A stretch of DNA of 64,000 bases from Candidatus Latescibacterota bacterium (GTDB lineage Bacteria > Latescibacterota > UBA2968 > UBA8231): NCBI GenBank assembly GCA_965200315.1, contig OZ241362.1:2880001-2944000 (forward strand). The letters run 5' to 3'. Shown one piece after another: positions 1 to 64,000 of this stretch. The position numbers were made by a program, and so were the translations under genes. The number at the start of each line of letters is the position of its first letter. The first letter of the stretch is position 1. The notes below the pieces were generated by a model, which was not told the DNA's origin, did no database searches, and was given only the letters and a program-made list of their open reading frames with translations.

Positions 1-1107
1 TCGAGCCGCTGCACGTAGTGGATGGCGTCGGCGATGTACTCGGCTGCATCCGCGATCGCCCGCCCTTGCGCGACAAGCACGGGGAGCTTGGGCGGGCAGG
101 CGCGGGCGACTCGACTTATTTGCAGTACGACGCCCGCTGCACCGAACACGCCCTGCGCTGGCTCGCCGAGCACCGCGACGATGCCAAGCCTTGGGTGGTC
201 TTCCTCAATTTCGTCTGCCCGCATCCACCCTATATCGCCCCGCCGGAAATCTACGCCCGCTATCCGCTCGCAGACGTGCCGCTGCCGCCGCAGTGGACGC
301 CCGACACGTGGCCCGATCATCCGGCATGTAGACTACTTCCGCCGCTTCTTCCGCTTTGACCAAGGGCACCGCGAAGAAACGGTGCGGCGAGTTACAGCCG
401 CGTACTATGGGACTACGACCTACCTCGACCAGCAGATCGGTCGCGTACTCAGTGCGCTCGACGAGCTGGCCCTGACGGACTCTACCCGTGTGCTCTATAC
501 CTCCGACCACGGAGAATGTTTGGGAGCCCGCGGCATCTTCGGCAAGTTTACGCTCTACGACGAAGCGGCGGCTGTGCCGATGATTATGGCTGGTCCTGAC
601 GTGCCGGAGGGAAAAGTGGTGCAGACGCCCGTTTCTTTGGTGGATTGTTTTCCAACCGCTCTCAAGTGCGTTGGGGCTAAACAGATCGACGAAGCCTTGC
701 CCGGTCGGTCGCTGTGGCAGATCGCGCAAGAGGACGATCAAGAACGCACCGTCTTTAGCGAGTATCACGCGCTGGGCACTGAGCACGGCACCTATATGTT
801 GCGCCGCAATCGCTACAAGTACAATTACTACGTCGGTGCGCCACCGCAGCTCTTTGACTTGGCAGAGGATCCCGACGAACTAGAACTAAACGACTTGTCG
901 GGAATGCCAGAGTACCAAGACCTGTTGAGAGATTGCGAGAGAGAATTGCGCACCTTGCTCGACCCGGAAGCGGTTGACGAGCAGGCCCGTGCCAGCCAGC
1001 GGGCGACAGTCGAAGCGGCGGGCGGGACTGCTGCGGTAATTCAACGCGGAGCCTTCGACCACTCACCCACGCCCGGAGAAAAGGCCGCGTTTAGGCCGCA
1101 CAAATGA
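1..1107 (+). pseudogene. Sulfatase (choline-sulfatase-like), 5'-truncated by the window edge, with a frameshift near 325-330
   Basis: Frame of ORF 18..359 carries KPW..FVCPHPPY..P. Frame of ORF 22..1107 carries YYG..YLDQQIG, YTSDHGE, GKF.LYD, LFDLAEDPDE. The frames switch at ...CCGGCATGTAGACTAC. Could be a sequencing indel. Confidence 0.8.
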
Positions 1108-1170
1108 TGCTGAGCAGCACCCGTTTAGCATACTGACTGACGCTACGCAGTCCGCTTCCATAGCGTCGTG

Positions 1171-1228
1171 CCCTTCGACCGGCTCAGGGCACACCGCCGA
1201 CCAGTGCGGGCTGAGCTTGTCGAAGCCC
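1171..1228. repeat. REP-like imperfect palindrome (CTTCGAC..GCTCAG / CTGAGCTTGTCGAAG)
   Basis: Arms CTTCGACCGGCTCAG (1173) and CTGAGCTTGTCGAAG (1211-1225) are near reverse complements. Intergenic, and resembles a common class of bacterial intergenic palindromes. Confidence 0.6.
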
Positions 1229-1319
1229 AAGTTTCTAACGCCACTGCATAACATCAGGTACTGATACACAAGGCTGTAGGCCCATTTGCCCGGACGTACT
1301 GTCGGTCTTTTCTTTTTTT

Positions 1320-2621
1320 ATGCCCGACACCTCAAGCAACACGGCAAATCCCAAGCACAGACTTTCTCCCGCAGCTCGTCGCCGCAGCCAGTCGCGGCTG
1401 ATCGGCGTCGCCGTTAGCGGATCAATCAGTAGTGCCCTCCTCACTTCCATCGTCCCCCTCTTTCTCCTCTCGCTCAATGCTTCGCCTTTTCTCATCGGCT
1501 TAGTCGCCACCAGCGAGTATTTACAGAGGATGGGGCGCGTCGTCGGGTTGCAGCTAATGCACCGCACCGGGAAGGCCGGGGTCTTCTTTTGGGGGCGGCT
1601 ATGCTCGTTCCCGGCGGGGCTAGCACTGGCGCTGTTGGCGTTCTACGGCGCGGACGGGGCTTGGGCCGCTTGGATCGGCCTAGCCCTGTTTAGCGCGCGC
1701 GGTCTCGCATACCAAGCTGGCAACACTGCTTGGTGGCCCCTAGTCCAAGACAACACCGCTAGCAGCGGGGTCGGAGCCTTTCTCACGCGCATGCGCCTTC
1801 AGCAGCGCATGCTCGAACTCGTCTTGCCCATCCTGATCGGCTGGTACCTCGGCTCTCAGCCCGTGGCCGGCGACTTCGGTCCGCTCTTTGCCCTAGCGGT
1901 TTTCTCCACCTGCGGTGGCGCCTTCTTGGTACGCTCAGTAGCTGAGCAACCTCTGTCCCCGCCCGGGGAAGGTCTAATTGGCCGCTTGCGCCAAGCCTTA
2001 GCCACGCCCCCGATGCGCACGTACACCCTCTTCATTATGGCCCGCACGGCCGTGCTAGCGGCAACCTTCCCGCTGTGGGTCGTGGCACTCACGGATGGGG
2101 GACTGCCCGTTAGCTACTTCGTCTGGATGACGCCAGTACAAGCCCTCGGCTATGTGGCTGGGCTGCATGGCTGGGGACGGATGGTGGACCGACACGGCAG
2201 CCGGGGACCACTGACCATCACCCTGTTGCTGCAAGCGGCCATGGCACCCGCTTGGCTCTTTCTGCCTACGGGACTCCCGTGGATCGCACTTTGGGCGGGG
2301 GGTGTCTATTTGCTCTGGGGCGCACTGGATGGCGGCTATCAGATGGGGCAATCGCGGGCGATGCTCGACGCCGTTTCCAAAGAGTACCAAGCCGAAGGGT
2401 TCTCCCTTGCAATGTACGCTTCGGCGCTAGGCGGTTTTGTCGGCGGCATCGCGGGGGGGGCGTGTTTTCAATGGTCTGCTGCGTTGGCTGGTTCGCGGGG
2501 ACCGCTTTTTTACTTGTGTGCAGTCCAGCTCGCATTTGCTGCGGCTTGGCTGCTCAGCACTCGGCTGGTTGGCTACCGGGAGCAAACTCCCGTGCGGCGC
2601 TTCTGGCGCTTGTCATCTTAA
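1320..2621 (+). CDS. MFS transporter
   Basis: 433 aa, about 12 hydrophobic segments, motif-A-like GRMVDRHGSR. Confidence 0.8.
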   Translation: MPDTSSNTANPKHRLSPAARRRSQSRLIGVAVSGSISSALLTSIVPLFLLSLNASPFLIGLVATSEYLQRMGRVVGLQLMHRTGKAGVFFWGRLCSFPAGLALALLAFYGADGAWAAWIGLALFSARGLAYQAGNTAWWPLVQDNTASSGVGAFLTRMRLQQRMLELVLPILIGWYLGSQPVAGDFGPLFALAVFSTCGGAFLVRSVAEQPLSPPGEGLIGRLRQALATPPMRTYTLFIMARTAVLAATFPLWVVALTDGGLPVSYFVWMTPVQALGYVAGLHGWGRMVDRHGSRGPLTITLLLQAAMAPAWLFLPTGLPWIALWAGGVYLLWGALDGGYQMGQSRAMLDAVSKEYQAEGFSLAMYASALGGFVGGIAGGACFQWSAALAGSRGPLFYLCAVQLAFAAAWLLSTRLVGYREQTPVRRFWRLSS

Positions 2622-2700
2622 AGCCTTCGTCTTATGCTGCTAATTTCTGCATTGATTATGATTTCTTAAACGTTTGGTGTGAATAGTTTTTACCATTTCG

Positions 2701-2812
2701 CAGTTCGGCGAAAGCCATGGGGGGCTTCCGAGGTTTAGGTTGATACAGATACATATATTGTGGAGGGCGACCTTAGCCGCTAGTCGGGCTTGTATTCCAG
2801 TCAGGTCATGGG
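2701..2812 (-). mobile_element. IS982-like transposase C-terminal remnant
   Basis: Translates HDLTGIQARLAAKVALHNICI.INLNLG.P, then after a frameshift MAFAEL, matching my recollection of IS982-type transposase C-termini. No catalytic domain is present. Confidence 0.55.
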
Positions 2813-3013
2813 CGACCACTTCGCTGCGCGTCAAAATCGGATTTGCAAAAATCATCAACCCATACATATACTGTACTCATAAAGGTGTCTATGTCTAGCA
2901 TCGTCCGTACTCCTTGGCGAAGGGGAACTTATACCACGATGAACAGAACATAGGCACCTTTGCTTATTCTACCATAATAATCCACACCAAACGTTTAAGA
3001 TGCCCTCATACGC

Positions 3014-4123
3014 ATGATCCATACCGCAGAAGCACTGGCTGAACTTGTCGAGCGCGCTCTAGACTGCGAGCGCGTTGCCCTAGACACGGAATTCGTTTGG
3101 AACCGCACCTATTATCCCAAGTTGGGGGTGATCCAACTGGCTCTCGCCAGCGACGATTGCTACCTGATCGACCCGGTGGCGATTGCGGATCTTTCGCCTC
3201 TTGGTGCCCTATTAGAGCACGCGGAGGTCGAACTGATTCTCCACGACGCCCAACAGGACTTGGCTATTTTGCGCCGGGCCACGGGAGCTTTTCCGCGCAA
3301 TGTCTTCGACACCCGCTGCGCGGCCGGGCTTGCCAATATGAGCTCTACCTCTTCGCTGGCCGAACTCTTGGAGCAAACCCTCGGCGTGGTCCTCGACAAA
3401 ACCGAGACGCTCACCAATTGGGTCCGCCGCCCGCTCTCGGAGGACCAGTTGGCGTACGCCATTGAGGATGTGCGCTATCTGCACGAGGTGCGCAAGATGT
3501 TGCAGGCTCGCGTCGAAGAAATTGGTCGCAGCACTTGGCTGATCGAGGAAATGGCCGCGTACGACGACCCGCGGCTATACGAGGAGCGAGACCCACGCGA
3601 GCAATTCACGCGGATTAAGGGCACGGGCGGCGCTTCCCGACGCGAGTTGGCCATCCTCCGCGAGTTGGCCGCTTGGCGCGAAGAGGAAGCCCAGCGACGC
3701 GACCGGCCGCGCAATCACGTGTTGCCGGACGAAGTCCTCGTGTTACTGGCCCGGCGCAAACCCCAATCGATGGAGGAACTAGGTCGGCTCCACGCACTCG
3801 GTAAGCGCCGCTCTGACCGCTACCTGCTCGAACCGATCCGCCGTGGCTTGGCCGTCCCCGACGAGGAGTGCCCTCCCCGACCACGACGACCACAGATCAA
3901 AAAAGAGGTCGTCGAATGCAAACTCGCCCGGTCCATGGATTGCTTGCGCCGCCAAAGCGATGCAGCGCAGATTGACGCACCTTTTGTTGCGGCCCGCGCC
4001 GAAGTGCGCAACCTAGTCCTCGACGCGGGTGCTGCCACGCCCGAAGATCATCGCCTCCTGCGCGGGTGGCGGCGCGATTTTATTGGCGAAGCCTTATACG
4101 GCATCGCTACCTGCCCCGAGTGA
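3014..4123 (+). CDS. rnd: Ribonuclease D
   Basis: DEDDy exonuclease motifs (ALDTEF, HDAQQDL, FDT, YAIEDV) plus HRDC domain (LAAWREEEA..RDRPRNHVL). Confidence 0.92.
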   Translation: MIHTAEALAELVERALDCERVALDTEFVWNRTYYPKLGVIQLALASDDCYLIDPVAIADLSPLGALLEHAEVELILHDAQQDLAILRRATGAFPRNVFDTRCAAGLANMSSTSSLAELLEQTLGVVLDKTETLTNWVRRPLSEDQLAYAIEDVRYLHEVRKMLQARVEEIGRSTWLIEEMAAYDDPRLYEERDPREQFTRIKGTGGASRRELAILRELAAWREEEAQRRDRPRNHVLPDEVLVLLARRKPQSMEELGRLHALGKRRSDRYLLEPIRRGLAVPDEECPPRPRRPQIKKEVVECKLARSMDCLRRQSDAAQIDAPFVAARAEVRNLVLDAGAATPEDHRLLRGWRRDFIGEALYGIATCPE

Positions 4124-5717
4124 GCGGGCTGAGCCGCGCCAGATCAGGCAGAGCGGCACTACCAGCACCACCAGCACCGACGAAGATATTAGCCCTCCCG
4201 ATGTACCCAAGGCCAAGGTGTACCAGATGTCGCCCCGGTCTCCTTGCAACAGCAACGGCAAAAAGCCGGCGATCGTCGTCAGCGTGGTAATGAAAATGGG
4301 GCGCAACCGCTGGAAAGCGGCGCGGATAACCGCGTCCTGCACAGACGCTGGCTATGTTCGTAACGCGCTAGAAATGTGATGTACCAGTAAGATGGAATTG
4401 TTCACGGAAATACCCATCAAAAGCAGTAGCGCAGCATATCCACCTTGGTCGAAAGAAGCACCCGACAAGTAAAACCCGGCACCCACCCCGATCAGGGCGA
4501 GCGGCAGGGGCGAGCAACACCATTAGCGGTCGGGTCCAAGACTCAAAGAGCGCCGCCGCGATCATCCAAACTAAGACGACCGAGAGTAGCACTATGAGGG
4601 CCAGTTCTCGTTCTTCCTCTTCACTGAAAACCGACATCATATAACCCCGCGACAGGCTGTATCCGTAGGGTATAGGTGTGTGGTCCATTATATCCTACAC
4701 CACCATTTCGGCGTAGGAAAAATCGCCCAAGATCGTAAACTCGACCTCTTTGATGTAGCGTTGATTTTCCCGCTTGATCTCGGGCCGCACATAGTGCTTT
4801 TGCAAGCGGCTGACATCGCCGATGCGGGCACCCCCTTCCGCCCGTAAGGCTTGATTCAAGCGGCGCAGATCGGTACGGCGGGCCGTCGTATCAGCAACAG
4901 CGGCCATATACTCCCGACGGTCCACGTACAGCTTGGCGACCGGGGCTCCGCCGTCGAGCCGGGTTTGTATCTGATCGGCGACTGCGGCGTGGTCAAGGCC
5001 CAGCGGCGCGGTCTTGGCGTGGTCAATCTGGGCTAGCACCTCGTAACGAGGTGGCCCATAGGCGCGGTCGATGTGAATATCCTTGCTCCGCCGCGATCGG
5101 CGATCCTGCAATCGCTCGGCGATTCCGGTGGCGATTTGGCCTACCTGCCTAAAATTATAGCCCTTTACTTCCAGTCGCCTCGACGCACTCAAGCCACCTC
5201 CTAGTCCTCTCCCCTCTGGTTCTAGGTCCTGACTCCATATACGAAAACCGACGCCGCCGATGTTGTGCCCGTAAGCCGCTAAATTGTCGTATAGCACGTA
5301 GGGCACATTCGACTTTTTGTACTCCTCCTCCATCAACACCTGCACAAGTCCATACCGGCCATGCGTTTGGGTGATAATCCCCTTGATGTACGGGAAAAAC
5401 AAGAGTACCTGCTTTTCAATGCCCTGCAACAGCCCGTCCAATCGGCTGATGTGCGCGTTGTGCGGCATCTCGAGGAAGACGATCAGGGAAAACCCCTCGG
5501 TTATTTCCCGCAAGAGGTGTCCATACGGAGACTCTTCTATGCGGTGGCCGACGTCGCGGAACAGAAAGTAGGTCGCACCACCAAACGCACTAAAAAGCAC
5601 CGGTTTAATCACGCCTAATAGCGGGTTGCCCCACACCGCGTTGTAGAGCCGCGTCCCTCCATCGTAGAGCCGTTCCCAAGCGGAATCTGACCCCTCTTCC
5701 CTCTCAGAGATCAACAC
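4094..5717 (-). pseudogene. RND/AcrB-family efflux permease, C-terminal half, degraded
   Basis: Motifs IKRENQRY, WMIAAALFES, VNNSILL, RLRPIFITTLTTIAGFLPL are spread over three ORF pieces, with TAG stops (4695, ~4352) and a frameshift near 4500. N-terminal half absent. Confidence 0.85.
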
Positions 5718-6097
5718 CCTACCGGCGAACGTACCCAGCGCCGCGATAGATCGTGAAAGACCAAAAGGTAACGATCTTCCAATAGCATCATGGCCGTTAC
5801 CTGGCTTATACGCAATGCCCCCATATCCTCACGAGAACCGCAACCTATGTCACTATGGCTGTCTGGCAATGGGACGTAATTAGGCTGATGTCGATTATGG
5901 GAATAAATCACCTCCAATACTTCGCTATCAGGGTCAACACGATGCTCCTTAACCACAGGCTGAGGAACAAAAAGGCCAAATTGCCAGGCGACCTTTCCAC
6001 TCTCTGCTTCAAGCTCTTTCACTTTATCGTCGTTTGGTCCCAAGTAATACAAATGGTTCAATGCAGAATTATAGCTTACTTGTGCAAAAAGAGACAT
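5711..6097 (-). pseudogene. Hypothetical fragment (possibly beta-propeller-like), abutting the RND remnant
   Basis: 128-aa ORF, lower GC, no signal peptide or recognisable complete domain. Confidence 0.3.
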
Positions 6098-6265
6098 TCG
6101 ACATGTTAGAAAACCTTGCTTTTTTGTAGAAAGAGGGATTGTATATTGTACAGTCCAGCTATCGTCAATGATTCTCTTCTGTAGCTGAAATATATTATTT
6201 AGAATTACAAGGCCCTGCAGGACCTATCTTTCAAGATCGAATTAAACGAATGGGGACACATCACC

Positions 6266-6664
6266 ATGACGCCGGCCTCAAATAAACGCGGCCATATCCA
6301 AGTCCTCATCGCCTTCACCCTGATGCAACAGAAAACAGCGGGGCGCGGCCTGACCGAGTGCTCAATCCAGACCAGCCAAGGCGTCAAAGTCGCCGATGTA
6401 GCTTGGGGTTCAGAGGCATTCTTCGCCCGCCACGAGATGGATACGCCCTATCTCCAAGCGCCGGAACTATGCGTCGAAATCCGCTCACCCTCCAATTCCA
6501 TCGGCGAGATGCTGGCTAAGAAGGATTTGTACTTGGCTCGAGGTGCCCAAGAATTCTGGCTTGTCGACGAAGAAGGTCGCCTGAGCTTTTACTCCTATGG
6601 AGGTGAACAAGAGCAATCGACCCTGTTCGCCGACTTTCCTCCAGCCCTAGCGGTTCCAGAGTAA
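6266..6664 (+). CDS. Uma2/DUF820 family PD-(D/E)xK endonuclease-like protein, N-terminus damaged
   Basis: VADVAW, APELCVEIRSPSN, YLARGAQEFWLVD. Homology continues upstream in frame (ALQDLSFKIELNEWGHIT) to a TAG at 6200. Confidence 0.85.
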   Translation: MTPASNKRGHIQVLIAFTLMQQKTAGRGLTECSIQTSQGVKVADVAWGSEAFFARHEMDTPYLQAPELCVEIRSPSNSIGEMLAKKDLYLARGAQEFWLVDEEGRLSFYSYGGEQEQSTLFADFPPALAVPE

Positions 6665-6698
6665 CGCGACTCTCTCCCTCTTTCTCGCAGGCCAACAG

Positions 6699-7943
6699 AT
6701 GCTCAACGTACTGCGTAGCCAATTTATCGAATGGGGCCTCGGCAGAGACCTCAGTGAAGACCTCGCCGCATTGGTCGCCTTGGCCGTGGTGGCCGTCGTC
6801 GCCTTGCTCGCCCACCGTCTGGCCAGAGGCCCACTACTCCGCGGCCTCGCCGCCATCATTCGCCGCACCGATATCCCTTGGGACGACTCCCTAATCGAGT
6901 GCCGGGGCCTGCACCGGCTGGCTCATCTAGTCCCCGGCTTCATCTTCTACTACCTAGCACCAATGGCCTTAGCAGGTCACCCCGTTTCCGTCAAAATCAT
7001 CCAGACCGCGGCGCATATTTATCTGGTGCTCTCCGGCTTACTAGCCGTTGAGGCGTTGATAAATGCGGGCGTCCGCATCTACAACGGCACGAGGGACTCG
7101 CACGAAGTCTCTATCAAGGGGCTGGTGCAGTTTTTCAAGATCATCCTCTTTTTGCTCGGCAGCATCCTCGTCGTCTCGCTCCTAATCGGCCAATCGCCGC
7201 TCTACTTACTCGGCGGCCTGACGGCGATGACCGCGGTCTTGCTTTTAGTCTTCCGCGACTCGATCCTCGGGTTGGTCGCCGGCATCCAGATCTCGGTAAA
7301 TCGCATGGTCGCCTATGGCGACTGGATTGAAATGCCCCAGTACGGAGCCGATGGCGACGTGATCGACATAACGCTGACGACGGTCAAGGTGCAAAATTGG
7401 GATAAGACCATCACGACCATTCCCACGTACGCGCTGATTGGCGAATCGTTCAAAAACTGGCGCGGGATGCAGGATTCGGGCGGGCGGCGGATCAAGCGGG
7501 CGATCTACCTCGACGTCAGCACCATCGCGTTTTGCGACGAGGAAATGCTCGCCCGTTTCGCCAAAATCCAGTACATCACCGCCCACATTGAGCGCAAGAA
7601 GCAAGAGCTAGCCGAATACAACAAGCTCAACCAAGTGGACCTTTCGCATCTGGTAAATGGGCGGCGCATGACCAATATCGGCACCTTCCGCGCATACATA
7701 CAGGCGTATCTAAAGAACCATCCGCAGATCAACCAAGAGATGACCTTCCTCGTGCGCCAGCTAGCGCCGACCTCCAAGGGGCTACCCCTCGAAATCTACG
7801 TCTTTTGCAAGGATATCGTCTGGGCCAACTACGAGGCGATTCAGGCCGACATTTTCGACCACATCTTCGCCATTGTGCCCGCCTTTGATCTGCGAGTTTT
7901 CCAAGAGCCGACCGGGACGGATTTTCAGGCACTTCATACCTAA
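6699..7943 (+). CDS. ybdG: MscS-family mechanosensitive channel (YbdG/MscM-like)
   Basis: DSILGLVAGIQ, GDWIEMP.YGADGDV, VKVQNWDKTITTIPTY, GRRIKRA, YEAIQADIFDH. Confidence 0.9.
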   Translation: MLNVLRSQFIEWGLGRDLSEDLAALVALAVVAVVALLAHRLARGPLLRGLAAIIRRTDIPWDDSLIECRGLHRLAHLVPGFIFYYLAPMALAGHPVSVKIIQTAAHIYLVLSGLLAVEALINAGVRIYNGTRDSHEVSIKGLVQFFKIILFLLGSILVVSLLIGQSPLYLLGGLTAMTAVLLLVFRDSILGLVAGIQISVNRMVAYGDWIEMPQYGADGDVIDITLTTVKVQNWDKTITTIPTYALIGESFKNWRGMQDSGGRRIKRAIYLDVSTIAFCDEEMLARFAKIQYITAHIERKKQELAEYNKLNQVDLSHLVNGRRMTNIGTFRAYIQAYLKNHPQINQEMTFLVRQLAPTSKGLPLEIYVFCKDIVWANYEAIQADIFDHIFAIVPAFDLRVFQEPTGTDFQALHT

Positions 7944-7982
7944 GAAGCCCGTGTGTAACGTCAAAAATTAAAAGATACCGCT

Positions 7983-8510
7983 ATGTCCACTGAAAACTTG
8001 CTCTACACCACCGTGTCCAGTCCCATCGGCGAGTTGCTCCTAGCCGGCGACTCCACGGGCCTGCGGCACATCCATTTCAAAAGCCGCGACTTTACCCCGC
8101 CTCCGGATTGGCAGGCTGTGGCTGCTCTACCCTACCCGGTCGTCGACCAGCTCGATTCCTATTTCGCCGGTCATCTACACAGCTTCGACCTACCGCTCCA
8201 TCCCCAAGGAACGGCGTTTCAGCGCAAAGTCTGGGCTGCGCTCGCGGAGATTCCCTACGGCGAGACGATCTCCTACTTGGAGCTAGCGCACCGCATCGGC
8301 AACCCGCGCTCGATCCGCGCCGTCGGTTTGGCCAACGGCAGGAATCCCCTGCCGATTGTCGTGCCTTGTCACCGCGTCGTTGGCAGCAACGGCTCACTAG
8401 TCGGCTACGCCGGAGGGCTGCCGATCAAAAGAGCGTTGCTCGCCCTCGAAGGCGCACTTGCGTCGCCAATGCTGGCGACGGGAAGCTCTCCTCAACTCGA
8501 TCTCTTCTAA
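7983..8510 (+). CDS. ogt: Methylated-DNA-protein-cysteine methyltransferase
   Basis: GTAFQRKVW, IPYGETISY, active-site PCHRV. Confidence 0.95.
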   Translation: MSTENLLYTTVSSPIGELLLAGDSTGLRHIHFKSRDFTPPPDWQAVAALPYPVVDQLDSYFAGHLHSFDLPLHPQGTAFQRKVWAALAEIPYGETISYLELAHRIGNPRSIRAVGLANGRNPLPIVVPCHRVVGSNGSLVGYAGGLPIKRALLALEGALASPMLATGSSPQLDLF

Positions 8511-8523
8511 GGCTGGAGGTTTC

Positions 8524-9633
8524 ATGTCCACGTATCGCATTGCTATCATTGGCACGGGGCGCGTCGGCTATCAGTTCAGTTTCTCCGACCTGCCCGACAA
8601 CCACGCCGCCGCAGTCGCTCAACACCCTTCCTGCGAGTTGGTCGCCGGCGTCAACCGGGGACGCGAAAAGCTCGACGCCTTTGGCGAGCGCTTCGGCGTC
8701 GAGGCGCTCTACCACGACTATCGGCAAATGCTCGACGCGGTCCAGCCCGACATCTGCATCGTCGCCACCCACCCCGAGCTTCACGCCGAAATGGTCACTA
8801 GCTGCGCCCAAGCCGCCTCGACGCGAGCCATCATCTGCGAAAAGCCAATGGCCCTTTCGCTGGAGGAGTGCGACCAGATGATCGCGGCCTGCCAAGCCGA
8901 GGACGTGCTCTTGCAGATCAACCACAACCGCCGCTGGCATTCCGAGTGGGTTCTCGCCAAAACGCTCCTCGACGCAGGAGCTATCGGCGAGCTCAATCAC
9001 ATCTATTGCTATATGGACGGGGGCAAGCCGGCCCCCTCGTGGCGCAGCGAGAACGAAGGCCCCTTACTGCACGACTTTACCCACTATTTCGACCTGATGG
9101 ATCTCTACGCCGGCGAGGTGGAGTGGCTGTGCGGCATGGCTGAGCAGCGCATGCGCCCGTGGGCTGTCGAGGATTTTTCAGCCGCTATGCTCAAGTTCAA
9201 AGGGGGGGGCACCGGGCTGATCTGCGGTGCCGAGCTAACGCAGTACAACGACAACGCCTTTGAACTGCGCGGCTCGACCGGCCTGATTCGCATGGACCTC
9301 GAGCAGGTCCGCCTCTTTCAGTCCAAGGTCGCGCTGTCTGAGCCCGACAGCGGCTTTGAGTGGAGCAGCCTCGAAGAAGTCGAAGTTGAACGGCCGGCCC
9401 CGGTCTCTACGTACGTCGCAGCACTTTCTGAGTTGATCGACGCTTTGGAAGGACGCGGCACCTTGCGCAGCGATGGCGCGGTGGGCCGCCGCTCGTTGGA
9501 AATGGTTATGGCCATCTATCAGTCGCAGCTAGAGGGCAACGGCCCCGTTCACTTCCCCATCTCGCTCGCCGAATCCGGCGTCGCGGCACTGCGTCGGGCG
9601 GGGAATTTTGAGGAGCGACCACAGCGCAATTAG
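8524..9633 (+). CDS. Gfo/Idh/MocA oxidoreductase
   Basis: IAIIGTGRVG, CEKPMA, HNRRW; ATG 8524 preceded by GGAGG. Confidence 0.9.
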   Translation: MSTYRIAIIGTGRVGYQFSFSDLPDNHAAAVAQHPSCELVAGVNRGREKLDAFGERFGVEALYHDYRQMLDAVQPDICIVATHPELHAEMVTSCAQAASTRAIICEKPMALSLEECDQMIAACQAEDVLLQINHNRRWHSEWVLAKTLLDAGAIGELNHIYCYMDGGKPAPSWRSENEGPLLHDFTHYFDLMDLYAGEVEWLCGMAEQRMRPWAVEDFSAAMLKFKGGGTGLICGAELTQYNDNAFELRGSTGLIRMDLEQVRLFQSKVALSEPDSGFEWSSLEEVEVERPAPVSTYVAALSELIDALEGRGTLRSDGAVGRRSLEMVMAIYQSQLEGNGPVHFPISLAESGVAALRRAGNFEERPQRN

Positions 9634-9641
9634 GAACGGAC

Positions 9642-10649
9642 ATGGCCAAAGACAAAACGCGACCCAAAGACAAAAGTCGCACCCGCAAAAAACTCCGTGT
9701 CGCCTTCATCGGCGCTGGTGGTCGCGCCCTGATGGTCCACTACCCTTCACTGCGCGACATTCCCGAGGCCCAACTAGTCGCCGTCGCCGAACTCGACGAA
9801 CAGCGCCTGCACAAAACCTGTGACCTCTACGACATCAAAGGCCGCTACAGCGCCTACCGCCAAATGCTCGAGTGCGAAAGACCCGACGCGGTTTACGCCA
9901 TCATGCCACCGCACCACCTTTTCGACATCTGCGCCACCGTTATTGAACACGGCTGCCATCTCATCATCGAAAAACCCGCCGCCGTTACCACTGAGCAAAT
10001 TCGCCAACTCGCCGCTTTAGCCCGCCGCCACAAAGTCCTGACCGGCGTCGCCTTTCAACGCCGTTTTGCCCCCGTCATTCGCCGCGGCAAAGCGCTGTGC
10101 GAAAAACGCGGTATTGTGCATACTGCCCACGCCAGCTTCTACAAAAACTGGGTCGGCGGCACTCCCTACTATCGCGGAGCTTTGGACATGCTTACCTGCG
10201 ACGGCATCCACGCCGTCGACACCCTGCGCTACCTGTGCGGCGGTGAAGTCGAATCCGTCGCCAGCGACTCGCGTCGCCTCCACGCCGACCACTGGAATGT
10301 CCACCTAGCCCTAGTCCGTTTCAGCAGCGGGGCCACCGGACTCTTGCTCAACAACTTCATGGCTGGCCGACGGATATTCAGCGTCGAGGTCCATTCTCCC
10401 GGCATCTCCTTCTTCGGCGATCCTGAAGAAGGCGGCCAGCTCTACGCCGACAACAAAACCGAGCCCATAGACGAATTGGACCCTACCATCTTGGCCGGCA
10501 GCGCAGAGGACTATCGAGCCTTCGGCCCCTACGATATCAACCGCCACTTCGTGGACTGCATGTTAAAGGGAAAAGACCCTGAGACGAATTTCGACGACGC
10601 GACCAAGACCATGGAATTGGTCGACGCAGTCTACAATTCGCAAATTTGA
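9642..10649 (+). CDS. Gfo/Idh/MocA oxidoreductase
   Basis: VAFIGAGG, IEKP, FQRRF, DGIHAVD. Confidence 0.9.
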   Translation: MAKDKTRPKDKSRTRKKLRVAFIGAGGRALMVHYPSLRDIPEAQLVAVAELDEQRLHKTCDLYDIKGRYSAYRQMLECERPDAVYAIMPPHHLFDICATVIEHGCHLIIEKPAAVTTEQIRQLAALARRHKVLTGVAFQRRFAPVIRRGKALCEKRGIVHTAHASFYKNWVGGTPYYRGALDMLTCDGIHAVDTLRYLCGGEVESVASDSRRLHADHWNVHLALVRFSSGATGLLLNNFMAGRRIFSVEVHSPGISFFGDPEEGGQLYADNKTEPIDELDPTILAGSAEDYRAFGPYDINRHFVDCMLKGKDPETNFDDATKTMELVDAVYNSQI

Positions 10650-10691
10650 TCAGCACTGTCCGCGTTAATCAACGCTCTTAAAGGCAAGTCG

Positions 10692-11096
10692 TCACTCGGC
10701 GACGCATCGCCCATCCCTATACGCCAAAACCGGCTCGTTGGGCACTGAGCACTCCGAAATATACCCATAGCGCTCATTCATCTCAGCTTCAAAGGCGTTA
10801 TACGCTGTTAGCTGCTCGGCTGGTGCTGTAGAATCGGTGGACGAGGCGGAGTAAATTACAAACTCCCAAGGACCGCCGCAGGGCTTGGAGCCCAAGCCCG
10901 AGTAGCGACAGTCCTCAATTGACGATCCCACAGCATCGCCGACGAGCGCGTCGATTTCCCGCCGCATCTCCGCTAGCTGTGCCCGGTCGCCTTCCTCGGT
11001 TTGCTGGCCGTCAGTGGCATCTCCTGCGACAGGACCCGAGCCGCCACAAGCAAGGAGGGAAACGGCGATCAATGCTGCCGCAACCAAGTATCGCAT
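10692..11096 (-). CDS. Small Cys-containing lipoprotein
   Basis: Lipobox LLAC; GSKPCGGPWEF..YS and ISEC..GRC cysteine pattern; start moved to MRYLV. Confidence 0.75.
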   Translation of the reverse strand: MRYLVAAALIAVSLLACGGSGPVAGDATDGQQTEEGDRAQLAEMRREIDALVGDAVGSSIEDCRYSGLGSKPCGGPWEFVIYSASSTDSTAPAEQLTAYNAFEAEMNERYGYISECSVPNEPVLAYRDGRCVAE

Positions 11097-11129
11097 GGTC
11101 TTCCTCTCCGTTAAAACTGTGCAGGGCAC

Positions 11130-12095
11130 CTAACTTGCGGAACGGTTCCCCCACCGCGTCGCGATAACTGCATCCATGAAAATCTGCCCTAGGTGAAACA
11201 CAATACAAGGTATTGCTATCAATCCCTTCTGTTCGGGCGACACCACTGAATCCGGCAAAAATGCCAGCACGGTCATCGCCACCGGCAAGGTCTTCTGGCT
11301 CGCCATCAGCACGACGGCCTTGCGCCCCGCCGCTTCGAGCTGTAAAAGCGCGCAAGCACCGCCGTTGAGCAGCAGGTAGAGCGCGTGGATTGCCAATCCA
11401 GAAACCACCAGAATCAACAAGCTCGCAGGTTCTATCTGGGCTAGCCGCCCGGAAGACTCGCTGAATTTCATCCACGGAATCGAGATCAGCGCCGCGTTGC
11501 TGGCCAAAGTCAGCCGCGAGCGCTGGGCATCGATCCAATCGACGGCGAAGCGCCGCAGATACTTGCCGACGCCCAAGGGCAGCAAGATCGAAAGACAAAG
11601 TTTGGCGAACAGCTCGCTAGCCGAAAACTCGACTTGGCCTAGGGAACTCAGCAGATGCGCCAACACGAAGGGCACCGTGAAGATGCCGGCGATATTGGTC
11701 AGCACTGTCAAAAGCAGGGCGAGCGCTACGTTGCCTCGGGCCTGCGCCGTCAGTGCCACGCCCGAGGTCAGGGTCGTCGGCATGCAGCAGAACAGGGCCA
11801 GACCGAATTGGAAGGCGGGCTCCATCGGGAGTTGGAATGCAATCGCCGCACCGAGAAAAGGCGTGACGAAGAGAATCGAAACACATCCCCAAGACGTCGC
11901 CTTCCACGCGGCGAGGGCGGCGTGGACTTCGTCGGTCTTTAGCATCAGCCCCGAAAGAAAAAAAATAAAGCTGACGGCGATGTACTGAGTGGGCAACTCG
12001 GCCATGTACCTGCCCGGCGTCGGGAAGAAGGAGCCGACCACGGCCGCGATTACTAGACCGATGGGAAGGAATTGTCGCAGTAGGAAACCTAGCAT
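11130..12095 (-). CDS. Bile acid:sodium symporter family (SBF_like/BASS4-like) transporter
   Basis: IFFLSGL, PTTLTSGVALT..A.GN, SQKTLPVA. Confidence 0.88.
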   Translation of the reverse strand: MLGFLLRQFLPIGLVIAAVVGSFFPTPGRYMAELPTQYIAVSFIFFLSGLMLKTDEVHAALAAWKATSWGCVSILFVTPFLGAAIAFQLPMEPAFQFGLALFCCMPTTLTSGVALTAQARGNVALALLLTVLTNIAGIFTVPFVLAHLLSSLGQVEFSASELFAKLCLSILLPLGVGKYLRRFAVDWIDAQRSRLTLASNAALISIPWMKFSESSGRLAQIEPASLLILVVSGLAIHALYLLLNGGACALLQLEAAGRKAVVLMASQKTLPVAMTVLAFLPDSVVSPEQKGLIAIPCIVFHLGQIFMDAVIATRWGNRSAS

Positions 12096-12107
12096 GATTT
12101 TCGTTGT

Positions 12108-12137
12108 AAAAAAGGGCCGGACGATGTCGTCCGACCC
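12108..12137 (-). terminator. Rho-independent terminator after the gap-mntR unit
   Basis: Minus strand GGGTCGGACGA-CA-TCGTCCGGCCC followed by TTTTTT. Confidence 0.7.
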
Positions 12138-12221
12138 AATCCGAGCAGCTTGGCGATCTGGCCCTTACTCACTTGCTGCTAGCGCAACTGTGGGGAAGCC
12201 GTAGATGTCCTCGCAGAAGTT

Positions 12222-12707
12222 TCACGCTTCCACGTCGCTATTGCTATACTCTAGGGCACCTTCGCGGAACATCTGGAGAAATCCGTTGGCCGCCGGTTCT
12301 TCCGAAAACAACACGCGCAAAAAACGCACCAACCGCATCCGCGCTTCCGTGCTGATTAGGTGCTCAACCTTACAGGCGTCGATCATTGCGTCGTCCTCGT
12401 CCATGCCGAGGGCGTCTCTGAGGAACCGCTGCACGACCAAGCGCGTTTCCTCAACCTCCTGCACTACTTTCAAGCCCTGTTCGGTAAGTTCGAGAAAGCG
12501 GTTGAGGTCCTCTTGCACATAGCCGCGTTCCTTGAGGTGCTTCATGGCCGTCGAGACGCTGCCTTTGGTGATGCTCAGGTGCTTGGCAATATCCGAGACG
12601 CGGGCGTAGCCATGCACCTCGCGCAACTCGTGGATCGCCATCAGGTGATGCGCGGCACTGTGGCTTAGTTCGTTTTCTTCGTAGGCTCTCCAGACCTCCT
12701 CAAACAT
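12222..12707 (-). CDS. mntR: DtxR/MntR family metal-dependent repressor (possible UGA read-through to 12165)
   Basis: ARVSDIAKHL..TKGSVS HTH, LTEQG, DACKVEHLIS. Confidence 0.88.
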   Translation of the reverse strand: MFEEVWRAYEENELSHSAAHHLMAIHELREVHGYARVSDIAKHLSITKGSVSTAMKHLKERGYVQEDLNRFLELTEQGLKVVQEVEETRLVVQRFLRDALGMDEDDAMIDACKVEHLISTEARMRLVRFLRVLFSEEPAANGFLQMFREGALEYSNSDVEA

Positions 12708-12755
12708 GCGTTCCGCCTTTCTGCCTCCGCTTAAGTCGCAGGGCCTCGTATTGAG

Positions 12756-13754
12756 TCATTGGCCGAGCTTTTGTAGCAAATCCACACAGCGATTGGAGTA
12801 GCCCCATTCGTTGTCGTACCATCCGAGGATCTTGACCATATTTCCTCCGAGAACATTCGTCGATAGCGCGTCGAAAACACACGAGTGCGGGTTGCCTACG
12901 ATGTCGGCCAAGACCAAAGGCTCCTCAGAGTACTCGAGGATGCCAGCCAGCGAGTTGGCAGCAGCAGCTTTGAACGCCGCGTTGATTTCTCCGGCATCCG
13001 CTTTGCTTTTGAGTTCAGCCGTAAGGTCGGTCAGCGAACCGTCGGGGGTTGGTACGCGGATGGCCAAGCCATCGAGCTTGCCGTCGAGCTCGGGTAGCAC
13101 CTTACCTACCGCGGCCGCGGCTCCCGTAGTTGTGGGCACCATCGATGCCGCGGCCGAGCGCGCCCGCCGCATGTCGCTGTGCGGAGCATCGAGCAGGCGT
13201 TGGTCGCCGGTGTACGAGTGGATCGTATTCATCATGCCTTTGACGACGCCGAATTTTTCGTGTAGGACTTTGACCATGGGGGCTAAACAGTTGGTCGTAC
13301 ACGAAGCATTGGAAATGATCGCATGATCGGCTTGGATGGCGTCGTCGTTGACGCCCATTACCACGGTAACGTCTTCGCCTTTGGCCGGAGCAGAAATGAC
13401 GACTTTGTTGGCCCCAGCGTCGATATGGGCACGAGCCTTGCTAGCCTCGGTGAAAAATCCCGTTGACTCCAGCACCACTTCGACCCCCAAATCGCCCCAA
13501 GAAAGGTTGGCCGGGGCGCGCTCGGCCAAGATGCGAATCGCTTGGCCATTGACGATCAAGTCGTCGCCAGCAACCTCTATCTCGCCGGCGAAGCGGCCAT
13601 GGGTGGAATCGTATTTGAGCAGATGGGCAAGTGTGTGGGCGTCGGTTAGATCGTTGATGGCTTTGATCTCGATGCCACCTTGCTCGACAGCCGCCCTGAA
13701 CACCAAGCGACCGATTCGACCAAAGCCATTAATAGCGACAGGTAATCCTCCCAT
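12756..13754 (-). CDS. gap: Glyceraldehyde-3-phosphate dehydrogenase type I
   Basis: [28 protein letters not shown]. Confidence 0.98.
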
Positions 13755-13853
13755 TTTCCGGTGTATTCCTTCCTGTAAATAGCAGTAGATATGGGGATCT
13801 GAGAAAAGTCAACCGCTCATCCTTGCGGGCGATACGACTATCCATTAGCATCC

Positions 13854-13885
13854 GCCTGTAGCAATCCACAGAGTTTGCTACAGGC
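13854..13885. repeat. Perfect 11-bp hairpin (REP-like)
   Basis: GCCTGTAGCAA-N10-TTGCTACAGGC. Confidence 0.6.
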
Positions 13886-14104
13886 AGACACAACCTCTAT
13901 CTTTCTGTTTGCATTGCGATTCAGATGGGATCAGGCAACAAGCACGGGATCAGCAGGACATCCTGCCTCCGCTTTAGCGGGACATGCTTTTGTTCTTCGG
14001 TAAGACCTTCGTAGTACCCCATCAGCGGTCCGTCGCCAGCATTGGCGACGCAAAGAGAGTGCCAAAGCGGAAGAAGCTGGTCTGAAAGTCCCATACCGGA
14101 CGCT

Positions 14105-14228
14105 AAGCAATGCGATAATTAAGCAATAGATGTAGGGCAGTACATCTTCGGTGAAAGACCGTAAAAGCCCAAGTGAGTGGTTAAGAAGCCATTTGAAGCC
14201 CCAAGGCTTTAGGCTTGGGAGCTGTCAC
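14105..14228 (+). mobile_element. IS200/IS605 (tnpB-type) right-end remnant without ORF
   Basis: GAAGCCCCAAGGCTTTAGGCTTGGGAGCTGTCAC (14195-14228) fits the GAAGCCCC..CTTTAG..GGG..TCAC right-end hairpin pattern; left boundary uncertain. Confidence 0.6.
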
Positions 14229-14403
14229 ATTACACAGTTGCGGAAAGCGTGCAAGGCGGGCAAATCGGACTTGATTCTCAATTTTTGTTTTGCAGAAACC
14301 TAATGAATAAACTCAACCTCAGCAAGAGCACTACCGCTGTTCAAAAGGCGCGCTGGCGAGCTAGGCTGAAGGACGGGACGGACGATCAAAGAACAGAGAA
14401 GCG

Positions 14404-15816
14404 ATGCGCGAGGAAGGCATAGCCTTGGAAAAAACGCTGCTGCACATCGATGAGCAGCAGCGGGCTTATATCGAACAACTGAAATCCTTTATTCGCATCC
14501 CCAGCGTCAGTGCGGGTGCCGATGATGACACAAACGATAGCCTCGCCCAAGCGGCCGATTTCCTCGTTGGCCAATTCGACCAAATGGGGTTTGAGGTCGA
14601 GAAGATCCAAGTAAGGGCCGCTACCAACCCCTTAGTCGTCGCCCGCAGCCCCGCGTTCTCGCCGCACCAACCCACCGTCTTGATCTATGGCCACTACGAT
14701 GTACAAGGAGTGGACAATCCGCGTGCGGCTTGGGAGGTAGATCCCTTTGCCGCCGAGGAGCGGGACGGCTTCCTCATCGCCCGGGGGGCTAGCGACAATA
14801 AAGGCCCCTGCTTCGCGCATCTGAAGGCGGCCGAAGTCGTCTTAGCCAATGGGAATCAGCTTCCGTTCAATCTGGTCTTCCTGATCGAAGGCGAAGAGGA
14901 ATGCGGCAGCACTGCGTTGAGCCAGTTTGTGGCCGAGGGCGGGCTTGACGAATTTGCCCCGGTGCTCTGTACGGTAATCTCCGATACCAGCATGTACGGG
15001 CCAAACCAGCCCTCGCTAACTGTGGGCCTGCGCGGCATTGTCTATACCGAGGTCGAGGTTTTTGGGCCGGCGCAGGATGTGCATTCCGGCCTTTTCGGCG
15101 GCATTGTCCACAATCCCAATCAACTTCTCGTCAACGCTTTGTCCGGCCTCATTGACGCCGAAGGGCGCATTGCTGTGCCCGGTTTCTACGACGAAGTGCA
15201 GCCGCTTTCGGCCCGCGAAAAGAGCCTCTACGCTGCCCTCGCGGTTGATGAGGAGGCCTATTGCCGCACCTTGGGCGTAACCTCGCTGACGGGAGAGCAG
15301 GAGTACCCCATTCTCGAAAGGCGCTGGACTCGTCCCACGCTCGACATCAACCTCCTCAGCGGCGGCAGTCCGCGCACCGTCATTCCGGCTGTAGCCCGAG
15401 CTGCTGTCTCTTGCCGACTAGTGCCCGACCAGACTCCCGAGCACATCCAAGCTGCCCTCGAAGGACACATTCGCGCTCGGCTGCCCGCAAGCACCCGCGT
15501 CGAGTTCAAAAACCAACATTGCTCACCGGCTTACTTCTTGGACTTAGACCACCCACTAGTCGAACCTGCACTCGAGGCGATACGCAAGGGATTCGGGGTC
15601 GAGCCGGTGTTTACCCGCGAGGGCGGCTCCATCCCCATCGTCGTCGATTTTGCCGCTGCGACAGGGGCACCGGTCCTGCTCATCGGCCTAGGGCAAATCA
15701 CCGACAATTGGCACGGCCCCAACGAGCGCTTTTCCATGCGCGACTTTCACCGCGGCATCCGCACTTCGGCCGCCCTCTTCTGCGAGTTGGCTCGATCAGC
15801 TCAGCGCACAGCCTAG
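14404..15816 (+). CDS. M20/M25/M40 metallo-dipeptidase
   Basis: YGHYDVQ, ARGASDNKG, EGEEE, HSGLFGG, GGSIP, HGPNE. Confidence 0.92.
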   Translation: MREEGIALEKTLLHIDEQQRAYIEQLKSFIRIPSVSAGADDDTNDSLAQAADFLVGQFDQMGFEVEKIQVRAATNPLVVARSPAFSPHQPTVLIYGHYDVQGVDNPRAAWEVDPFAAEERDGFLIARGASDNKGPCFAHLKAAEVVLANGNQLPFNLVFLIEGEEECGSTALSQFVAEGGLDEFAPVLCTVISDTSMYGPNQPSLTVGLRGIVYTEVEVFGPAQDVHSGLFGGIVHNPNQLLVNALSGLIDAEGRIAVPGFYDEVQPLSAREKSLYAALAVDEEAYCRTLGVTSLTGEQEYPILERRWTRPTLDINLLSGGSPRTVIPAVARAAVSCRLVPDQTPEHIQAALEGHIRARLPASTRVEFKNQHCSPAYFLDLDHPLVEPALEAIRKGFGVEPVFTREGGSIPIVVDFAAATGAPVLLIGLGQITDNWHGPNERFSMRDFHRGIRTSAALFCELARSAQRTA

Positions 15817-15849
15817 CCCCACCACTCTGCACAAGGCAAGGAGCCATCT

Positions 15850-16665
15850 GTGTCTCTCTCCCGCGCCCAAATAACCCACTTCAAAAACCACGGCTACACT
15901 GCGGTTCCCGATTTTTTTGACTCCCGCGAAGTCCGAGCCATACAAGCCGAAGTCGAGCGCTTCAAACGCGAGGGTTTGGTCCGCAATGTCGCCACCGAGG
16001 GCGACGGCGAGACCCCCTCCACCACCAAGGTCAACCTACAGCTGATTCCCCTGTACGACAAAAGCGATCTCATCCGCGCCCTGCCCTTTGACGAAAAAGT
16101 CACCGCCGCTGTCTCACAACTCATCGGCACGCCCTTCATCCTGCATCTCGATCAGATGTTTCTCAAGCCGGCTGGGCACGGCATTGGCACGGATTGGCAC
16201 CAAGACAACGCCTATTTCAAAATAGGCGATCCCTTAAAAGGCACTGCCATGTGGGTTGCCGTTCACGACGCAACCATCGAAAATGGCACCATCCACGTCG
16301 TGCATGACTCCTTCAAGGAGGAATACCCGCACGACCGCGATCCTTACTCCGATCACCACATCCACTGCCAAGTACCCGAGGAGCGCACCGTGCCCATTGA
16401 GCTAAAGGCCGGTGGCGTCGCCTTCTTTTGCTACGGCACCGCCCACTCTACCAAGGAAAATACCACCAATCGCGAGCGCGCCGGACTTGCCTTCCACTTC
16501 CTGCACACCACCTGCGTCGATCGCGCTAATCTCATTGGCGAACGACGCGGCCAGCCCATCTTGGTGGGGCCGGAAGCCACGGGCGGCCAAGCCGAATACG
16601 GCGTACGCGTCGCTGGGACTTGGGAACGGGAAGTCGAACGAGCCCTCGAGGGAGCAACCAACTAA
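15850..16665 (+). CDS. Phytanoyl-CoA dioxygenase (PhyH) family Fe/2OG enzyme
   Basis: WHQDNAY (HxD), ENGT, distal His in TAH, R.GL. Confidence 0.9.
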   Translation: MSLSRAQITHFKNHGYTAVPDFFDSREVRAIQAEVERFKREGLVRNVATEGDGETPSTTKVNLQLIPLYDKSDLIRALPFDEKVTAAVSQLIGTPFILHLDQMFLKPAGHGIGTDWHQDNAYFKIGDPLKGTAMWVAVHDATIENGTIHVVHDSFKEEYPHDRDPYSDHHIHCQVPEERTVPIELKAGGVAFFCYGTAHSTKENTTNRERAGLAFHFLHTTCVDRANLIGERRGQPILVGPEATGGQAEYGVRVAGTWEREVERALEGATN

Positions 16666-17723
16666 TGCCGCACATCAAACCCGACGACCTGCGCCAGATC
16701 GGCTACCAGCTTTTCGAGACGGCCGGCTGCCCTCCCTCCAGCGCCCGCGCCGTGACCGACCACTTAGTCGAGTCCTCTCTCTACGGGCACGACTCGCACG
16801 GCAGCTTGCGCCTCTACGAATACATCCAACAGATCCAAGACGGCATCTTTGATCCCAAGGGCCAGCCTTCTATTGTCAGCGAAAAACCCTGCACCGTGGT
16901 CGTCGATGGCGGCGGGACCATGGGCCAGATCGGCGGGACGTTCGCTACCCAGCTAGCCATCGACAAGGCCGCCCAGTACGGGGTCGCTACCGCTACTCTG
17001 CGCAACTGCGGGCACGTTGGCCGGGTGGGAGCCTATCCGCTACAGGTCGCCCGCCAAGGGATGATTGGATTAGCCTTTTGCAACGCCGGGCACCTCGGGC
17101 GCCAGATCGCTCCTTACGGTGGGATTGACGGCAAGCTCAGCACCAACCCCATATCCTGCGCCGCGCCTCGGCGCAATGCCGACCCGCTCTTGGTGGATAT
17201 GACCACCTCGGTCTGCGCCGAGGGCAAAGTCCGCGTCGCCTATAACCGCGGAGACCAACTACCCGAGGGCCGAATCATCGACCACGATGGCAACCCCTCC
17301 ACCGACCCGCAGGCATTTGTCGGCGACCCGCCTGGCGCGATCCTGCCTTTCGGCGGCCCGGTGGCCTATAAGGGGTACTGCCTGAGTATGATAGTAGAGA
17401 TCCTAGGCGGGGCCCTCAGCGGTCAGGGCTGTGCCAACGGCGAGACCGTCATGCAGAGCAATGGGCTACACCTGACAGTGTACAACATCGAGCACTTCGT
17501 CGAAATGGACTACTACTTCGACGAACTTGAAAGCCTCATCCGCCACGTATCCACCAGCCGCGTCGATCCGCACATCGGCGAGATACTGCTGCCCGGCGAC
17601 CCCGAATACCGCACGGGACGCCAGCGCCAAGAAGAGGGCATTCCCATTGACGACACGACTTGGGGCCACATAGTCGAGGCCGCACACAGCCTCGGGCTAG
17701 ACCCTCAGACTTGGCCGCAATGA
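16665..17723 (+). CDS. Ldh_2 family (malate/sulfolactate/ureidoglycolate-type) oxidoreductase
   Basis: GHDSHG, HVGRVGAY, STNPI, DMTTS, YKGYCL; start overlaps upstream TAA. Confidence 0.9.
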   Translation: MPHIKPDDLRQIGYQLFETAGCPPSSARAVTDHLVESSLYGHDSHGSLRLYEYIQQIQDGIFDPKGQPSIVSEKPCTVVVDGGGTMGQIGGTFATQLAIDKAAQYGVATATLRNCGHVGRVGAYPLQVARQGMIGLAFCNAGHLGRQIAPYGGIDGKLSTNPISCAAPRRNADPLLVDMTTSVCAEGKVRVAYNRGDQLPEGRIIDHDGNPSTDPQAFVGDPPGAILPFGGPVAYKGYCLSMIVEILGGALSGQGCANGETVMQSNGLHLTVYNIEHFVEMDYYFDELESLIRHVSTSRVDPHIGEILLPGDPEYRTGRQRQEEGIPIDDTTWGHIVEAAHSLGLDPQTWPQ

Positions 17724-19684
17724 TGACGGCACCTCGGGAGGGGGACCGACAGCAGGCGCGGGACCTGCCGGGGATCCCTCTGCGGGGCATCCTCATCGGG
17801 GCGGTGCTGGCTCTGGTGCTCAACATCTGCGATACCTACGCGACCAATGCGATCCAAGGTTCCTACCTGACCCTCAACTTCAGCACCCCGGCCGCCCTCT
17901 TCTTATTTTTTTTCCTCGTCTTAGCCAGTGCTGCGGTCGGGCTCCTCCACCGATGGCTGGCGCTGACCCGGGCGGAACTGATCACCATCTACATCATGCT
18001 GGTGGTGGCCTGCTGCATCCCCGGCATGGGCTTCACCCAGTTTATGATCCCCTGCCTCCTTGGGTCGACTTACTACGCCACGCCCGAGAACAACTGGAAT
18101 TCTCTCTACAATCAATACATCCCCCAGTGGATGATCCCGCGCGGCGATAATGTGGCCCGCTACTTCTTTGAGGGGCTGCCCGAAGGAATCTCGATCCCAT
18201 GGGGTGCTTGGGTCGTGCCACTGAGCCTGTGGTTCGGCTTCTTTCTCGCCCTCGCCTTCGCGATGATCTGCGCGATGGTCATTATGCGCAAACAGTGGGT
18301 CGACAACGAGAAGCTCAGCTACGCGCTGGTGCAAGTGCCGATGGAGATGATGCGGCAGGAGGGCAGCGGCACCGTGGGCCGCTCGTTCTTCACCAACAAG
18401 ACCATGTGGCTGGGCTTTGCCGTCTCCTTCCTGCTGTTGAGCGTCAACGGCATGCACTCCTACTTCCCAGAATTTCCCCGCTTCGAGCGCACCGTGGGTG
18501 TGCCCCTGTTCGGCAACACTTGGCTCAGCTTCTGGTTCAGCCCGCCTTGGACCGGGTTCTTCTATTTTGTCAACCTCGACATCTCGGCCTCGATATGGGT
18601 TTTCTACGTCCTCGTCAGGCTACAGCGGGGCATCTTCAACACGCTCGGCGTACAGAGCACGCAGCGGATCGACTTCTACTCCGAAGATCCCTTCCTAGCC
18701 CACCAAGGTCTCGGGGCGATGATCGCCTTCGTCGTCGTCGGGCTGTGGGTGGCGCGCCGACACCTGCGCGATGTGGTGGTGAAGGCCGTCGTCGGGCTGC
18801 GGGCGATCGATGACAACGGCGAGATCCTCTCCTACCGGCTGGCGTTTTTCGGGCTGCTCGCCGGCCTGCTAACCGTCGCCATCTGGCTGTCGACGATCGG
18901 CCTGACCTTCCCAGTGGCGCTGCTGTTCGTCTTTGGTGCCATGATCCTGTTCATGGCGCTGACGCGGGTGGTCGCCGAAGGCGGCATCCCGGCCATGCGT
19001 CCGCCCCTGATGACCTCGACCTTCGTAATCTCCGCGGTCGGCACCTCCTCCATCGGCACCCAAGGCTTGGTGGCGCTCGGCTTCTCCTATGGCTGGCACG
19101 CCGAGGTCCGCTCCTTTGTGATGGCCTCGGTCGCCAACGGGCTGAAGATGAGCGAAATGATCCGCGGCCAGAAGCGCCGGCTGTTCTGGGCTATTGTCTT
19201 GGCCATCTTGGTCAGCCTAGCGGGTTCCTCCTACGTTACCCTAGTCATGGCGTACGAGCACGGCGGCATCAACCTCAATCCCCTGTTCTTCTCCTGGCAG
19301 TCCACCCACTTCGGACCCATGGACATGACCCCGCGCATCGCCGCCGAACCCGAAGGCCCGCGCTGGGACGCCTATCAGTTCATGGGCATCGGGGCGGGCG
19401 TGATGGCAGCGCTCATGTGGGCGCGCCACCATTTTCTGTGGTGGCCCCTCAACCCGCTCGGGTTCACGATCGCCGCCAATTGGAAGACGGGCCACATCTT
19501 CTGCAGCGCCCTGCTGGCCTGGTTTCTGAAGCTGGTGATCCTGCGCTACGGTGGTGTGCGCCTCTACCGCAACCTGCGGCCCTTCTTCTTGGGCCTGATC
19601 CTAGGCGAAATCGTCGGGGCGGGGGTATTCTTGGTGATCGACTACGCCACCGGCACCACGGGCAGCTTCCTGACCCAGATATGA
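17720..19684 (+). CDS. Large polytopic membrane protein (DUF6785/DUF6784, OPT-like transporter)
   Basis: RKQWVDNEKLSY, RVVAEGG, WWPLNPLG, RYGG..LYR.LRPFFLGLILGE; many TM segments. Confidence 0.75.
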   Translation: MMTAPREGDRQQARDLPGIPLRGILIGAVLALVLNICDTYATNAIQGSYLTLNFSTPAALFLFFFLVLASAAVGLLHRWLALTRAELITIYIMLVVACCIPGMGFTQFMIPCLLGSTYYATPENNWNSLYNQYIPQWMIPRGDNVARYFFEGLPEGISIPWGAWVVPLSLWFGFFLALAFAMICAMVIMRKQWVDNEKLSYALVQVPMEMMRQEGSGTVGRSFFTNKTMWLGFAVSFLLLSVNGMHSYFPEFPRFERTVGVPLFGNTWLSFWFSPPWTGFFYFVNLDISASIWVFYVLVRLQRGIFNTLGVQSTQRIDFYSEDPFLAHQGLGAMIAFVVVGLWVARRHLRDVVVKAVVGLRAIDDNGEILSYRLAFFGLLAGLLTVAIWLSTIGLTFPVALLFVFGAMILFMALTRVVAEGGIPAMRPPLMTSTFVISAVGTSSIGTQGLVALGFSYGWHAEVRSFVMASVANGLKMSEMIRGQKRRLFWAIVLAILVSLAGSSYVTLVMAYEHGGINLNPLFFSWQSTHFGPMDMTPRIAAEPEGPRWDAYQFMGIGAGVMAALMWARHHFLWWPLNPLGFTIAANWKTGHIFCSALLAWFLKLVILRYGGVRLYRNLRPFFLGLILGEIVGAGVFLVIDYATGTTGSFLTQI

Positions 19685-19838
19685 AGGGGTCGAGCCTCGG
19701 CCAAGCAGCGCAGGGCGACCAAGAACAGGACGATGGGAAGCGCCCCACGGCGTTTTGCCTGTGGGAGATATTGAGCTATGGTTGCCGCCGGCGCAGATGG
19801 TCGGCAGGGTGGCCCGCAATACAGAAAGGGAACTGAAG

Positions 19839-21278
19839 ATGGCCAAGGAGAAGAGAGCGACGACGAAGAGAAAGACCGCTATCAGCGCCTCGGCAGGCGT
19901 CATCGAGCTGGGCGACAGGCGCGAACTGTTCGTCGACGACTACCTGATCGAGCGGCTGCGCGGCGTCGAGCTGCGCCTGAACAAGCCGGTGCCGCGGAAC
20001 GTGGCGATCGACCACGACGCGCCGTGGGAGGGCAACACCAGCGCCTACCACACAGTGTTCAAGGACGGCAAGCTGTTCCGCGCTTACTACCGCGGCTCAC
20101 ACTACGACCCGTCAGGCAACCTCTACCGGCCGGTCGTGTGCTACGCCGAAAGCCGCGACGGTATCGAGTGGTACCGGCCGGAACTGGGCTTGGTCAACTA
20201 CCAAGGCTCAACGCGCAACAACATCGTCTGGGACGGCATCGGCGCGCACAACTTCGCTCCCTTTCGCGACTTTAACCCCGACTGCCGGGAGGGGGAGGAG
20301 TACAAGGCTCTGGGCAGCGCACTCGCACGCACGGCTGACGAGCAGGCCCTCTACGCCTTCAAGTCTTCGGACGGCGTGCATTGGAGCCTGCTGGCGGAGA
20401 AGCCGGTGATCACCGTGGGTGCCTTCGACTCGCTCAACCTCGCCTTCTACGACCCGCGGCGCGGCTGCTACGTCGACTACCACCGCGACTCCATCTACCC
20501 CGGCGGGGAGCGCGTGCGCAACATCATGACCTGCACCTCGAAGGACTTCCGCCGCTGGACGAAGCCGCAGTGGCTCGACTTCGGCGACGCGCCCCTCGAG
20601 CACCTCTACACAAACGCGGTGACCTCCTACCACCGGGCCCCGCACATCTACATGGGCTTCCCCAAGCGCTTCGTGCCGGATCGCAGAATGCCCGGCAACA
20701 CCGCCCGCGGCGTGTCGGACGCCGTGTACATGACCAGCCGCGACGGCCTGCACTTCAAGCGCTGGAGCGAGGCTTTCGTGCGACCCGGGCTGCAGCCGGA
20801 ACGCTGGGAGAACCGCAACAACATGACGGCCTCGGGCATTCTGGAGACGGCCAACGACCTGCCGACGGCACCGAAGGAGTTGTCGATCTTCACCACCGAG
20901 GGTTACTACCGCGGCGAGGCCTGCCGACTGCGGCGCTTCACCCTGCGCTTGGACGGCTTCGTGTCCGCCAACGCGCCGCTGAAGGGGGGCGAGCTGATCA
21001 CGCGGCCCTTCACCTTCGCCGGCGGTGCCCTGAGCCTGAATACGAGCACCTCCGCCGCTGGCTCAGTGCGCGTCGAGATCCAAGACGGCGACGGCAAGGC
21101 GCTGAAGGGGTACACCCTGCGCGACTGCGACGAGATCTACGGCGACTACCTAGACCGTATGGTCACCTGGAAGGGCCAAGCCGACGTCCGCGGACTGGCC
21201 GGCAAGCCAGTGCGCCTGCGCTTCGCCCTCAGCGACGCCGACCTGTACAGCCTGCAGTTCACGCCGCTGCCTGTCTGA
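19839..21278 (+). CDS. Five-bladed beta-propeller glycosidase-like protein with C-terminal beta domain
   Basis: ELFVDDYLI, Asp-box repeats (SRDGIEW, SSDGVHW, SRDGLHF), LRLDGFVS. Confidence 0.7.
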   Translation: MAKEKRATTKRKTAISASAGVIELGDRRELFVDDYLIERLRGVELRLNKPVPRNVAIDHDAPWEGNTSAYHTVFKDGKLFRAYYRGSHYDPSGNLYRPVVCYAESRDGIEWYRPELGLVNYQGSTRNNIVWDGIGAHNFAPFRDFNPDCREGEEYKALGSALARTADEQALYAFKSSDGVHWSLLAEKPVITVGAFDSLNLAFYDPRRGCYVDYHRDSIYPGGERVRNIMTCTSKDFRRWTKPQWLDFGDAPLEHLYTNAVTSYHRAPHIYMGFPKRFVPDRRMPGNTARGVSDAVYMTSRDGLHFKRWSEAFVRPGLQPERWENRNNMTASGILETANDLPTAPKELSIFTTEGYYRGEACRLRRFTLRLDGFVSANAPLKGGELITRPFTFAGGALSLNTSTSAAGSVRVEIQDGDGKALKGYTLRDCDEIYGDYLDRMVTWKGQADVRGLAGKPVRLRFALSDADLYSLQFTPLPV

Positions 21279-21352
21279 GAGAGGGACAACCTAATGCCCC
21301 AACATGATGCCGTGGGCGTTCAGAACTCTCTAGCGGAAATTTTCTTTTAAAT

Positions 21353-23068
21353 TCAAGGATAGTGATAACCTTCATTGTTGATATTAAATGGCCATATCTT
21401 CAACATAAGTCTGAGTCGAATAAGGGCACCTTTATCCAGTTCTCCTATATCTAGTTTCCTTTTTAACGATGGATCATCAAAATCCAATCTTTTACTCGCC
21501 GTCAAAAACCCTTCTTTAAAAATGATGTGGGTCAGGTGGCTTGCGATTAAATAATATCCTTCATTTGAAGGATGCAGGTGTTCAACAATCATTGGTTTGC
21601 CAATTACATTTTTGGGATCGTAATCTTGGAATGTAGTTTCAAGATCTGCTAATATGATGTCTGCTTCCTTGGCAACATTTTTTATGGTTTCGTTTACCTC
21701 TGACGGGGCTCTGATCGGTAAAATATCCAAGTCTCTTGCTCTTGTGAAGGATCGTTTGGCTTTATCTTGATATCCCCGAGCAAGGTAAACATGACCCAGA
21801 TCAAAATGAGTTTGGGCGTGATCTGGGAAAAGTTCAATTGCTGTTTGGTAGATACGTTCCGCCTCTTCCAGATGATTTTGTTCAAATGCAGCCTTACCAT
21901 TCTTTAATAACTGTTGCCATTGGGTAAGATCGAGGGAAGGAGGCGGTGGTTCTGAATCAAATGGGCGCCAATCTCGAAGATTGGAAACAATTGTCCCTAA
22001 AATCACAGGGATTTGATGGCGCTTTGCAGTAGAGATAATCTCGTGGAGATTTCCCCTGAAATTCTCAATAGCTTGCTCTCGTAGAATTTGTTCTCGCAGT
22101 TTGGCCTCGTCCTTCATCATCTGCTTGACCTTAGCTCTTGTGGGTTCGGTGCCATGGGCCATAGCATTGCGAAGCTCACGAAGGTTTTTGTATGAATTCG
22201 ACATTCTCCCCTTCGCCTTCTCATATTCATCCTTTGCGTCTTGGCGATCCGCGTACCGTGCGGGATCTCCTCCACGCTGGGAGACGAGATAGGTCACAAA
22301 GGCTTCTTGTGCGTAAATCGTGGCTCGGAGATAGTCGCGCCTTTTTAGGTAATCCTCGGCGAGTTGGCTCTGCCGGCGCTGTGGAGTCTTTTTGTGACTC
22401 CAAGCCAATCGGTCTTGAAGAGTTAACTGAAACAGGCGAGCGACCCCAGTGAAGGGGTCAGATTTAAGGGCATCGTCGATACTCTTGATCTTTTCTTTGG
22501 CAAGAGATTCTTGAGAGGTTCGTTCAAAAAAGGCAGCCTTGTGCATGGGAGCCGCCAAACTAAGGTTCGCATTTGGCAGCAACTCCGTAAAAACTCCGTA
22601 GTCGCCGGTATGTTCAAACTGACTCAAGGATCGGACCCAGTCGAACAGGTGCAACAGTCCCTTCAGATCATACACCGTTCCGGTCTTGGTGTCTGGGTCG
22701 TAAAAGCCATACCAGAGTGCTTGCAACGTAATGTTCTGAACGGCTTGGAGATAAACTCCCGCCACCATCGCAATCATGGGCAAATGGCGAAAGGCGTGAG
22801 AAACGTCCAAGGAAAGCTCGGCGACGTCCTTGGTTGCCTTCGCCATAGTGTGCAGAACGTCGATTCCTAGGTTAACCACTTCTACCGTTTTATCCACGTT
22901 GGAACGTTTTAATAATTCGTGAAGCAGCTTGGGAAACGGCCCTCTTGTCGTCGATCCCCCAAGACAAAAGATGCGAAAATCCTTTTCGGATTTCTGCTGT
23001 TTCATGCTTATCTTGGGAATTAGATTTTTAAGCATTGGATTATTAATTGAATAATATTTTCGGTACAA
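21353..23068 (-). CDS. Chimeric ORF: SGNH N-part / Csx1-like (TIGR02221-type) partial CARF + HEPN / TPR + SGNH C-part; 5'-truncated
   Basis: FCLGGSTT and VVNLG (SGNH); LDVSHAFRHLP, YLKRRDYLRA, RNAMAHG (CARF-HEPN); TPR (AQTHFDLGHVY); EHLHP (SGNH block V). Confidence 0.8.
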   Translation of the reverse strand: MYRKYYSINNPMLKNLIPKISMKQQKSEKDFRIFCLGGSTTRGPFPKLLHELLKRSNVDKTVEVVNLGIDVLHTMAKATKDVAELSLDVSHAFRHLPMIAMVAGVYLQAVQNITLQALWYGFYDPDTKTGTVYDLKGLLHLFDWVRSLSQFEHTGDYGVFTELLPNANLSLAAPMHKAAFFERTSQESLAKEKIKSIDDALKSDPFTGVARLFQLTLQDRLAWSHKKTPQRRQSQLAEDYLKRRDYLRATIYAQEAFVTYLVSQRGGDPARYADRQDAKDEYEKAKGRMSNSYKNLRELRNAMAHGTEPTRAKVKQMMKDEAKLREQILREQAIENFRGNLHEIISTAKRHQIPVILGTIVSNLRDWRPFDSEPPPPSLDLTQWQQLLKNGKAAFEQNHLEEAERIYQTAIELFPDHAQTHFDLGHVYLARGYQDKAKRSFTRARDLDILPIRAPSEVNETIKNVAKEADIILADLETTFQDYDPKNVIGKPMIVEHLHPSNEGYYLIASHLTHIIFKEGFLTASKRLDFDDPSLKRKLDIGELDKGALIRLRLMLKIWPFNINNEGYHYP

Positions 23069-23088
23069 CTCCTGATTAAGTTGGTAAG

Positions 23089-23865
23089 AGGCTGACAGTC
23101 GGACGAACGGATGAGAGACTGATTGCAGGCAACGGGGAGAACACGACTAACTACGTGCTCTTCACCTTGGAACGGGACTATCCGGGTCTTGGCAGGCTGA
23201 AGATCTACGAGAACTTCAGAATCGCGAAAGACGACATTGAGAACGATCTTCGCCAGTGGAACGAGTTCGAGAGGCGTAACGTTCCAACCGTCGATCCCCT
23301 AGCGGCTCAGGACACGTGGATAAACTCTACGTTCATGAGCTTCAAGTACACCAAGATCGAGGATGTGAATTTCGTGAGTAAGTTCAAATACGATCGCTGG
23401 CACCAGAACGAACGACAGCCCGATCTGCGCGAGGACTATACCTTCTTCGGTCTCATCAACAAGGTGGACCTCGAGCGCAAGATCGCCTATGTCGATCTCA
23501 TGCCGAGAGTAAAGAACGAGCTCAGGCTGGAGGCCCCGGCGCTCAAGTCTGATCCCAAGCGCAGGGAAGACACGCTGCAACTCTCCCTGCTGGCGCGATG
23601 GCCGCTGTTTTCTTCTTCCACCATGCAGGCCGGTGTGGAGTACACGATCTTCAACCAACTCCGCAAATCGGAGACCGCGGTCAAGGAGGGACTGCTCGAC
23701 GATTTTACCGAGATCGTCGGAGCGATACAGTTCTCGAACGTCACCAACTACCTAGGTTACCGGCTGTTGACGAACATGGGTATGAGATTGACCAGAAGAT
23801 CGCTAGATGACGAGACCGAGACGGGCAGTGTGTCCTTTGCCACGGTGTACGCCGGTCTAGATTAG
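23089..23865 (+). pseudogene. C-terminal fragment of a large, probably outer-membrane beta-strand protein
   Basis: Frame is open upstream of the called GTG (RLTVGRTDERLIAGNGENTTNY) with no proper start; amphipathic strands; ends SFATVYAGLD. Confidence 0.55.
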
Positions 23866-23897
23866 GGCATAGACGCGAGCTTGAGCGGAGGTACGCG

Positions 23898-25571
23898 ATG
23901 TACGCTTTTTTTCTTTTTTACGGAGCACCAGTGGCGAAAGCAGGCAGCCTAGCGCTCCTTTTAATTTGCACAGGCTGCGGACCGCAGGATGAAAATCCCA
24001 CGGTCGCGGAGGTTGGAGAGCGAACGATCACTGTACAAGACGTGCGGGATTTCCTCGCCAAACTGCCCGAGCACACCAAGGACGAAGAAGCCGGGAAGGA
24101 GCCGTTGAGGTACCATCTACAGACCATGATCGACATGGAACTGCTGCTGATGGAAGCCCGAAGCGAGGGCCTCGAGAAGAGTTCCCCCTACCTGACTAGG
24201 GTGATCCAGATCAGGAAGGCGAAGCTCGTCAGTGAGTACGAGCGAAGGACGATCGACGCAACGGTAGAAGACGGTGAAGTAGAAGAGTACATAGACCGGG
24301 AGGGGCTCGACCGCGCGATCAGACTGGGCGACATCCTAGTCGCCGACCGCGAGACGGCAGAGAAGGCCGCGAGGGAGATCGAGGGAGGGGCGAGCTTTGC
24401 GGACGTCGCGAGGAAGCGGTCAATGCACAAAGAGACCGCGGCCCGGGGCGGGGACACAGGTCGGTTCACCACTAGGTACGAGATGATTCCCAGCCTCGCC
24501 GACAAGCTGTTCGGGCTCGCGGTAGGCTCGGTGTCGGAGCCAATTCAAATCGGCGGCCGATACGTCGTCTTCAAGATCCTCGATGAAACGACCGCTCAGT
24601 TCAATCCGCGGCAGCGGATGAAAATCGCGGAGGAACTCAAACGAAAGAAGCACGGAATCGCGAAGGCCGAGTTGGTGACGAAATTGAGGGACCAATACCG
24701 CCTCGAGCCGGTCCGAGATGGCATAGCCGCTGCCGTCGAGGCGCTGCGCCCCGGTGCGGCGAACGACGGCCACGACTCATCTGCGATTGTACTCTACCAG
24801 TACGACGGCGGAGAGATCACAGCTACCGACCTCATCGGCGCGGCCAAAATCCGCAAGGGCAATGTCTTGGAGACACTCCGCGACGCCGAGCAGGTGGTCT
24901 ACTTCGTCGAGCAGTACATCATTCCGGACGTGATGATTCAGGAGGCGGCTGTGCGCCAAGGTATCGATCGCGAAGAGGCGGTGGCCCGATGGCTCGAAGA
25001 GCAGGGAAAGCAGCTATTGGTAAGGGTCCTCAGATCCAAAGTGTTAAAGGAGAGAGTGACTATCACGGAAGACGACCTGCGTCAGTACTACGAGGCCAAC
25101 GCCGAGAGATTCCTGCATCCCGAACAGACTGAGGTCCAGGAGCTCCTCGTAAAAACAGAAATAGAAGCACTGCGGTTGAAAGGGATGATCGAGGACGGTG
25201 CCGCTTTGGGCTACTTGGCGAAGAGACATTCGCTTCGATCGCTCGAGGTGCGCGATGACGAGGGTCGATTCCACGTGCATCGTTACGAATCGCCCCAGTT
25301 CGGCGGTTTCGTGGAAGCTGCGGTTGAGGCCGAAATCGGCGAGCTCACGGGACCAGTCAAGGTGCAGGAGGGCTACTCCATCTTCAAGGTGCTCTCCCGG
25401 GAACGCAAGCGCGAGACCTTCGCCGAAGCTGAGATGAGGGTCCGATCGCAGTTCAGACGCCAGAGACACCGGGACACGTTCAACGAGTACATGGAGGAAC
25501 TGTACAACCGCTACGAGTCAGAGGTGTCAATTCACGAGGACAGGCTTGCGGCGGCGTTTGCCGTGCGGTAG
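23898..25571 (+). CDS. Peptidyl-prolyl cis-trans isomerase, two parvulin domains (SurA/PrsA-like lipoprotein)
   Basis: Lipobox-like CTGC, FADVARKRS..TAARGGDTG, VSEPI, second domain LAKRHS..GPVKVQEGYSIFKV. Confidence 0.85.
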   Translation: MYAFFLFYGAPVAKAGSLALLLICTGCGPQDENPTVAEVGERTITVQDVRDFLAKLPEHTKDEEAGKEPLRYHLQTMIDMELLLMEARSEGLEKSSPYLTRVIQIRKAKLVSEYERRTIDATVEDGEVEEYIDREGLDRAIRLGDILVADRETAEKAAREIEGGASFADVARKRSMHKETAARGGDTGRFTTRYEMIPSLADKLFGLAVGSVSEPIQIGGRYVVFKILDETTAQFNPRQRMKIAEELKRKKHGIAKAELVTKLRDQYRLEPVRDGIAAAVEALRPGAANDGHDSSAIVLYQYDGGEITATDLIGAAKIRKGNVLETLRDAEQVVYFVEQYIIPDVMIQEAAVRQGIDREEAVARWLEEQGKQLLVRVLRSKVLKERVTITEDDLRQYYEANAERFLHPEQTEVQELLVKTEIEALRLKGMIEDGAALGYLAKRHSLRSLEVRDDEGRFHVHRYESPQFGGFVEAAVEAEIGELTGPVKVQEGYSIFKVLSRERKRETFAEAEMRVRSQFRRQRHRDTFNEYMEELYNRYESEVSIHEDRLAAAFAVR

Positions 25572-25582
25572 TGGTCCTGTGT

Positions 25583-25626
25583 CGTTACTGGCTCTGCGGA
25601 ACGATTACGCTGCCCTCGCGAATTAC
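25583..25626 (-). repeat. Orphan 3' tail of a CRTAC1/ASPIC-UnbV paralog
   Basis: 38/44 nt identical to 29759-29802; VIREGSVIVPQSQ* versus VIREGSGIVEQSQ*. Confidence 0.75.
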
Positions 25627-25750
25627 TGTTTAGTTTGCCGCCGTAGCGGTGTTCTCGGTAGGTAGCATAGCCGCGGATGTTGAATGGGTTGAGTGGGACA
25701 GAGATGCCAGAAAACACCGTTCACCCTCTAGAATCCATCGAGGTCTAACT

Positions 25751-27385
25751 ATGAGCATCGACACCTACACAGTGAACCATTGGAACGAGGCGACGCACGT
25801 TCACGAGCCATCGATCCTTACCATAGAGCAGGACTTCACCTTCGACGCGCTCGGGTTCGTCGTGCTGCCGCGACTCCTCAGCCAAGCCGAGCTGTCCGCG
25901 TACCGCGACAGCGGCGATGGGCCGGGCGATCTCTGTAGCGAGGCCGGCTCCGTTGGACGCTACGTGCGCGAGCTGTGCGGCGATGGCTTTCGCCAAGACG
26001 GCCCTGCAAGGTACGTCTCTGCCGCCTCAGGAGGGAACGACGAAGCCTCGCTGCCACTAAAAGGCGGGGTGCATACGCTGGACCGGGCGTACATCAACCT
26101 AGCGGGGTGGAATGGCTGCAACGCCGACGGAACTCAGCTCCAGCGGGCCGGCGGTGCTTGGGAAGAGGTCCGCATCCGGCAGTGCCAAGGGCTGGTAGTG
26201 GCCATCGCCCTCACGGACTCCACAGAAGGCAAGTGCCCGCTGGTGGTCGTGCCCTCCTCTCACAAGAGCGGGCTGCCTGCCCCACCGCTTCCATCCTCCA
26301 GCAGCTTCGCCGAGCGCCCGGCGCTGGCGGCGGGCGATGTGCTGCTGTGCGCCGCCAGTACGCTACACGGGGTCTGTCCGCAGGGTGATGGGGGCGAGCT
26401 ACTCGTGGTAAATTTCATCTCGCGCACGGCTCGGCCACAACATCCACCTGACCAGCAGGACAAGCAGCCCCTACCCGCATGGGCGGAAGGGCTGGGCGAG
26501 GCCGAGCAAACCGTGCTGGCGGGCGGCGACTCTCGGTGCCTGCTCCTATCGGACGGTGCTACCACCTCGCTCATCTCCGCCGCCGATGCCGACGCGGCGC
26601 AGCGGGCCTCCTCTGCCCTCGAGTTTGAACGCAGAGATGATCATGCCGAGCGCTGGGCGTTTGACACCCAAGGCTTCCTGTTGGTCGAGGGCGTCATGGA
26701 CGATGATTGGGTCGATGCGGCCGTGGCGGGCATCGAGGCCAACCTCGACCGCCTGGTGTACCGGGGCACAGGCGACAACAAGCTCGACGGGGACGTGACG
26801 CTTGCCGACATCCCTAAAGCACCGACGATTTCGGGCACAGGTCGGCCGGACCTGAAGGACTTGTTTCAGCTACCGGCGCCGCACAATGCGCCTTTCCTCA
26901 AAATGCTGGCGCATCCGGCCGTCATCCAGCGCCTGAACTGGATGATTGGACCAGGGTACAGGGTGACTCAGAACACGGCCCTGTGCCACGTCAAAGGCTC
27001 GAGCGGACAGATGCTGCACTCGGGGAACGCCAACCCGACCTGCATCGGCAAGCACTACGAGATGGTAAACGGGCGCGTACATACGAGGTCGGGCATCAAC
27101 GTCGCTTGGCAGCTCACCGACGTCGGGCCCGACGATGGCGGATTTGTCGTAGTGCCGGGCAGTCACAAATCGTGCTACCCCTTGCCGCATTCGGTGCGGG
27201 TCTGCAACGAGCGCACGCCGATCCGCCACATTCCAATGCGTCGTGGGTCTGTTCTCTTCTTTTTGGGAGGGACGGTCTGTCACGGGGCGTACCGCTGGGA
27301 GGCTGAGGCACCGCGGCGGACAGCACTCTTCACGTACGGGCACGACGGCCGGCGTCCTTTTGCATGGCCCTCGAGCAAACTGTGA
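25751..27385 (+). CDS. Tandem two-domain PhyH-family dioxygenase
   Basis: Two repeats of FD..GF..V / VVP(S/G)SHKS / HG; start moved to MSID after GAGG. Confidence 0.8.
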   Translation: MSIDTYTVNHWNEATHVHEPSILTIEQDFTFDALGFVVLPRLLSQAELSAYRDSGDGPGDLCSEAGSVGRYVRELCGDGFRQDGPARYVSAASGGNDEASLPLKGGVHTLDRAYINLAGWNGCNADGTQLQRAGGAWEEVRIRQCQGLVVAIALTDSTEGKCPLVVVPSSHKSGLPAPPLPSSSSFAERPALAAGDVLLCAASTLHGVCPQGDGGELLVVNFISRTARPQHPPDQQDKQPLPAWAEGLGEAEQTVLAGGDSRCLLLSDGATTSLISAADADAAQRASSALEFERRDDHAERWAFDTQGFLLVEGVMDDDWVDAAVAGIEANLDRLVYRGTGDNKLDGDVTLADIPKAPTISGTGRPDLKDLFQLPAPHNAPFLKMLAHPAVIQRLNWMIGPGYRVTQNTALCHVKGSSGQMLHSGNANPTCIGKHYEMVNGRVHTRSGINVAWQLTDVGPDDGGFVVVPGSHKSCYPLPHSVRVCNERTPIRHIPMRRGSVLFFLGGTVCHGAYRWEAEAPRRTALFTYGHDGRRPFAWPSSKL

Positions 27386-27414
27386 CCTCCTCGCACCCAA
27401 TGCCCGCGGCCTTG

Positions 27415-29700
27415 ATGAAATCCAAACATCTGCGTGGTGCCGTGCTGGCACTCGCTGCGGCTGCGCCGCTCAATGCCGAGGAATTGCGCTTCGACAACGC
27501 CGCCCAGTGGCGCCGGTGGCCCCTACCCTTAGGGATAGTCGAACTGACGCCCCAAGGGGTCGTCCGCCCTTTGTCGGTTCGCAAAAACATCAATGCCGCA
27601 CTCGATGCCCTAGACCATGGCGGGTCCATCCGCGGCGTCGGGTCCAACCGCGCCACCGCGGCCCTAATTTTCGACGGCGACCCCGCAACCGGCTGGCAGC
27701 CCGCCTCGGGAGACTTGGAAGAGACGGGCTGGATCGAGGTGGATCTGGGCCGCGGCGTCCCGGCCAGCCGCGTCTCCCTAATTTTCGACAGCGCGGCACC
27801 CCCTTTTGAGATTTTCAACCTGCTGCTGTCCACAGGGGAACAGTTCGTCGACCACGCCAGAATCCCGGTCCCCGGCACCCTGACCTACCGCATCGCCGAG
27901 CGCTTCGGCGCAAACAGCACCCACCGCGTCGACTTTGCCATTCCCGCCATACCCCCGACGCCGATCCAGTTCGCGCGTCTCGAAGCGCTCAAGGCCGCGC
28001 CCGATGCGCGGCTGGTCGAAATCGAAGTGGAAGCCCTAGGAGACAACCTGATCTCGGGCTTGCGCGAGCGAGGTGGGCCGTCGAGATCATCATCGGCACC
28101 AGCCGCACAGATTTTGAAGCCGCGACGCTGACCAATGCCCTGCGGCTGATCGACGGCCAAATCAACACCTACTGGCGCAACGGCCGAGTCCCGCGCGCCG
28201 AAGACGATGTCTGGGCCTGGATCATGCTGGAGCTAGGTGCCGTCTACTGGGTCGACGAGGTGCACCACATCGGCCATATCGATCGCGGGCGGCATTTCAA
28301 TATGAACTTCCACGAGATGATGACCTCGGATGGCTCGCTGGCCGCGGACGGCTCGCTGCGCTGGACCAAGCACTTTTCCGGCGTCCTGCCGCCGACTATC
28401 CGCCGCCAAGGCATGGTTGCGCACCGTTTCGCTCCCATCCCCACGCGCTTCGGGCGCATCCTCTTCAAGACCTGGGACGCCCAGTGTACCACCGCATCCG
28501 GCACTGGCGCGCCCGGTTGCCACTCCAGTGGCCACACTGCGGAGATCATGGTCTTCAGCGAGGGTTTTCCGTGCGAGGTGCGCTTCGATTCCCCCATCCT
28601 CGATCTCGGAGGCCGGAAGAATGTCAACGCCCTCCGCTGGGCCGCCGATGTGCCTTCCGGCACCCGGCTCGAACTGCGCAGCCGCTCGGGCGACGAACTG
28701 GAGCAGAATTTTACCTTCTACGACAAGAATCTCAAAGAAGTCACCGAAAAGAGGTGGGATAAGCTCATTCCCTCTTTCCGCGGCTCCATCGATACTACCA
28801 CTGCGCCCGGCGGCGACTGGAATCCCTGGAGCAATATCTACGCGGCCTCCGGCCAGACCTTCCACTCGCCCTCGCTCAGGTGCTTCGTCCAGCTCGACGT
28901 GCGTCTGGTGAGCTACTCTCCTCTGCGGGCACCCTCCCTAGACTGGGTGAGCCTCGACTTCGCCGATCCCATCGCCGAACGCGTCAGCGCCGAGGTCTAT
29001 CCCTTCCAAGTCGAGCCGGGCACCATGGTGACCTTTTCCTACTGGCTGCGCGCCCCTGCTACTCGCGAAGGCTTTGACGGGCTGGCCCTAGAGGCATCCA
29101 CGCCCCTGCGCTTTGTCGACATCAGCCTCAATGGCGCACCCATCAAGGTCCAAGCGCGAGAGGACAGCGCCGGCTTCCGTTTGCAGTTCCCCCGCCGGGT
29201 GCAGAGCGGCGAACTGGTGGAGATGCGATTTGAGGCCGCCGCTTTCCTGCAGGCCACGCGTTTTGACCTCTTTCTCGAAGACAGCCGGCTGGGCCCGGAT
29301 GTGCGCCAGCGGGTCGAACCGGGGGACGCCAACCCACAGGTCGAAAGCAGTACCAATATCGTCGAGTTGACCTTGGATCGCGCCCTCTTCGCCCATCTCT
29401 CCGTGTACCCCAGAGTGCTCACACCCAATGGCGACGGCATAGGCGACCACCTCTTCATCAGCCTGAACCTGATCAACGTGCTGGAGCACAGACCGCTGAA
29501 ACTGGAGCTTTTCGACCTAGCCGGCCAGCCGGGTGCGCCAGACCTCGGGACAAGCGCTGGCCGGTGCCCAGGAACTGGTCTGGGACGGGCGAGACCAATC
29601 GGGCGACCTAGTGCCGCCCGGCCACTACTTTCTACGGCTCAAAGTGGAAAGCGACGCCCGCAGCCAGAGCGTCAGCCGAATGGTGTCGATCGTCTATTGA
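27415..29700 (+). pseudogene. Secreted discoidin-like + FlgD/CTD protein with two frameshifts
   Basis: Signal peptide, FDGDPATGW..WIEVDLG; frameshifts near 28078 and 29531; restored tail TPNGDG...WDGRDQSGDLVPPGHY...VSIVY*. Confidence 0.8.
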
Positions 29701-29760
29701 AATCCCGGCGGGACGTTGGATCGTTGGATCGGTTTCGTTTCCATACGCGCCAGGCCGCCG

Positions 29761-31473
29761 TTACTGGCTCTGCTCAACTATTCCGCTTCCCTCGCGAATC
29801 ACCAAGACCCTGTTGGGGGACAGAGCTGCAAAGCTCTCGACCCGACCGCTCGGCCAGAATACCTCTAGCTGATCTACAGTAGTGCATTCGCCCAAGCCGA
29901 AGTGGGCTCTCAAGTCGTTCTGGGATAGATAGCTCGAACCGCTCCGCACCTCATTGACCTGCATCACGTCCCCGCAGCGGAGTTTTACCCGAGCGCCGAT
30001 GCCGTCCCTGTTGCTGTCGGTGCCTTCCGTCTGGACTATCAGATAGTTGTTTCGATCACCTCCGTCGTTGCGCAGCAGCGTCGGGAGAGCGTTGAGCTCC
30101 AAGACGAATATGTCGAGGTCACCATCGGAATCGTAATCCCCGAAAGAAGCGCCTCTGCTTACCTTCTCGATCTGCAGTCCCGCGCCCGAGGTAAGGGACA
30201 CCTCGGCAAAGGTGCCATCCCCCCTATTCTCGAACAGTTGGTTTGTCTGGGCATAGCTGACTCCCAAGTTCGCCCTGTCGACCTGCGGATAGACATGGCC
30301 GTTGGCGACGAAAAGATCCTTGTCGCCGTCGTTGTCGTAGTCGAAAAACTCGGTGCCCCAAGCGAGGAACTGGAAGCTCTCCAACCCCACTCCCGCATCG
30401 AAAGTGAGGTCCGAGAAAAACCGCCCTTTGTCGTTGTGATACAGGGTGTTTGTCTCTTCCCAGAAGTTGGTGACCAGTATGTCCAGATACGCGTCGTTGT
30501 CGTAGTCCCCGAAGGCGATGCCCATGCATCCCTGTGGCTGGCCGCCCTCGCCGTATGCCGCGCCCTTCATCCAAGCCACGTCGGCAAAGGTCCCGTCGCC
30601 CCTGTTCTCGTAGAGATAGTTGGGGCCCGTATCGTTGGCCACGTAAATATCCGAATCGCCGTCATTGTCGTAGTCCCCCGCAACTACACCGAGTCCGTAC
30701 AGCATATCGCGATCCACAAGACCGGCGGCGGCAGTCGCATCGGAAAAGACGCCCTCGCCCTCGTTGCGGTAGAATACGTCCGCCTCCCCCCGCATCCCTT
30801 GAGGTCCGAAATGGACCGTCAACTCCCGCCACTCGTGCCTCCTGTCGGGAGTGGTTTCCATGAAATGATCGAAATCGACGTAGTTCGCCACATACAGGTC
30901 GAGATCGCCATCGCGGTCGGAGTCGAAGAAAGCACATCCGGTGCTGAATGACTCATCGCCGAAGACTCCGGCGCGCTGCGCGACATCGGCAAAGGCCCCA
31001 TCTCCCCGATTTTTGTACAGCGCGTTGCTGCCGTAGTTGGTCACATAGATGTCTGCATCCCCGTCGTTGTCGTAATCGGCCACGGCGCAGCCCATTCCCC
31101 AACCGGTGTCCCCGAGACCCGATTCTTCTGTGGCGTTCAAAAACGTCGTGCCCTCGTTGCGGTAGAGGGCATTGCGCGGACGATCCCGGCCGGGAAATCC
31201 CCCCACTCTCGACCCGTTCAGCACATACAGATCCAGATCCCCGTCCCGGTCGTAGTCGAAGAAGGCCGACCCCCCTATGAAGGCATCGACCACGTACTGC
31301 TGTTCGCCATCACCGGAGACGTTCATCAAGCTGACGCCGACCTCGGCCGCGACATCGACAAACTGCACGCGGGTGCCGAGCACGAGCCCGGCGGCGGCCT
31401 GCAAGGGGCTACAGAAGGAGATCGAGATGAGAAAATGGAGCCCGGAGGTATAGAGACGAGATCCGCGAGCCAT
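29761..31473 (-). CDS. CRTAC1 family protein (FG-GAP repeats + ASPIC/UnbV)
   Basis: Repeated DYDNDGD.D.YV.N; SNRDGIGARV, SYLSQN..HFGLG, WPSG. Confidence 0.92.
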   Translation of the reverse strand: MARGSRLYTSGLHFLISISFCSPLQAAAGLVLGTRVQFVDVAAEVGVSLMNVSGDGEQQYVVDAFIGGSAFFDYDRDGDLDLYVLNGSRVGGFPGRDRPRNALYRNEGTTFLNATEESGLGDTGWGMGCAVADYDNDGDADIYVTNYGSNALYKNRGDGAFADVAQRAGVFGDESFSTGCAFFDSDRDGDLDLYVANYVDFDHFMETTPDRRHEWRELTVHFGPQGMRGEADVFYRNEGEGVFSDATAAAGLVDRDMLYGLGVVAGDYDNDGDSDIYVANDTGPNYLYENRGDGTFADVAWMKGAAYGEGGQPQGCMGIAFGDYDNDAYLDILVTNFWEETNTLYHNDKGRFFSDLTFDAGVGLESFQFLAWGTEFFDYDNDGDKDLFVANGHVYPQVDRANLGVSYAQTNQLFENRGDGTFAEVSLTSGAGLQIEKVSRGASFGDYDSDGDLDIFVLELNALPTLLRNDGGDRNNYLIVQTEGTDSNRDGIGARVKLRCGDVMQVNEVRSGSSYLSQNDLRAHFGLGECTTVDQLEVFWPSGRVESFAALSPNRVLVIREGSGIVEQSQ

Positions 31474-31484
31474 CCGGTGTCAAC

Positions 31485-33053
31485 TCATGGTCCGTTCTCG
31501 TCTGCCGGCTCTAGGCGGCGAGCGATCTCGAACTGCTCATCTGCTTCGTGATACCTGCCCGTTTTCAGGTAGGCGTCGCCGAGACGGCGATGGTATTCGG
31601 CATTGGCGGGGTCGAGAGCGATGGCGAGCTTGTACTCGTTGATGGCGCTGATGTCCCGTCCCTGTCTGGAATACTGCACGGCGAGGTCGAAGTGAAACTG
31701 CGGATTGTCGGGGACCAAGGCGACGCTGCGTTCGAGTTCGGCGATGTTGCCTTCGCGCTGCTGCCGGAATATCTGCATCTCCCTCTCGCCCTCTTCGCGA
31801 TTCCCTTGCTTGAAATAGGCGTTGGCGAGACCGAAATGTGCTTCTGTGTTGAAGTAGTCGAGTCCGATGGCCTTCTCATACTCCGCGATCGCCTCTTCGG
31901 TCCTTCCGGTCTGGGCATACACAGCTCCTAGGGCGTAGTGGAAGAGCGCGTTGTCCGGCTCGCGCTCAATTGCCTGCCTGTACTGGTCGACAGCCTCCTC
32001 GTATTTCCGGTGTCTGGAGTAAATCATACCGAGGCGATAGCGCGTGTACGCAAGGTCGGGATCCACCGTCAGGGTCTTTCTGTACTGCGCCTCCGCTTCC
32101 TCGTAGTTGCGCTGTCGCTCATAGGCCATGCCGAGGTTGTGCTGGAACCAACCGTTGTCGGGAGCCAGCTCAATCGCCTTGTGGTGTTCCTGCACGGCGG
32201 CAGCAAGTTTGTCCTGGTCTGCCATGGCCGCTCCCAAGAGCACGTGTGACTGTTCGGTGTACACAAGCCCCAGCTTGTCGTGAACATCTGCACGACGAGG
32301 GTCGAGCCGCAGGGTTGCGGCCAATGCGTCGGCCGCTTCGCTCAGTCTGCCGATGGCCATGTACGCTTTCCCTAGGACATAGTGGACCGACGGTTCATTC
32401 TCGACCAGCTTTGCAGCCTGCTGCAGTTCTTCTATCGCTTTCGCGTATTGCTGTTTCTGAAGATAGATGGCTCCAAGGCGATAGCGAGAGGGGCCGTGGT
32501 CGGAGTTTAGCCGGAGCACAATCTTGAAGTGCTCCGCCGCCATCGGTTTTCCCTCCTGCGAGTAGATCATGCCGAGCCCGTGATGAGCGGGGAAGTACGT
32601 CGGATCGGATGCGATCACTCTTTCGTAGGCATCCTTTGCTTTTTCGTGATCTTGGCGGAGCAGGAAGATCTTTCCCAGCTTGTAGAGAGACGGCGCATAG
32701 TCGGGGTCGATCTCCAGTACTCTCTCGAATTCTGCCTCTGCCTCTTGGAATCTTTTCTGCAGAGCGTAGATGAAACCGAGGCCGTCGCGCGGGCGCACGT
32801 CAGTCGAATCGATCTCGATCGCTTTCCTGTATTCCCGCTCGGCGCTCTGGAAGTTACCCCTCTGCACATGGCGCAGCCCGAGTCTGTAGTGGTGTTCACT
32901 CTTGTCGAACTCCTCGCTGAGAAGCTTCTGGGGGCATACTAGGAAGCAGACGGCGAATGCCGCGCAGCCAACGAGCAGTCCAGCCCCAGTATTGGGGCCG
33001 CCACCGCGCGCGGTCCGTCGCCAGCATTGGCGACGCAAATCAGTGCTGGTCAT
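31485..33053 (-). CDS. Tetratricopeptide repeat protein
   Basis: About 12 TPR units after an N-terminal hydrophobic segment. Confidence 0.9.
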   Translation of the reverse strand: MTSTDLRRQCWRRTARGGGPNTGAGLLVGCAAFAVCFLVCPQKLLSEEFDKSEHHYRLGLRHVQRGNFQSAEREYRKAIEIDSTDVRPRDGLGFIYALQKRFQEAEAEFERVLEIDPDYAPSLYKLGKIFLLRQDHEKAKDAYERVIASDPTYFPAHHGLGMIYSQEGKPMAAEHFKIVLRLNSDHGPSRYRLGAIYLQKQQYAKAIEELQQAAKLVENEPSVHYVLGKAYMAIGRLSEAADALAATLRLDPRRADVHDKLGLVYTEQSHVLLGAAMADQDKLAAAVQEHHKAIELAPDNGWFQHNLGMAYERQRNYEEAEAQYRKTLTVDPDLAYTRYRLGMIYSRHRKYEEAVDQYRQAIEREPDNALFHYALGAVYAQTGRTEEAIAEYEKAIGLDYFNTEAHFGLANAYFKQGNREEGEREMQIFRQQREGNIAELERSVALVPDNPQFHFDLAVQYSRQGRDISAINEYKLAIALDPANAEYHRRLGDAYLKTGRYHEADEQFEIARRLEPADENGP

Positions 33054-33071
33054 GCTGAAAAAAAACGATTG

Positions 33072-35063
33072 TCAATAGGCCACCGCAACGATGCCGCTAC
33101 TGGTCTCCTTCTCTGACTGCACGTCCACCACCAGCCGGTACAGATACAGCCCCGGCGACACCAGCTCATTCGAGTCGTCCCGGCCATCCCACACGTGGCT
33201 GTACTCACCCACTGGATTCTCCCCCTCATACACCCGCCTCACCAGCCGACCCGACAGATCGTAGATCTCGAGCGACACCGGCACTGCTGAGGTCAACCTC
33301 AGTAGCTTATAAGATATGTTCACCACCTCATTCACCCCATCGCCGTTCGGGGTGAACGGATTCGGCAAGACCCGCGGCGAAAACACCAGCGATTCGCTCA
33401 GAGCCGTTCTCACCGACAAACGATCGCCTTCGATCTCATTGGTAGCATTGCCCGGCACGACCCGCTGCCGCACCTCGTGCGGCCTAGTCGTGTCGAACAC
33501 CCTGCCTGCAAACAGGGTGCCCACTTCTCTCAGTACCGGAGCGGTGAACACCACCTCTACCAGCGCACCGCTGTCCGTCGACTCCAGCCGGCGCGGGAGC
33601 AAAACCTCAAACCCCAGACCGTCTTCGTGGATAGTCCACGAGAAATCCGCCTGATCGATGCCGGCTATGCGCAGCGAATCGACCGACACCACCCCTGAAG
33701 GCGTCGCGATCTCCACCCCGTCAAAACTGCTGTCGATGGACCGGATCGTCGGACTGATGTAATACGTAAATTGCGTCGCATCGCCCACCTCGGTCTCGGT
33801 CGGGTGAATTTCCCCTACCAAGCGGCGAACCGACGGCGGGACCGACGCCTTGAACTCTATGTAGTCGATCTTGCCCCCCTCTTTGACGGTGGTAGAGGCA
33901 AAATCCACTCGGATCTGGACGAACTTCCGCGGACCGGGGGATGCAATAGGGACCCCGGGATGCCCGAACGCATACGGACTCGAATAGAAGCTCCAGTGCT
34001 CCGTGTCGGGACGCCTCCGGTCCTGCTCGTCTTCCGGTTTGAGGAAATCAGCCAGTTTGTCATACTGGTGCTTGTACTCCGTCAGACTCAGATCGCCGCC
34101 CCCTTGGAGAAACCTGACGATGTCCTGCTGCTCGGGGCGGGTCTCCCAGAAAATGACCGGGTGCGGATCGGTTCCTGCCCGGGTGCGGATCGCGACTTGG
34201 GCGTGGGGATCCTGCTGTCCCGACCAGCGGATCTCGCCTAGACTGGCGATGTCGTCCAGTTCGATGACGTCGGATTCATATGAGGCCTTCCTCACGTACC
34301 CCCCCCCGTACAACTCGAAAGCGGCCAGTCCGATCTCCTTGGGTGTTTGCCGAAGGATCCGCAACTGCACAAAGTTGGTCGTCACGGGTCGATCGAGCAT
34401 CACGCTGACTTCGGGTTCAGTATTGCCCTCTACCTCCACAACAGTTGGGAGATTCGGGACGTGTCCAACTATACCGTATCTCTCGTCGCTGACACCAATG
34501 ACGAATTGCTCTAGGAAGTGATCCGACCTGTCCGCCAGAGGCCTCAGTCTCACCTCCCTGATGAGGAATCGTCCGCCTAGATCGAAATGCACTCTCAACG
34601 ATGCACCGGGGTCGTTACAACAGGCGGCGCGAAAGTCGAGGGTCGCTTGATCTATGGCCTTCCATGTGTGCGCCGTACTCGGGTCCTGATCAACCAGCAG
34701 GTTTCCGATCGCTTGGTCGAAGTTGCCCCTACCAGCTTCCCGCTGCACTGCCACCCAGCCGTCTCTGCTCAACAGCGTTGCGGCGATATCCTCGTCTTCT
34801 GCGAAGAAATTGGGCTGCAGTACGCCCACTTGTAGCGAGTCTGGATCGAGGGCGTCCTCTAGCTGCGAGGCCGACCAGTCGAGCTCCCTAAAATCGATGC
34901 CGATCCCCTCTAGGCTATCCCTTTCCACCTCGGAAAAGGGCGCACCGATGCGGTAGACGATCACGCCCGAAGCGTCGCGCACATTGAAAGCGAGGGCAAT
35001 GAAGACAAGCAGGAACATTCCTGTCGTCATCTGGCAGAAAGATTGGGAGGGAACTGATACCAT
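33072..35063 (-). CDS. Secreted protein with C-terminal FlgD-Ig/CHU_C-like domain
   Basis: Signal peptide; PNPFTPNGDGVN...IYDLSGRLVR...WDGRD...PGLYLY...VAY*; start uncertain (35063 or 35030). Confidence 0.8.
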   Translation of the reverse strand: MVSVPSQSFCQMTTGMFLLVFIALAFNVRDASGVIVYRIGAPFSEVERDSLEGIGIDFRELDWSASQLEDALDPDSLQVGVLQPNFFAEDEDIAATLLSRDGWVAVQREAGRGNFDQAIGNLLVDQDPSTAHTWKAIDQATLDFRAACCNDPGASLRVHFDLGGRFLIREVRLRPLADRSDHFLEQFVIGVSDERYGIVGHVPNLPTVVEVEGNTEPEVSVMLDRPVTTNFVQLRILRQTPKEIGLAAFELYGGGYVRKASYESDVIELDDIASLGEIRWSGQQDPHAQVAIRTRAGTDPHPVIFWETRPEQQDIVRFLQGGGDLSLTEYKHQYDKLADFLKPEDEQDRRRPDTEHWSFYSSPYAFGHPGVPIASPGPRKFVQIRVDFASTTVKEGGKIDYIEFKASVPPSVRRLVGEIHPTETEVGDATQFTYYISPTIRSIDSSFDGVEIATPSGVVSVDSLRIAGIDQADFSWTIHEDGLGFEVLLPRRLESTDSGALVEVVFTAPVLREVGTLFAGRVFDTTRPHEVRQRVVPGNATNEIEGDRLSVRTALSESLVFSPRVLPNPFTPNGDGVNEVVNISYKLLRLTSAVPVSLEIYDLSGRLVRRVYEGENPVGEYSHVWDGRDDSNELVSPGLYLYRLVVDVQSEKETSSGIVAVAY

Positions 35064-35259
35064 TGAGCGGTCCGACGCCAAAATTGGCGTCGCAATGTCA
35101 AGCACCCGTCGGACTGTGAATGTCCAAGCGCGGCTGGCTGAACTAGGCCCTGCAAGGATACAACAAAAACCCCGACCCTTCAAATTAAACTGGTCGGCCC
35201 ACTAGTGCTCTGCAATTGACGGTAACGAGACCTGAGCATGCGGCTGTGATCCAAGCCCT

Positions 35260-36330
35260 TCACTTTACCATTACTTGGTTCACCTTGACGCGCCGGGCCT
35301 TTCCCTTGGGCCCCTCGACGTTCAGCGTAACCACGAACTCGCCCGGTTCCTCGTACTGGTGAATCGGGTGCTGTTCGGTCGACGACCTGCCATCGCCGAA
35401 GTCCCACGACCACGATGTGATCTCTCCACGGGATCGATCCGTGAAAGCGACCATCCGGCGATCCATGTCGATCACCGTAAAGGTGTATTCCGCCTCAAGC
35501 GGCTTGAGATATTCCGCCTCCAGCGGCATCAATCGGAATGCACACAGGTTCGAGGCGTCGCTGTCCATGCGGGTCTCGTGCGAAAGGTTCCAGAACCCCT
35601 CGTATTCCGCGTGGTCCTCGTCGAAATCGAGGACCGCCCAAGACAGAGCGATAAGGCTGCTCTCCTCTAGCTTCGACACAGCTGCCCGCTCCGGGCCATC
35701 GTACGGAGCATAGTCGAAAGGCGTGATCCAGAATTCCAGCACGAGCTTGCCGCTCTCCCCTTCCTCGAAATCGTACGAGTACGCGTGATTGGCGTACGGC
35801 AACCTGCCGATCCACGGCTGACACCCCCAGACGAACACCCAATCCCGTCCTTCCCCGGCAGGTGTGAAGATATGGTAGTTCTGGGCATGCACTCCCTTGA
35901 ACAGGAAGTGGCTTTCCCACTCGTCGTCGATCTGGGGGTTGGCAATGTTCGGCCCGCCGGACCGGTCCGCGTCGATGGCGATTTCAAACAAGTCTCCGTA
36001 TTTGTAGTACATATTCCAGTAGTCGTCGTACGCCTCGTAGAGGAAATAGAGCCGGTTCAGGCCCTTGACCCAACCGACGCGCACGGTGACGTCCAAGTCT
36101 TCGCGGTCGTGATTGGTGAAGTTCCCCATGACCGTGTCGGAAAGCTGGTCGGTTCCGTATGCGTAGCTGTCGGGGACCATCGTCCAGTCGTCGGTCTGGC
36201 CGTCGATGCGGGGAATCATGTTGGCGGGAAACTGGAAGATCTTGAATTCCGTGTCGGTTCGCTGTAGGGCCTGAGACGGTGAGATACCCAACAGTACGGC
36301 CGCTGCGATTCCACATGCCTGCTTGATCAA
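35260..36330 (-). CDS. Secreted CBM9-like + PKD domain protein
   Basis: PRIDG.TDDW; PKD motif SWSWDFGDG..STEQHP.H.Y..PG. Confidence 0.8.
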   Translation of the reverse strand: MIKQACGIAAAVLLGISPSQALQRTDTEFKIFQFPANMIPRIDGQTDDWTMVPDSYAYGTDQLSDTVMGNFTNHDREDLDVTVRVGWVKGLNRLYFLYEAYDDYWNMYYKYGDLFEIAIDADRSGGPNIANPQIDDEWESHFLFKGVHAQNYHIFTPAGEGRDWVFVWGCQPWIGRLPYANHAYSYDFEEGESGKLVLEFWITPFDYAPYDGPERAAVSKLEESSLIALSWAVLDFDEDHAEYEGFWNLSHETRMDSDASNLCAFRLMPLEAEYLKPLEAEYTFTVIDMDRRMVAFTDRSRGEITSWSWDFGDGRSSTEQHPIHQYEEPGEFVVTLNVEGPKGKARRVKVNQVMVK

Positions 36331-36363
36331 GTGTTCCCCCTTTCTAGGGCGATAGACGGAGCG

Positions 36364-36690
36364 CTATTGATCCTTGAAGATCCCGATGCGGTGATTGGCC
36401 GTTGACAGGAACCACTCCTCTCCCTCGTGGTACACCGGTAGATTGCTCGCTAGCTGATCGGGCATGTGGCATTGGGTACAGCGGTCGCCCGGCGCTAGCT
36501 TCCCGACCCCAGCATTGGAGGCGCATTCGGGCTCTCCAGCGTGGGATTGCTCGTAGACAGGCCAAGCACTTCCGCGAAAACATCGCGGTCTTGTCCGTCT
36601 CGCCTTCATGCACATTGTGGCAGGTGGAGCACGTCATGCTGCCCGACTCTTCAAAACAGCGACTTTCCTAAAGGAACGGAACCTGCCCCC
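36364..36690 (-). pseudogene. Multiheme cytochrome c C-terminal remnant
   Basis: SRCFEESGSMTCSTCHNVH, CLAC then a frameshift, CTQCHMP..NHRIGI; no N-terminus. Confidence 0.75.
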
Positions 36691-36765
36691 CGTGGACCGA
36701 CAGCTTCTTCTGCTCCGCCTTCGCGTATATGCGATCTCCCGATTACTGCCGAGCGACCGATGTCA

Positions 36766-37038
36766 CTATTTCAGCGGCAGTAGTTTGCGCACGTCGACCT
36801 GCTTCCCAGCCTGCAGTCTGTAGATATACACGCCATTGGCCAGTTCACGTCCTTGTTTGTCCCGGCCGTCCCAAGTCCCGGCATCCAAGACCGTGCATAG
36901 CAACCTCCGGGCTTTCTGGCCGGCGAGATTGTAGATCGCCAGTTCGACATCGCCCCGCGTGGGAACCGAAAATTCGATCGTGGTGTTGGGGTTAAAGGGA
37001 TTGGGATGGTTCTGGTCCAGCCGGAACTCGTGAGGCAC
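36766..37038 (-). pseudogene. Orphan FlgD-Ig / secretion C-terminal domain fragment
   Basis: LDQNHPNPFNP.T.I...IYNLAGQ...WDGRD...GVYIYRL, with no passenger or signal peptide. Confidence 0.75.
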
Positions 37039-37067
37039 AGTGCGGCGGCGTCAGCGGCGTCAACTGA

Positions 37068-39713
37068 TCAGTGTTCAACCAGCGCCGTCAACGCGGCCAA
37101 CACCTGAATTCGCGCCTCGTCCGCCAACGTGCGATCCACTTTCTCGTTCAGCCAGTGAAAGCCGCCCAAGGGCTGGTTGGAGTCGATCCCGCCTCCGTGG
37201 CCCGCCGCGTCACAGACACTCGCCGGCAGGCTCTCCAGCAACCGACGCGCCGCCGCCACCTCCGGCCCCGTCCTCCCCTGCACAGACGCGTTCTCGATCG
37301 CCCGGTCCAACATGGCGAAGTACTCGTAGTCCTGCACCCCTTCCCGAGCCGCCTCGAGGTGTTTCCCGGCCGTCACCGAGTCCTCGTCAATGAACAGTGG
37401 CGAGTACGCATCCTTGTAGGTGAGATACTCGTTCCACGATGACGCGCCACCCGTGTCGGTCAGCGACCACATGTAGATGGCCGTCGCTCCATAACGCCAG
37501 CTCGTCCACGCCATGAGGCGGCCGGCGTACGGATCGAAGACCCGGCCCGTCCACGCCGCGTAGAATTCCAACCCGATCCCCTGATCCCGCTTCTTCAGGT
37601 AGTAGTCGCGATAGTCTTGGCCCTGTCTCAGGAAGGTCGCGTAGTTCGGGCACAGGACGTGGCACGCATCGATCATCTCCTGATTCGCCCGGTCCATGTC
37701 TCGGTGGTTCGTATCCTCCCAGATGCGGACGCCCGTGCCTGCTTCGCGGATCGCCTTCGCCCACGCCAAGATGCGCTCGTCCATCCACGGCTCGTCAGGC
37801 TCATCCACCAGCAGCAGCGCAAACTGTTCCGGCTGCAATCCCCTCGCCACTATATGCTCCGCCCAGAACGTGATCCACGCCTTCACCGCGGTCGTGAATT
37901 CTGGCGTACCCATGGGCCAAGACTCGAAATGGTCGCCCACTTTCGCGAACACGAGGTACTGGGCTGCATCCGGCCACAATTCGATCCACGCATCGAAGTA
38001 GTCGGTGGCGGGCGGCACCGTCATCGCCCCCTGCGCATCGTGCGTACCCCGCGGCAGCGCCAGCTTGAGGGCCCACGGCGAGTCGACGAGGTGTTCCCTC
38101 AGGTGCTCGATGATCGCCGGCCGGTTCTGCTCCGTCAGAAAGCGGAAGTGACCGACGCGGTCCGTGTAGTCCCATCCTCCCAAGTGCAGCGACTGCTCTT
38201 TCGGGAAGTCGAGGGGATACAGGTGCATGCGCAACGGAAACCGCTTGCCCCCCTGCACGGATTCCACGACTACCTCGCCTTCGTGCGTACCCGGTGCCAC
38301 GTCCACCGGATGGAAGGTCAGCCACACCTGCCGCGTCATGCCCGAGGGCACAGAGACCGAATACTGACTGTCCTCACCCGCAGCAACCTCCGGTAGGGCC
38401 GCCGCCACCGGCACTCCCCTCCGGGTGTCGGTCCAAGCCACCTCGTGAACGGTCACATATCCCGGGTTGTCGCCCCCGGGAAGCCCGCTTAGGCGGAAGG
38501 TCACCTCCGTCAGCTCATCACTGCTGTTGCTCACATTGAACGCCGCCGCACGGTATTCCCTGCGCATCAGATGCACCTCGAGGGCCAATTCCGCGGCCGT
38601 GTCCGGCGTACCAATGAGCGGCAGCGGATCCCACAGATTCGAGCACCAGAACGTAAGTGGCCCCAGCCCCTGGGCGCGCCAGAGCCACGCCTGCGTACGC
38701 AATACTCGTTCGTGCCACGGATTCAGCGGCAGCACGGCTTGGAAGTCATCCCCGAACGCGGTGGCCAGCCCTAACCCCCCTTCCACAGACGCCAACTCGC
38801 CCAGCACATCGCGCTGCGTCTCGACCGGGACACCCTCTTCTGCCGCCGCTTCTTTCAGGGCCTGAATGTCCCGCACAAGGCGCGTCCGAATCCCCTTCTG
38901 GATGGCGATCCGGCCCGCATACTCCTTCACGTCTGCAATGGCCGGCCCCGGCAGCGGCTCATCTACCCACTCCGGCTCTCCTGCGTAGACCTCAATCTCG
39001 TCCACGAACGTATACGGCTCGTTCCACACAACCAGACTGACATATCGCCCGTGTGTCCGCAACCGGTCCGTCCAGTAGCGATAGGTACCATATTTAGCGG
39101 CGCGTTCTTCGTCGAGATCTCGGAGGATCTGCTGACGCACTTCGGCGGTGAGCTCCGGTGGGTAGCGATCGCGGTGGAGGTCGTAATGATGATGTATCTC
39201 GGCTTCATTGAAACTCGCGCCGTCTTGGGCCCACATGGCATCACTCGCCTTCGTCGGTACGAGCGGACCGTGTTGTTCTGCGCTCAACTGCACTAGGTCT
39301 CCGATTTCATGGAATTCCCCGTCTTCACCCGCCACGAGGATGCGGATCGTCAGCGGCCACCTCACGTCCGCAAAACCTGCCGCCGTGTGGAACGACATCC
39401 CTCGTATCGGTTTCACCGCACCGAGATCCAGCGTCAGGACAGAGGGCGTCTTTTCCTGCCAGCCCACGGTCGACAACTGCGCCCAGAAATAGCCCTTCGT
39501 GTAAACCCCATCCGTTAGTTGCTCGGCGTCACCGGGGTCTGTGCAGAGCCCGTAGTTTGGCCCCGGCTCCAGCGTGTAGGTCGCCCCCAGCGCGATGTTC
39601 TCGCTCGGACGGTCCGTCGGAATTGTCTTGGGTGCATTTGGCACCGCCGCCGTGCCTTTGGCCCACGCCAGTGCCACTATCCACAACGCCGCGGCTGTCA
39701 AAGTCCATTTCAT
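37068..39713 (-). CDS. Secreted discoidin + putative glycoside-hydrolase (DUF4091/GH123-like) protein
   Basis: Signal peptide; LTDG..LDLG..GRYV..DEIEVY; LVDEP; REGVQDYEY. Confidence 0.7.
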   Translation of the reverse strand: MKWTLTAAALWIVALAWAKGTAAVPNAPKTIPTDRPSENIALGATYTLEPGPNYGLCTDPGDAEQLTDGVYTKGYFWAQLSTVGWQEKTPSVLTLDLGAVKPIRGMSFHTAAGFADVRWPLTIRILVAGEDGEFHEIGDLVQLSAEQHGPLVPTKASDAMWAQDGASFNEAEIHHHYDLHRDRYPPELTAEVRQQILRDLDEERAAKYGTYRYWTDRLRTHGRYVSLVVWNEPYTFVDEIEVYAGEPEWVDEPLPGPAIADVKEYAGRIAIQKGIRTRLVRDIQALKEAAAEEGVPVETQRDVLGELASVEGGLGLATAFGDDFQAVLPLNPWHERVLRTQAWLWRAQGLGPLTFWCSNLWDPLPLIGTPDTAAELALEVHLMRREYRAAAFNVSNSSDELTEVTFRLSGLPGGDNPGYVTVHEVAWTDTRRGVPVAAALPEVAAGEDSQYSVSVPSGMTRQVWLTFHPVDVAPGTHEGEVVVESVQGGKRFPLRMHLYPLDFPKEQSLHLGGWDYTDRVGHFRFLTEQNRPAIIEHLREHLVDSPWALKLALPRGTHDAQGAMTVPPATDYFDAWIELWPDAAQYLVFAKVGDHFESWPMGTPEFTTAVKAWITFWAEHIVARGLQPEQFALLLVDEPDEPWMDERILAWAKAIREAGTGVRIWEDTNHRDMDRANQEMIDACHVLCPNYATFLRQGQDYRDYYLKKRDQGIGLEFYAAWTGRVFDPYAGRLMAWTSWRYGATAIYMWSLTDTGGASSWNEYLTYKDAYSPLFIDEDSVTAGKHLEAAREGVQDYEYFAMLDRAIENASVQGRTGPEVAAARRLLESLPASVCDAAGHGGGIDSNQPLGGFHWLNEKVDRTLADEARIQVLAALTALVEH

Positions 39714-39754
39714 CGCCTGTCTCTCGCTATCTTTACACTTTGCTATTTAAAATC

Positions 39755-39853
39755 TGGCGGGAACGTGTGGGAATCGAACCCACCCAGCGCAACTCTCGCT
39801 ACGCCGCAACGGATTTGAAGTCCGCGGCAGCCACCAGGCACGCATCCGCTCCC
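39755..39853 (-). tRNA. selC: tRNA-Sec (UCA)
   Basis: GGACTTCAAATCC anticodon arm, long variable arm, GGTTCGATTCC, 3' GCCA; 99 nt. Confidence 0.93.
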
Positions 39854-39922
39854 GCAAAGTTTTCGTTTAGGTACGCAAAAATGTAGAATGACAACCCAAT
39901 AGCACTAACGAGACCTACGGTG

Positions 39923-40852
39923 CTACTTTGTCCGCGCTGCCTCGGCCCGCGCCTTGCGTTCGGCCCGCTCGGCCGCCTTGCGCTCGGCCACCTCGGCTTC
40001 TGTCGGCAAGTACCGTGCGGGCATTTCTGGATACTCAAGCGGCAGTTCCCAGCGCAGGGTTCGCAATGGGACGTCGCCCAGATTCTCGATCTGCAACTCG
40101 AGATATTCGTCGTCGAACCCGACAATAGGCGTCTTGACGTCGCTTTTGCGATTGGGGAAGAAGACTCGATAGTAGGTCTTGCCGTCGAGTAACTCTCCTT
40201 CGGGACGGTCGCTCTCGTATGGATAGGAATTAAACGTCCCGCTGGGCTGGAAGCGCACACCTTGCTGATTGACCAAGAACGTGCGCCCACCGATATCGGC
40301 AATATATGGCTTGAGCTGTGACTCTCCGCTCGACAGATAAACGGTAAAGACCAAGCGGCTGTAGAGCATCAAGCCCCAACGGTCGTCATACCGGTCGCGC
40401 AGAATGGGAAACTTGGGGTCGTAGATGGCATCAACGACTTGGCGGATGTATTGAGCCCTCCAGATATCGAAGGCGCGTTTTTGCAGGGGATTGCGCGCAT
40501 CAAAGGACGGATTTACGTAGATGAGATACTGAAAGTAGAGGCTATTGATGTCCGTGCCGTCTTCGGCCGGGTAGGTGCCATCGACATAGGAGTAGAGTAG
40601 CTGCTTGATGCGAAATTCGAGCTGCTCCTGCCCCAAGTCCTCGCGCTCTGCACGCGCATAGGCGCGGGAGATCTCATAGGCGAAGGTGTGCAAGGTCGCC
40701 TGCACCAAGACTCCGTCGGCACCCCGATGGCTTCTGTTTACGGTGCGCCATACTTCCTGTCCGACGCGCGCAAAGGGGCCTTGCGAACGTTCCGGGCCGC
40801 AGCCGGCGGCCGCCGCGCACATCCAGCAAAGGAACAAGACCCTGCTTGGCAT
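39923..40852 (-). CDS. Hypothetical lipoprotein
   Basis: Lipobox AAGC; 309 aa; GGAGG RBS. Confidence 0.7.
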   Translation of the reverse strand: MPSRVLFLCWMCAAAAGCGPERSQGPFARVGQEVWRTVNRSHRGADGVLVQATLHTFAYEISRAYARAEREDLGQEQLEFRIKQLLYSYVDGTYPAEDGTDINSLYFQYLIYVNPSFDARNPLQKRAFDIWRAQYIRQVVDAIYDPKFPILRDRYDDRWGLMLYSRLVFTVYLSSGESQLKPYIADIGGRTFLVNQQGVRFQPSGTFNSYPYESDRPEGELLDGKTYYRVFFPNRKSDVKTPIVGFDDEYLELQIENLGDVPLRTLRWELPLEYPEMPARYLPTEAEVAERKAAERAERKARAEAARTK

Positions 40853-40892
40853 GAACTACCTCCGTTGAGGAGGGGAGTGCCGTAGCCTCGCG

Positions 40893-41336
40893 CTATTCCT
40901 TGACGACCCAGAGCTTGACCGCTGTTGCTACTTCCGGGTGGAGGCGCACTTCGACATTGTAAACACCCAATTCGCGGATGGGGTCTTCGAGATGGATGGC
41001 GCGGCGGTCTATCTCGTAGCCCTTTTCATCGAGCAATTCGGCGATATGCTGGGCGGTTACCGAACCGAAGAGGCGATCCTCCTCGCCGACCTTGACCTGC
41101 GCGGTGAGCGACTCCGCTTCCAGCTTTTTGGCGAGGACCTCGGCGGCGCGGCGGTCGCGCTCGGCCAAGGTCTCTTGCTGTTTGCGCCTAGACTCAAACT
41201 GAGCCATGTTGGCGGTGCTGGCGATCAAGGCCTCGTTGCGAGGGATCAGGAAGTTGCGACCATACCCGTTCTTTACCTCCACGACCTCGCCAGCCGCACC
41301 CAAGGATTCAATGTCCTTTAATAGAATTACTTTCAC
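40893..41336 (-). CDS. rplI: 50S ribosomal protein L9
   Basis: MKVILL...VKNGYGRNFLIP, LFGSVT. Confidence 0.98.
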   Translation of the reverse strand: MKVILLKDIESLGAAGEVVEVKNGYGRNFLIPRNEALIASTANMAQFESRRKQQETLAERDRRAAEVLAKKLEAESLTAQVKVGEEDRLFGSVTAQHIAELLDEKGYEIDRRAIHLEDPIRELGVYNVEVRLHPEVATAVKLWVVKE

Positions 41337-41380
41337 GACTTGTCCTCCACTTCATAGAAAACCGCGATGTTGTTTGGGCC

Positions 41381-42199
41381 TTACGCTTCTTCCTCTGTGG
41401 GGGCTGGGCGCAAACGCCGCCAATCGAACCATGTGTCCAAAAGCCCCAAGCCCGCCAAGAGCAGAAACGCCAAGCCCGCGATAAAGAAAAGCCCTACGTA
41501 AAACAACAACTCGACCAAAGGCGGCACCTGTTGGCGCTGGGCGAAAAAGCGCAAGACAGCCAATCCTTGCACTGCGTAGATAATCCCCATCAACACGATC
41601 AAATTGAGGCCCAAATCGGCCAACAATCCATCGCTCAAAAGACTTAGACCCAAGGCCGCTATCAATACCCAAATCAACTCTTCCCAAGGCCGCCACAAGG
41701 TCAGCGGCAGAGGAGCGGGCAGCAACAAACCCAGCCGCAAGGCCAAGCCCTCGCTCAACCGATACGCCACGACAAAAATCAAAAGCAGGGTCGCCATCTC
41801 GATGGCTGGCTGCACTCGCAGGACCGCATCAACCATCGCGCTTAGCGTCTGGCCGCTTCCCTCTACAGCTATCCCCAAGGCTTGGAACTGCTCCAAGATG
41901 GCGGCGGCTTGCTTCTGGCGATGTAGGCCATCGCGCGCCTGAATCAACTGCCAGAAACACAAGCCGGCCGGCGGCGCGCAGGCCAAGGCCATGACGCGAC
42001 CATAGGTCTGCTGACGCTCTATTTGCAAAACGGCGAGCAACCCCATAATGGGCACTAGCCCCAACATGGCACCTAGCAGCATGACGGTGCCCAAGCAAAG
42101 CAGGCCGATCAAGGGCAGAGCACCACGCGAGCCGTAGCGCAAACTGGCCAAAAGCGAAGCGACCGCCAGCACTATGCCCAGCAGAATTACCATCGGCAC
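41381..42199 (-). CDS. DUF2232 (YybS-like) membrane protein
   Basis: QGLAV, GLGLLDTWFDWRR; usual position upstream of rplI. Confidence 0.85.
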   Translation of the reverse strand: MPMVILLGIVLAVASLLASLRYGSRGALPLIGLLCLGTVMLLGAMLGLVPIMGLLAVLQIERQQTYGRVMALACAPPAGLCFWQLIQARDGLHRQKQAAAILEQFQALGIAVEGSGQTLSAMVDAVLRVQPAIEMATLLLIFVVAYRLSEGLALRLGLLLPAPLPLTLWRPWEELIWVLIAALGLSLLSDGLLADLGLNLIVLMGIIYAVQGLAVLRFFAQRQQVPPLVELLFYVGLFFIAGLAFLLLAGLGLLDTWFDWRRLRPAPTEEEA

Positions 42200-42208
42200 A
42201 CGCCGACC

Positions 42209-42739
42209 CTAAGAGTCGTCGGACTCTTGAACGACGGCCTCTTCTGGTGAATTCTCTGCCTCTACCCTCTCTGCCTCTTTATTAAGTACCTCGCGTCCAG
42301 ACACACCACTGTGGGCCTCGTCGCGGACCCTCGGACCACGGGAGTCCCGATGTGGGCCACCTCGGGCCCTCGGACCGCGGGTCGGTCGGGCAAAGGCTTC
42401 TTCGAGGAAGTTGTCGGCGGCTAGCTGGGGCACGTGGATAAACTCGCCTTCGACCGCAGTGATGAGATAGCGCAGCACCGCTTCGTCGAGTTTGAGGGTT
42501 TGTTCTAGCCCTTCAATCGCCGTCGGCCCAGCGGAAAACTGATAGAGCACGTAGTAGCCTTGATGTCGATTCTTCAGGCTAGCCGAAGTATAGGCCAAAC
42601 GCCGCAGGCCCCAATTGTCGATTCGGGCGACTTGCCCGCCGTTTTCTTCGAGATGCGCCTCGTATTTTTCGACGACTTGCTCATATTGGCCCTCGCCGAC
42701 TTGGGGATCCAAGATACATACGAGTTCGTAGTTTCTCAT
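42209..42739 (-). CDS. rpsF: 30S ribosomal protein S6 with long C-terminal tail
   Basis: [26 protein letters not shown]. Confidence 0.95.
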
Positions 42740-42778
42740 TGTATTGCGCTTTCTTGGTTCTAGTCTGGGGCACATCCC

Positions 42779-44818
42779 TCAGACGAAAAGCGGTGCTAGG
42801 ACAAGAGATATCACCGACATCAGCTTGATGAGTATGTTTAGAGAAGGCCCCGAAGTGTCCTTGAATGGGTCGCCGACCGTATCGCCGACGACAGCGGCTT
42901 TGTGGGGGTCAGAGCCTTTGCCCCCCAAGTGGCCCTCTTCGATCCACTTTTTGGCGTTGTCCCAAGCCCCGCCGCTGTTGGCCATCATCAGTGCCAGCAG
43001 GACGCCGCTGACCGTCGCACCGGCGAGCATTCCGCCTAAGGCAATGGGGCCGAGACCGAAACCAACAGCGACCGGAGCCAACACCGCCAACAGGCCCGGA
43101 AGAATCATTTCGCGCAGGGCCGCGGTCGTGCTAATCTCCACGCAGCGTCGCGTATCCGGCTTGGCTTTGCCTTCCATCAGGCCCTCGATCTCGCGGAACT
43201 GACGCCGAACTTCCTCGACCATCTTGAAGGCGGCCTTGCCGACCGAGGTCATGGTAATGGAGGCCGCAAGGTAGGGAATCATCGCGCCGATAAAAAGCCC
43301 GCCGACGACAACCGGCGTGGTCACGTCAATGACTATCGGCTTACCGGTTGCGGTCTCAATAGCGGAGGAGTAGGCCGAAAAAAGCGCCAATGCCGTCAAC
43401 GCCGCCGAACCGATGGCAAATCCTTTGCCCATGGCCGCGGTCGTGTTGCCGAGAGAGTCGAGACCATCGGTGATCTTGCGCGTGTCTTCGCCCAAGCCCG
43501 CCATTTCGGTAATGCCGCCGGCGTTGTCGGCAATGGGACCATAGGCGTCAACCGACATGGTGATACCTACTGTGGCGAGCATGCCCACGGCGGCGATGCC
43601 AATCCCAAAAAGCCCGGCAAAGGAGAAGGCCAAGCCAATGGCGACGACGATCCCCAAGGTCGGCAGGACGACGCTCTCCATGCCTATGGCCAGACCGGAA
43701 ATGATATTGGTCGCCACGCCGGTCTTGGAGGTTTCAGCGATGGTCCGGATGGGTTTTCCGCCGGTGTAGTACTCGGTAAAAAGGCCGATAGCGATCCCGG
43801 CCAAGCAGCCCGCGCACAATGCCCACACCGGCTGATTGGATAGGCCAATTGTCCCGGCGACCCACCAAGCACCTAAAATCATTAGTGCGGCTGCAACCCA
43901 AGTCGAGTAGCGCAATGCGGCACCCGGGTCGAAATTCTGCAGAATCCGCACCATCAACACGCCCAGCAGCGACGCGGCTATACCGATCGTGATGACGATT
44001 AGCGGGAAGCTCATCGCCGCAAGTTTCGCCTCGGTCGGATCGGAGATGCCGGGAGCGAGAGTAGCCAGCAGCGACGCGGACGCGGTGGCGGCGATGGCAA
44101 TAGTAGCAATGACCGATCCAACGTACGATTCAAAGATATCGGCACCCATGCCAGCAACATCGCCGACATTGTCGCCGACGTTGTCGGCGATAACGGCCGG
44201 GTTGCGGGGATCGTCCTCGGGAATCCCCGCCTCTACTTTGCCCACCAAGTCGGCACCCACATCGGCGGTCTTGGTGAAGATGCCGCCGCCAACGCGTGCG
44301 AACAGGGCAATCGAAGAGGCCCCCATAGCGAAGCCACTGATCGTGGATGCTTGGCTTATATCGTCCCAGATACCAATGGCACTAGCCAGTGCGCCAATGC
44401 CGAAAAGCCCCAAGCCAGCCACGGCGAGTCCCATCACTGCGCCCCCTGAAAAAGCGATGTTCAGTGCCGGCCCTTGGCCGTGCTGGTTGGCTGCTTGGGC
44501 GGTGCGCACATTGGCGTGACAGGCCGCCTTCATGCCGGTATAACCGGCCAAAATGGAACAAACGGCCCCCGACAAAAAAGCGTACGCGGTATGGGAGCCC
44601 ACGAAGGCAAAAAGGAGGGCGAAGACGATGACGATAAATCCGGCGAGAATGGTGTACTCGCGTTTGAGAAAGGCCATCGCTCCCTCGTGGATAGCCTCTG
44701 AGATTTCCACCATCTCTGGAGTACCAGCCGGAGACCTTTTGATGTAAAAGTACAGCAAAAGCGAGCAAAACAATCCGCCCAGACCCATGAATGGCGCTGC
44801 GCTTGTCCAGATTTCCAT
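42779..44818 (-). CDS. hppA: Membrane pyrophosphatase, K+-dependent type (likely Na+-translocating)
   Basis: [37 protein letters not shown] (Ala at the K+-dependence position), [10 protein letters not shown]. Confidence 0.96.
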
Positions 44819-44855
44819 AATGCGTTTGTAACCCTCCCTCGGCTACTTTACTTTA

Positions 44856-45413
44856 TTAACCGTTGAACTTGTTCATGGCCGCCTCGATGCCTTTGGCGTA
44901 GTACACTTCGAGCGCCGCATTCCCGCGCTCAATCAAATCTTCTACTTCGCCTGCTGGGGAAAACGGCTCTAGGACGTAGTCGATAATGTCCGCGCCTGGG
45001 GGTGGGATGCCGATTCCTAAACGCAGACGCGGCACAGCCTCTGTGCTGAGCGCTTCGAGTACTGAAGCCAAACCGTTGTGCCCGCCATCGCTGCCTCCAC
45101 GGCGAAAGCGCAGACGCCCGAAGTCGAGGAGAAAATCGTCGGAGATGACCAGTAAGTCTTCGGGCGGCACCTCCCATTGGGCGCAAAGGGCCGCGGCGGT
45201 GCGGCCGCTGCGATTCATATAGGTCTGGGGCTTGGCCAAGAGCACTTCTTGACCGCCCAGCACCACTTGGCTCACTTGGCCGTGTAGGTCCGCTTGGTGC
45301 TGCCAGTCAGCACCACAGCGCGCCGCTAGGTAATCTACCACCATAAATCCTATGTTGTGCCGCGTTGACGCGTAGCGGGCACCGGGGTTTCCCAAACCCA
45401 AGGCTACTTGCAA
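44856..45413 (-). CDS. pth: Peptidyl-tRNA hydrolase
   Basis: GLGNPG..TRHNIGF, KPQTYMN.SG, GGHNGL. Confidence 0.96.
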   Translation of the reverse strand: MQVALGLGNPGARYASTRHNIGFMVVDYLAARCGADWQHQADLHGQVSQVVLGGQEVLLAKPQTYMNRSGRTAAALCAQWEVPPEDLLVISDDFLLDFGRLRFRRGGSDGGHNGLASVLEALSTEAVPRLRLGIGIPPPGADIIDYVLEPFSPAGEVEDLIERGNAALEVYYAKGIEAAMNKFNG

Positions 45414-45415
45414 AC

Positions 45416-46096
45416 CTACTCTTCGCCACCTGCGTCGGCTTCGCCGGCCTCTTCTTCGCCTTCGGGCACTTCGGCCTCCTCGGCTTCTTCCTCGGCAGTG
45501 ATCAGGCGCGGAGCCAAGATGTTGACAATCGTGCGAGCCGGGTCGGTGGTAATACGCGGCTCTTGTTCGATGAGATCGCGCACGTGCAGACTATCGCCAA
45601 TGACCAGCGAAGAGATGTCAATCACCATCGCGGAGGGCATTTCCGAGACGACGCATTCCATTTCAATTGAAGTCAGCGTCTGCTGCAAGGCCCCGCCCTC
45701 GTTGCGGACGCCTTCGGGCACTCCCTCAGCGAGCAGCGGAACATTGGCGCGCAACGTCTCATTTGGATCGATGCGTAGAAGGTCTAAGTGCAGCACATCG
45801 CCGCGCACCTTGTGGTATTGGATGTCGCGAATCAGGGCCTGCTCAGGGTCCTTATCGAGCTCTTCGCGCTCAATCAAGATGATCGCGTTTTGCCCGCCCT
45901 TGCTCAGGATGCGTTCTAAGGTATGGGCATCCGTCTTGAAGGACTCTGCGGGCTGATTGTGGCCATAGATCACTCCGGGCAACTGGCCCTGTAGGCGACG
46001 CATCTGGCCCACCGGTCCCTTGCCTTGCTCTTGGCGGGCTTGGACTTTGAGCGCGACCTGCTCGCGCGCTTGGATCTGGAGTGGAACTTGCGGCAT
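45416..46096 (-). CDS. rplY: 50S ribosomal protein L25/Ctc
   Basis: PGVIYG, IQYH..HLDL, GV..GG.L, IGDSLHVRDL, acidic tail. Confidence 0.95.
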   Translation of the reverse strand: MPQVPLQIQAREQVALKVQARQEQGKGPVGQMRRLQGQLPGVIYGHNQPAESFKTDAHTLERILSKGGQNAIILIEREELDKDPEQALIRDIQYHKVRGDVLHLDLLRIDPNETLRANVPLLAEGVPEGVRNEGGALQQTLTSIEMECVVSEMPSAMVIDISSLVIGDSLHVRDLIEQEPRITTDPARTIVNILAPRLITAEEEAEEAEVPEGEEEAGEADAGGEE

Positions 46097-46139
46097 AGAA
46101 CGTCTCCTCAAAAGACTCTATCAAATATCAATGGCATAA

Positions 46140-46214
46140 TGGCAGCCCGGCGAGGACTCGAACCTCGATAAACGGAACCAAAATCCGTTGTCCTACCAAT
46201 TGAACGACCGGGCT
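46140..46214 (-). tRNA. tRNA-Gln (UUG)
   Basis: AGCCCGG/CCGGGCT acceptor, anticodon loop TT-TTG-GT, GGTTCGAGTCC, CCA. Confidence 0.93.
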
Positions 46215-46245
46215 ACCTATCTCTGTGCCTTGCACTACCTTGGAG

Positions 46246-47103
46246 TTAGACCGGCTGACATAAAAAAGACCGGCAACCTTGCCTTTGCAGTGCGTTGTGC
46301 GCCTGAGAGGCAGTTTTCCGGTCGTCGAAGATACCGTAAACAGTGGAGCCGCTACCCGACATTGACGTGGCGCGAGCACCCACTCGGTCCAGTTGAGAAC
46401 GAAGTTCTGCGACGATGGGATAGGTGCGATCTATCGCAGGCGTGAAGTCGTTCTCCAGCACTTCAAATAGCCTGTCGTGGTCAACGCACCCGCCGCTCAG
46501 GGAAATGATAAAGCTAAAGTAGGGAGAATTTTCTGTCAAGATAGGGCCAAGTTGGTCATAAGCCCACGCCGTACTGATCTCGACCTTGGGGTACGCCAGC
46601 ACGTAAAAGACTGAGCCTGCCCAGCTCAGCTTGTTGAGGATCTCGCCCCGACCCCTCATTAGAGCGGTGCCGCCTTCCACTAGAAAGGGAATGTCCGAGC
46701 CAAGGGTGGCCGCGACCTGGCAGAGGTCTGCGTTTGAGAATGGCTGGTCATAGAAGCGATTGAGTGCTCGCAGGGCCGCGGCCGCGTCGGCACTGCCCCC
46801 GCCTAGGCCTGCACCTATAGGTACATTCTTTTCTAGGTGGATGTGGAAAGACTGGGTCGGTCGGTCAAGCCGAGCGCGAAAGGCATCAACTGCGCGGCAT
46901 ACTAGGTTGTCCGGCCCGGTCGATAGACCATCGAGACTACAGGTCAATTGATCAGAGGAAGCTGATTCAAAGTGCAAGACGTCCGCTAAATCCACGCATT
47001 GAGCCACGCTGAGGATCTCGTGGTAGCCATCAAGGCGGCGACCGACAACCTTAAGCCCCAAATTTATTTTTGCGTACGCTTTTTCGACCAGCATACTCTC
47101 CAT
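46246..47103 (-). CDS. ispE: 4-diphosphocytidyl-2-C-methyl-D-erythritol kinase
   Basis: AKINLGL..RLDGYH, PIGAGLGGGSADAA, LGSDIPF, MSGSGSTV. Confidence 0.96.
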   Translation of the reverse strand: MESMLVEKAYAKINLGLKVVGRRLDGYHEILSVAQCVDLADVLHFESASSDQLTCSLDGLSTGPDNLVCRAVDAFRARLDRPTQSFHIHLEKNVPIGAGLGGGSADAAAALRALNRFYDQPFSNADLCQVAATLGSDIPFLVEGGTALMRGRGEILNKLSWAGSVFYVLAYPKVEISTAWAYDQLGPILTENSPYFSFIISLSGGCVDHDRLFEVLENDFTPAIDRTYPIVAELRSQLDRVGARATSMSGSGSTVYGIFDDRKTASQAHNALQRQGCRSFLCQPV

Positions 47104-47185
47104 CGCTGCACACCTTGACCGCATTTTACTATATTTTACACTCTAGCTAATCAAGTGTCAGATTGGCATACCCTTGAGGATTGAT

Positions 47186-50100
47186 ATGTTTCCAAAGTTG
47201 ATAGTGGTGCTTTTCTTCTTCCTAAGCACCCAGAGCTGGGCGCAAACGAGCGCAGAGGACGACTTCAAACTGGCCCGCAATCTCTTCCGGGATGCCGGCG
47301 ACTATGCCACGGCTGCCGGGCTATTCGCCGAGTTTGTTCGCAATTATCCCGATAGTCCACAGCTAGCCGAGGCCCGACTGATGCTAGCACGTGCGTACCG
47401 CCAGAGCGGCCGTTGCGACCTAGCGGTGCCAGCCTACGAGACGTTTTATCTCGAATATCCCGATCGCTTTTTGAACGCCGCCAACGCACGGCGCGAGCGA
47501 GCGGCTTGTTTGGCCGAGCAAGGTCAATACCTGCTGGCTGCCCGATCATACGAAGAGTTGCAGCGTCGTTTCAGCACCAGCGAATTCGCCGCCAGTGCCT
47601 TGATTGAGGCAGCGGCTAATTATACCCGCGCCGAAAATTTGCGGCAAGCCGAAGCTGCTTATGGACGTTTGCTGGCCAATTACGCGAGGTCCGACCAAGC
47701 GCATTTGGCACGCTATCGGCTGGCCCAGTTGCACTTTGCCGCTGGTAGGGCCGCAGAAGCCCAACAGCTCCTCGGGCAAATCGCCGCCGCTAAACCATCA
47801 CCTTCCCTCGCTCCTAGCGCCCTACTCCTCGGAGGGCGCATCGCTCTCTTTATGGGCAATAGGGAAACCGCGGAGAAGCAGTTCAAGGCACTGGAGCGGC
47901 GCTTTCCTAGGGCGGCGCAGACCGATAGTGCCTATCTAGATCGCGCAGACTATCTCTCTAACTCGCGCCTTTTTAGCCAAGCTGGGGACGCCTATCAGCG
48001 GGCCTTTAACAAAATCGACGACCGCTCTCTCAAAGAAAGCGCACTCCTAGGGCTGGCCGACGCTCGCCGCCAGAGTCATCAGACGCGCGAAGCCATCGCC
48101 CATTACGACAAGCTGAGCGCCATGCTCCAACCCGGGCACCCCGCTTACCTCAAGGCGCAGCTAGGCCGAGCCATCGTTCTGGGCCAAGCCGAACAATTCG
48201 CCCGCGCAGTAGGCTTACTTCAAGGATTGATCCAGACCGGCGACAGCCCCGAAGCCGTTAGTGCGCTGAGGGAACTAGGGACCCTCTACAAGCGGCGCGG
48301 CGACAGCTCCGATTCGCTGCGGTTATTGACTTTCGGAGAGGGGATCGCCGCTTTCCACAGCCGCGCGATAACTTGGTACCGCCGCTACCTACAGGAAGCC
48401 GATGGGGCCGCCGATGCCAACGCCGTGCGCTTTGAACTGGCCGCACTCTATGCCTCAATCAGCTACTACGAAGAAGCCATCTCCCTCTATCGCCAGCTAG
48501 CCTCGGGTCAGGACGAGGTGGCAACTAAAGCGCAATTCGCCCTCGCCCAAACCTTTGAGCAAAGTGGACAACCGCGTGCGGCACTGCGCGAGTACGTGGC
48601 CTTCCTCGAACTCTTTCCTGCCGACCGCCAGACCGAGGCGGTGCGCCAGCGAATCGAATATCTGCGCCAATTTACCGTCTTGGACCCGGCCGGCCTCAAC
48701 CGGGCCTTGCAAAAAGCTTGGCTCGATGAGTTGAGCGGCAAGTCGCGTCAGCTAGTGCAGCTAGCGGTCGCCCGGGTGCTGTTCTCGCATCGCGATTTTG
48801 TCGCGGCCGCCCAATCTTTCAAACACTATGCCACGGCCTATCCAGACGACTCCTACAACGACGAGGCACAGTACTTTCTGGCTGAAAGTCTGCTCCAACT
48901 CGCCCGCCAACGCCAGCTAGAGGCACAGCCTGCCAGCGCGGATTCGCTGCGGGCTCTTGCTCTACGGGAATACCGCATCCTCACTGAGCAATCTCCTACC
49001 GACAGCACATGGGCCCAGCGCACACGACTTAGCCTCATTAAACTTGAAGCCGAGGACCGCCCCGACTCGCTGCGGTTATTAACGCTCGAAGAGAGGATTG
49101 CTGCTTTCGTCGCCGAGTATCCCGAGGGGCGAGGGGACCATCTAGACCAAGCCCTTTTGCAGCTAGGCGATGCCCGCCGCCAACTCGGGGCGACCGATAC
49201 CACTTGGTTCGACGGGGCCATTGCGGCTTACGACCAGCTTCGTCGGCTCTCTTCCAACAGTCCACTCGTACCCCACGCCCTATACGGCAAGAGTCTTTGC
49301 CTAGTGCAAAAAGGTCAACACCGAACAGCGGCCGACTTGCTCGAGCGCGTTCTGCGAGACTATCCCAATAGTCCGCTGACGGCACCGGTGCTCTTTGAAC
49401 TAGGCCATATCCGCCTAGCGCAGGAGCGGACCCAAGAAGCCATTGCCCGACTGCAAGAGTTGCGCTGGGGCTATCCGGCCTTTTCCCAGCGTCGCGCCGT
49501 TCAGAAACTGTTGGGCGACACCTATTTTCAGCTCGGCCAATACGCCGCCGCCATCGAGCTGTATCAACCGCTAGTCTCCAACTCGACAATATCCGACGAC
49601 AGAGGGCCAATTCTTCGACGAATTGGCCGCGCTTACCACCATCTCAACCGCTATGGCGAGGCCATGGAGACCTATCGGCAAATACTTGCCGAAGAGCCAA
49701 ACCCGGTTGGACTAGACAGCATCTACTTCGCCCAAGCAGTACTGCAACTGAGGTTAGGTGGCGAAGACGACGCCTTTCGGCTCTTCCGCAAGGTCGGCCG
49801 AGAATTTGCCTCCAGCGGATTGGCGACCGAAGCCTCGGCGCGGGCCGGCCACATCGCCTTTGCCCGCCAGCAATACAAACAAGCCTACCAACTCTATCAG
49901 CCCTTGCTGAAACAAAGCGAGGACTCCCTGATCCACGGACAAGCCGTCCTCTCCCTGTTCCGACTCAAACGCATAGAGGCGGGGAGCAAAGCAGCTAAGC
50001 GGTTTGCCAAGCGGTTCAAGGAGGAGACGGAGTGGCGTCAACACTTCCGGGTTGAAGAAGGGAGTTACTATTTACAGGCTGGCAACTACAAAAAGGCTTA

Positions 50101-50902
50101 CGAGCTGTTTCAAGAGGTGGAAAAGCAAGGAGGCACGTGGGCCGACGATGGGGCCTATTGGATGGCCATAACGCTGTGGAAGCGAAACAAAGCGACGCCC
50201 AGCGAGGAAGGAGCGGCATTCGCGTTGGAGGCCATATCGCGCTTTGTACGCGAATATCCGACGAGTCCTCAGGTAGCCGACGCCTACTTGCGCCTTGGGG
50301 ACTACCACTTTTCGCTGCACAACTTCCTTCAAGCGGCAGGGGCCTACAAACACGCCTTAAATGCGCCAGAAGTCAGTAGTGATCAGGCCCAAGATGCGCT
50401 GTGGAAACTGCTCAAGAGCTACCAAAGTGCCCACGAGTACGAGGCCGCTCACCAAGTGGCCGATCAGCTACTGAGCCAGTACCCCGAACACCCCAAGGCC
50501 ATTGAGGTCCAGCTCGAACTAGGTATCATTCTCAAGAATAAGGGCCAATACGCCCAAGCCATTGAACAGCTAGACGAACTACTCTCCCAACAGTTACTCG
50601 ATGGCAACAGTGCTTCGGAAGCCCGGTTTTACATCGGCGAATCCTATCAGAACATGGGCGAGTACCGCAAGGCCATCCAAGCCTATTACAAAGTCAGTTA
50701 CCACGGTAGCCAAGGGCTCAGCATGTGGATCACCTCGGCGGATTTCCAGCGCGCCCGCTGCCATGAATCGCTGGGCGAACACGCCACGGCCATGACCATC
50801 TACGAGCGCATCACACGTCGCGAAGGGGGCCAGAGTCCACAGGGACAGCTAGCCCGCGAGCGGATCGATGCCCTGCGCCGCCAGCTAGAAACCCTCAACT
50901 GA
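47186..50902 (+). CDS. Very large secreted TPR protein (BamD/CpoB-like repeats)
   Basis: Signal peptide; repeated YP.S...A units over ~1240 aa. Confidence 0.88.
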   Translation: MFPKLIVVLFFFLSTQSWAQTSAEDDFKLARNLFRDAGDYATAAGLFAEFVRNYPDSPQLAEARLMLARAYRQSGRCDLAVPAYETFYLEYPDRFLNAANARRERAACLAEQGQYLLAARSYEELQRRFSTSEFAASALIEAAANYTRAENLRQAEAAYGRLLANYARSDQAHLARYRLAQLHFAAGRAAEAQQLLGQIAAAKPSPSLAPSALLLGGRIALFMGNRETAEKQFKALERRFPRAAQTDSAYLDRADYLSNSRLFSQAGDAYQRAFNKIDDRSLKESALLGLADARRQSHQTREAIAHYDKLSAMLQPGHPAYLKAQLGRAIVLGQAEQFARAVGLLQGLIQTGDSPEAVSALRELGTLYKRRGDSSDSLRLLTFGEGIAAFHSRAITWYRRYLQEADGAADANAVRFELAALYASISYYEEAISLYRQLASGQDEVATKAQFALAQTFEQSGQPRAALREYVAFLELFPADRQTEAVRQRIEYLRQFTVLDPAGLNRALQKAWLDELSGKSRQLVQLAVARVLFSHRDFVAAAQSFKHYATAYPDDSYNDEAQYFLAESLLQLARQRQLEAQPASADSLRALALREYRILTEQSPTDSTWAQRTRLSLIKLEAEDRPDSLRLLTLEERIAAFVAEYPEGRGDHLDQALLQLGDARRQLGATDTTWFDGAIAAYDQLRRLSSNSPLVPHALYGKSLCLVQKGQHRTAADLLERVLRDYPNSPLTAPVLFELGHIRLAQERTQEAIARLQELRWGYPAFSQRRAVQKLLGDTYFQLGQYAAAIELYQPLVSNSTISDDRGPILRRIGRAYHHLNRYGEAMETYRQILAEEPNPVGLDSIYFAQAVLQLRLGGEDDAFRLFRKVGREFASSGLATEASARAGHIAFARQQYKQAYQLYQPLLKQSEDSLIHGQAVLSLFRLKRIEAGSKAAKRFAKRFKEETEWRQHFRVEEGSYYLQAGNYKKAYELFQEVEKQGGTWADDGAYWMAITLWKRNKATPSEEGAAFALEAISRFVREYPTSPQVADAYLRLGDYHFSLHNFLQAAGAYKHALNAPEVSSDQAQDALWKLLKSYQSAHEYEAAHQVADQLLSQYPEHPKAIEVQLELGIILKNKGQYAQAIEQLDELLSQQLLDGNSASEARFYIGESYQNMGEYRKAIQAYYKVSYHGSQGLSMWITSADFQRARCHESLGEHATAMTIYERITRREGGQSPQGQLARERIDALRRQLETLN

Positions 50903-50924
50903 ACTGCCGCCAGCAGAGAGTATT

Positions 50925-52490
50925 ATGGCCCCGACTCAACGTCGCATTCTGATCCTGACCCAGCGAGCAGAGCTGGAAGCGGAGTTCAAGTCCGCAGCCC
51001 ACGACGTGCGGCTGCGCGTACTCAGCGCGGCTAACGGTGATGCGCTTAGGCGGCTACTGAGGCGTGGAGTGGATCTGGTCGCCTTTGATCTGGAACTCCC
51101 GCCCGCCGGCCTCGCAGAGGGCGTCGCCGCGCTCGACCAGTACCGCGATGTGCCCATGCTAGGCTTGGGCAACGCCGATGAAAATTGGGACCGACTTTTG
51201 TGGGGCTCGCCTCTCAAAGACCAAATTGCCGTGCCCTTTGAGGCCACAGTCCTGCGTCAGCATCTGGACCAGCTACTAGAGCGCGGGGACTTTTTGCACG
51301 GGACCGAACTGATAGGTCAGTCGCCCTTAATGCGCCAACTGCGCGAACGCATCTTAATCTTGGCACCAACGCCTGTTTCCTCTATTCTCCTGACGGGCGA
51401 AAGCGGCGCGGGCAAGGACTTAGTTGCCGAAGCTCTACATCGCTATAGCAGCCGACGCGAACGTCCTTTCCGCCCGCTCAACTGCGGAGCCATTCCAGAG
51501 AATCTGTTAGAGAACGAACTCTTCGGGCACGAGAAAGGGGCCTTCACTGACGCCCGCGCCCGGTATCAAGGCATCTTTGAACAAGCGAACGGCGGAACAG
51601 TCTTTCTAGACGAAATCGGCGAGATGTCGCTGGCGGCGCAAGTGCGCCTCTTGCGGGTCCTCGAGCAGCGCGAGGTGGTCCGCATCAGCGGCAGCGCACC
51701 TATATCAGTGGATATTCGCGTCATCGCCGCGACCAACCGCGATCTACAAAAGGCTGTTGACCAGCGCGAGTTCCGCCTCGACCTATACCACCGGCTCAAG
51801 GTCGTCGAGCTCGACATTCCGCCGCTGCGCCGCCGAGCCGAGGACATTCCCCTCTTGATCGAGCACTTCACCAGCGAGTTGACCCAAGACAATAAGAGCC
51901 GTCTAGAGGGGTTCTCGGCGGCGGCGCTGGACCTTTTGCAAGACTATGCTTGGCCTGGCAATGTGCGCGAGTTGCGCAACCTAATCGAGCACTTGGTGTT
52001 CCTCGCCCCGCGGGCCCTCGTCGAACCCGAAGACCTATTGCCCCATCTTGGGATCCAGCCCGCACACCATTTGCCCGTGCCAACCAACAAGACGCCGGAC
52101 CAATCCGAGCGCGAGTTGATCTACTTTGCGCTCTTGGATCTCAAGCGCGAGGTCGCCGAGCTAAGAGCCGCAGTCGAGCGCAATGCCTCCGTGATGCCGT
52201 CCTCTACGCCTCCCGTAGCATCAAGGGCCGTTCGACCGGTCGAGCCCGAGGAACCTATCTATCCGGTTGAGGACACCCCTTACCATCCCGCAGACTCCCA
52301 GAAATCCGCGGCAATACGCCTCCCCGAAAACGCAGCTATTGAGCCTTTACCCACGCTCAAAGACCGCGAGCGAGAAGCCATCGAACAGGCCCTCGACCGC
52401 GTCGGTGGCAATCGTCGGAAGGCCGCCGCCATCCTCGGCATCAGCACTCGCACGCTCTACCGGAAGTTGAAGGAATACGACCTCGAATGA
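50925..52490 (+). CDS. Sigma54-interacting AAA+ activator with atypical receiver and Fis HTH
   Basis: GESGAGKD, GAFTDA, FLDEIGE, WPGNVRELRN, TLYRKLKEY. Confidence 0.92.
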   Translation: MAPTQRRILILTQRAELEAEFKSAAHDVRLRVLSAANGDALRRLLRRGVDLVAFDLELPPAGLAEGVAALDQYRDVPMLGLGNADENWDRLLWGSPLKDQIAVPFEATVLRQHLDQLLERGDFLHGTELIGQSPLMRQLRERILILAPTPVSSILLTGESGAGKDLVAEALHRYSSRRERPFRPLNCGAIPENLLENELFGHEKGAFTDARARYQGIFEQANGGTVFLDEIGEMSLAAQVRLLRVLEQREVVRISGSAPISVDIRVIAATNRDLQKAVDQREFRLDLYHRLKVVELDIPPLRRRAEDIPLLIEHFTSELTQDNKSRLEGFSAAALDLLQDYAWPGNVRELRNLIEHLVFLAPRALVEPEDLLPHLGIQPAHHLPVPTNKTPDQSERELIYFALLDLKREVAELRAAVERNASVMPSSTPPVASRAVRPVEPEEPIYPVEDTPYHPADSQKSAAIRLPENAAIEPLPTLKDREREAIEQALDRVGGNRRKAAAILGISTRTLYRKLKEYDLE

Positions 52491-53980
52491 AGCGCCGTCA
52501 CCGCGCCGTCAGGCGCGACAATCCCTCCACCCTGTTCAGCATTTGTCGCCCGTGGGTGAGCAGCACCCTTATTGCCGCGTTGCTCGCGGGTGCGCACCCG
52601 GCTGGGGCGCAAATGCCGGAGGAGAGCACTCAGTCTCTGGCGAATCTCAGCAGGGCTTTCCGTCACGCCTATGAACAAGTGCGTCCGGCTGTGGTTTTAA
52701 TCGCGGCGACGACCCGATCGCGGCAAAAGCGCACATTGCCCCTCTTCCACCCAGAAATTCCCGAAGACTTTCGCGGCATAGGCTCCGGGACTATCGTCAG
52801 CGCCGACGGCTACATTCTGAGCAATTACCACGTCGTCGCCGGGGCCGACTCCATCCAAGTCACCCTCTCGGACCGCCGCACCTATCAGGCTAAGGTCATC
52901 GGCTTCGATTCGCTGATTGACATCGCCCTGCTCAAGGTTGAGGCGCAGGGGCTGCCTACCGTGCAGTTAGCCGATTCAGACCGCTTGCAAATCGGCGATT
53001 GGGTGCTGGCCATTGGCCATCCCTTGGGCATGGGGTCAACGCTGACGCACGGCATCGTCAGTGCCCTAGGGCGTCAAGCAGGCATTTTCAACCCCAGAAG
53101 CGACGAAGAAAATCGCTACGCCATCGAGAGTTTTATCCAGACCAATGCCGTGATTAATCCCGGCAATTCCGGCGGCCCTCTACTCGATATACAGGGCCGA
53201 GTAGTAGGGATCAACACGGCCATTTCAACGAGCACTGGTTACTACATCGGCTATGGGCTAGCTGTGCCGATCAACCTAGCGCACGAGGTGGTGGATGATC
53301 TGCTGGTCCACGGGCGGATCGTACGCGGCTACTTGGGCGTGTCCATGGAATCTGAGATGACCCCAGAGCTAATCCGCGAACACAACCTCGGCATGGAATG
53401 GCCACGGGGCGTTTGCCTCAGAGATGTGCAGCCCAACAGCCCGGCCGCGCGTGGTGGCCTGCGCGTCGGGGACGTCGTCCTGTCGCTCGATGGCATCGAG
53501 GTGAATCACTTCAACCACCTGCAGACGCTGATCTACAGCCGCGACCCAAGCGAGACGATCAACCTACAAATCATGCGCCAGAATCAAATCCACCCCATCG
53601 CCGTGGTGCTCGGCGAGCGCGAAGAGGACCGGCTCCTTTCCGAAGGATATCAGCGGCTAGCAAAGCTAGGGATTTCGGTCGAAACCTTGCCCGCTGAATT
53701 GGCCGTCGAGTTGGGCTTTATCGGTGAGTTGGCGGCTGAACTGGGTTTTGCACAAGGCGAGGAGCCGGTGGTGGTAGTTGAAGTAGATCCGGAGGGGCTG
53801 GCCGCAGACAAAGGGATTCAAGTGCGCGACGTGATTACCGAAGTGGATCAAGAACGCGTTACCTCGTTGGAGCAATTTGTGCGCTCTGTTTCCGAGCTGG
53901 AGGAGGGGCTGTTTGCGTTGTTCTGGTTTTGGCGGCCCGATACCGGAATCGAGGCCCGGGCACTGAGGATTCCGGAGTAA
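52487..53980 (+). CDS. degP: HtrA/DegP serine protease with two PDZ domains
   Basis: SNYHVV, DIALLK, INPGNSGGPL, GYLGV. Confidence 0.9.
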   Translation: MKRRHRAVRRDNPSTLFSICRPWVSSTLIAALLAGAHPAGAQMPEESTQSLANLSRAFRHAYEQVRPAVVLIAATTRSRQKRTLPLFHPEIPEDFRGIGSGTIVSADGYILSNYHVVAGADSIQVTLSDRRTYQAKVIGFDSLIDIALLKVEAQGLPTVQLADSDRLQIGDWVLAIGHPLGMGSTLTHGIVSALGRQAGIFNPRSDEENRYAIESFIQTNAVINPGNSGGPLLDIQGRVVGINTAISTSTGYYIGYGLAVPINLAHEVVDDLLVHGRIVRGYLGVSMESEMTPELIREHNLGMEWPRGVCLRDVQPNSPAARGGLRVGDVVLSLDGIEVNHFNHLQTLIYSRDPSETINLQIMRQNQIHPIAVVLGEREEDRLLSEGYQRLAKLGISVETLPAELAVELGFIGELAAELGFAQGEEPVVVVEVDPEGLAADKGIQVRDVITEVDQERVTSLEQFVRSVSELEEGLFALFWFWRPDTGIEARALRIPE

Positions 53981-53984
53981 AACC

Positions 53985-55124
53985 ATGACGCCCGACCTAA
54001 AAGGGGCCGATGCCCTGCTGATGATCGACAGCAGCGAACGCTGCGCCAATCTATTCTACGCCACCTGCTTTCGCGCCCCCGACCCCTTCGTCTTTCTGTG
54101 GACCCCCAACGAAAAGATCATGCTCGCCAACAGCCTTGAGATCAACCGCGCACGCGACCAAGCTAGCGTCGATCGGGTATTGTCTTATACCCAGTACGAG
54201 AGGCAGGCCAAGGAAAGGGGCCAAGAGCGGCCCAAGAGCAAAGCCGTCTTGTTGGAACTTTTGCGCGACCTCGGCTTGGCGAAGCTGCAAGTGCCTGCTG
54301 ATTTTCCCCTTGGTACGGCCGATTTTCTGCGGGGGGAAGGCATCGAATTGGCCATTGCGGCCGAGCCGCTCTTTCCCCAGCGCAGAATCAAGGACGCCAC
54401 AGAGATCGAGAATGTGCGCCGGGCGATGCGGGCCGCCGAAGCAGGCATGGAGATGGCGATTGAAGGGCTGCGCACAGCCGATGTGCGCGACGGTACGCTC
54501 TTTCTCAACGGCGACGTACTCACTTCAGAGCGATTGCGGCGTATGGTGCATCAGACACTCATGGACTGCGACAGCATTGGCGAACATACCATCATTGCCG
54601 GCGGCGACCAAGGCTGCGATCCGCACCAAGTGGGCTTTGGGCCTTTGTGCGCTGGCGAGACCATCATTATCGACATTTTTCCGCGCGATGAGACGAGCGG
54701 CTACTACGGAGACCTGACGCGGACCGTCTGTAAGGGACCGGCCTCCAAACCGATGCAACACCTGTACGAAACCGTGCTGGAGGCTCAACAATTGGGCTTA
54801 GACCACATCCATCCGGGTGCCGAAGGCCACCTTATTCACGAGGCAATCCAACGGTTTTTCAGCGATGCCGGCTACGAGACGGGAGAGAAAGACGGCTATA
54901 TGCAGGGCTACATCCACAGCACGGGGCACGGGCTAGGCCTAGAGATCCACGAGGGGCCGAGGATCGGCCCGCACGGCGACATGCTTGAATCAGAGCACGT
55001 CGTGACGATGGAACCGGGGCTCTACTACCGAGGCTTGGGGGGCGTGCGGATCGAAGATACGGTCGTCGTTTGCGCCGGCGGCTACGAGAATTTATGCAGC
55101 CTGCCCAAGGTGCTCGAAGTGTGA
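53985..55124 (+). CDS. Xaa-Pro peptidase (M24)
   Basis: DIFP..GYYGDLTRT, HSTGHGLGLEIHE, EPGLY..GGVRIED. Confidence 0.92.
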   Translation: MTPDLKGADALLMIDSSERCANLFYATCFRAPDPFVFLWTPNEKIMLANSLEINRARDQASVDRVLSYTQYERQAKERGQERPKSKAVLLELLRDLGLAKLQVPADFPLGTADFLRGEGIELAIAAEPLFPQRRIKDATEIENVRRAMRAAEAGMEMAIEGLRTADVRDGTLFLNGDVLTSERLRRMVHQTLMDCDSIGEHTIIAGGDQGCDPHQVGFGPLCAGETIIIDIFPRDETSGYYGDLTRTVCKGPASKPMQHLYETVLEAQQLGLDHIHPGAEGHLIHEAIQRFFSDAGYETGEKDGYMQGYIHSTGHGLGLEIHEGPRIGPHGDMLESEHVVTMEPGLYYRGLGGVRIEDTVVVCAGGYENLCSLPKVLEV

Positions 55125-55170
55125 ATGCGGCCTCGTTGACAAAAAGGGGAGATTGAGCAGATTTATTTTT

Positions 55171-55795
55171 TTATGAGACGGCACAAATTCACCCTTGGCT
55201 CCCTAGTCATTGCCGCTGGCTTGATCTACCTTTTTGCTGCCGGCGTCCAACAGTCAACAGCGACCCATATGACGCTGCAAACTCTGATGGAGGGATTATG
55301 AGACGGCACAAATTCACCCTTGGCTCCCTAGTCATTGCCGCTGGCTTGATCTACCTTTTTGCTGCCGGCGTCCAACAGTCAACAGCGACCCATATGACGC
55401 TGCAAACTCTGATGGAGGGATTATGAGACGGCACAAATTCACCCTTGGCTCCCTAGTCATTGCCGCTGGCTTGATCTACCTTTTTGCTGCCGGCGTCCAA
55501 CAGTCAACAGCGACCCATATGACGCTGCAAACTCTGATGGAGGGATTATGAGACGGCACAAATTCACCCTTGGCTCCCTAGTCATTGCCGCTGGCTTGAT
55601 CTACCTTTTTGCTGCCGGCGTCCAACAGTCAACAGCGACCCATATGACGCTGCAAACTCTGATGGAGGGATTATGAGACGGCACAAATTCACCCTTGGCT
55701 CCCTAGTCATTGCCGCTGGCTTGATCTACCTTTTTGCTGCCGGCGTCCAACAGTCAACAGCGACCCATATGACGCTGCAAACTCTGATGGAGGGA
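55171..55795 (+). repeat. Perfect tandem array, 5 x 125 bp, of the ccmE 5' end
   Basis: ATGs at 55173, 55298, 55423, 55548, 55673; units identical by eye; the fifth runs into full ccmE. Confidence 0.97.
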
Positions 55796-56107
55796 GCGAC
55801 AGACGACGGCCAGCGCATCCAGTTAGGCGGCGGCACGGTAGTGCCCGGTTCGATTGAGTGGGACCGGTATCGCTCGCGGCCCGAATTCGTGATTACCGAC
55901 GGGCAACACACCCTGCGGGTGCGCTACGTCGGACACGCCGTGCTGCCCGATACCTTCAAAGACGAGGCACTGGTAGTTCTCGACGGCGAATACCATCCTG
56001 CCGACCAGATCTTTGCCGCCGATTTAGTCCATGCCAAATGCCCCTCCAAATACGAGGGACAAAGCTATGAAGGCCACGTGCAGGCGATGAATAGCCGGAA
56101 CGGCTAG
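55673..56107 (+). CDS. ccmE: Heme chaperone CcmE, CxxxY variant
   Basis: TM anchor, PDTF, AKCPSKY. Confidence 0.92.
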   Translation: MRRHKFTLGSLVIAAGLIYLFAAGVQQSTATHMTLQTLMEGATDDGQRIQLGGGTVVPGSIEWDRYRSRPEFVITDGQHTLRVRYVGHAVLPDTFKDEALVVLDGEYHPADQIFAADLVHAKCPSKYEGQSYEGHVQAMNSRNG

Positions 56108-56140
56108 CCCGCAGCACCTTTTGGCTTTTCACGACACTTT

Positions 56141-58597
56141 ATGGTTGATCTCGGCTATTTTGCCCTGTGCCTAGCACTCCTAGCCTCTGGCTATGGAGCT
56201 CTGGCGTCGGCTCTCGGGGCGAGGCGTGGCCACTTGGGGCTGGTGCGCTCGGGCGAAAACGGGGTCTTGGCGACCTGTGTCCTGCTGACGCTGGCGGTTC
56301 TCGCGCTGTGGCACGCGCTCCTCTCTCACGACTTCCAAGTCGAGTACGTGGCCGAAAACAGCAACCGCGCCATGCCTTTGTTCTATTTAATAACGGCGCT
56401 GTGGGGCGGGCAGAACGGGTCGCTGTTGTTTTGGGGCTGGATCCTATCCATCTACTCGGCGGGCTTGGCGGCACTCTACCGCCAGCGCTATCGCGCATTG
56501 ATGCCTTACGCGATGGCAACCCTATCCCTTACCAGCTTCTTCTTTTGCATCGTGCATCTCTTTGCCGCGGACCCGTTCCAGCGCCTGCCTTTCACGCCAG
56601 AAGACGGCCGCGGGCTCAACCCGATTCTACAACATCCTGTCATGGCCATTCACCCGCCGATGCTCTATTTGGGAATGGTGGGCATGGTCGTACCCTTTGC
56701 CTTTGCCATCGCCGCGCTCTTGACCGGCAAGTTGGACGCTACTTGGCTCCGTGCGGCGCGGCGCTGGATGCTCATCCCTTGGACCTTTCTCGGCTTCGGT
56801 CTCCTGCTAGGCGGCAAGTGGGCCTATGTCGAACTGGGATGGGGTGGATATTGGGCGTGGGATCCGGTGGAGAATTCCTCGCTGATGCCTTGGCTGGTCG
56901 CCACCGCTTTTCTGCACTCGATTATGATTCAAGAGCGCAAGGGCATGCTCAAAGTGTGGAATGTGGCACTGGCGATCCTCACATACGCGCTGTGCCTGTT
57001 CGGCACCTTTATGACCCGCAGTGGCATTATCTCCTCGGTTCACGCCTTTGCCCAATCCAACATCGGCCCTTTTTTTGGCACGTTTCTAGTCCTGACGCTG
57101 ATTTTTTCTTTTGGGCTTTTGTGGCTGCGGCTACCCTTGCTCAAGGCCGAAAACCGCTTGGAATCTTTTGCCTCGCGCGAGACGGCTTTCTTGCTCAACA
57201 ACTGGGTTCTCTTGGGGATACTCTTCGCCGTGTTCTGGGGCACGGTCTTCCCACTGGTCTCCGAAGCCTTAACCGACGAGCAAATCACGGTCGGGCCTCC
57301 TTTTTTCAATCAAGTCACGATTCCCATCGGCCTAGTGCTCCTGTTGTTGACGGGTGCTGGTCCACTCTTCGCTTGGCGCCGCACCTCCCGCGAGAGTCTG
57401 CGCAAAAACTTCATTCGCCCAGTGACGGCAGGCGCACTTTCTTGCGGGGTCTTTTTTGTTGTTGGCATACGCGATCCCTATGTGGTGCTGTCATTCGGGC
57501 TATGCGTCTTCGTACTCGTCGCGCTCACTGCCGAATTCCACGCCGGGGCGCGGGCGCGGAGGCACAGTACGGGCGAGTCCTATCCGGTGGCATTGTATCG
57601 CCTCTGCGCCAAAAACCGACGGCGTTATGGCGGGTATTCGACCCATCTAGGGCTGGTATTGCTCTTTGCCGGCTTTACTGGCAAAGCCTTTACCCAAGAA
57701 GCCGAAGTCGTCCTCGACCAAGGGGCTTCGCGTCAAGTCGGCGAATACCGGCTTACCTTCGCGTCGCTGGCCTTCGCCGAAAACGCCAACCACAGCACTA
57801 CCGCCGCGGCCTTGGCTCTGCACCGCGGCGATCAATTCCTCGGTACGCTGCTGCCGGAGCGACGCTACTATCCGGCTTTTGACCAAGGAACTACTGAAGT
57901 CTCCATTTACTCGACGTGGCGCGAGGACTTCTATGTAATTCTAGTGGGGGCCGCCGAAGACCAGAGCGCCAAATTCCAAATCTATATCAACCCGTTAATC
58001 AACTTCGTGTGGCTCGGTGCTGTCGTCCTAGTGCTCGGCGCACTGTGGGCGATGTGGCCCACGCCGCGAGACCGGCGGCTAGCGCGGATCGATCGCGAGA
58101 CCGCAATGGACTCGGCCATCGCCCGGAGGCCTCGTATGTACGTGCCCGTGCTCGCTGCATTGGCACTGGGCTTCTCGCCAGTAGGGGCGGCAACAACGGC
58201 GGAAATCAAGGCTGTGGCTGCGGAATTGGTCTGTCTCTGCGGCAGTTGCCCTCGGGAATCCCTAGCCACTTGTCTTTGTTCTGACTTCGCGGTCCCCGAA
58301 CGCGAGGCGATTGGCTCAGCCCTAGACCAAGGCCAGACTCGACAGCAGATCATCGACGGCTATGTAGCGCGTTTTGGCCCGATGGCCTTAGCCACTCCGC
58401 CGCACGAGGGCTTTAACTTGCTCGCTTGGGTAGCACCTTTTTTGGCTCTTTTGTTTGGCGTTGCCCTAGTACGCACCCTGCTAGTTCGCTGGAAAGACCA
58501 AGGCCAAGCGCCTCTACAGTCCAAGCACCAGTCGGCCAACCGCAGCCAAGACGCGGATCGCTTGAGACGCGAATTAGATCACTACGACGATGGCTAA
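56141..58597 (+). CDS. ccmF: Cytochrome c heme lyase CcmF fused to a CcmH-like domain
   Basis: WGGYWAWDPVEN, SVHAFA, NPLINFVW; then LVCLCGSC..C.C..YVARFG...P....LLAWVAP. Confidence 0.93.
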   Translation: MVDLGYFALCLALLASGYGALASALGARRGHLGLVRSGENGVLATCVLLTLAVLALWHALLSHDFQVEYVAENSNRAMPLFYLITALWGGQNGSLLFWGWILSIYSAGLAALYRQRYRALMPYAMATLSLTSFFFCIVHLFAADPFQRLPFTPEDGRGLNPILQHPVMAIHPPMLYLGMVGMVVPFAFAIAALLTGKLDATWLRAARRWMLIPWTFLGFGLLLGGKWAYVELGWGGYWAWDPVENSSLMPWLVATAFLHSIMIQERKGMLKVWNVALAILTYALCLFGTFMTRSGIISSVHAFAQSNIGPFFGTFLVLTLIFSFGLLWLRLPLLKAENRLESFASRETAFLLNNWVLLGILFAVFWGTVFPLVSEALTDEQITVGPPFFNQVTIPIGLVLLLLTGAGPLFAWRRTSRESLRKNFIRPVTAGALSCGVFFVVGIRDPYVVLSFGLCVFVLVALTAEFHAGARARRHSTGESYPVALYRLCAKNRRRYGGYSTHLGLVLLFAGFTGKAFTQEAEVVLDQGASRQVGEYRLTFASLAFAENANHSTTAAALALHRGDQFLGTLLPERRYYPAFDQGTTEVSIYSTWREDFYVILVGAAEDQSAKFQIYINPLINFVWLGAVVLVLGALWAMWPTPRDRRLARIDRETAMDSAIARRPRMYVPVLAALALGFSPVGAATTAEIKAVAAELVCLCGSCPRESLATCLCSDFAVPEREAIGSALDQGQTRQQIIDGYVARFGPMALATPPHEGFNLLAWVAPFLALLFGVALVRTLLVRWKDQGQAPLQSKHQSANRSQDADRLRRELDHYDDG

Positions 58598-58642
58598 TTC
58601 GGCCGAACCGACGCGAGCCTGTTAGGGCCCAATAGTATTATA

Positions 58643-59080
58643 ATGAACGCGATAGGACTCCTGCCCATATTGTGTTCAGTCGCTCTGCTGTTGGGGCTGT
58701 TGCTCTATCTGGCACTTCCCCTCCTAGCGAGCGAGCGGACGGGCGTAGCGAGTGGATCAACGAGACAGCTTTTTGAGCGCAAGGAGCAGCTTTTGGGCGA
58801 GATCGTCGAACTGGAGCTTGACCGCGAGCTTGGGAAAGTGTCTACAGAGGATTTTCAACGCCTCTTCGGCGAGTTGGAAGCCGAGACGCTGGCGGTTATC
58901 GGCGAGTTGGATCGGCTCAACGGCGCGAGCAGCTCTCAACTCGAACGACGCATTGAGGAAGAGGTTGCGGCTCTGCGCCAAAAGACCGCCGTTCCTCGTT
59001 GCAGCGGCTGCGGGGCCTTGCGGCGCGAGGGAGATCGGTTCTGTCCGCAATGCGGCACTTCGCTAGTGGAATCTGGCTGA
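58643..59080 (+). CDS. CcmI-N-like membrane-anchored zinc-ribbon protein
   Basis: TM, ELELDRELGKVS.EDF, CSGCG..FCPQCG. Confidence 0.75.
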   Translation: MNAIGLLPILCSVALLLGLLLYLALPLLASERTGVASGSTRQLFERKEQLLGEIVELELDRELGKVSTEDFQRLFGELEAETLAVIGELDRLNGASSSQLERRIEEEVAALRQKTAVPRCSGCGALRREGDRFCPQCGTSLVESG

Positions 59081-59083
59081 GCC

Positions 59084-60157
59084 ATGGTTCTGCGCTCGCT
59101 TTGTGTTGCAATCGTCCTTTGCGCTTCCGATCTGTGGGGCGCGGCGATCAATGGTTATGTACTCAACCCCTTCACCCAAACGCGAATTCCGGGCATTCCC
59201 GTGGCCTTCTACGTCCACCAAGACGGACAAATCCTCGAGATGCTGCGCAAGGAGACCGACGCCGAGGGGCGCTTCTCTTTTGCCGGCCCTTTTCTACAGA
59301 GCGGACTCCTCTTCGGGCTAGCGGCCTTCTACGACGACATCCCCTACTTTTCTTCGACTCTTAAGGCCGGGGCGCAACAACAGGTCATCCTCGAAGTGTA
59401 CGAAAAAACCGATGACCCCTCCGGAATCCGCATCGGTACTCATCACCTCTTTTTCACGCTGCGCGAGAATGCGATTGAGTGCATCCAGCTCCTGCAAATT
59501 CACAACACCCGCGAGCGCACGTACGCAGGCCGTGGTGACGGACGCGAGCGGCAAGTGACCGAATTGGCCTTGCCAACGGGTATCTTCAATCTCCAAAGCC
59601 ACTCGGGGTTGCTCCACCAAGCCGGAGAAGGTCGTTTCTTCGACAACCAGCCCCTGCCTCCGGGCCGGTCGCAACGGAGTTTTTCTCTTAATCTCGACGT
59701 ACGCAAATTCGCCAGTCCCTATGTGCATCAGGTGATATATCCGACCGACCGCTTGGAGATTTTTCTCGACCCACCTTCCACGGAGATCAAACCGCCTTTT
59801 ATCGATCTAGGTATCGTTGAACAGCACGGACGCCAGTACCGGAAAGTGGCCATGGAAAACCTACAGCCAAGTCAGCAGGTGGCAATCCCCTTGCCTCTCG
59901 CTCCCTCGCTGCGTTGGTCGCTCAAATGGGCTGCGCTGGCCGGCTCATTCCTCGCCGGTGGGGTCGCGCTGGCATTGAGCCGCCAATACCCAAACACTGA
60001 TCGTATGAACGCAGAGGAACGGCGGCAGCATCTGATTGAGGAACTCGCTCGGCTCGACGACTCTCTTGCCGGTTTGCCCGAAGATCCGCATTACCTAGAC
60101 CAGCGGGCGCACCTGATGCGCGCGGCTGTTGCCCTGACTCAAGCACTTGAAGTGTGA
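59084..60157 (+). CDS. Secreted/membrane beta-sandwich protein within the ccm operon
   Basis: Signal peptide, TDAEGRFSF, C-terminal TM, LARLDD..Y..QR helix. Confidence 0.7.
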   Translation: MVLRSLCVAIVLCASDLWGAAINGYVLNPFTQTRIPGIPVAFYVHQDGQILEMLRKETDAEGRFSFAGPFLQSGLLFGLAAFYDDIPYFSSTLKAGAQQQVILEVYEKTDDPSGIRIGTHHLFFTLRENAIECIQLLQIHNTRERTYAGRGDGRERQVTELALPTGIFNLQSHSGLLHQAGEGRFFDNQPLPPGRSQRSFSLNLDVRKFASPYVHQVIYPTDRLEIFLDPPSTEIKPPFIDLGIVEQHGRQYRKVAMENLQPSQQVAIPLPLAPSLRWSLKWAALAGSFLAGGVALALSRQYPNTDRMNAEERRQHLIEELARLDDSLAGLPEDPHYLDQRAHLMRAAVALTQALEV

Positions 60158-60870
60158 TGAGTGGAGACGATGCAATCGTCCTAGCGGGCGTGGCCAAGCG
60201 CTTTGGTGACCACACAGCCCTGCATCCCATCGATCTAGTCATCCCGCACGGGCAAGCGGCGCTGCTCGTTGGTGCCAATGGCGCAGGCAAGAGTACTCTG
60301 CTGAGGCTAATGGCCGGCCTTTGCCGACCTTCGGCAGGGAGAGTGAAGATCAGCGGTCGCGATCCTCAACGCATCCCCGAGGCGCGGGCAGAAATCGGCC
60401 TGCTTTCGCATCAGACCTTGCTCTACGACGAACTGACGGCGCGGGAGAACTTGCGCTTCTTCGCCCAACTCTATGGACTAGACGACCCCGACCAACGGCT
60501 CGCTGCGGCCTTAGCGGCTGTTGGTCTGAACGAGCGGCCCGACCAGCGCGTAGGTTCGTTCTCCCGCGGTATGAAGCAGCGGCTGGCCATTGCCCGTGCC
60601 ATCCTGCATGGTCCTTCTATTCTCTTGCTTGACGAACCGTTTACCGGCCTCGACACCAGTGCCAGCGCCGCTTTGCACCGCCTCGTGCGCCGCCTTCGGC
60701 AAGAGGGGCGCACCTGCATCTTGGTAACGCATCGCCTCAATGAGGCCGAGGGCCTAGTGGATCGTCTGCTGGTAATCGAACGCGGTCAATGGCGCTTGGA
60801 CCAAGTCCTGACGGAAGATTCTAACCAACTGCGCAGGATCTGTGCGCCCTATCTCGACGTTGACTCATGA
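60157..60870 (+). CDS. ccmA: Heme ABC exporter ATPase
   Basis: GANGAGKS, FSRGMKQR, LLLDEP; ccm context. Confidence 0.9.
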   Translation: MSGDDAIVLAGVAKRFGDHTALHPIDLVIPHGQAALLVGANGAGKSTLLRLMAGLCRPSAGRVKISGRDPQRIPEARAEIGLLSHQTLLYDELTARENLRFFAQLYGLDDPDQRLAAALAAVGLNERPDQRVGSFSRGMKQRLAIARAILHGPSILLLDEPFTGLDTSASAALHRLVRRLRQEGRTCILVTHRLNEAEGLVDRLLVIERGQWRLDQVLTEDSNQLRRICAPYLDVDS

Positions 60871-61544
60871 GCTTTTTAGGGCGTACGCTGGCGATACTGC
60901 GCAAAGATCTGAAGGCCGAGTGGCGCACTAAGGCACGTCTCAGTCCGATGGTCTTCTTTATACTGTTGATGTTGCTGGTGTTCAACTTTTCCTTCGATTT
61001 AGGCGGGGCCGCCCTACACGAGATTGGGCCTGGCACGCTCTGGTCGTCCTATGTCTTCGCCAGCCTGCTGAGTCTGAGCCGCTCTTTTACTGATGAACGC
61101 GACAACGACGCGCTCGACGCGCTGCTGTTAGCGCCGGGCGACCGCGGGGCCATCTACCTAGGTAAAATGCTGGGCAATTTTGTTTTTCTTTTGGCAATCG
61201 AACTCCTAAGTTTGCCCTTTTTTGCTCTCTTTTTTAACCTATCTCTAGGCTTTTTCTTGCTCCCTCTGCTGGCTGTCTTCGTCTTGGGATCAGCTTGCAT
61301 GGCGTCGGCGGGTACGCTCTTTGCGGCATTGTCGAACAACATGCGTTTGCGCGAACTAATGCTGCCCCTTTTGCTTTTGCCCATGACCTTGCCGGCGTTG
61401 ATTTCCTGCGTAGAGGCGACGGGGTTAGTGCTGGCCAATGACTGTTGCGAAAAGCTCTTCCCGCACCTGCAAATGCTGGGAGTGTACGCGGTAGTTTTCA
61501 CAGTGCTCTCGCTAATGCTATTTGAATACGCGATCGAGGAATGA
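60867..61544 (+). CDS. ccmB: Heme exporter protein B
   Basis: KDLKAEWR, IYLGK..N, RELMLPLLLLP. Confidence 0.92.
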   Translation: MSFLGRTLAILRKDLKAEWRTKARLSPMVFFILLMLLVFNFSFDLGGAALHEIGPGTLWSSYVFASLLSLSRSFTDERDNDALDALLLAPGDRGAIYLGKMLGNFVFLLAIELLSLPFFALFFNLSLGFFLLPLLAVFVLGSACMASAGTLFAALSNNMRLRELMLPLLLLPMTLPALISCVEATGLVLANDCCEKLFPHLQMLGVYAVVFTVLSLMLFEYAIEE

Positions 61545-62212
61545 TGCGTTCGGTCCCTTTCTCCTGTTTGATTTTCGTGGTCATGCTCGTCGCCTTGGGC
61601 GCGATTTTTTTTTGGGTCCCCACGGAAAAAGAAATGGGAATCGTCCAGCGAATCTTCTACTTTCACGTACCGGCTGCATTCTCTTCGTTTCTGGCCTTTT
61701 TTCTCGTATTCGTCGGCAGTGTACAGTATCTGCGCACTCGCGAGGACAAGTGGGATCGCCTAGCGCTATGCTCCGCCGAGTTGGGCGTGATCTTTGCGTT
61801 GATCGTGCTGATCACGGGGCCCTTGTGGGCCAAACCCGTCTGGGGGGTTTACTGGCGCTGGGAGCCGCGCCTGACCTCCATGCTGATTACTTTCACTATC
61901 TACGTGGCCTACCTAATGGTGCGGGGATATGGGGCCAACTCCACTCCGGTACAGCGCATCAGTGCTGTACTGGGTATTCTCGCCTTCGCCAACGTTCCTT
62001 TGGTGTACTATGCTGTCGATCTGTGGGCCGCTGACCAACAACTACACCCGCCGCGCAACGTAGAACTTGAGCCGACGATGCAATACACCAAGTGGATCTG
62101 CTACGCGGCTTTCTTCCTGCTGCTTTTTCGCCTCATAGCGCAACGCATGGAGCTAGCCCGCATTGAAAAAGCCGTGGCGCTCCTGCGGCAAAAACTAATT
62201 GACGAAACGTAA
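61541..62212 (+). CDS. ccmC: Heme exporter protein C
   Basis: RIFYFHVP, WAKPVWGVYWRWEPRLT, HP. Confidence 0.92.
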   Translation: MMRSVPFSCLIFVVMLVALGAIFFWVPTEKEMGIVQRIFYFHVPAAFSSFLAFFLVFVGSVQYLRTREDKWDRLALCSAELGVIFALIVLITGPLWAKPVWGVYWRWEPRLTSMLITFTIYVAYLMVRGYGANSTPVQRISAVLGILAFANVPLVYYAVDLWAADQQLHPPRNVELEPTMQYTKWICYAAFFLLLFRLIAQRMELARIEKAVALLRQKLIDET

Positions 62213-62218
62213 GGGACC

Positions 62219-62380
62219 ATGGACAATCTCCACTATTTATTTGCTGCCTTCGCAGCCGTATGGATCGTGCTTTTTGCCTATTTGACGCACCTAAACCGGC
62301 GCACTGGGGAACTGGGTCGCCAGCTTGCAGAACTTGAGTTGAAGCTAAAAAACAAAGAGGGTGATTTGCCGGATGAGTAA
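62219..62380 (+). CDS. ccmD: CcmD family small membrane protein (absent from the ORF track)
   Basis: MDNLHYLFAAFAAVWIVLFAYL..., 53 aa, TM plus charged coil, directly after ccmC. Confidence 0.85.
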   Translation: MDNLHYLFAAFAAVWIVLFAYLTHLNRRTGELGRQLAELELKLKNKEGDLPDE

Positions 62381-62394
62381 GAGACGCGAGCCAG

Positions 62395-62424
62395 TTGACA
62401 CCCGCTTTTACGTCGTATTATATT
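62395..62424 (+). promoter_or_regulatory. Putative sigma70 promoter
   Basis: TTGACA-N18-TATATT upstream of the DUF151 pair. Confidence 0.55.
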
Positions 62425-62469
62425 TCACACGTCTATTGGTAAACGCCTATTAAATTGTAGTGTACCGCT

Positions 62470-63087
62470 ATGGTTCTGATGGAAGTCAAGGGAGTCTTAA
62501 GCAGCAAATCTCTATCTTTATACCCTGAAGTGGTACTCAAAGAAGTCGAAGGCAACTATTATCTGCACATTGTCATCGGCCGCTTTGAGGCGGCAGCCAT
62601 TTCCGCAGCCCACAGCAATCGTCAACCTGCCCGCCCCATCAGCTACGATCTGGCCCATCAGATTCTCGCCCACGTTGACGCCCGGGTAGTCCGGGTCGAA
62701 ATTACGGATTTTAACCCACACGAAGAAACGTACTACGCTGAGATTCACCTCGTCGACGACGAGGGCAAAATTCATACATTCGACGCACGTCCCAGCGATG
62801 CAATTGCCCTAGCCTTGCGCTTTGGCACACCGATCTACGCTGCCGTCAAGGTACTCAAAGAAGTAGGATGCGTTCGTTCTGACGACGATGAATGGGTTAC
62901 GGCTGAAGTTAATGCCATCACCAAATCCGTAGCCACTCCGCGGGAAGAGCACCCTACCATCGCCACGTCAGCCGTCAATCAGCTAGAACAACTCAAAAGA
63001 CGTATGGACCAAGCGGTTGCCGAAGAAATGTACGAGGAGGCGGCGCGGCTTCGCGACGAGATTAGTCGTCTCAATAGGGATGACTAA
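62470..63087 (+). CDS. Bifunctional nuclease (DUF151) + UVR domain protein
   Basis: IG.FEA.AI, RP.SYDL, DARPSDAIALALR, EEMYEEAARLRDEI. Confidence 0.9.
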   Translation: MVLMEVKGVLSSKSLSLYPEVVLKEVEGNYYLHIVIGRFEAAAISAAHSNRQPARPISYDLAHQILAHVDARVVRVEITDFNPHEETYYAEIHLVDDEGKIHTFDARPSDAIALALRFGTPIYAAVKVLKEVGCVRSDDDEWVTAEVNAITKSVATPREEHPTIATSAVNQLEQLKRRMDQAVAEEMYEEAARLRDEISRLNRDD

Positions 63088-63782
63088 TGAGTACTACCTC
63101 TTTGGTCGAGATGACCGTGGTCAAGGTTAGCCCCTACTTGCGCGAGGACAGGCCCTTGGTATGGTTGAGCGAGAAGAACGGTAAACTCCCGCGGCTCCTG
63201 CCCATTCCCATTGGCGAATTTGAAGCGGCTGCCATTCGGATGCGGTTGGAAAACGATGGACCTGCACGCCCAATCTCTTACGACTTGCTCACTTCTATGG
63301 TCAACTCCCTTGCGATACGCGTACGCCAAGTTGTCATCCACAACGCACGCCGATCTATTTACTACGCGAGAGTCGTTATTGAGAAGAATCACACGATAAA
63401 AGACATCGACGCACGTCCCAGCGATGCCATCGCTTTGGCCTTGCGCACAGGTTCGCCAATCTACATTGTTCCTGCGTTGCTCGACGAGGTGGGCTTGGAG
63501 CCTTTGGAAACCGACTTGGACGTTGAACACACCCTGAACCGCTTCTACGAGTTTGAAGCGCAGATTTCCACGTCGCTCAATGCAGAAGCTGATTCGGCCA
63601 AGGTTCGCTCACGGAATCGGAATGCCGAAGAGGCCGACGCGCAACGCTCGCCTAAGCAAGAGAAAGACGAGCTCAGCCTGCTTCAGCATCGGCTACAGCA
63701 GGCCGTTATCTGCGAAGAATACGAAGAAGCTGCTCGGCTACGCGACGCCATCGAATCGCTAGTTAAAAAAACCAAGCGTTGA
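63087..63782 (+). CDS. Bifunctional nuclease (DUF151) + UVR domain protein, paralog 2
   Basis: LPIPIGEFEA, DARPSDAIALALR, EEYEEAARLRD. Confidence 0.9.
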   Translation: MSTTSLVEMTVVKVSPYLREDRPLVWLSEKNGKLPRLLPIPIGEFEAAAIRMRLENDGPARPISYDLLTSMVNSLAIRVRQVVIHNARRSIYYARVVIEKNHTIKDIDARPSDAIALALRTGSPIYIVPALLDEVGLEPLETDLDVEHTLNRFYEFEAQISTSLNAEADSAKVRSRNRNAEEADAQRSPKQEKDELSLLQHRLQQAVICEEYEEAARLRDAIESLVKKTKR

Positions 63783-63844
63783 ATCCCAATCCGGGTAGAC
63801 GCAGATGCAACACCTACCAAGTAACTGAAGTTGCCCAAGACACA

Positions 63845-64000
63845 ATGGCCCTACAACTATTTGGTTGTCTCGCCCTGCTCCTCGGCTGCAATAGCGAAGA
63901 CATAGACCAACGCTTCTCACACCCGGCCCAGACCTTCCAGACCTATAAGTATGCGCTAGAAAACAACAACTTTGACCTGCTTTGGGAGTGCTTCAGTTCT
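63845..64000 (+). CDS. Putative lipoprotein, runs off the window
   Basis: MALQLFGCLALLLGC lipobox, open to the window end. Confidence 0.55.
   Translation, partial: MALQLFGCLALLLGCNSEDIDQRFSHPAQTFQTYKYALENNNFDLLWECFSS

Follow-up and report, generated by a model that had tools for sequence, protein, structure and literature searches.

A csx1 fragment embedded in an SGNH-TPR gene of a Candidatus Latescibacterota bacterium, probably a young remnant of Ku-independent illegitimate end joining

Results

The stretch of DNA analysed here (the window, 64,000 nt of the chromosome of a Candidatus Latescibacterota bacterium) holds on its minus strand a single open frame of 571 codons with a TTG start (597 codons from stop to stop), in which two parts of an SGNH(GDSL)-TPR gene enclose a piece of the type III CRISPR ancillary gene csx1. 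The features of the locus, in window coordinates, are as follows.

21353..23068, minus strand: the chimeric ORF
22864..23068, minus strand: 5' remnant of the SGNH-TPR gene, chimera residues 1-69 (native ~65-133)
22086..22863, minus strand: csx1-derived middle block, 778 bp, chimera residues 70-328 (Csx1 residues 129-385 of 397)
21353..22085, minus strand: 3' part of the SGNH-TPR gene with its stop codon, chimera residues 329-571 (native 234-476)
23088..23089, no strand: deletion junction, 8,248 bp against G012 and 8,156 bp against G013
23155..23865, plus strand: 236-aa ORF, the C-terminal end of a 936-aa gene which relatives have complete and whose 5' part was lost here in the same deletion
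23898..25571: PpiC-domain gene
19755..21278: 507-aa ORF, syntenic and not a cas gene

The unbroken frame, its three blocks and their motifs are all found where a first-pass annotation of the sequence had placed them, and the junctions it proposed, 22864 and 22085, coincide with the borders obtained by DNA comparison (22863/22864 and 22085/22086). The 5' remnant keeps SGNH block I (FCLGGSTT, chimera residues 34-41) and block II (VVNLG, 64-68), with 94-96% nucleotide identity to orthologous SGNH-TPR genes across window 22860-23088. The csx1-derived block holds the last part of the CARF domain with its DxTHG-like motif (LDVSHAFRHLP, 87-97), LWYG (118-121) and all HEPN helices with RNAMAH (300-305; window 22171-22154), and is missing the first 128 and the last 12 residues of Csx1. 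Beyond LREQILREQ (324-332), the 3' part carries TIVSNLRDW (359-367), TPR repeats (391-447) and SGNH block V (EHLHP, 496-500); it is ~92% identical to its orthologues in nucleotides and 94% identical in amino acids to orthologue P0003. GC content is 0.38 at 22864-23068, 0.517 at 22086-22863 and 0.404 at 21353-22085, in a genome of 0.592 overall and amid neighbouring DNA of ~0.65; the switch had been noticed from counts on single 60-nt lines (19/60, 21/60 and 33/60), which proved exact on recount.

The conserved blocks of SGNH/GDSL proteins are I (with the GDS-type Ser), II (Gly), III (GxND) and V (DxxH). Block III is absent from the chimera, and the YMGHNEIYG of the orthologues falls within the replaced native residues 135-233. 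Pfam TPR models match the ends of the chimera; Lipase_GDSL is matched there over its final quarter alone (149-208 of 208 profile positions), whereas an intact orthologue covers positions 1 to 207. The proposed assignment of the middle block to Csx1/TIGR02221 was borne out by a profile search, in which it passed the curated cut-off (84 bits vs 76.25, E 1.5e-23) through model positions 111-217 of 218 only. The DxTHG model TIGR02549 matches chimera residues 86-110, around LDVSHAFRHLP (E 6e-8), and the PADLOC model CARF2--CARF_HEPN (PDLC01825) matches the middle block (E 7.9e-83, model 120-373 of 382); PADLOC matches of the chimera are confined to this Csx1 part. In native Csx1, R357, N358 and H362 (within the RNAMAH of the chimera) and H150, R153, L155 and P156 of CARF motif II are invariant in 66 sequences. 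CARF motif II and a HEPN with R-x4-H are present in the chimera, and a complete N-terminal CARF with its ligand-binding loop (motif I) is absent; the loss of the first part of the CARF, of SGNH block III and of the native 5' end had all been recognised in the first pass.

In an AF2 model of native Csx1 (pLDDT 92.8), the captured fragment begins at residue 129, inside the helix 124-137. CARF strands 3-9, 24-27, 33-36, 51-56 and 112-117 (five of the eight) are absent from it together with the N-terminal loop, and all HEPN helices up to donor residue 385 are retained. A fold search of the donor model with Foldseek recovered solved Csx1 folds at E 4e-12 to 1e-5, including Marinitoga Csx1-Crn2 (8y6z), S. 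islandicus Csx1 (6qzt) and P. furiosus Csx1 (4eog); a sequence search of solved structures with native Csx1 or with a 16-row profile gave no matches. Motif I of the Csx1-Crn2 relative is located at its residues 10-17 in the retrieved portion of the report on that protein (PMC11317161).

The resident csx1 of this genome (G000), 101 kb away at G000:C1:3003998-3004769, matches the middle block with 98.7% identity, and the next closest Csx1 in 5.8 billion proteins reaches at most 72% identity. Four substitutions and one 6-bp in-frame indel separate copy and resident gene, and only two substitutions are private to the copy, one of which changes the nearly invariant Ala220. Judged by these sequence comparisons, the origin of the block is local and recent. 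The donor stands at the end of a complete type III-B operon (cmr1-cas10-cmr3-cmr4-cmr5-cmr6-csx16-csx1), and six CRISPR arrays, from which 398 spacers were extracted, lie elsewhere on the same chromosome. The first-pass remark that the window has no cas genes or array, of which 17-28 kb was inspected here, leaves this operon and these arrays out of view. No second csx1-like copy was found in 30 other genomes of the genus. The resident Csx1 of this genome has His at the nearly invariant Tyr179.

An intact 476-aa SGNH-TPR orthologue (88-93% amino acid identity) is present in 8 of the 24 other same-genus genomes sampled, and the 3' flank of the chimera is syntenic with the relatives at ~90% nucleotide identity. 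Part of the genus has retained the gene at this locus, and its GC content is unusually low. Of its codons, ~99 (~297 bp; native residues 135-233, with block III) have been swapped in the chimera for Csx1 residues 129-385, and the comparison with donor and orthologues establishes both the parentage of the ORF and the position of its junctions.

A second rearrangement, equally well established, lies just upstream. Window 23088 corresponds to position 3897 of an intact relative locus (L027) and window 23089 to position 12146, and the window from 23089 onward maps ~8 kb further off in all five genomes tested. This deletion took away native SGNH-TPR codons 1 to ~58 and the divergent upstream region, along with three genes and, from a fourth, ~700 codons. 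The lost N-terminus includes a hydrophobic stretch, seen in the alignment, that judged by sequence is a putative membrane anchor. The 236-aa remnant at 23155..23865 now stands head to head with the chimera and gave no Pfam or PADLOC match; window 23089-23400 matches L027 12146-12457, inside an ORF at 10112..12922. With the 507-aa ORF as its other neighbour, the chimera lies neither in nor beside a type III cas operon. A relaxation of selection on the SGNH remnants was also considered and not adopted: the changes private to this genome in the SGNH parts (nine nonsynonymous and 12 synonymous, counts too few to decide) give a ratio like that of 11 intact orthologues.

The left junction shares 1 nt between the joined sequences, and the right junction and the deletion junction share none (blunt). 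A 10-of-12-nt near-repeat flanks the right junction, one copy from each parent and both copies kept; the LREQ-I-LREQ that had been described as a near-duplication is accordingly not a duplication, since each parent supplies its own native LREQ. A near-repeat of such strength occurred at 41 of 20,000 random breakpoint pairs in a post hoc test, and its presence is unexplained by plain blunt joining. Searches with the profiles for Ku (PF02735), DNA_ligase_A_M (PF01068) and RVT_1 (PF00078) gave no match in the 94.7%-complete single-contig genome and did give matches in control genomes, which led us to reject both canonical NHEJ and cDNA capture. From junctions of 0-1 nt in a genome with no Ku, ATP-dependent ligase or reverse transcriptase detected, we infer Ku-independent illegitimate end joining with capture of stray DNA ('filler DNA').

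Two further candidates were set aside. CRISPR self-targeting was considered as the cause of the break by comparing the 398 spacers of the six arrays with window 19-27 kb and with the relatives' intact loci, including the 8.2-kb segment; among the matches listed the best was 20 nt with two mismatches or 15 nt exact. A general habit of gene 'patching' was considered by self-comparison of the genome, which gave 117 repeat pairs. The longer repeats are IS-like or rRNA-like as judged by copy number alone (3.6 kb in three copies, 1.85 kb in five), and glnA (1,475 bp) and a TraF_2-like gene (897 bp) account for paralogue pairs. No second ectopic fragment transplant appeared among pairs of at least ~880 bp, in a survey that left aside a 969/880/604-bp family, a 1,188-bp inverted pair, a 321-bp pair and shorter pairs.

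The haplotype exists in nature. Contigs specific to all three joins are present in DNA run X1 (study P1) at a depth of ~18-21 and in DNA run X3 (study P2). The chimera haplotype, which is not rare, is the majority form in X1 and about half of X3. In X3 the depths of the replacement (~80-89) and of the deletion (80.5) are about equal, against 156 in the flank, so that the two appear to travel together; in the same run the form without the replacement is found at depth 48 and the form without the deletion at depth 60. The junction contigs extend 30 letters to each side (29 at one end of record 12), one short of a 31-letter bridging rule. Arms of 30 letters are the expected length for k=31 unitigs between branch points. 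Chimeric assembly had been named in the first pass as a possible refutation, and contigs for the junctions in the DNA runs of two studies, in one of them with the intact haplotype alongside, argue that the chimera is no assembly artefact. In addition, a 560-aa chimera product, called on a 5,359,245-bp contig, is present in the protein collection.

Of the sampled words, fractions of 0.80 and 0.71 occur in RNA runs X5 and X6. The contigs listed for them show the native csx1 locus and the native SGNH form, with no chimera junction among them; both runs seem to carry the other haplotype, and contigs of 10-11 kb suggest DNA carry-over. A scan limited to sigma-70-type promoters found no such site on the minus strand of 23068-24000. 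The same fusion was not seen elsewhere among matches from 5.8 billion proteins or among the best 150 of 1.84 billion representatives, where the top match was a plain SGNH-TPR protein (447 bits), and an exact search of JGI metagenome contigs for the right junction gave no matches. The first-pass annotation had raised the prospect of a non-transcribed singleton: its singleton part stands in these two protein libraries, and as to its transcription the RNA-run contigs listed carry parental junctions only. Finally, a structure model of the chimera reached pLDDT 77.3 and pTM 0.57, with pLDDT 32-68 over residues 70-135. The model is confident over the HEPN and TPR regions because each parent family supplies its own covariation, and it is not taken as a sign that the hybrid folds.

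Discussion

We think it likely that the ORF is a young, probably silent gene remnant, left by Ku-independent illegitimate end joining that captured ectopic DNA; of the two possibilities raised in the first pass, this corresponds to the 'inert recombination product', and it is the one that the evidence favours. Ancestrally there would have been an ordinary 476-aa SGNH(GDSL)-TPR gene, its N-terminus hydrophobic; in the line of descent leading to this genome, the locus would have suffered a break and been resealed with no use of homology. In one step ~297 bp would have been lost and the 778-bp csx1 piece from 101 kb off ligated into the gap, where by chance it took the sense direction and kept the frame at either join; in another, separate from the replacement, the 8.2-kb deletion would have taken the first ~58 codons, the upstream region and neighbouring genes. 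The product, were there any, would combine a divided SGNH fold with roughly three-eighths of a CARF domain, unable to bind cOA, and a HEPN deprived of its activating sensor, and for these reasons we expect it to be inactive. Of the marks of a pseudogene, the ORF shows a missing 5' end and upstream region and a disrupted catalytic domain, and it has neither stops nor frameshifts. That the frame is still open would follow from the recency of the events, to which the two substitutions private to the copy attest, and we read it as recency and chance.

A counterpoint is that sense orientation together with the correct frame at both joins has a chance expectation of about 1 in 18, odds that keep selection for an open frame in consideration. 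A second is that the haplotype is not rare in X1 and X3. It is conceivable, if unlikely, that the ORF is alive, with fortuitous AT-rich promoters giving a soluble protein that heterodimerises with the resident Csx1 and attenuates its cOA-triggered RNase; in a linked variant the fusion would first have been harmful and the deletion its suppressor. The more specific proposal of an expressed decoy or dominant-negative partner, which would pair with native Csx1 through the HEPN/helical surface and damp collateral RNase by forming heterodimers unable to sense cOA, strikes us as a little less likely again. It would make sense of a frame open at both joins, of the retention of all HEPN helices and R-x4-H, and of the abundance of the haplotype in two studies; monomers of the solved Csx1-Crn2 relative dimerise by their HTH and HEPN domains even without CARF, according to the retrieved text of PMC11317161, and the His at Tyr179 of the resident protein could hint at altered selection on the pathway. 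However, the native 5' end is gone and no promoter-like site lies upstream within the scan described above, chimera junctions are absent from the RNA contigs listed, misfolding of the CARF remnant and of the split SGNH domain is likely, no sign of conservation accompanies this singleton fusion, and one of its two private changes hits the nearly invariant Ala220.

The silent remnant might also have been patched by a route other than end joining, namely replication template switching (MMBIR/FoSTeS-like) or capture of a csx1 cDNA, and to this we give a similarly low probability. A complex two-part event at one locus, combining a deletion with an insertion templated from 101 kb away, points that way, as do the 10-of-12-nt homeology at the right junction and an insert that is sense and internal to one transcript. 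Template switching typically leaves microhomologies of 2-5 nt, however, whereas the junctions here share 0-1 nt, and the near-repeat has been kept twice rather than collapsed to one copy; nor was an RVT_1 reverse transcriptase detected in the genome.

A present or short-lived past role of the chimera as a HEPN toxin or defence effector independent of cOA is very unlikely, even in the variant in which the chimera was toxic and the 8.2-kb deletion was selected as its silencer. The R-x4-H is intact and the ORF in frame, and the equal depths of replacement and deletion in X3 are what a suppressor deletion would resemble, but the intermediate haplotype, a chimera without the deletion, is not seen among the records listed. 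There is no evident immunity or antitoxin partner, the adjacent ORF being a remnant of an ordinary neighbour, and the PADLOC matches are to the Csx1 part alone. In the retrieved portion of PMC11317161, moreover, a Csx1-Crn2 construct without CARF (residues 182-563) shows almost no RNase activity, even at 125 nM with cA4, so that loss of the CARF silences that relative rather than unleashing its activity; by analogy with this nearly inactive construct, the chimera may likewise lack cOA-activated RNase activity. The 'new TPR-associated, cOA-independent HEPN toxin/defence effector' offered as one of two alternatives in the first pass is left without support, opposed by a 98.7% match to the genome's own csx1, by cuts through the cores of both parental domains, by the deletion of the start and upstream region, by the lack of a promoter-like site in the sigma-70-type scan, by the absence of chimera junctions from the RNA contigs listed and by singleton status.

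That the chimera is not one DNA molecule, and arose by mis-assembly or strain mixing, is extremely improbable: the assembly is one metagenome-derived contig whose contamination is estimated at 7.8%, the samples contain several haplotypes side by side and none of the contigs listed spans the whole 778-bp block with both flanks, but three separate junction-specific contigs occur at matching depth in runs of two studies, the insert re-enters the same gene in frame 297 bp on, which mis-joins do not, the 560-aa product is present in the protein collection, and the differences of the copy from resident csx1 (four substitutions and the 6-bp indel) show that it is not a collapsed repeat.

As a defence system the locus deserves little weight. 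The evidence points to a by-product of DNA breakage and not to a new effector, and for that reason the label 'TPR-associated HEPN toxin' should be dropped. The locus is of interest as a clean natural example of bacterial gene scrambling, in which the parents are known to the base, the ancestral locus survives in sister genomes, derived and ancestral haplotypes coexist in one metagenome, and no Ku, LigD-type ligase or reverse transcriptase was found in the genome. The locus is thus suited to a study, in an uncultured lineage associated with sponges, of how ectopic DNA is captured independently of Ku and of the material from which domain shuffling starts. It also carries a caution for annotation, as the TIGR02221 'equivalog' cut-off is passed by about two-thirds of a Csx1 inside another gene. 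If the ORF were live, it would be a host-made, Cas-derived brake on type III immunity, only a few substitutions after its birth; on either the live-ORF or the suppressor variant, the locus would give a dated record from nature of domain shuffling through blunt fragment capture in a genome where no Ku was found.

Comparison with known systems

The events resemble Ku-independent alternative end joining (A-EJ) and filler-DNA capture in combining a non-homologous deletion with an unrelated insert and little junction homology, in a genome with no Ku or LigD-type ligase found. A-EJ is reportedly able to incorporate unrelated DNA. In E. coli, A-EJ mostly uses microhomology of at least 2 nt, as stated in the retrieved part of PMC11297215, whereas the junctions of the chimera share 0-1 nt. 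The literature retrieved on filler-DNA capture is eukaryotic (for instance, in the part retrieved of a yeast study, PMC1976456), and here the setting is a wild sponge-associated population with no reporter assay.

With the CARF-HEPN ancillary RNases of the Csx1/TIGR02221 family, the chimera shares passage of the profile cut-off, the DxTHG-like motif, the HEPN helices and R-x4-H. It differs in lacking Csx1 residues 1-128 (with five of eight CARF strands and the ligand loop) and the last 12, in being embedded in another gene with no cas neighbours, and in having been copied from the resident csx1 instead of forming a lineage apart. Functional proteins in which Csx1 is joined to other domains do occur naturally, as in Csx1-Crn2 (in the text retrieved from PMC11317161) and in the PADLOC classes CARF_HEPN_CSX16, CARF_HEPN_CSX3 and CARF_HEPN_CSX20, several such classes being among the PADLOC matches. 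Those fusions, however, are conserved families in which an entire further domain is appended to one end of an entire CARF-HEPN unit, whereas the chimera has a partial Csx1 inside a disrupted host domain, and a second example was not found in the libraries searched. Compared with the SGNH(GDSL)-TPR proteins of the same genus (476 aa; P0003, P0011, P0025 and others, from Candidatus Latescibacterota MAGs), the chimera lacks native residues 1 to ~58, with the hydrophobic stretch, and 135-233, with block III; its ends are 88-94% identical to these proteins, and the locus is syntenic.

A csx1 fragment within a conserved SGNH-TPR gene

The first-pass annotation had proposed a Csx1-type module within an SGNH-TPR protein, and its ORF was recovered with identical coordinates, strand and length. 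Each of the motifs it listed, with their coordinates, and its three hand counts of GC content were likewise reproduced.

21353-23068, minus strand: chimeric ORF, 571 codons from a TTG start (597 codons open from stop to stop)

Profile searches agree with the three-block anatomy and block identities originally described. TPR repeats lie at residues 391-447, and Lipase_GDSL is matched over its last quarter only (profile positions 149-208 of 208). The assignment of the middle block (778 bp, 22086-22863) to Csx1/TIGR02221 holds: the ORF scores 84 bits against TIGR02221 (curated cut-off 76.25), over model positions 111-217 of 218 only, and also matches the DxTHG model TIGR02549 and the PADLOC model CARF2--CARF_HEPN (E 7.9e-83, model positions 120-373 of 382). 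GC content changes in steps, from 0.38 (22864-23068) to 0.517 (22086-22863) to 0.404 (21353-22085), compared with 0.592 for the whole genome and ~0.65 for the adjoining DNA. A scan of the minus strand upstream of the ORF found no sigma-70-like site, and the upstream AGGAG touches the TTG with zero spacer.

The two ends of the ORF are parts of a conserved 476-aa SGNH-TPR protein. Relatives of its C-terminal part (88-94% identity) occur in MAGs titled Candidatus Latescibacterota bacterium; of 24 further genomes drawn from the genus, 8 carry the intact gene and a ninth has a fragment of it at a contig end. Its position is the same in relatives, with a 3′ flank at ~90% nucleotide identity. The gene is low in GC throughout these relatives (0.40-0.42, GC3 0.35-0.41; flanks there ~0.65) and, by its composition, resembles a foreign gene whose base content has stayed away from host GC across species. 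Gene and flank are about equally diverged, at ~90% nucleotide identity (window 21353-23068; loci L009-L016 and L034-L046), and the syntenic locus is found in at least eight same-genus genomes. Alignment with the orthologues shows that native residues 135-233 (297 bp in G012, a genome of the same genus) have been swapped for the csx1 block. The replaced residues contain YMGHNEIYG, the sequence of the SGNH block III that had been reported missing.

The window's own genome (G000) is a single contig of 5,359,245 bp, 94.7% complete with 7.8% contamination. It holds a second copy of chimera residues 69-337 at 97% amino-acid identity:

G000:C1:3003976-3004770: second Csx1 copy, 101 kb from the chimera

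This copy sits within an intact 397-aa Csx1, whose gene stands at the end of a complete type III-B operon (cmr1, cas10, cmr3, cmr4, cmr5, cmr6, csx16, csx1). The chimera block is 98.7% identical to the native csx1 DNA over 778 bp: four substitutions and a single in-frame indel of 6 bp separate the two, and the identity ends sharply on both sides. Among the matches listed from 5.8 billion proteins the next closest Csx1 is at most 72% identical to the block, and the same csx1 type occurs in only 1 of 30 other genomes of the genus (67% identity), with weak CARF-like matches in two more. Together these values identify the resident csx1, or a near-identical allele of it, as the donor.

The same genome carries 398 spacers, spread over six CRISPR arrays (G000:C1:129082-147659 and five more), one array having ~240 repeats. 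For three of the spacers the chromosome has a perfect match of 36-38 nt away from the arrays (near 213121, 477096 and 4657264), pointing to self-targeting or to mobile elements resident in the genome.

An adjacent 8.2-kb deletion

Homology to the orthologous locus ends at window position 23088; from 23089 onward the counterpart sits ~8 kb beyond that point in each of the five relatives tested. Measured against G012 the deletion spans 8,248 bp, and against G013, another genome of the genus, 8,156 bp. It took native SGNH-TPR codons 1 to ~58, including a hydrophobic stretch that reads as a putative membrane anchor, and so accounts for the missing native 5′ end noted earlier. The divergent upstream region was also lost, and neighbouring genes were affected as follows.

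311-aa gene: present in relatives, removed by the deletion
Two genes with CHU_C/FlgD_ig C-terminal domains: present in relatives, removed by the deletion
936-aa gene: intact in relatives, ~700 codons removed by the deletion
23155-23865: 236-aa ORF, the tail of the 936-aa gene by comparison with relatives

Family searches with the 236-aa ORF gave no match. In relatives, the 936-aa gene is preceded by the two CHU_C (type IX secretion signal)/FlgD_ig genes. The chimera and the 236-aa remnant abut head to head, both without a start region of their own.

Predicted product

In the model of native Csx1 (66-row alignment, pLDDT 92.8) eight CARF strands precede a helical HEPN region (196-393); in a fold search this model matches the solved Csx1 structures 8y6z (E 4e-12), 6qzt and 4eog. 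The captured fragment begins at residue 129, within helix 124-137. The first half of the CARF domain, already noted as missing, amounts to the N-terminal loop, which forms ligand motif I in a solved relative (PMC11317161), and five of eight strands; motif II is retained, as are all HEPN helices to residue 385 and the R-x4-H motif. The chimera splits the SGNH fold, and its model is poor over residues 70-135 (pLDDT 32-68).

Two functional readings can be weighed against this structure. The first is that the product would act as a decoy, a brake or a silenced toxin; in its boldest form we consider this reading very unlikely. The second is the cOA-independent HEPN toxin of the first-pass annotation. 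In the solved relative, a construct without the CARF domain still dimerises via its HTH and HEPN domains, but its RNase activity was close to nil, also at 125 nM with cA4 (PMC11317161). CARF loss thus silences the enzyme in that relative and does not free it, which argues against such a toxin, as does the split SGNH fold.

Occurrence in sequencing runs

Logan contigs of four runs were compared with window 20500-24500. In X1, a DNA run of study P1, a 19-kb contig extends from the 3′ flank to 30 letters beyond the right join, 22085/22086 (depth 20.4), a 255-bp contig starts 30 letters within the block and ends at 23088 (depth 21.3), and a 60-bp contig crosses the deletion join, 23088/23089 (depth 18). 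At that last join a minor contig runs on into undeleted sequence (depth 4.2, against ~18 for the dominant form), and therefore the sample behind X1, the best-matching DNA run, is of mixed genotype here. X3 is a DNA run of study P2 that carries the label sponge metagenome. Its three junction contigs measure 60, 59 and 60 bp and reach depths of 79.5, 89.3 and 80.5, with the flank at 156. The unreplaced form is present too, joining 22085 to 22863 without the block (depth 48), along with an 8.3-kb contig running into undeleted sequence (depth 60.3). Two haplotypes thus occur together, one replaced and deleted and one intact, with matching depths for replacement and deletion.

On each side the junction contigs carry 30 letters, or 29 in the case of one end of the contig of 59 bp, against a bridging rule of 31, and among the contigs listed none spans the whole block; 30 letters is the length expected of k=31 unitigs between branch points. 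The concern that the assembly might be chimeric is answered by junction-specific contigs in both X1 and X3. From these and the long single-contig assembly we take the structure as real, and an artefact is scarcely credible.

The RNA runs X5 and X6 contain many of the sampled words. Their listed contigs cover the native csx1 locus (10.6 kb and 6.1 kb) or leave 22085 into native SGNH sequence, and none contains a chimera junction. The 10-11 kb length of some contigs also hints at DNA carry-over into the RNA library.

Age and constraint

The native csx1 contigs of X5 and X6 share only two differences from the chimera copy, a synonymous one at 22142 and an Ala to Thr change at the nearly invariant Ala220 (22588); X5 has one more of its own at 22630. 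They also carry the 6-bp 'insertion' and the Gln and Tyr at other variable sites, so most differences from the G000 csx1 belong to the native allele, whether acquired there or present beforehand. One of these is in the native Csx1 of G000 (G000:C1:3003958-3005151; L002/L021/L029), where His stands in place of Tyr179 (LWYGFY), a residue that hardly varies among 66 relatives; Tyr179 is kept in the chimera copy and in the X3 native-locus contig. Private changes of G000 in the SGNH parts (9 nonsynonymous, 12 synonymous) show no difference from the intact orthologues. Replacement and deletion are too recent for visible decay or selection.

Further repeats were noted in G000. Window 55171-55795 is a perfect tandem array (125 bp x 5.0 copies, 100% identity) just downstream of ORF 53985-55124; its period cannot be divided by 3, and a gene start seems to lie within the unit. 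The array either amplified very recently or is an artefact of long-read assembly. Two dispersed pairs of near-identical, gene-sized repeats look like gene conversion between paralogues.

G000:C1:808584-810058 and 1241158-1242632: glnA pair, 1,475 bp at 99.25%, nearly the exact ORF extent
G000:C1:386641-387537 and 1503296-1504192: TraF_2-like pair, 897 bp at 99.9%

Discussion

A search for the same fusion elsewhere, as the first-pass annotation had advised, produced no second example. No protein matching both parts was found in 53 matches to the C-terminal part, in the best 120 of 321 matches to the Csx1 part (lengths 314-1000 aa), or in the best 150 of 14,271 matches in a 1.84-billion representative library, where a true fusion would be expected to outrank the top match, a plain SGNH-TPR protein at 447 bits. 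The exact junction word had no match in JGI metagenome contigs. Now that both parents, the ancestral state, the junctions and the occurrence in nature have been established, we favour the second option originally offered, an inert recombination product: a chimeric gene remnant of illegitimate recombination, a kind already known. It is no new defence architecture.

Read against its parents, the left join (22863/22864) has one base common to both (minus strand ...GGAA-T-CGACG..., SGNH gene left, csx1 right). The right join (...GAACAAAT / TCTACGAG...) and the deletion join (...GGTAAG / AGGCTGAC...) have zero shared bases. The 'LREQ-I-LREQ' at the right join had been seen as a near-duplication, but each parent brings its own LREQ: native csx1 ends ...KLREQIKQFL and the native SGNH gene reads ...HPLREQAIENF. 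The two 12-mers of this region are identical at 10 of 12 bases, and a match as good lay beside random breakpoint pairs in 41 of 20,000 trials of a post hoc test. Such homeology may have assisted in pairing the ends, yet both copies were kept. Ku, ATP-dependent ligase and RVT_1 were not detected in G000, whereas control genomes gave matches. From these absences and the near-absent junction homology we infer that Ku-independent illegitimate end joining captured a stray csx1 fragment into the SGNH-TPR gene. Capture of linear fragments at breaks is reported in yeast (PMC1976456). Work on alternative end joining (A-EJ) in E. coli stresses microhomology of at least 2 nt (PMC11297215), in contrast to the 0-1 nt at the joins of the chimera.
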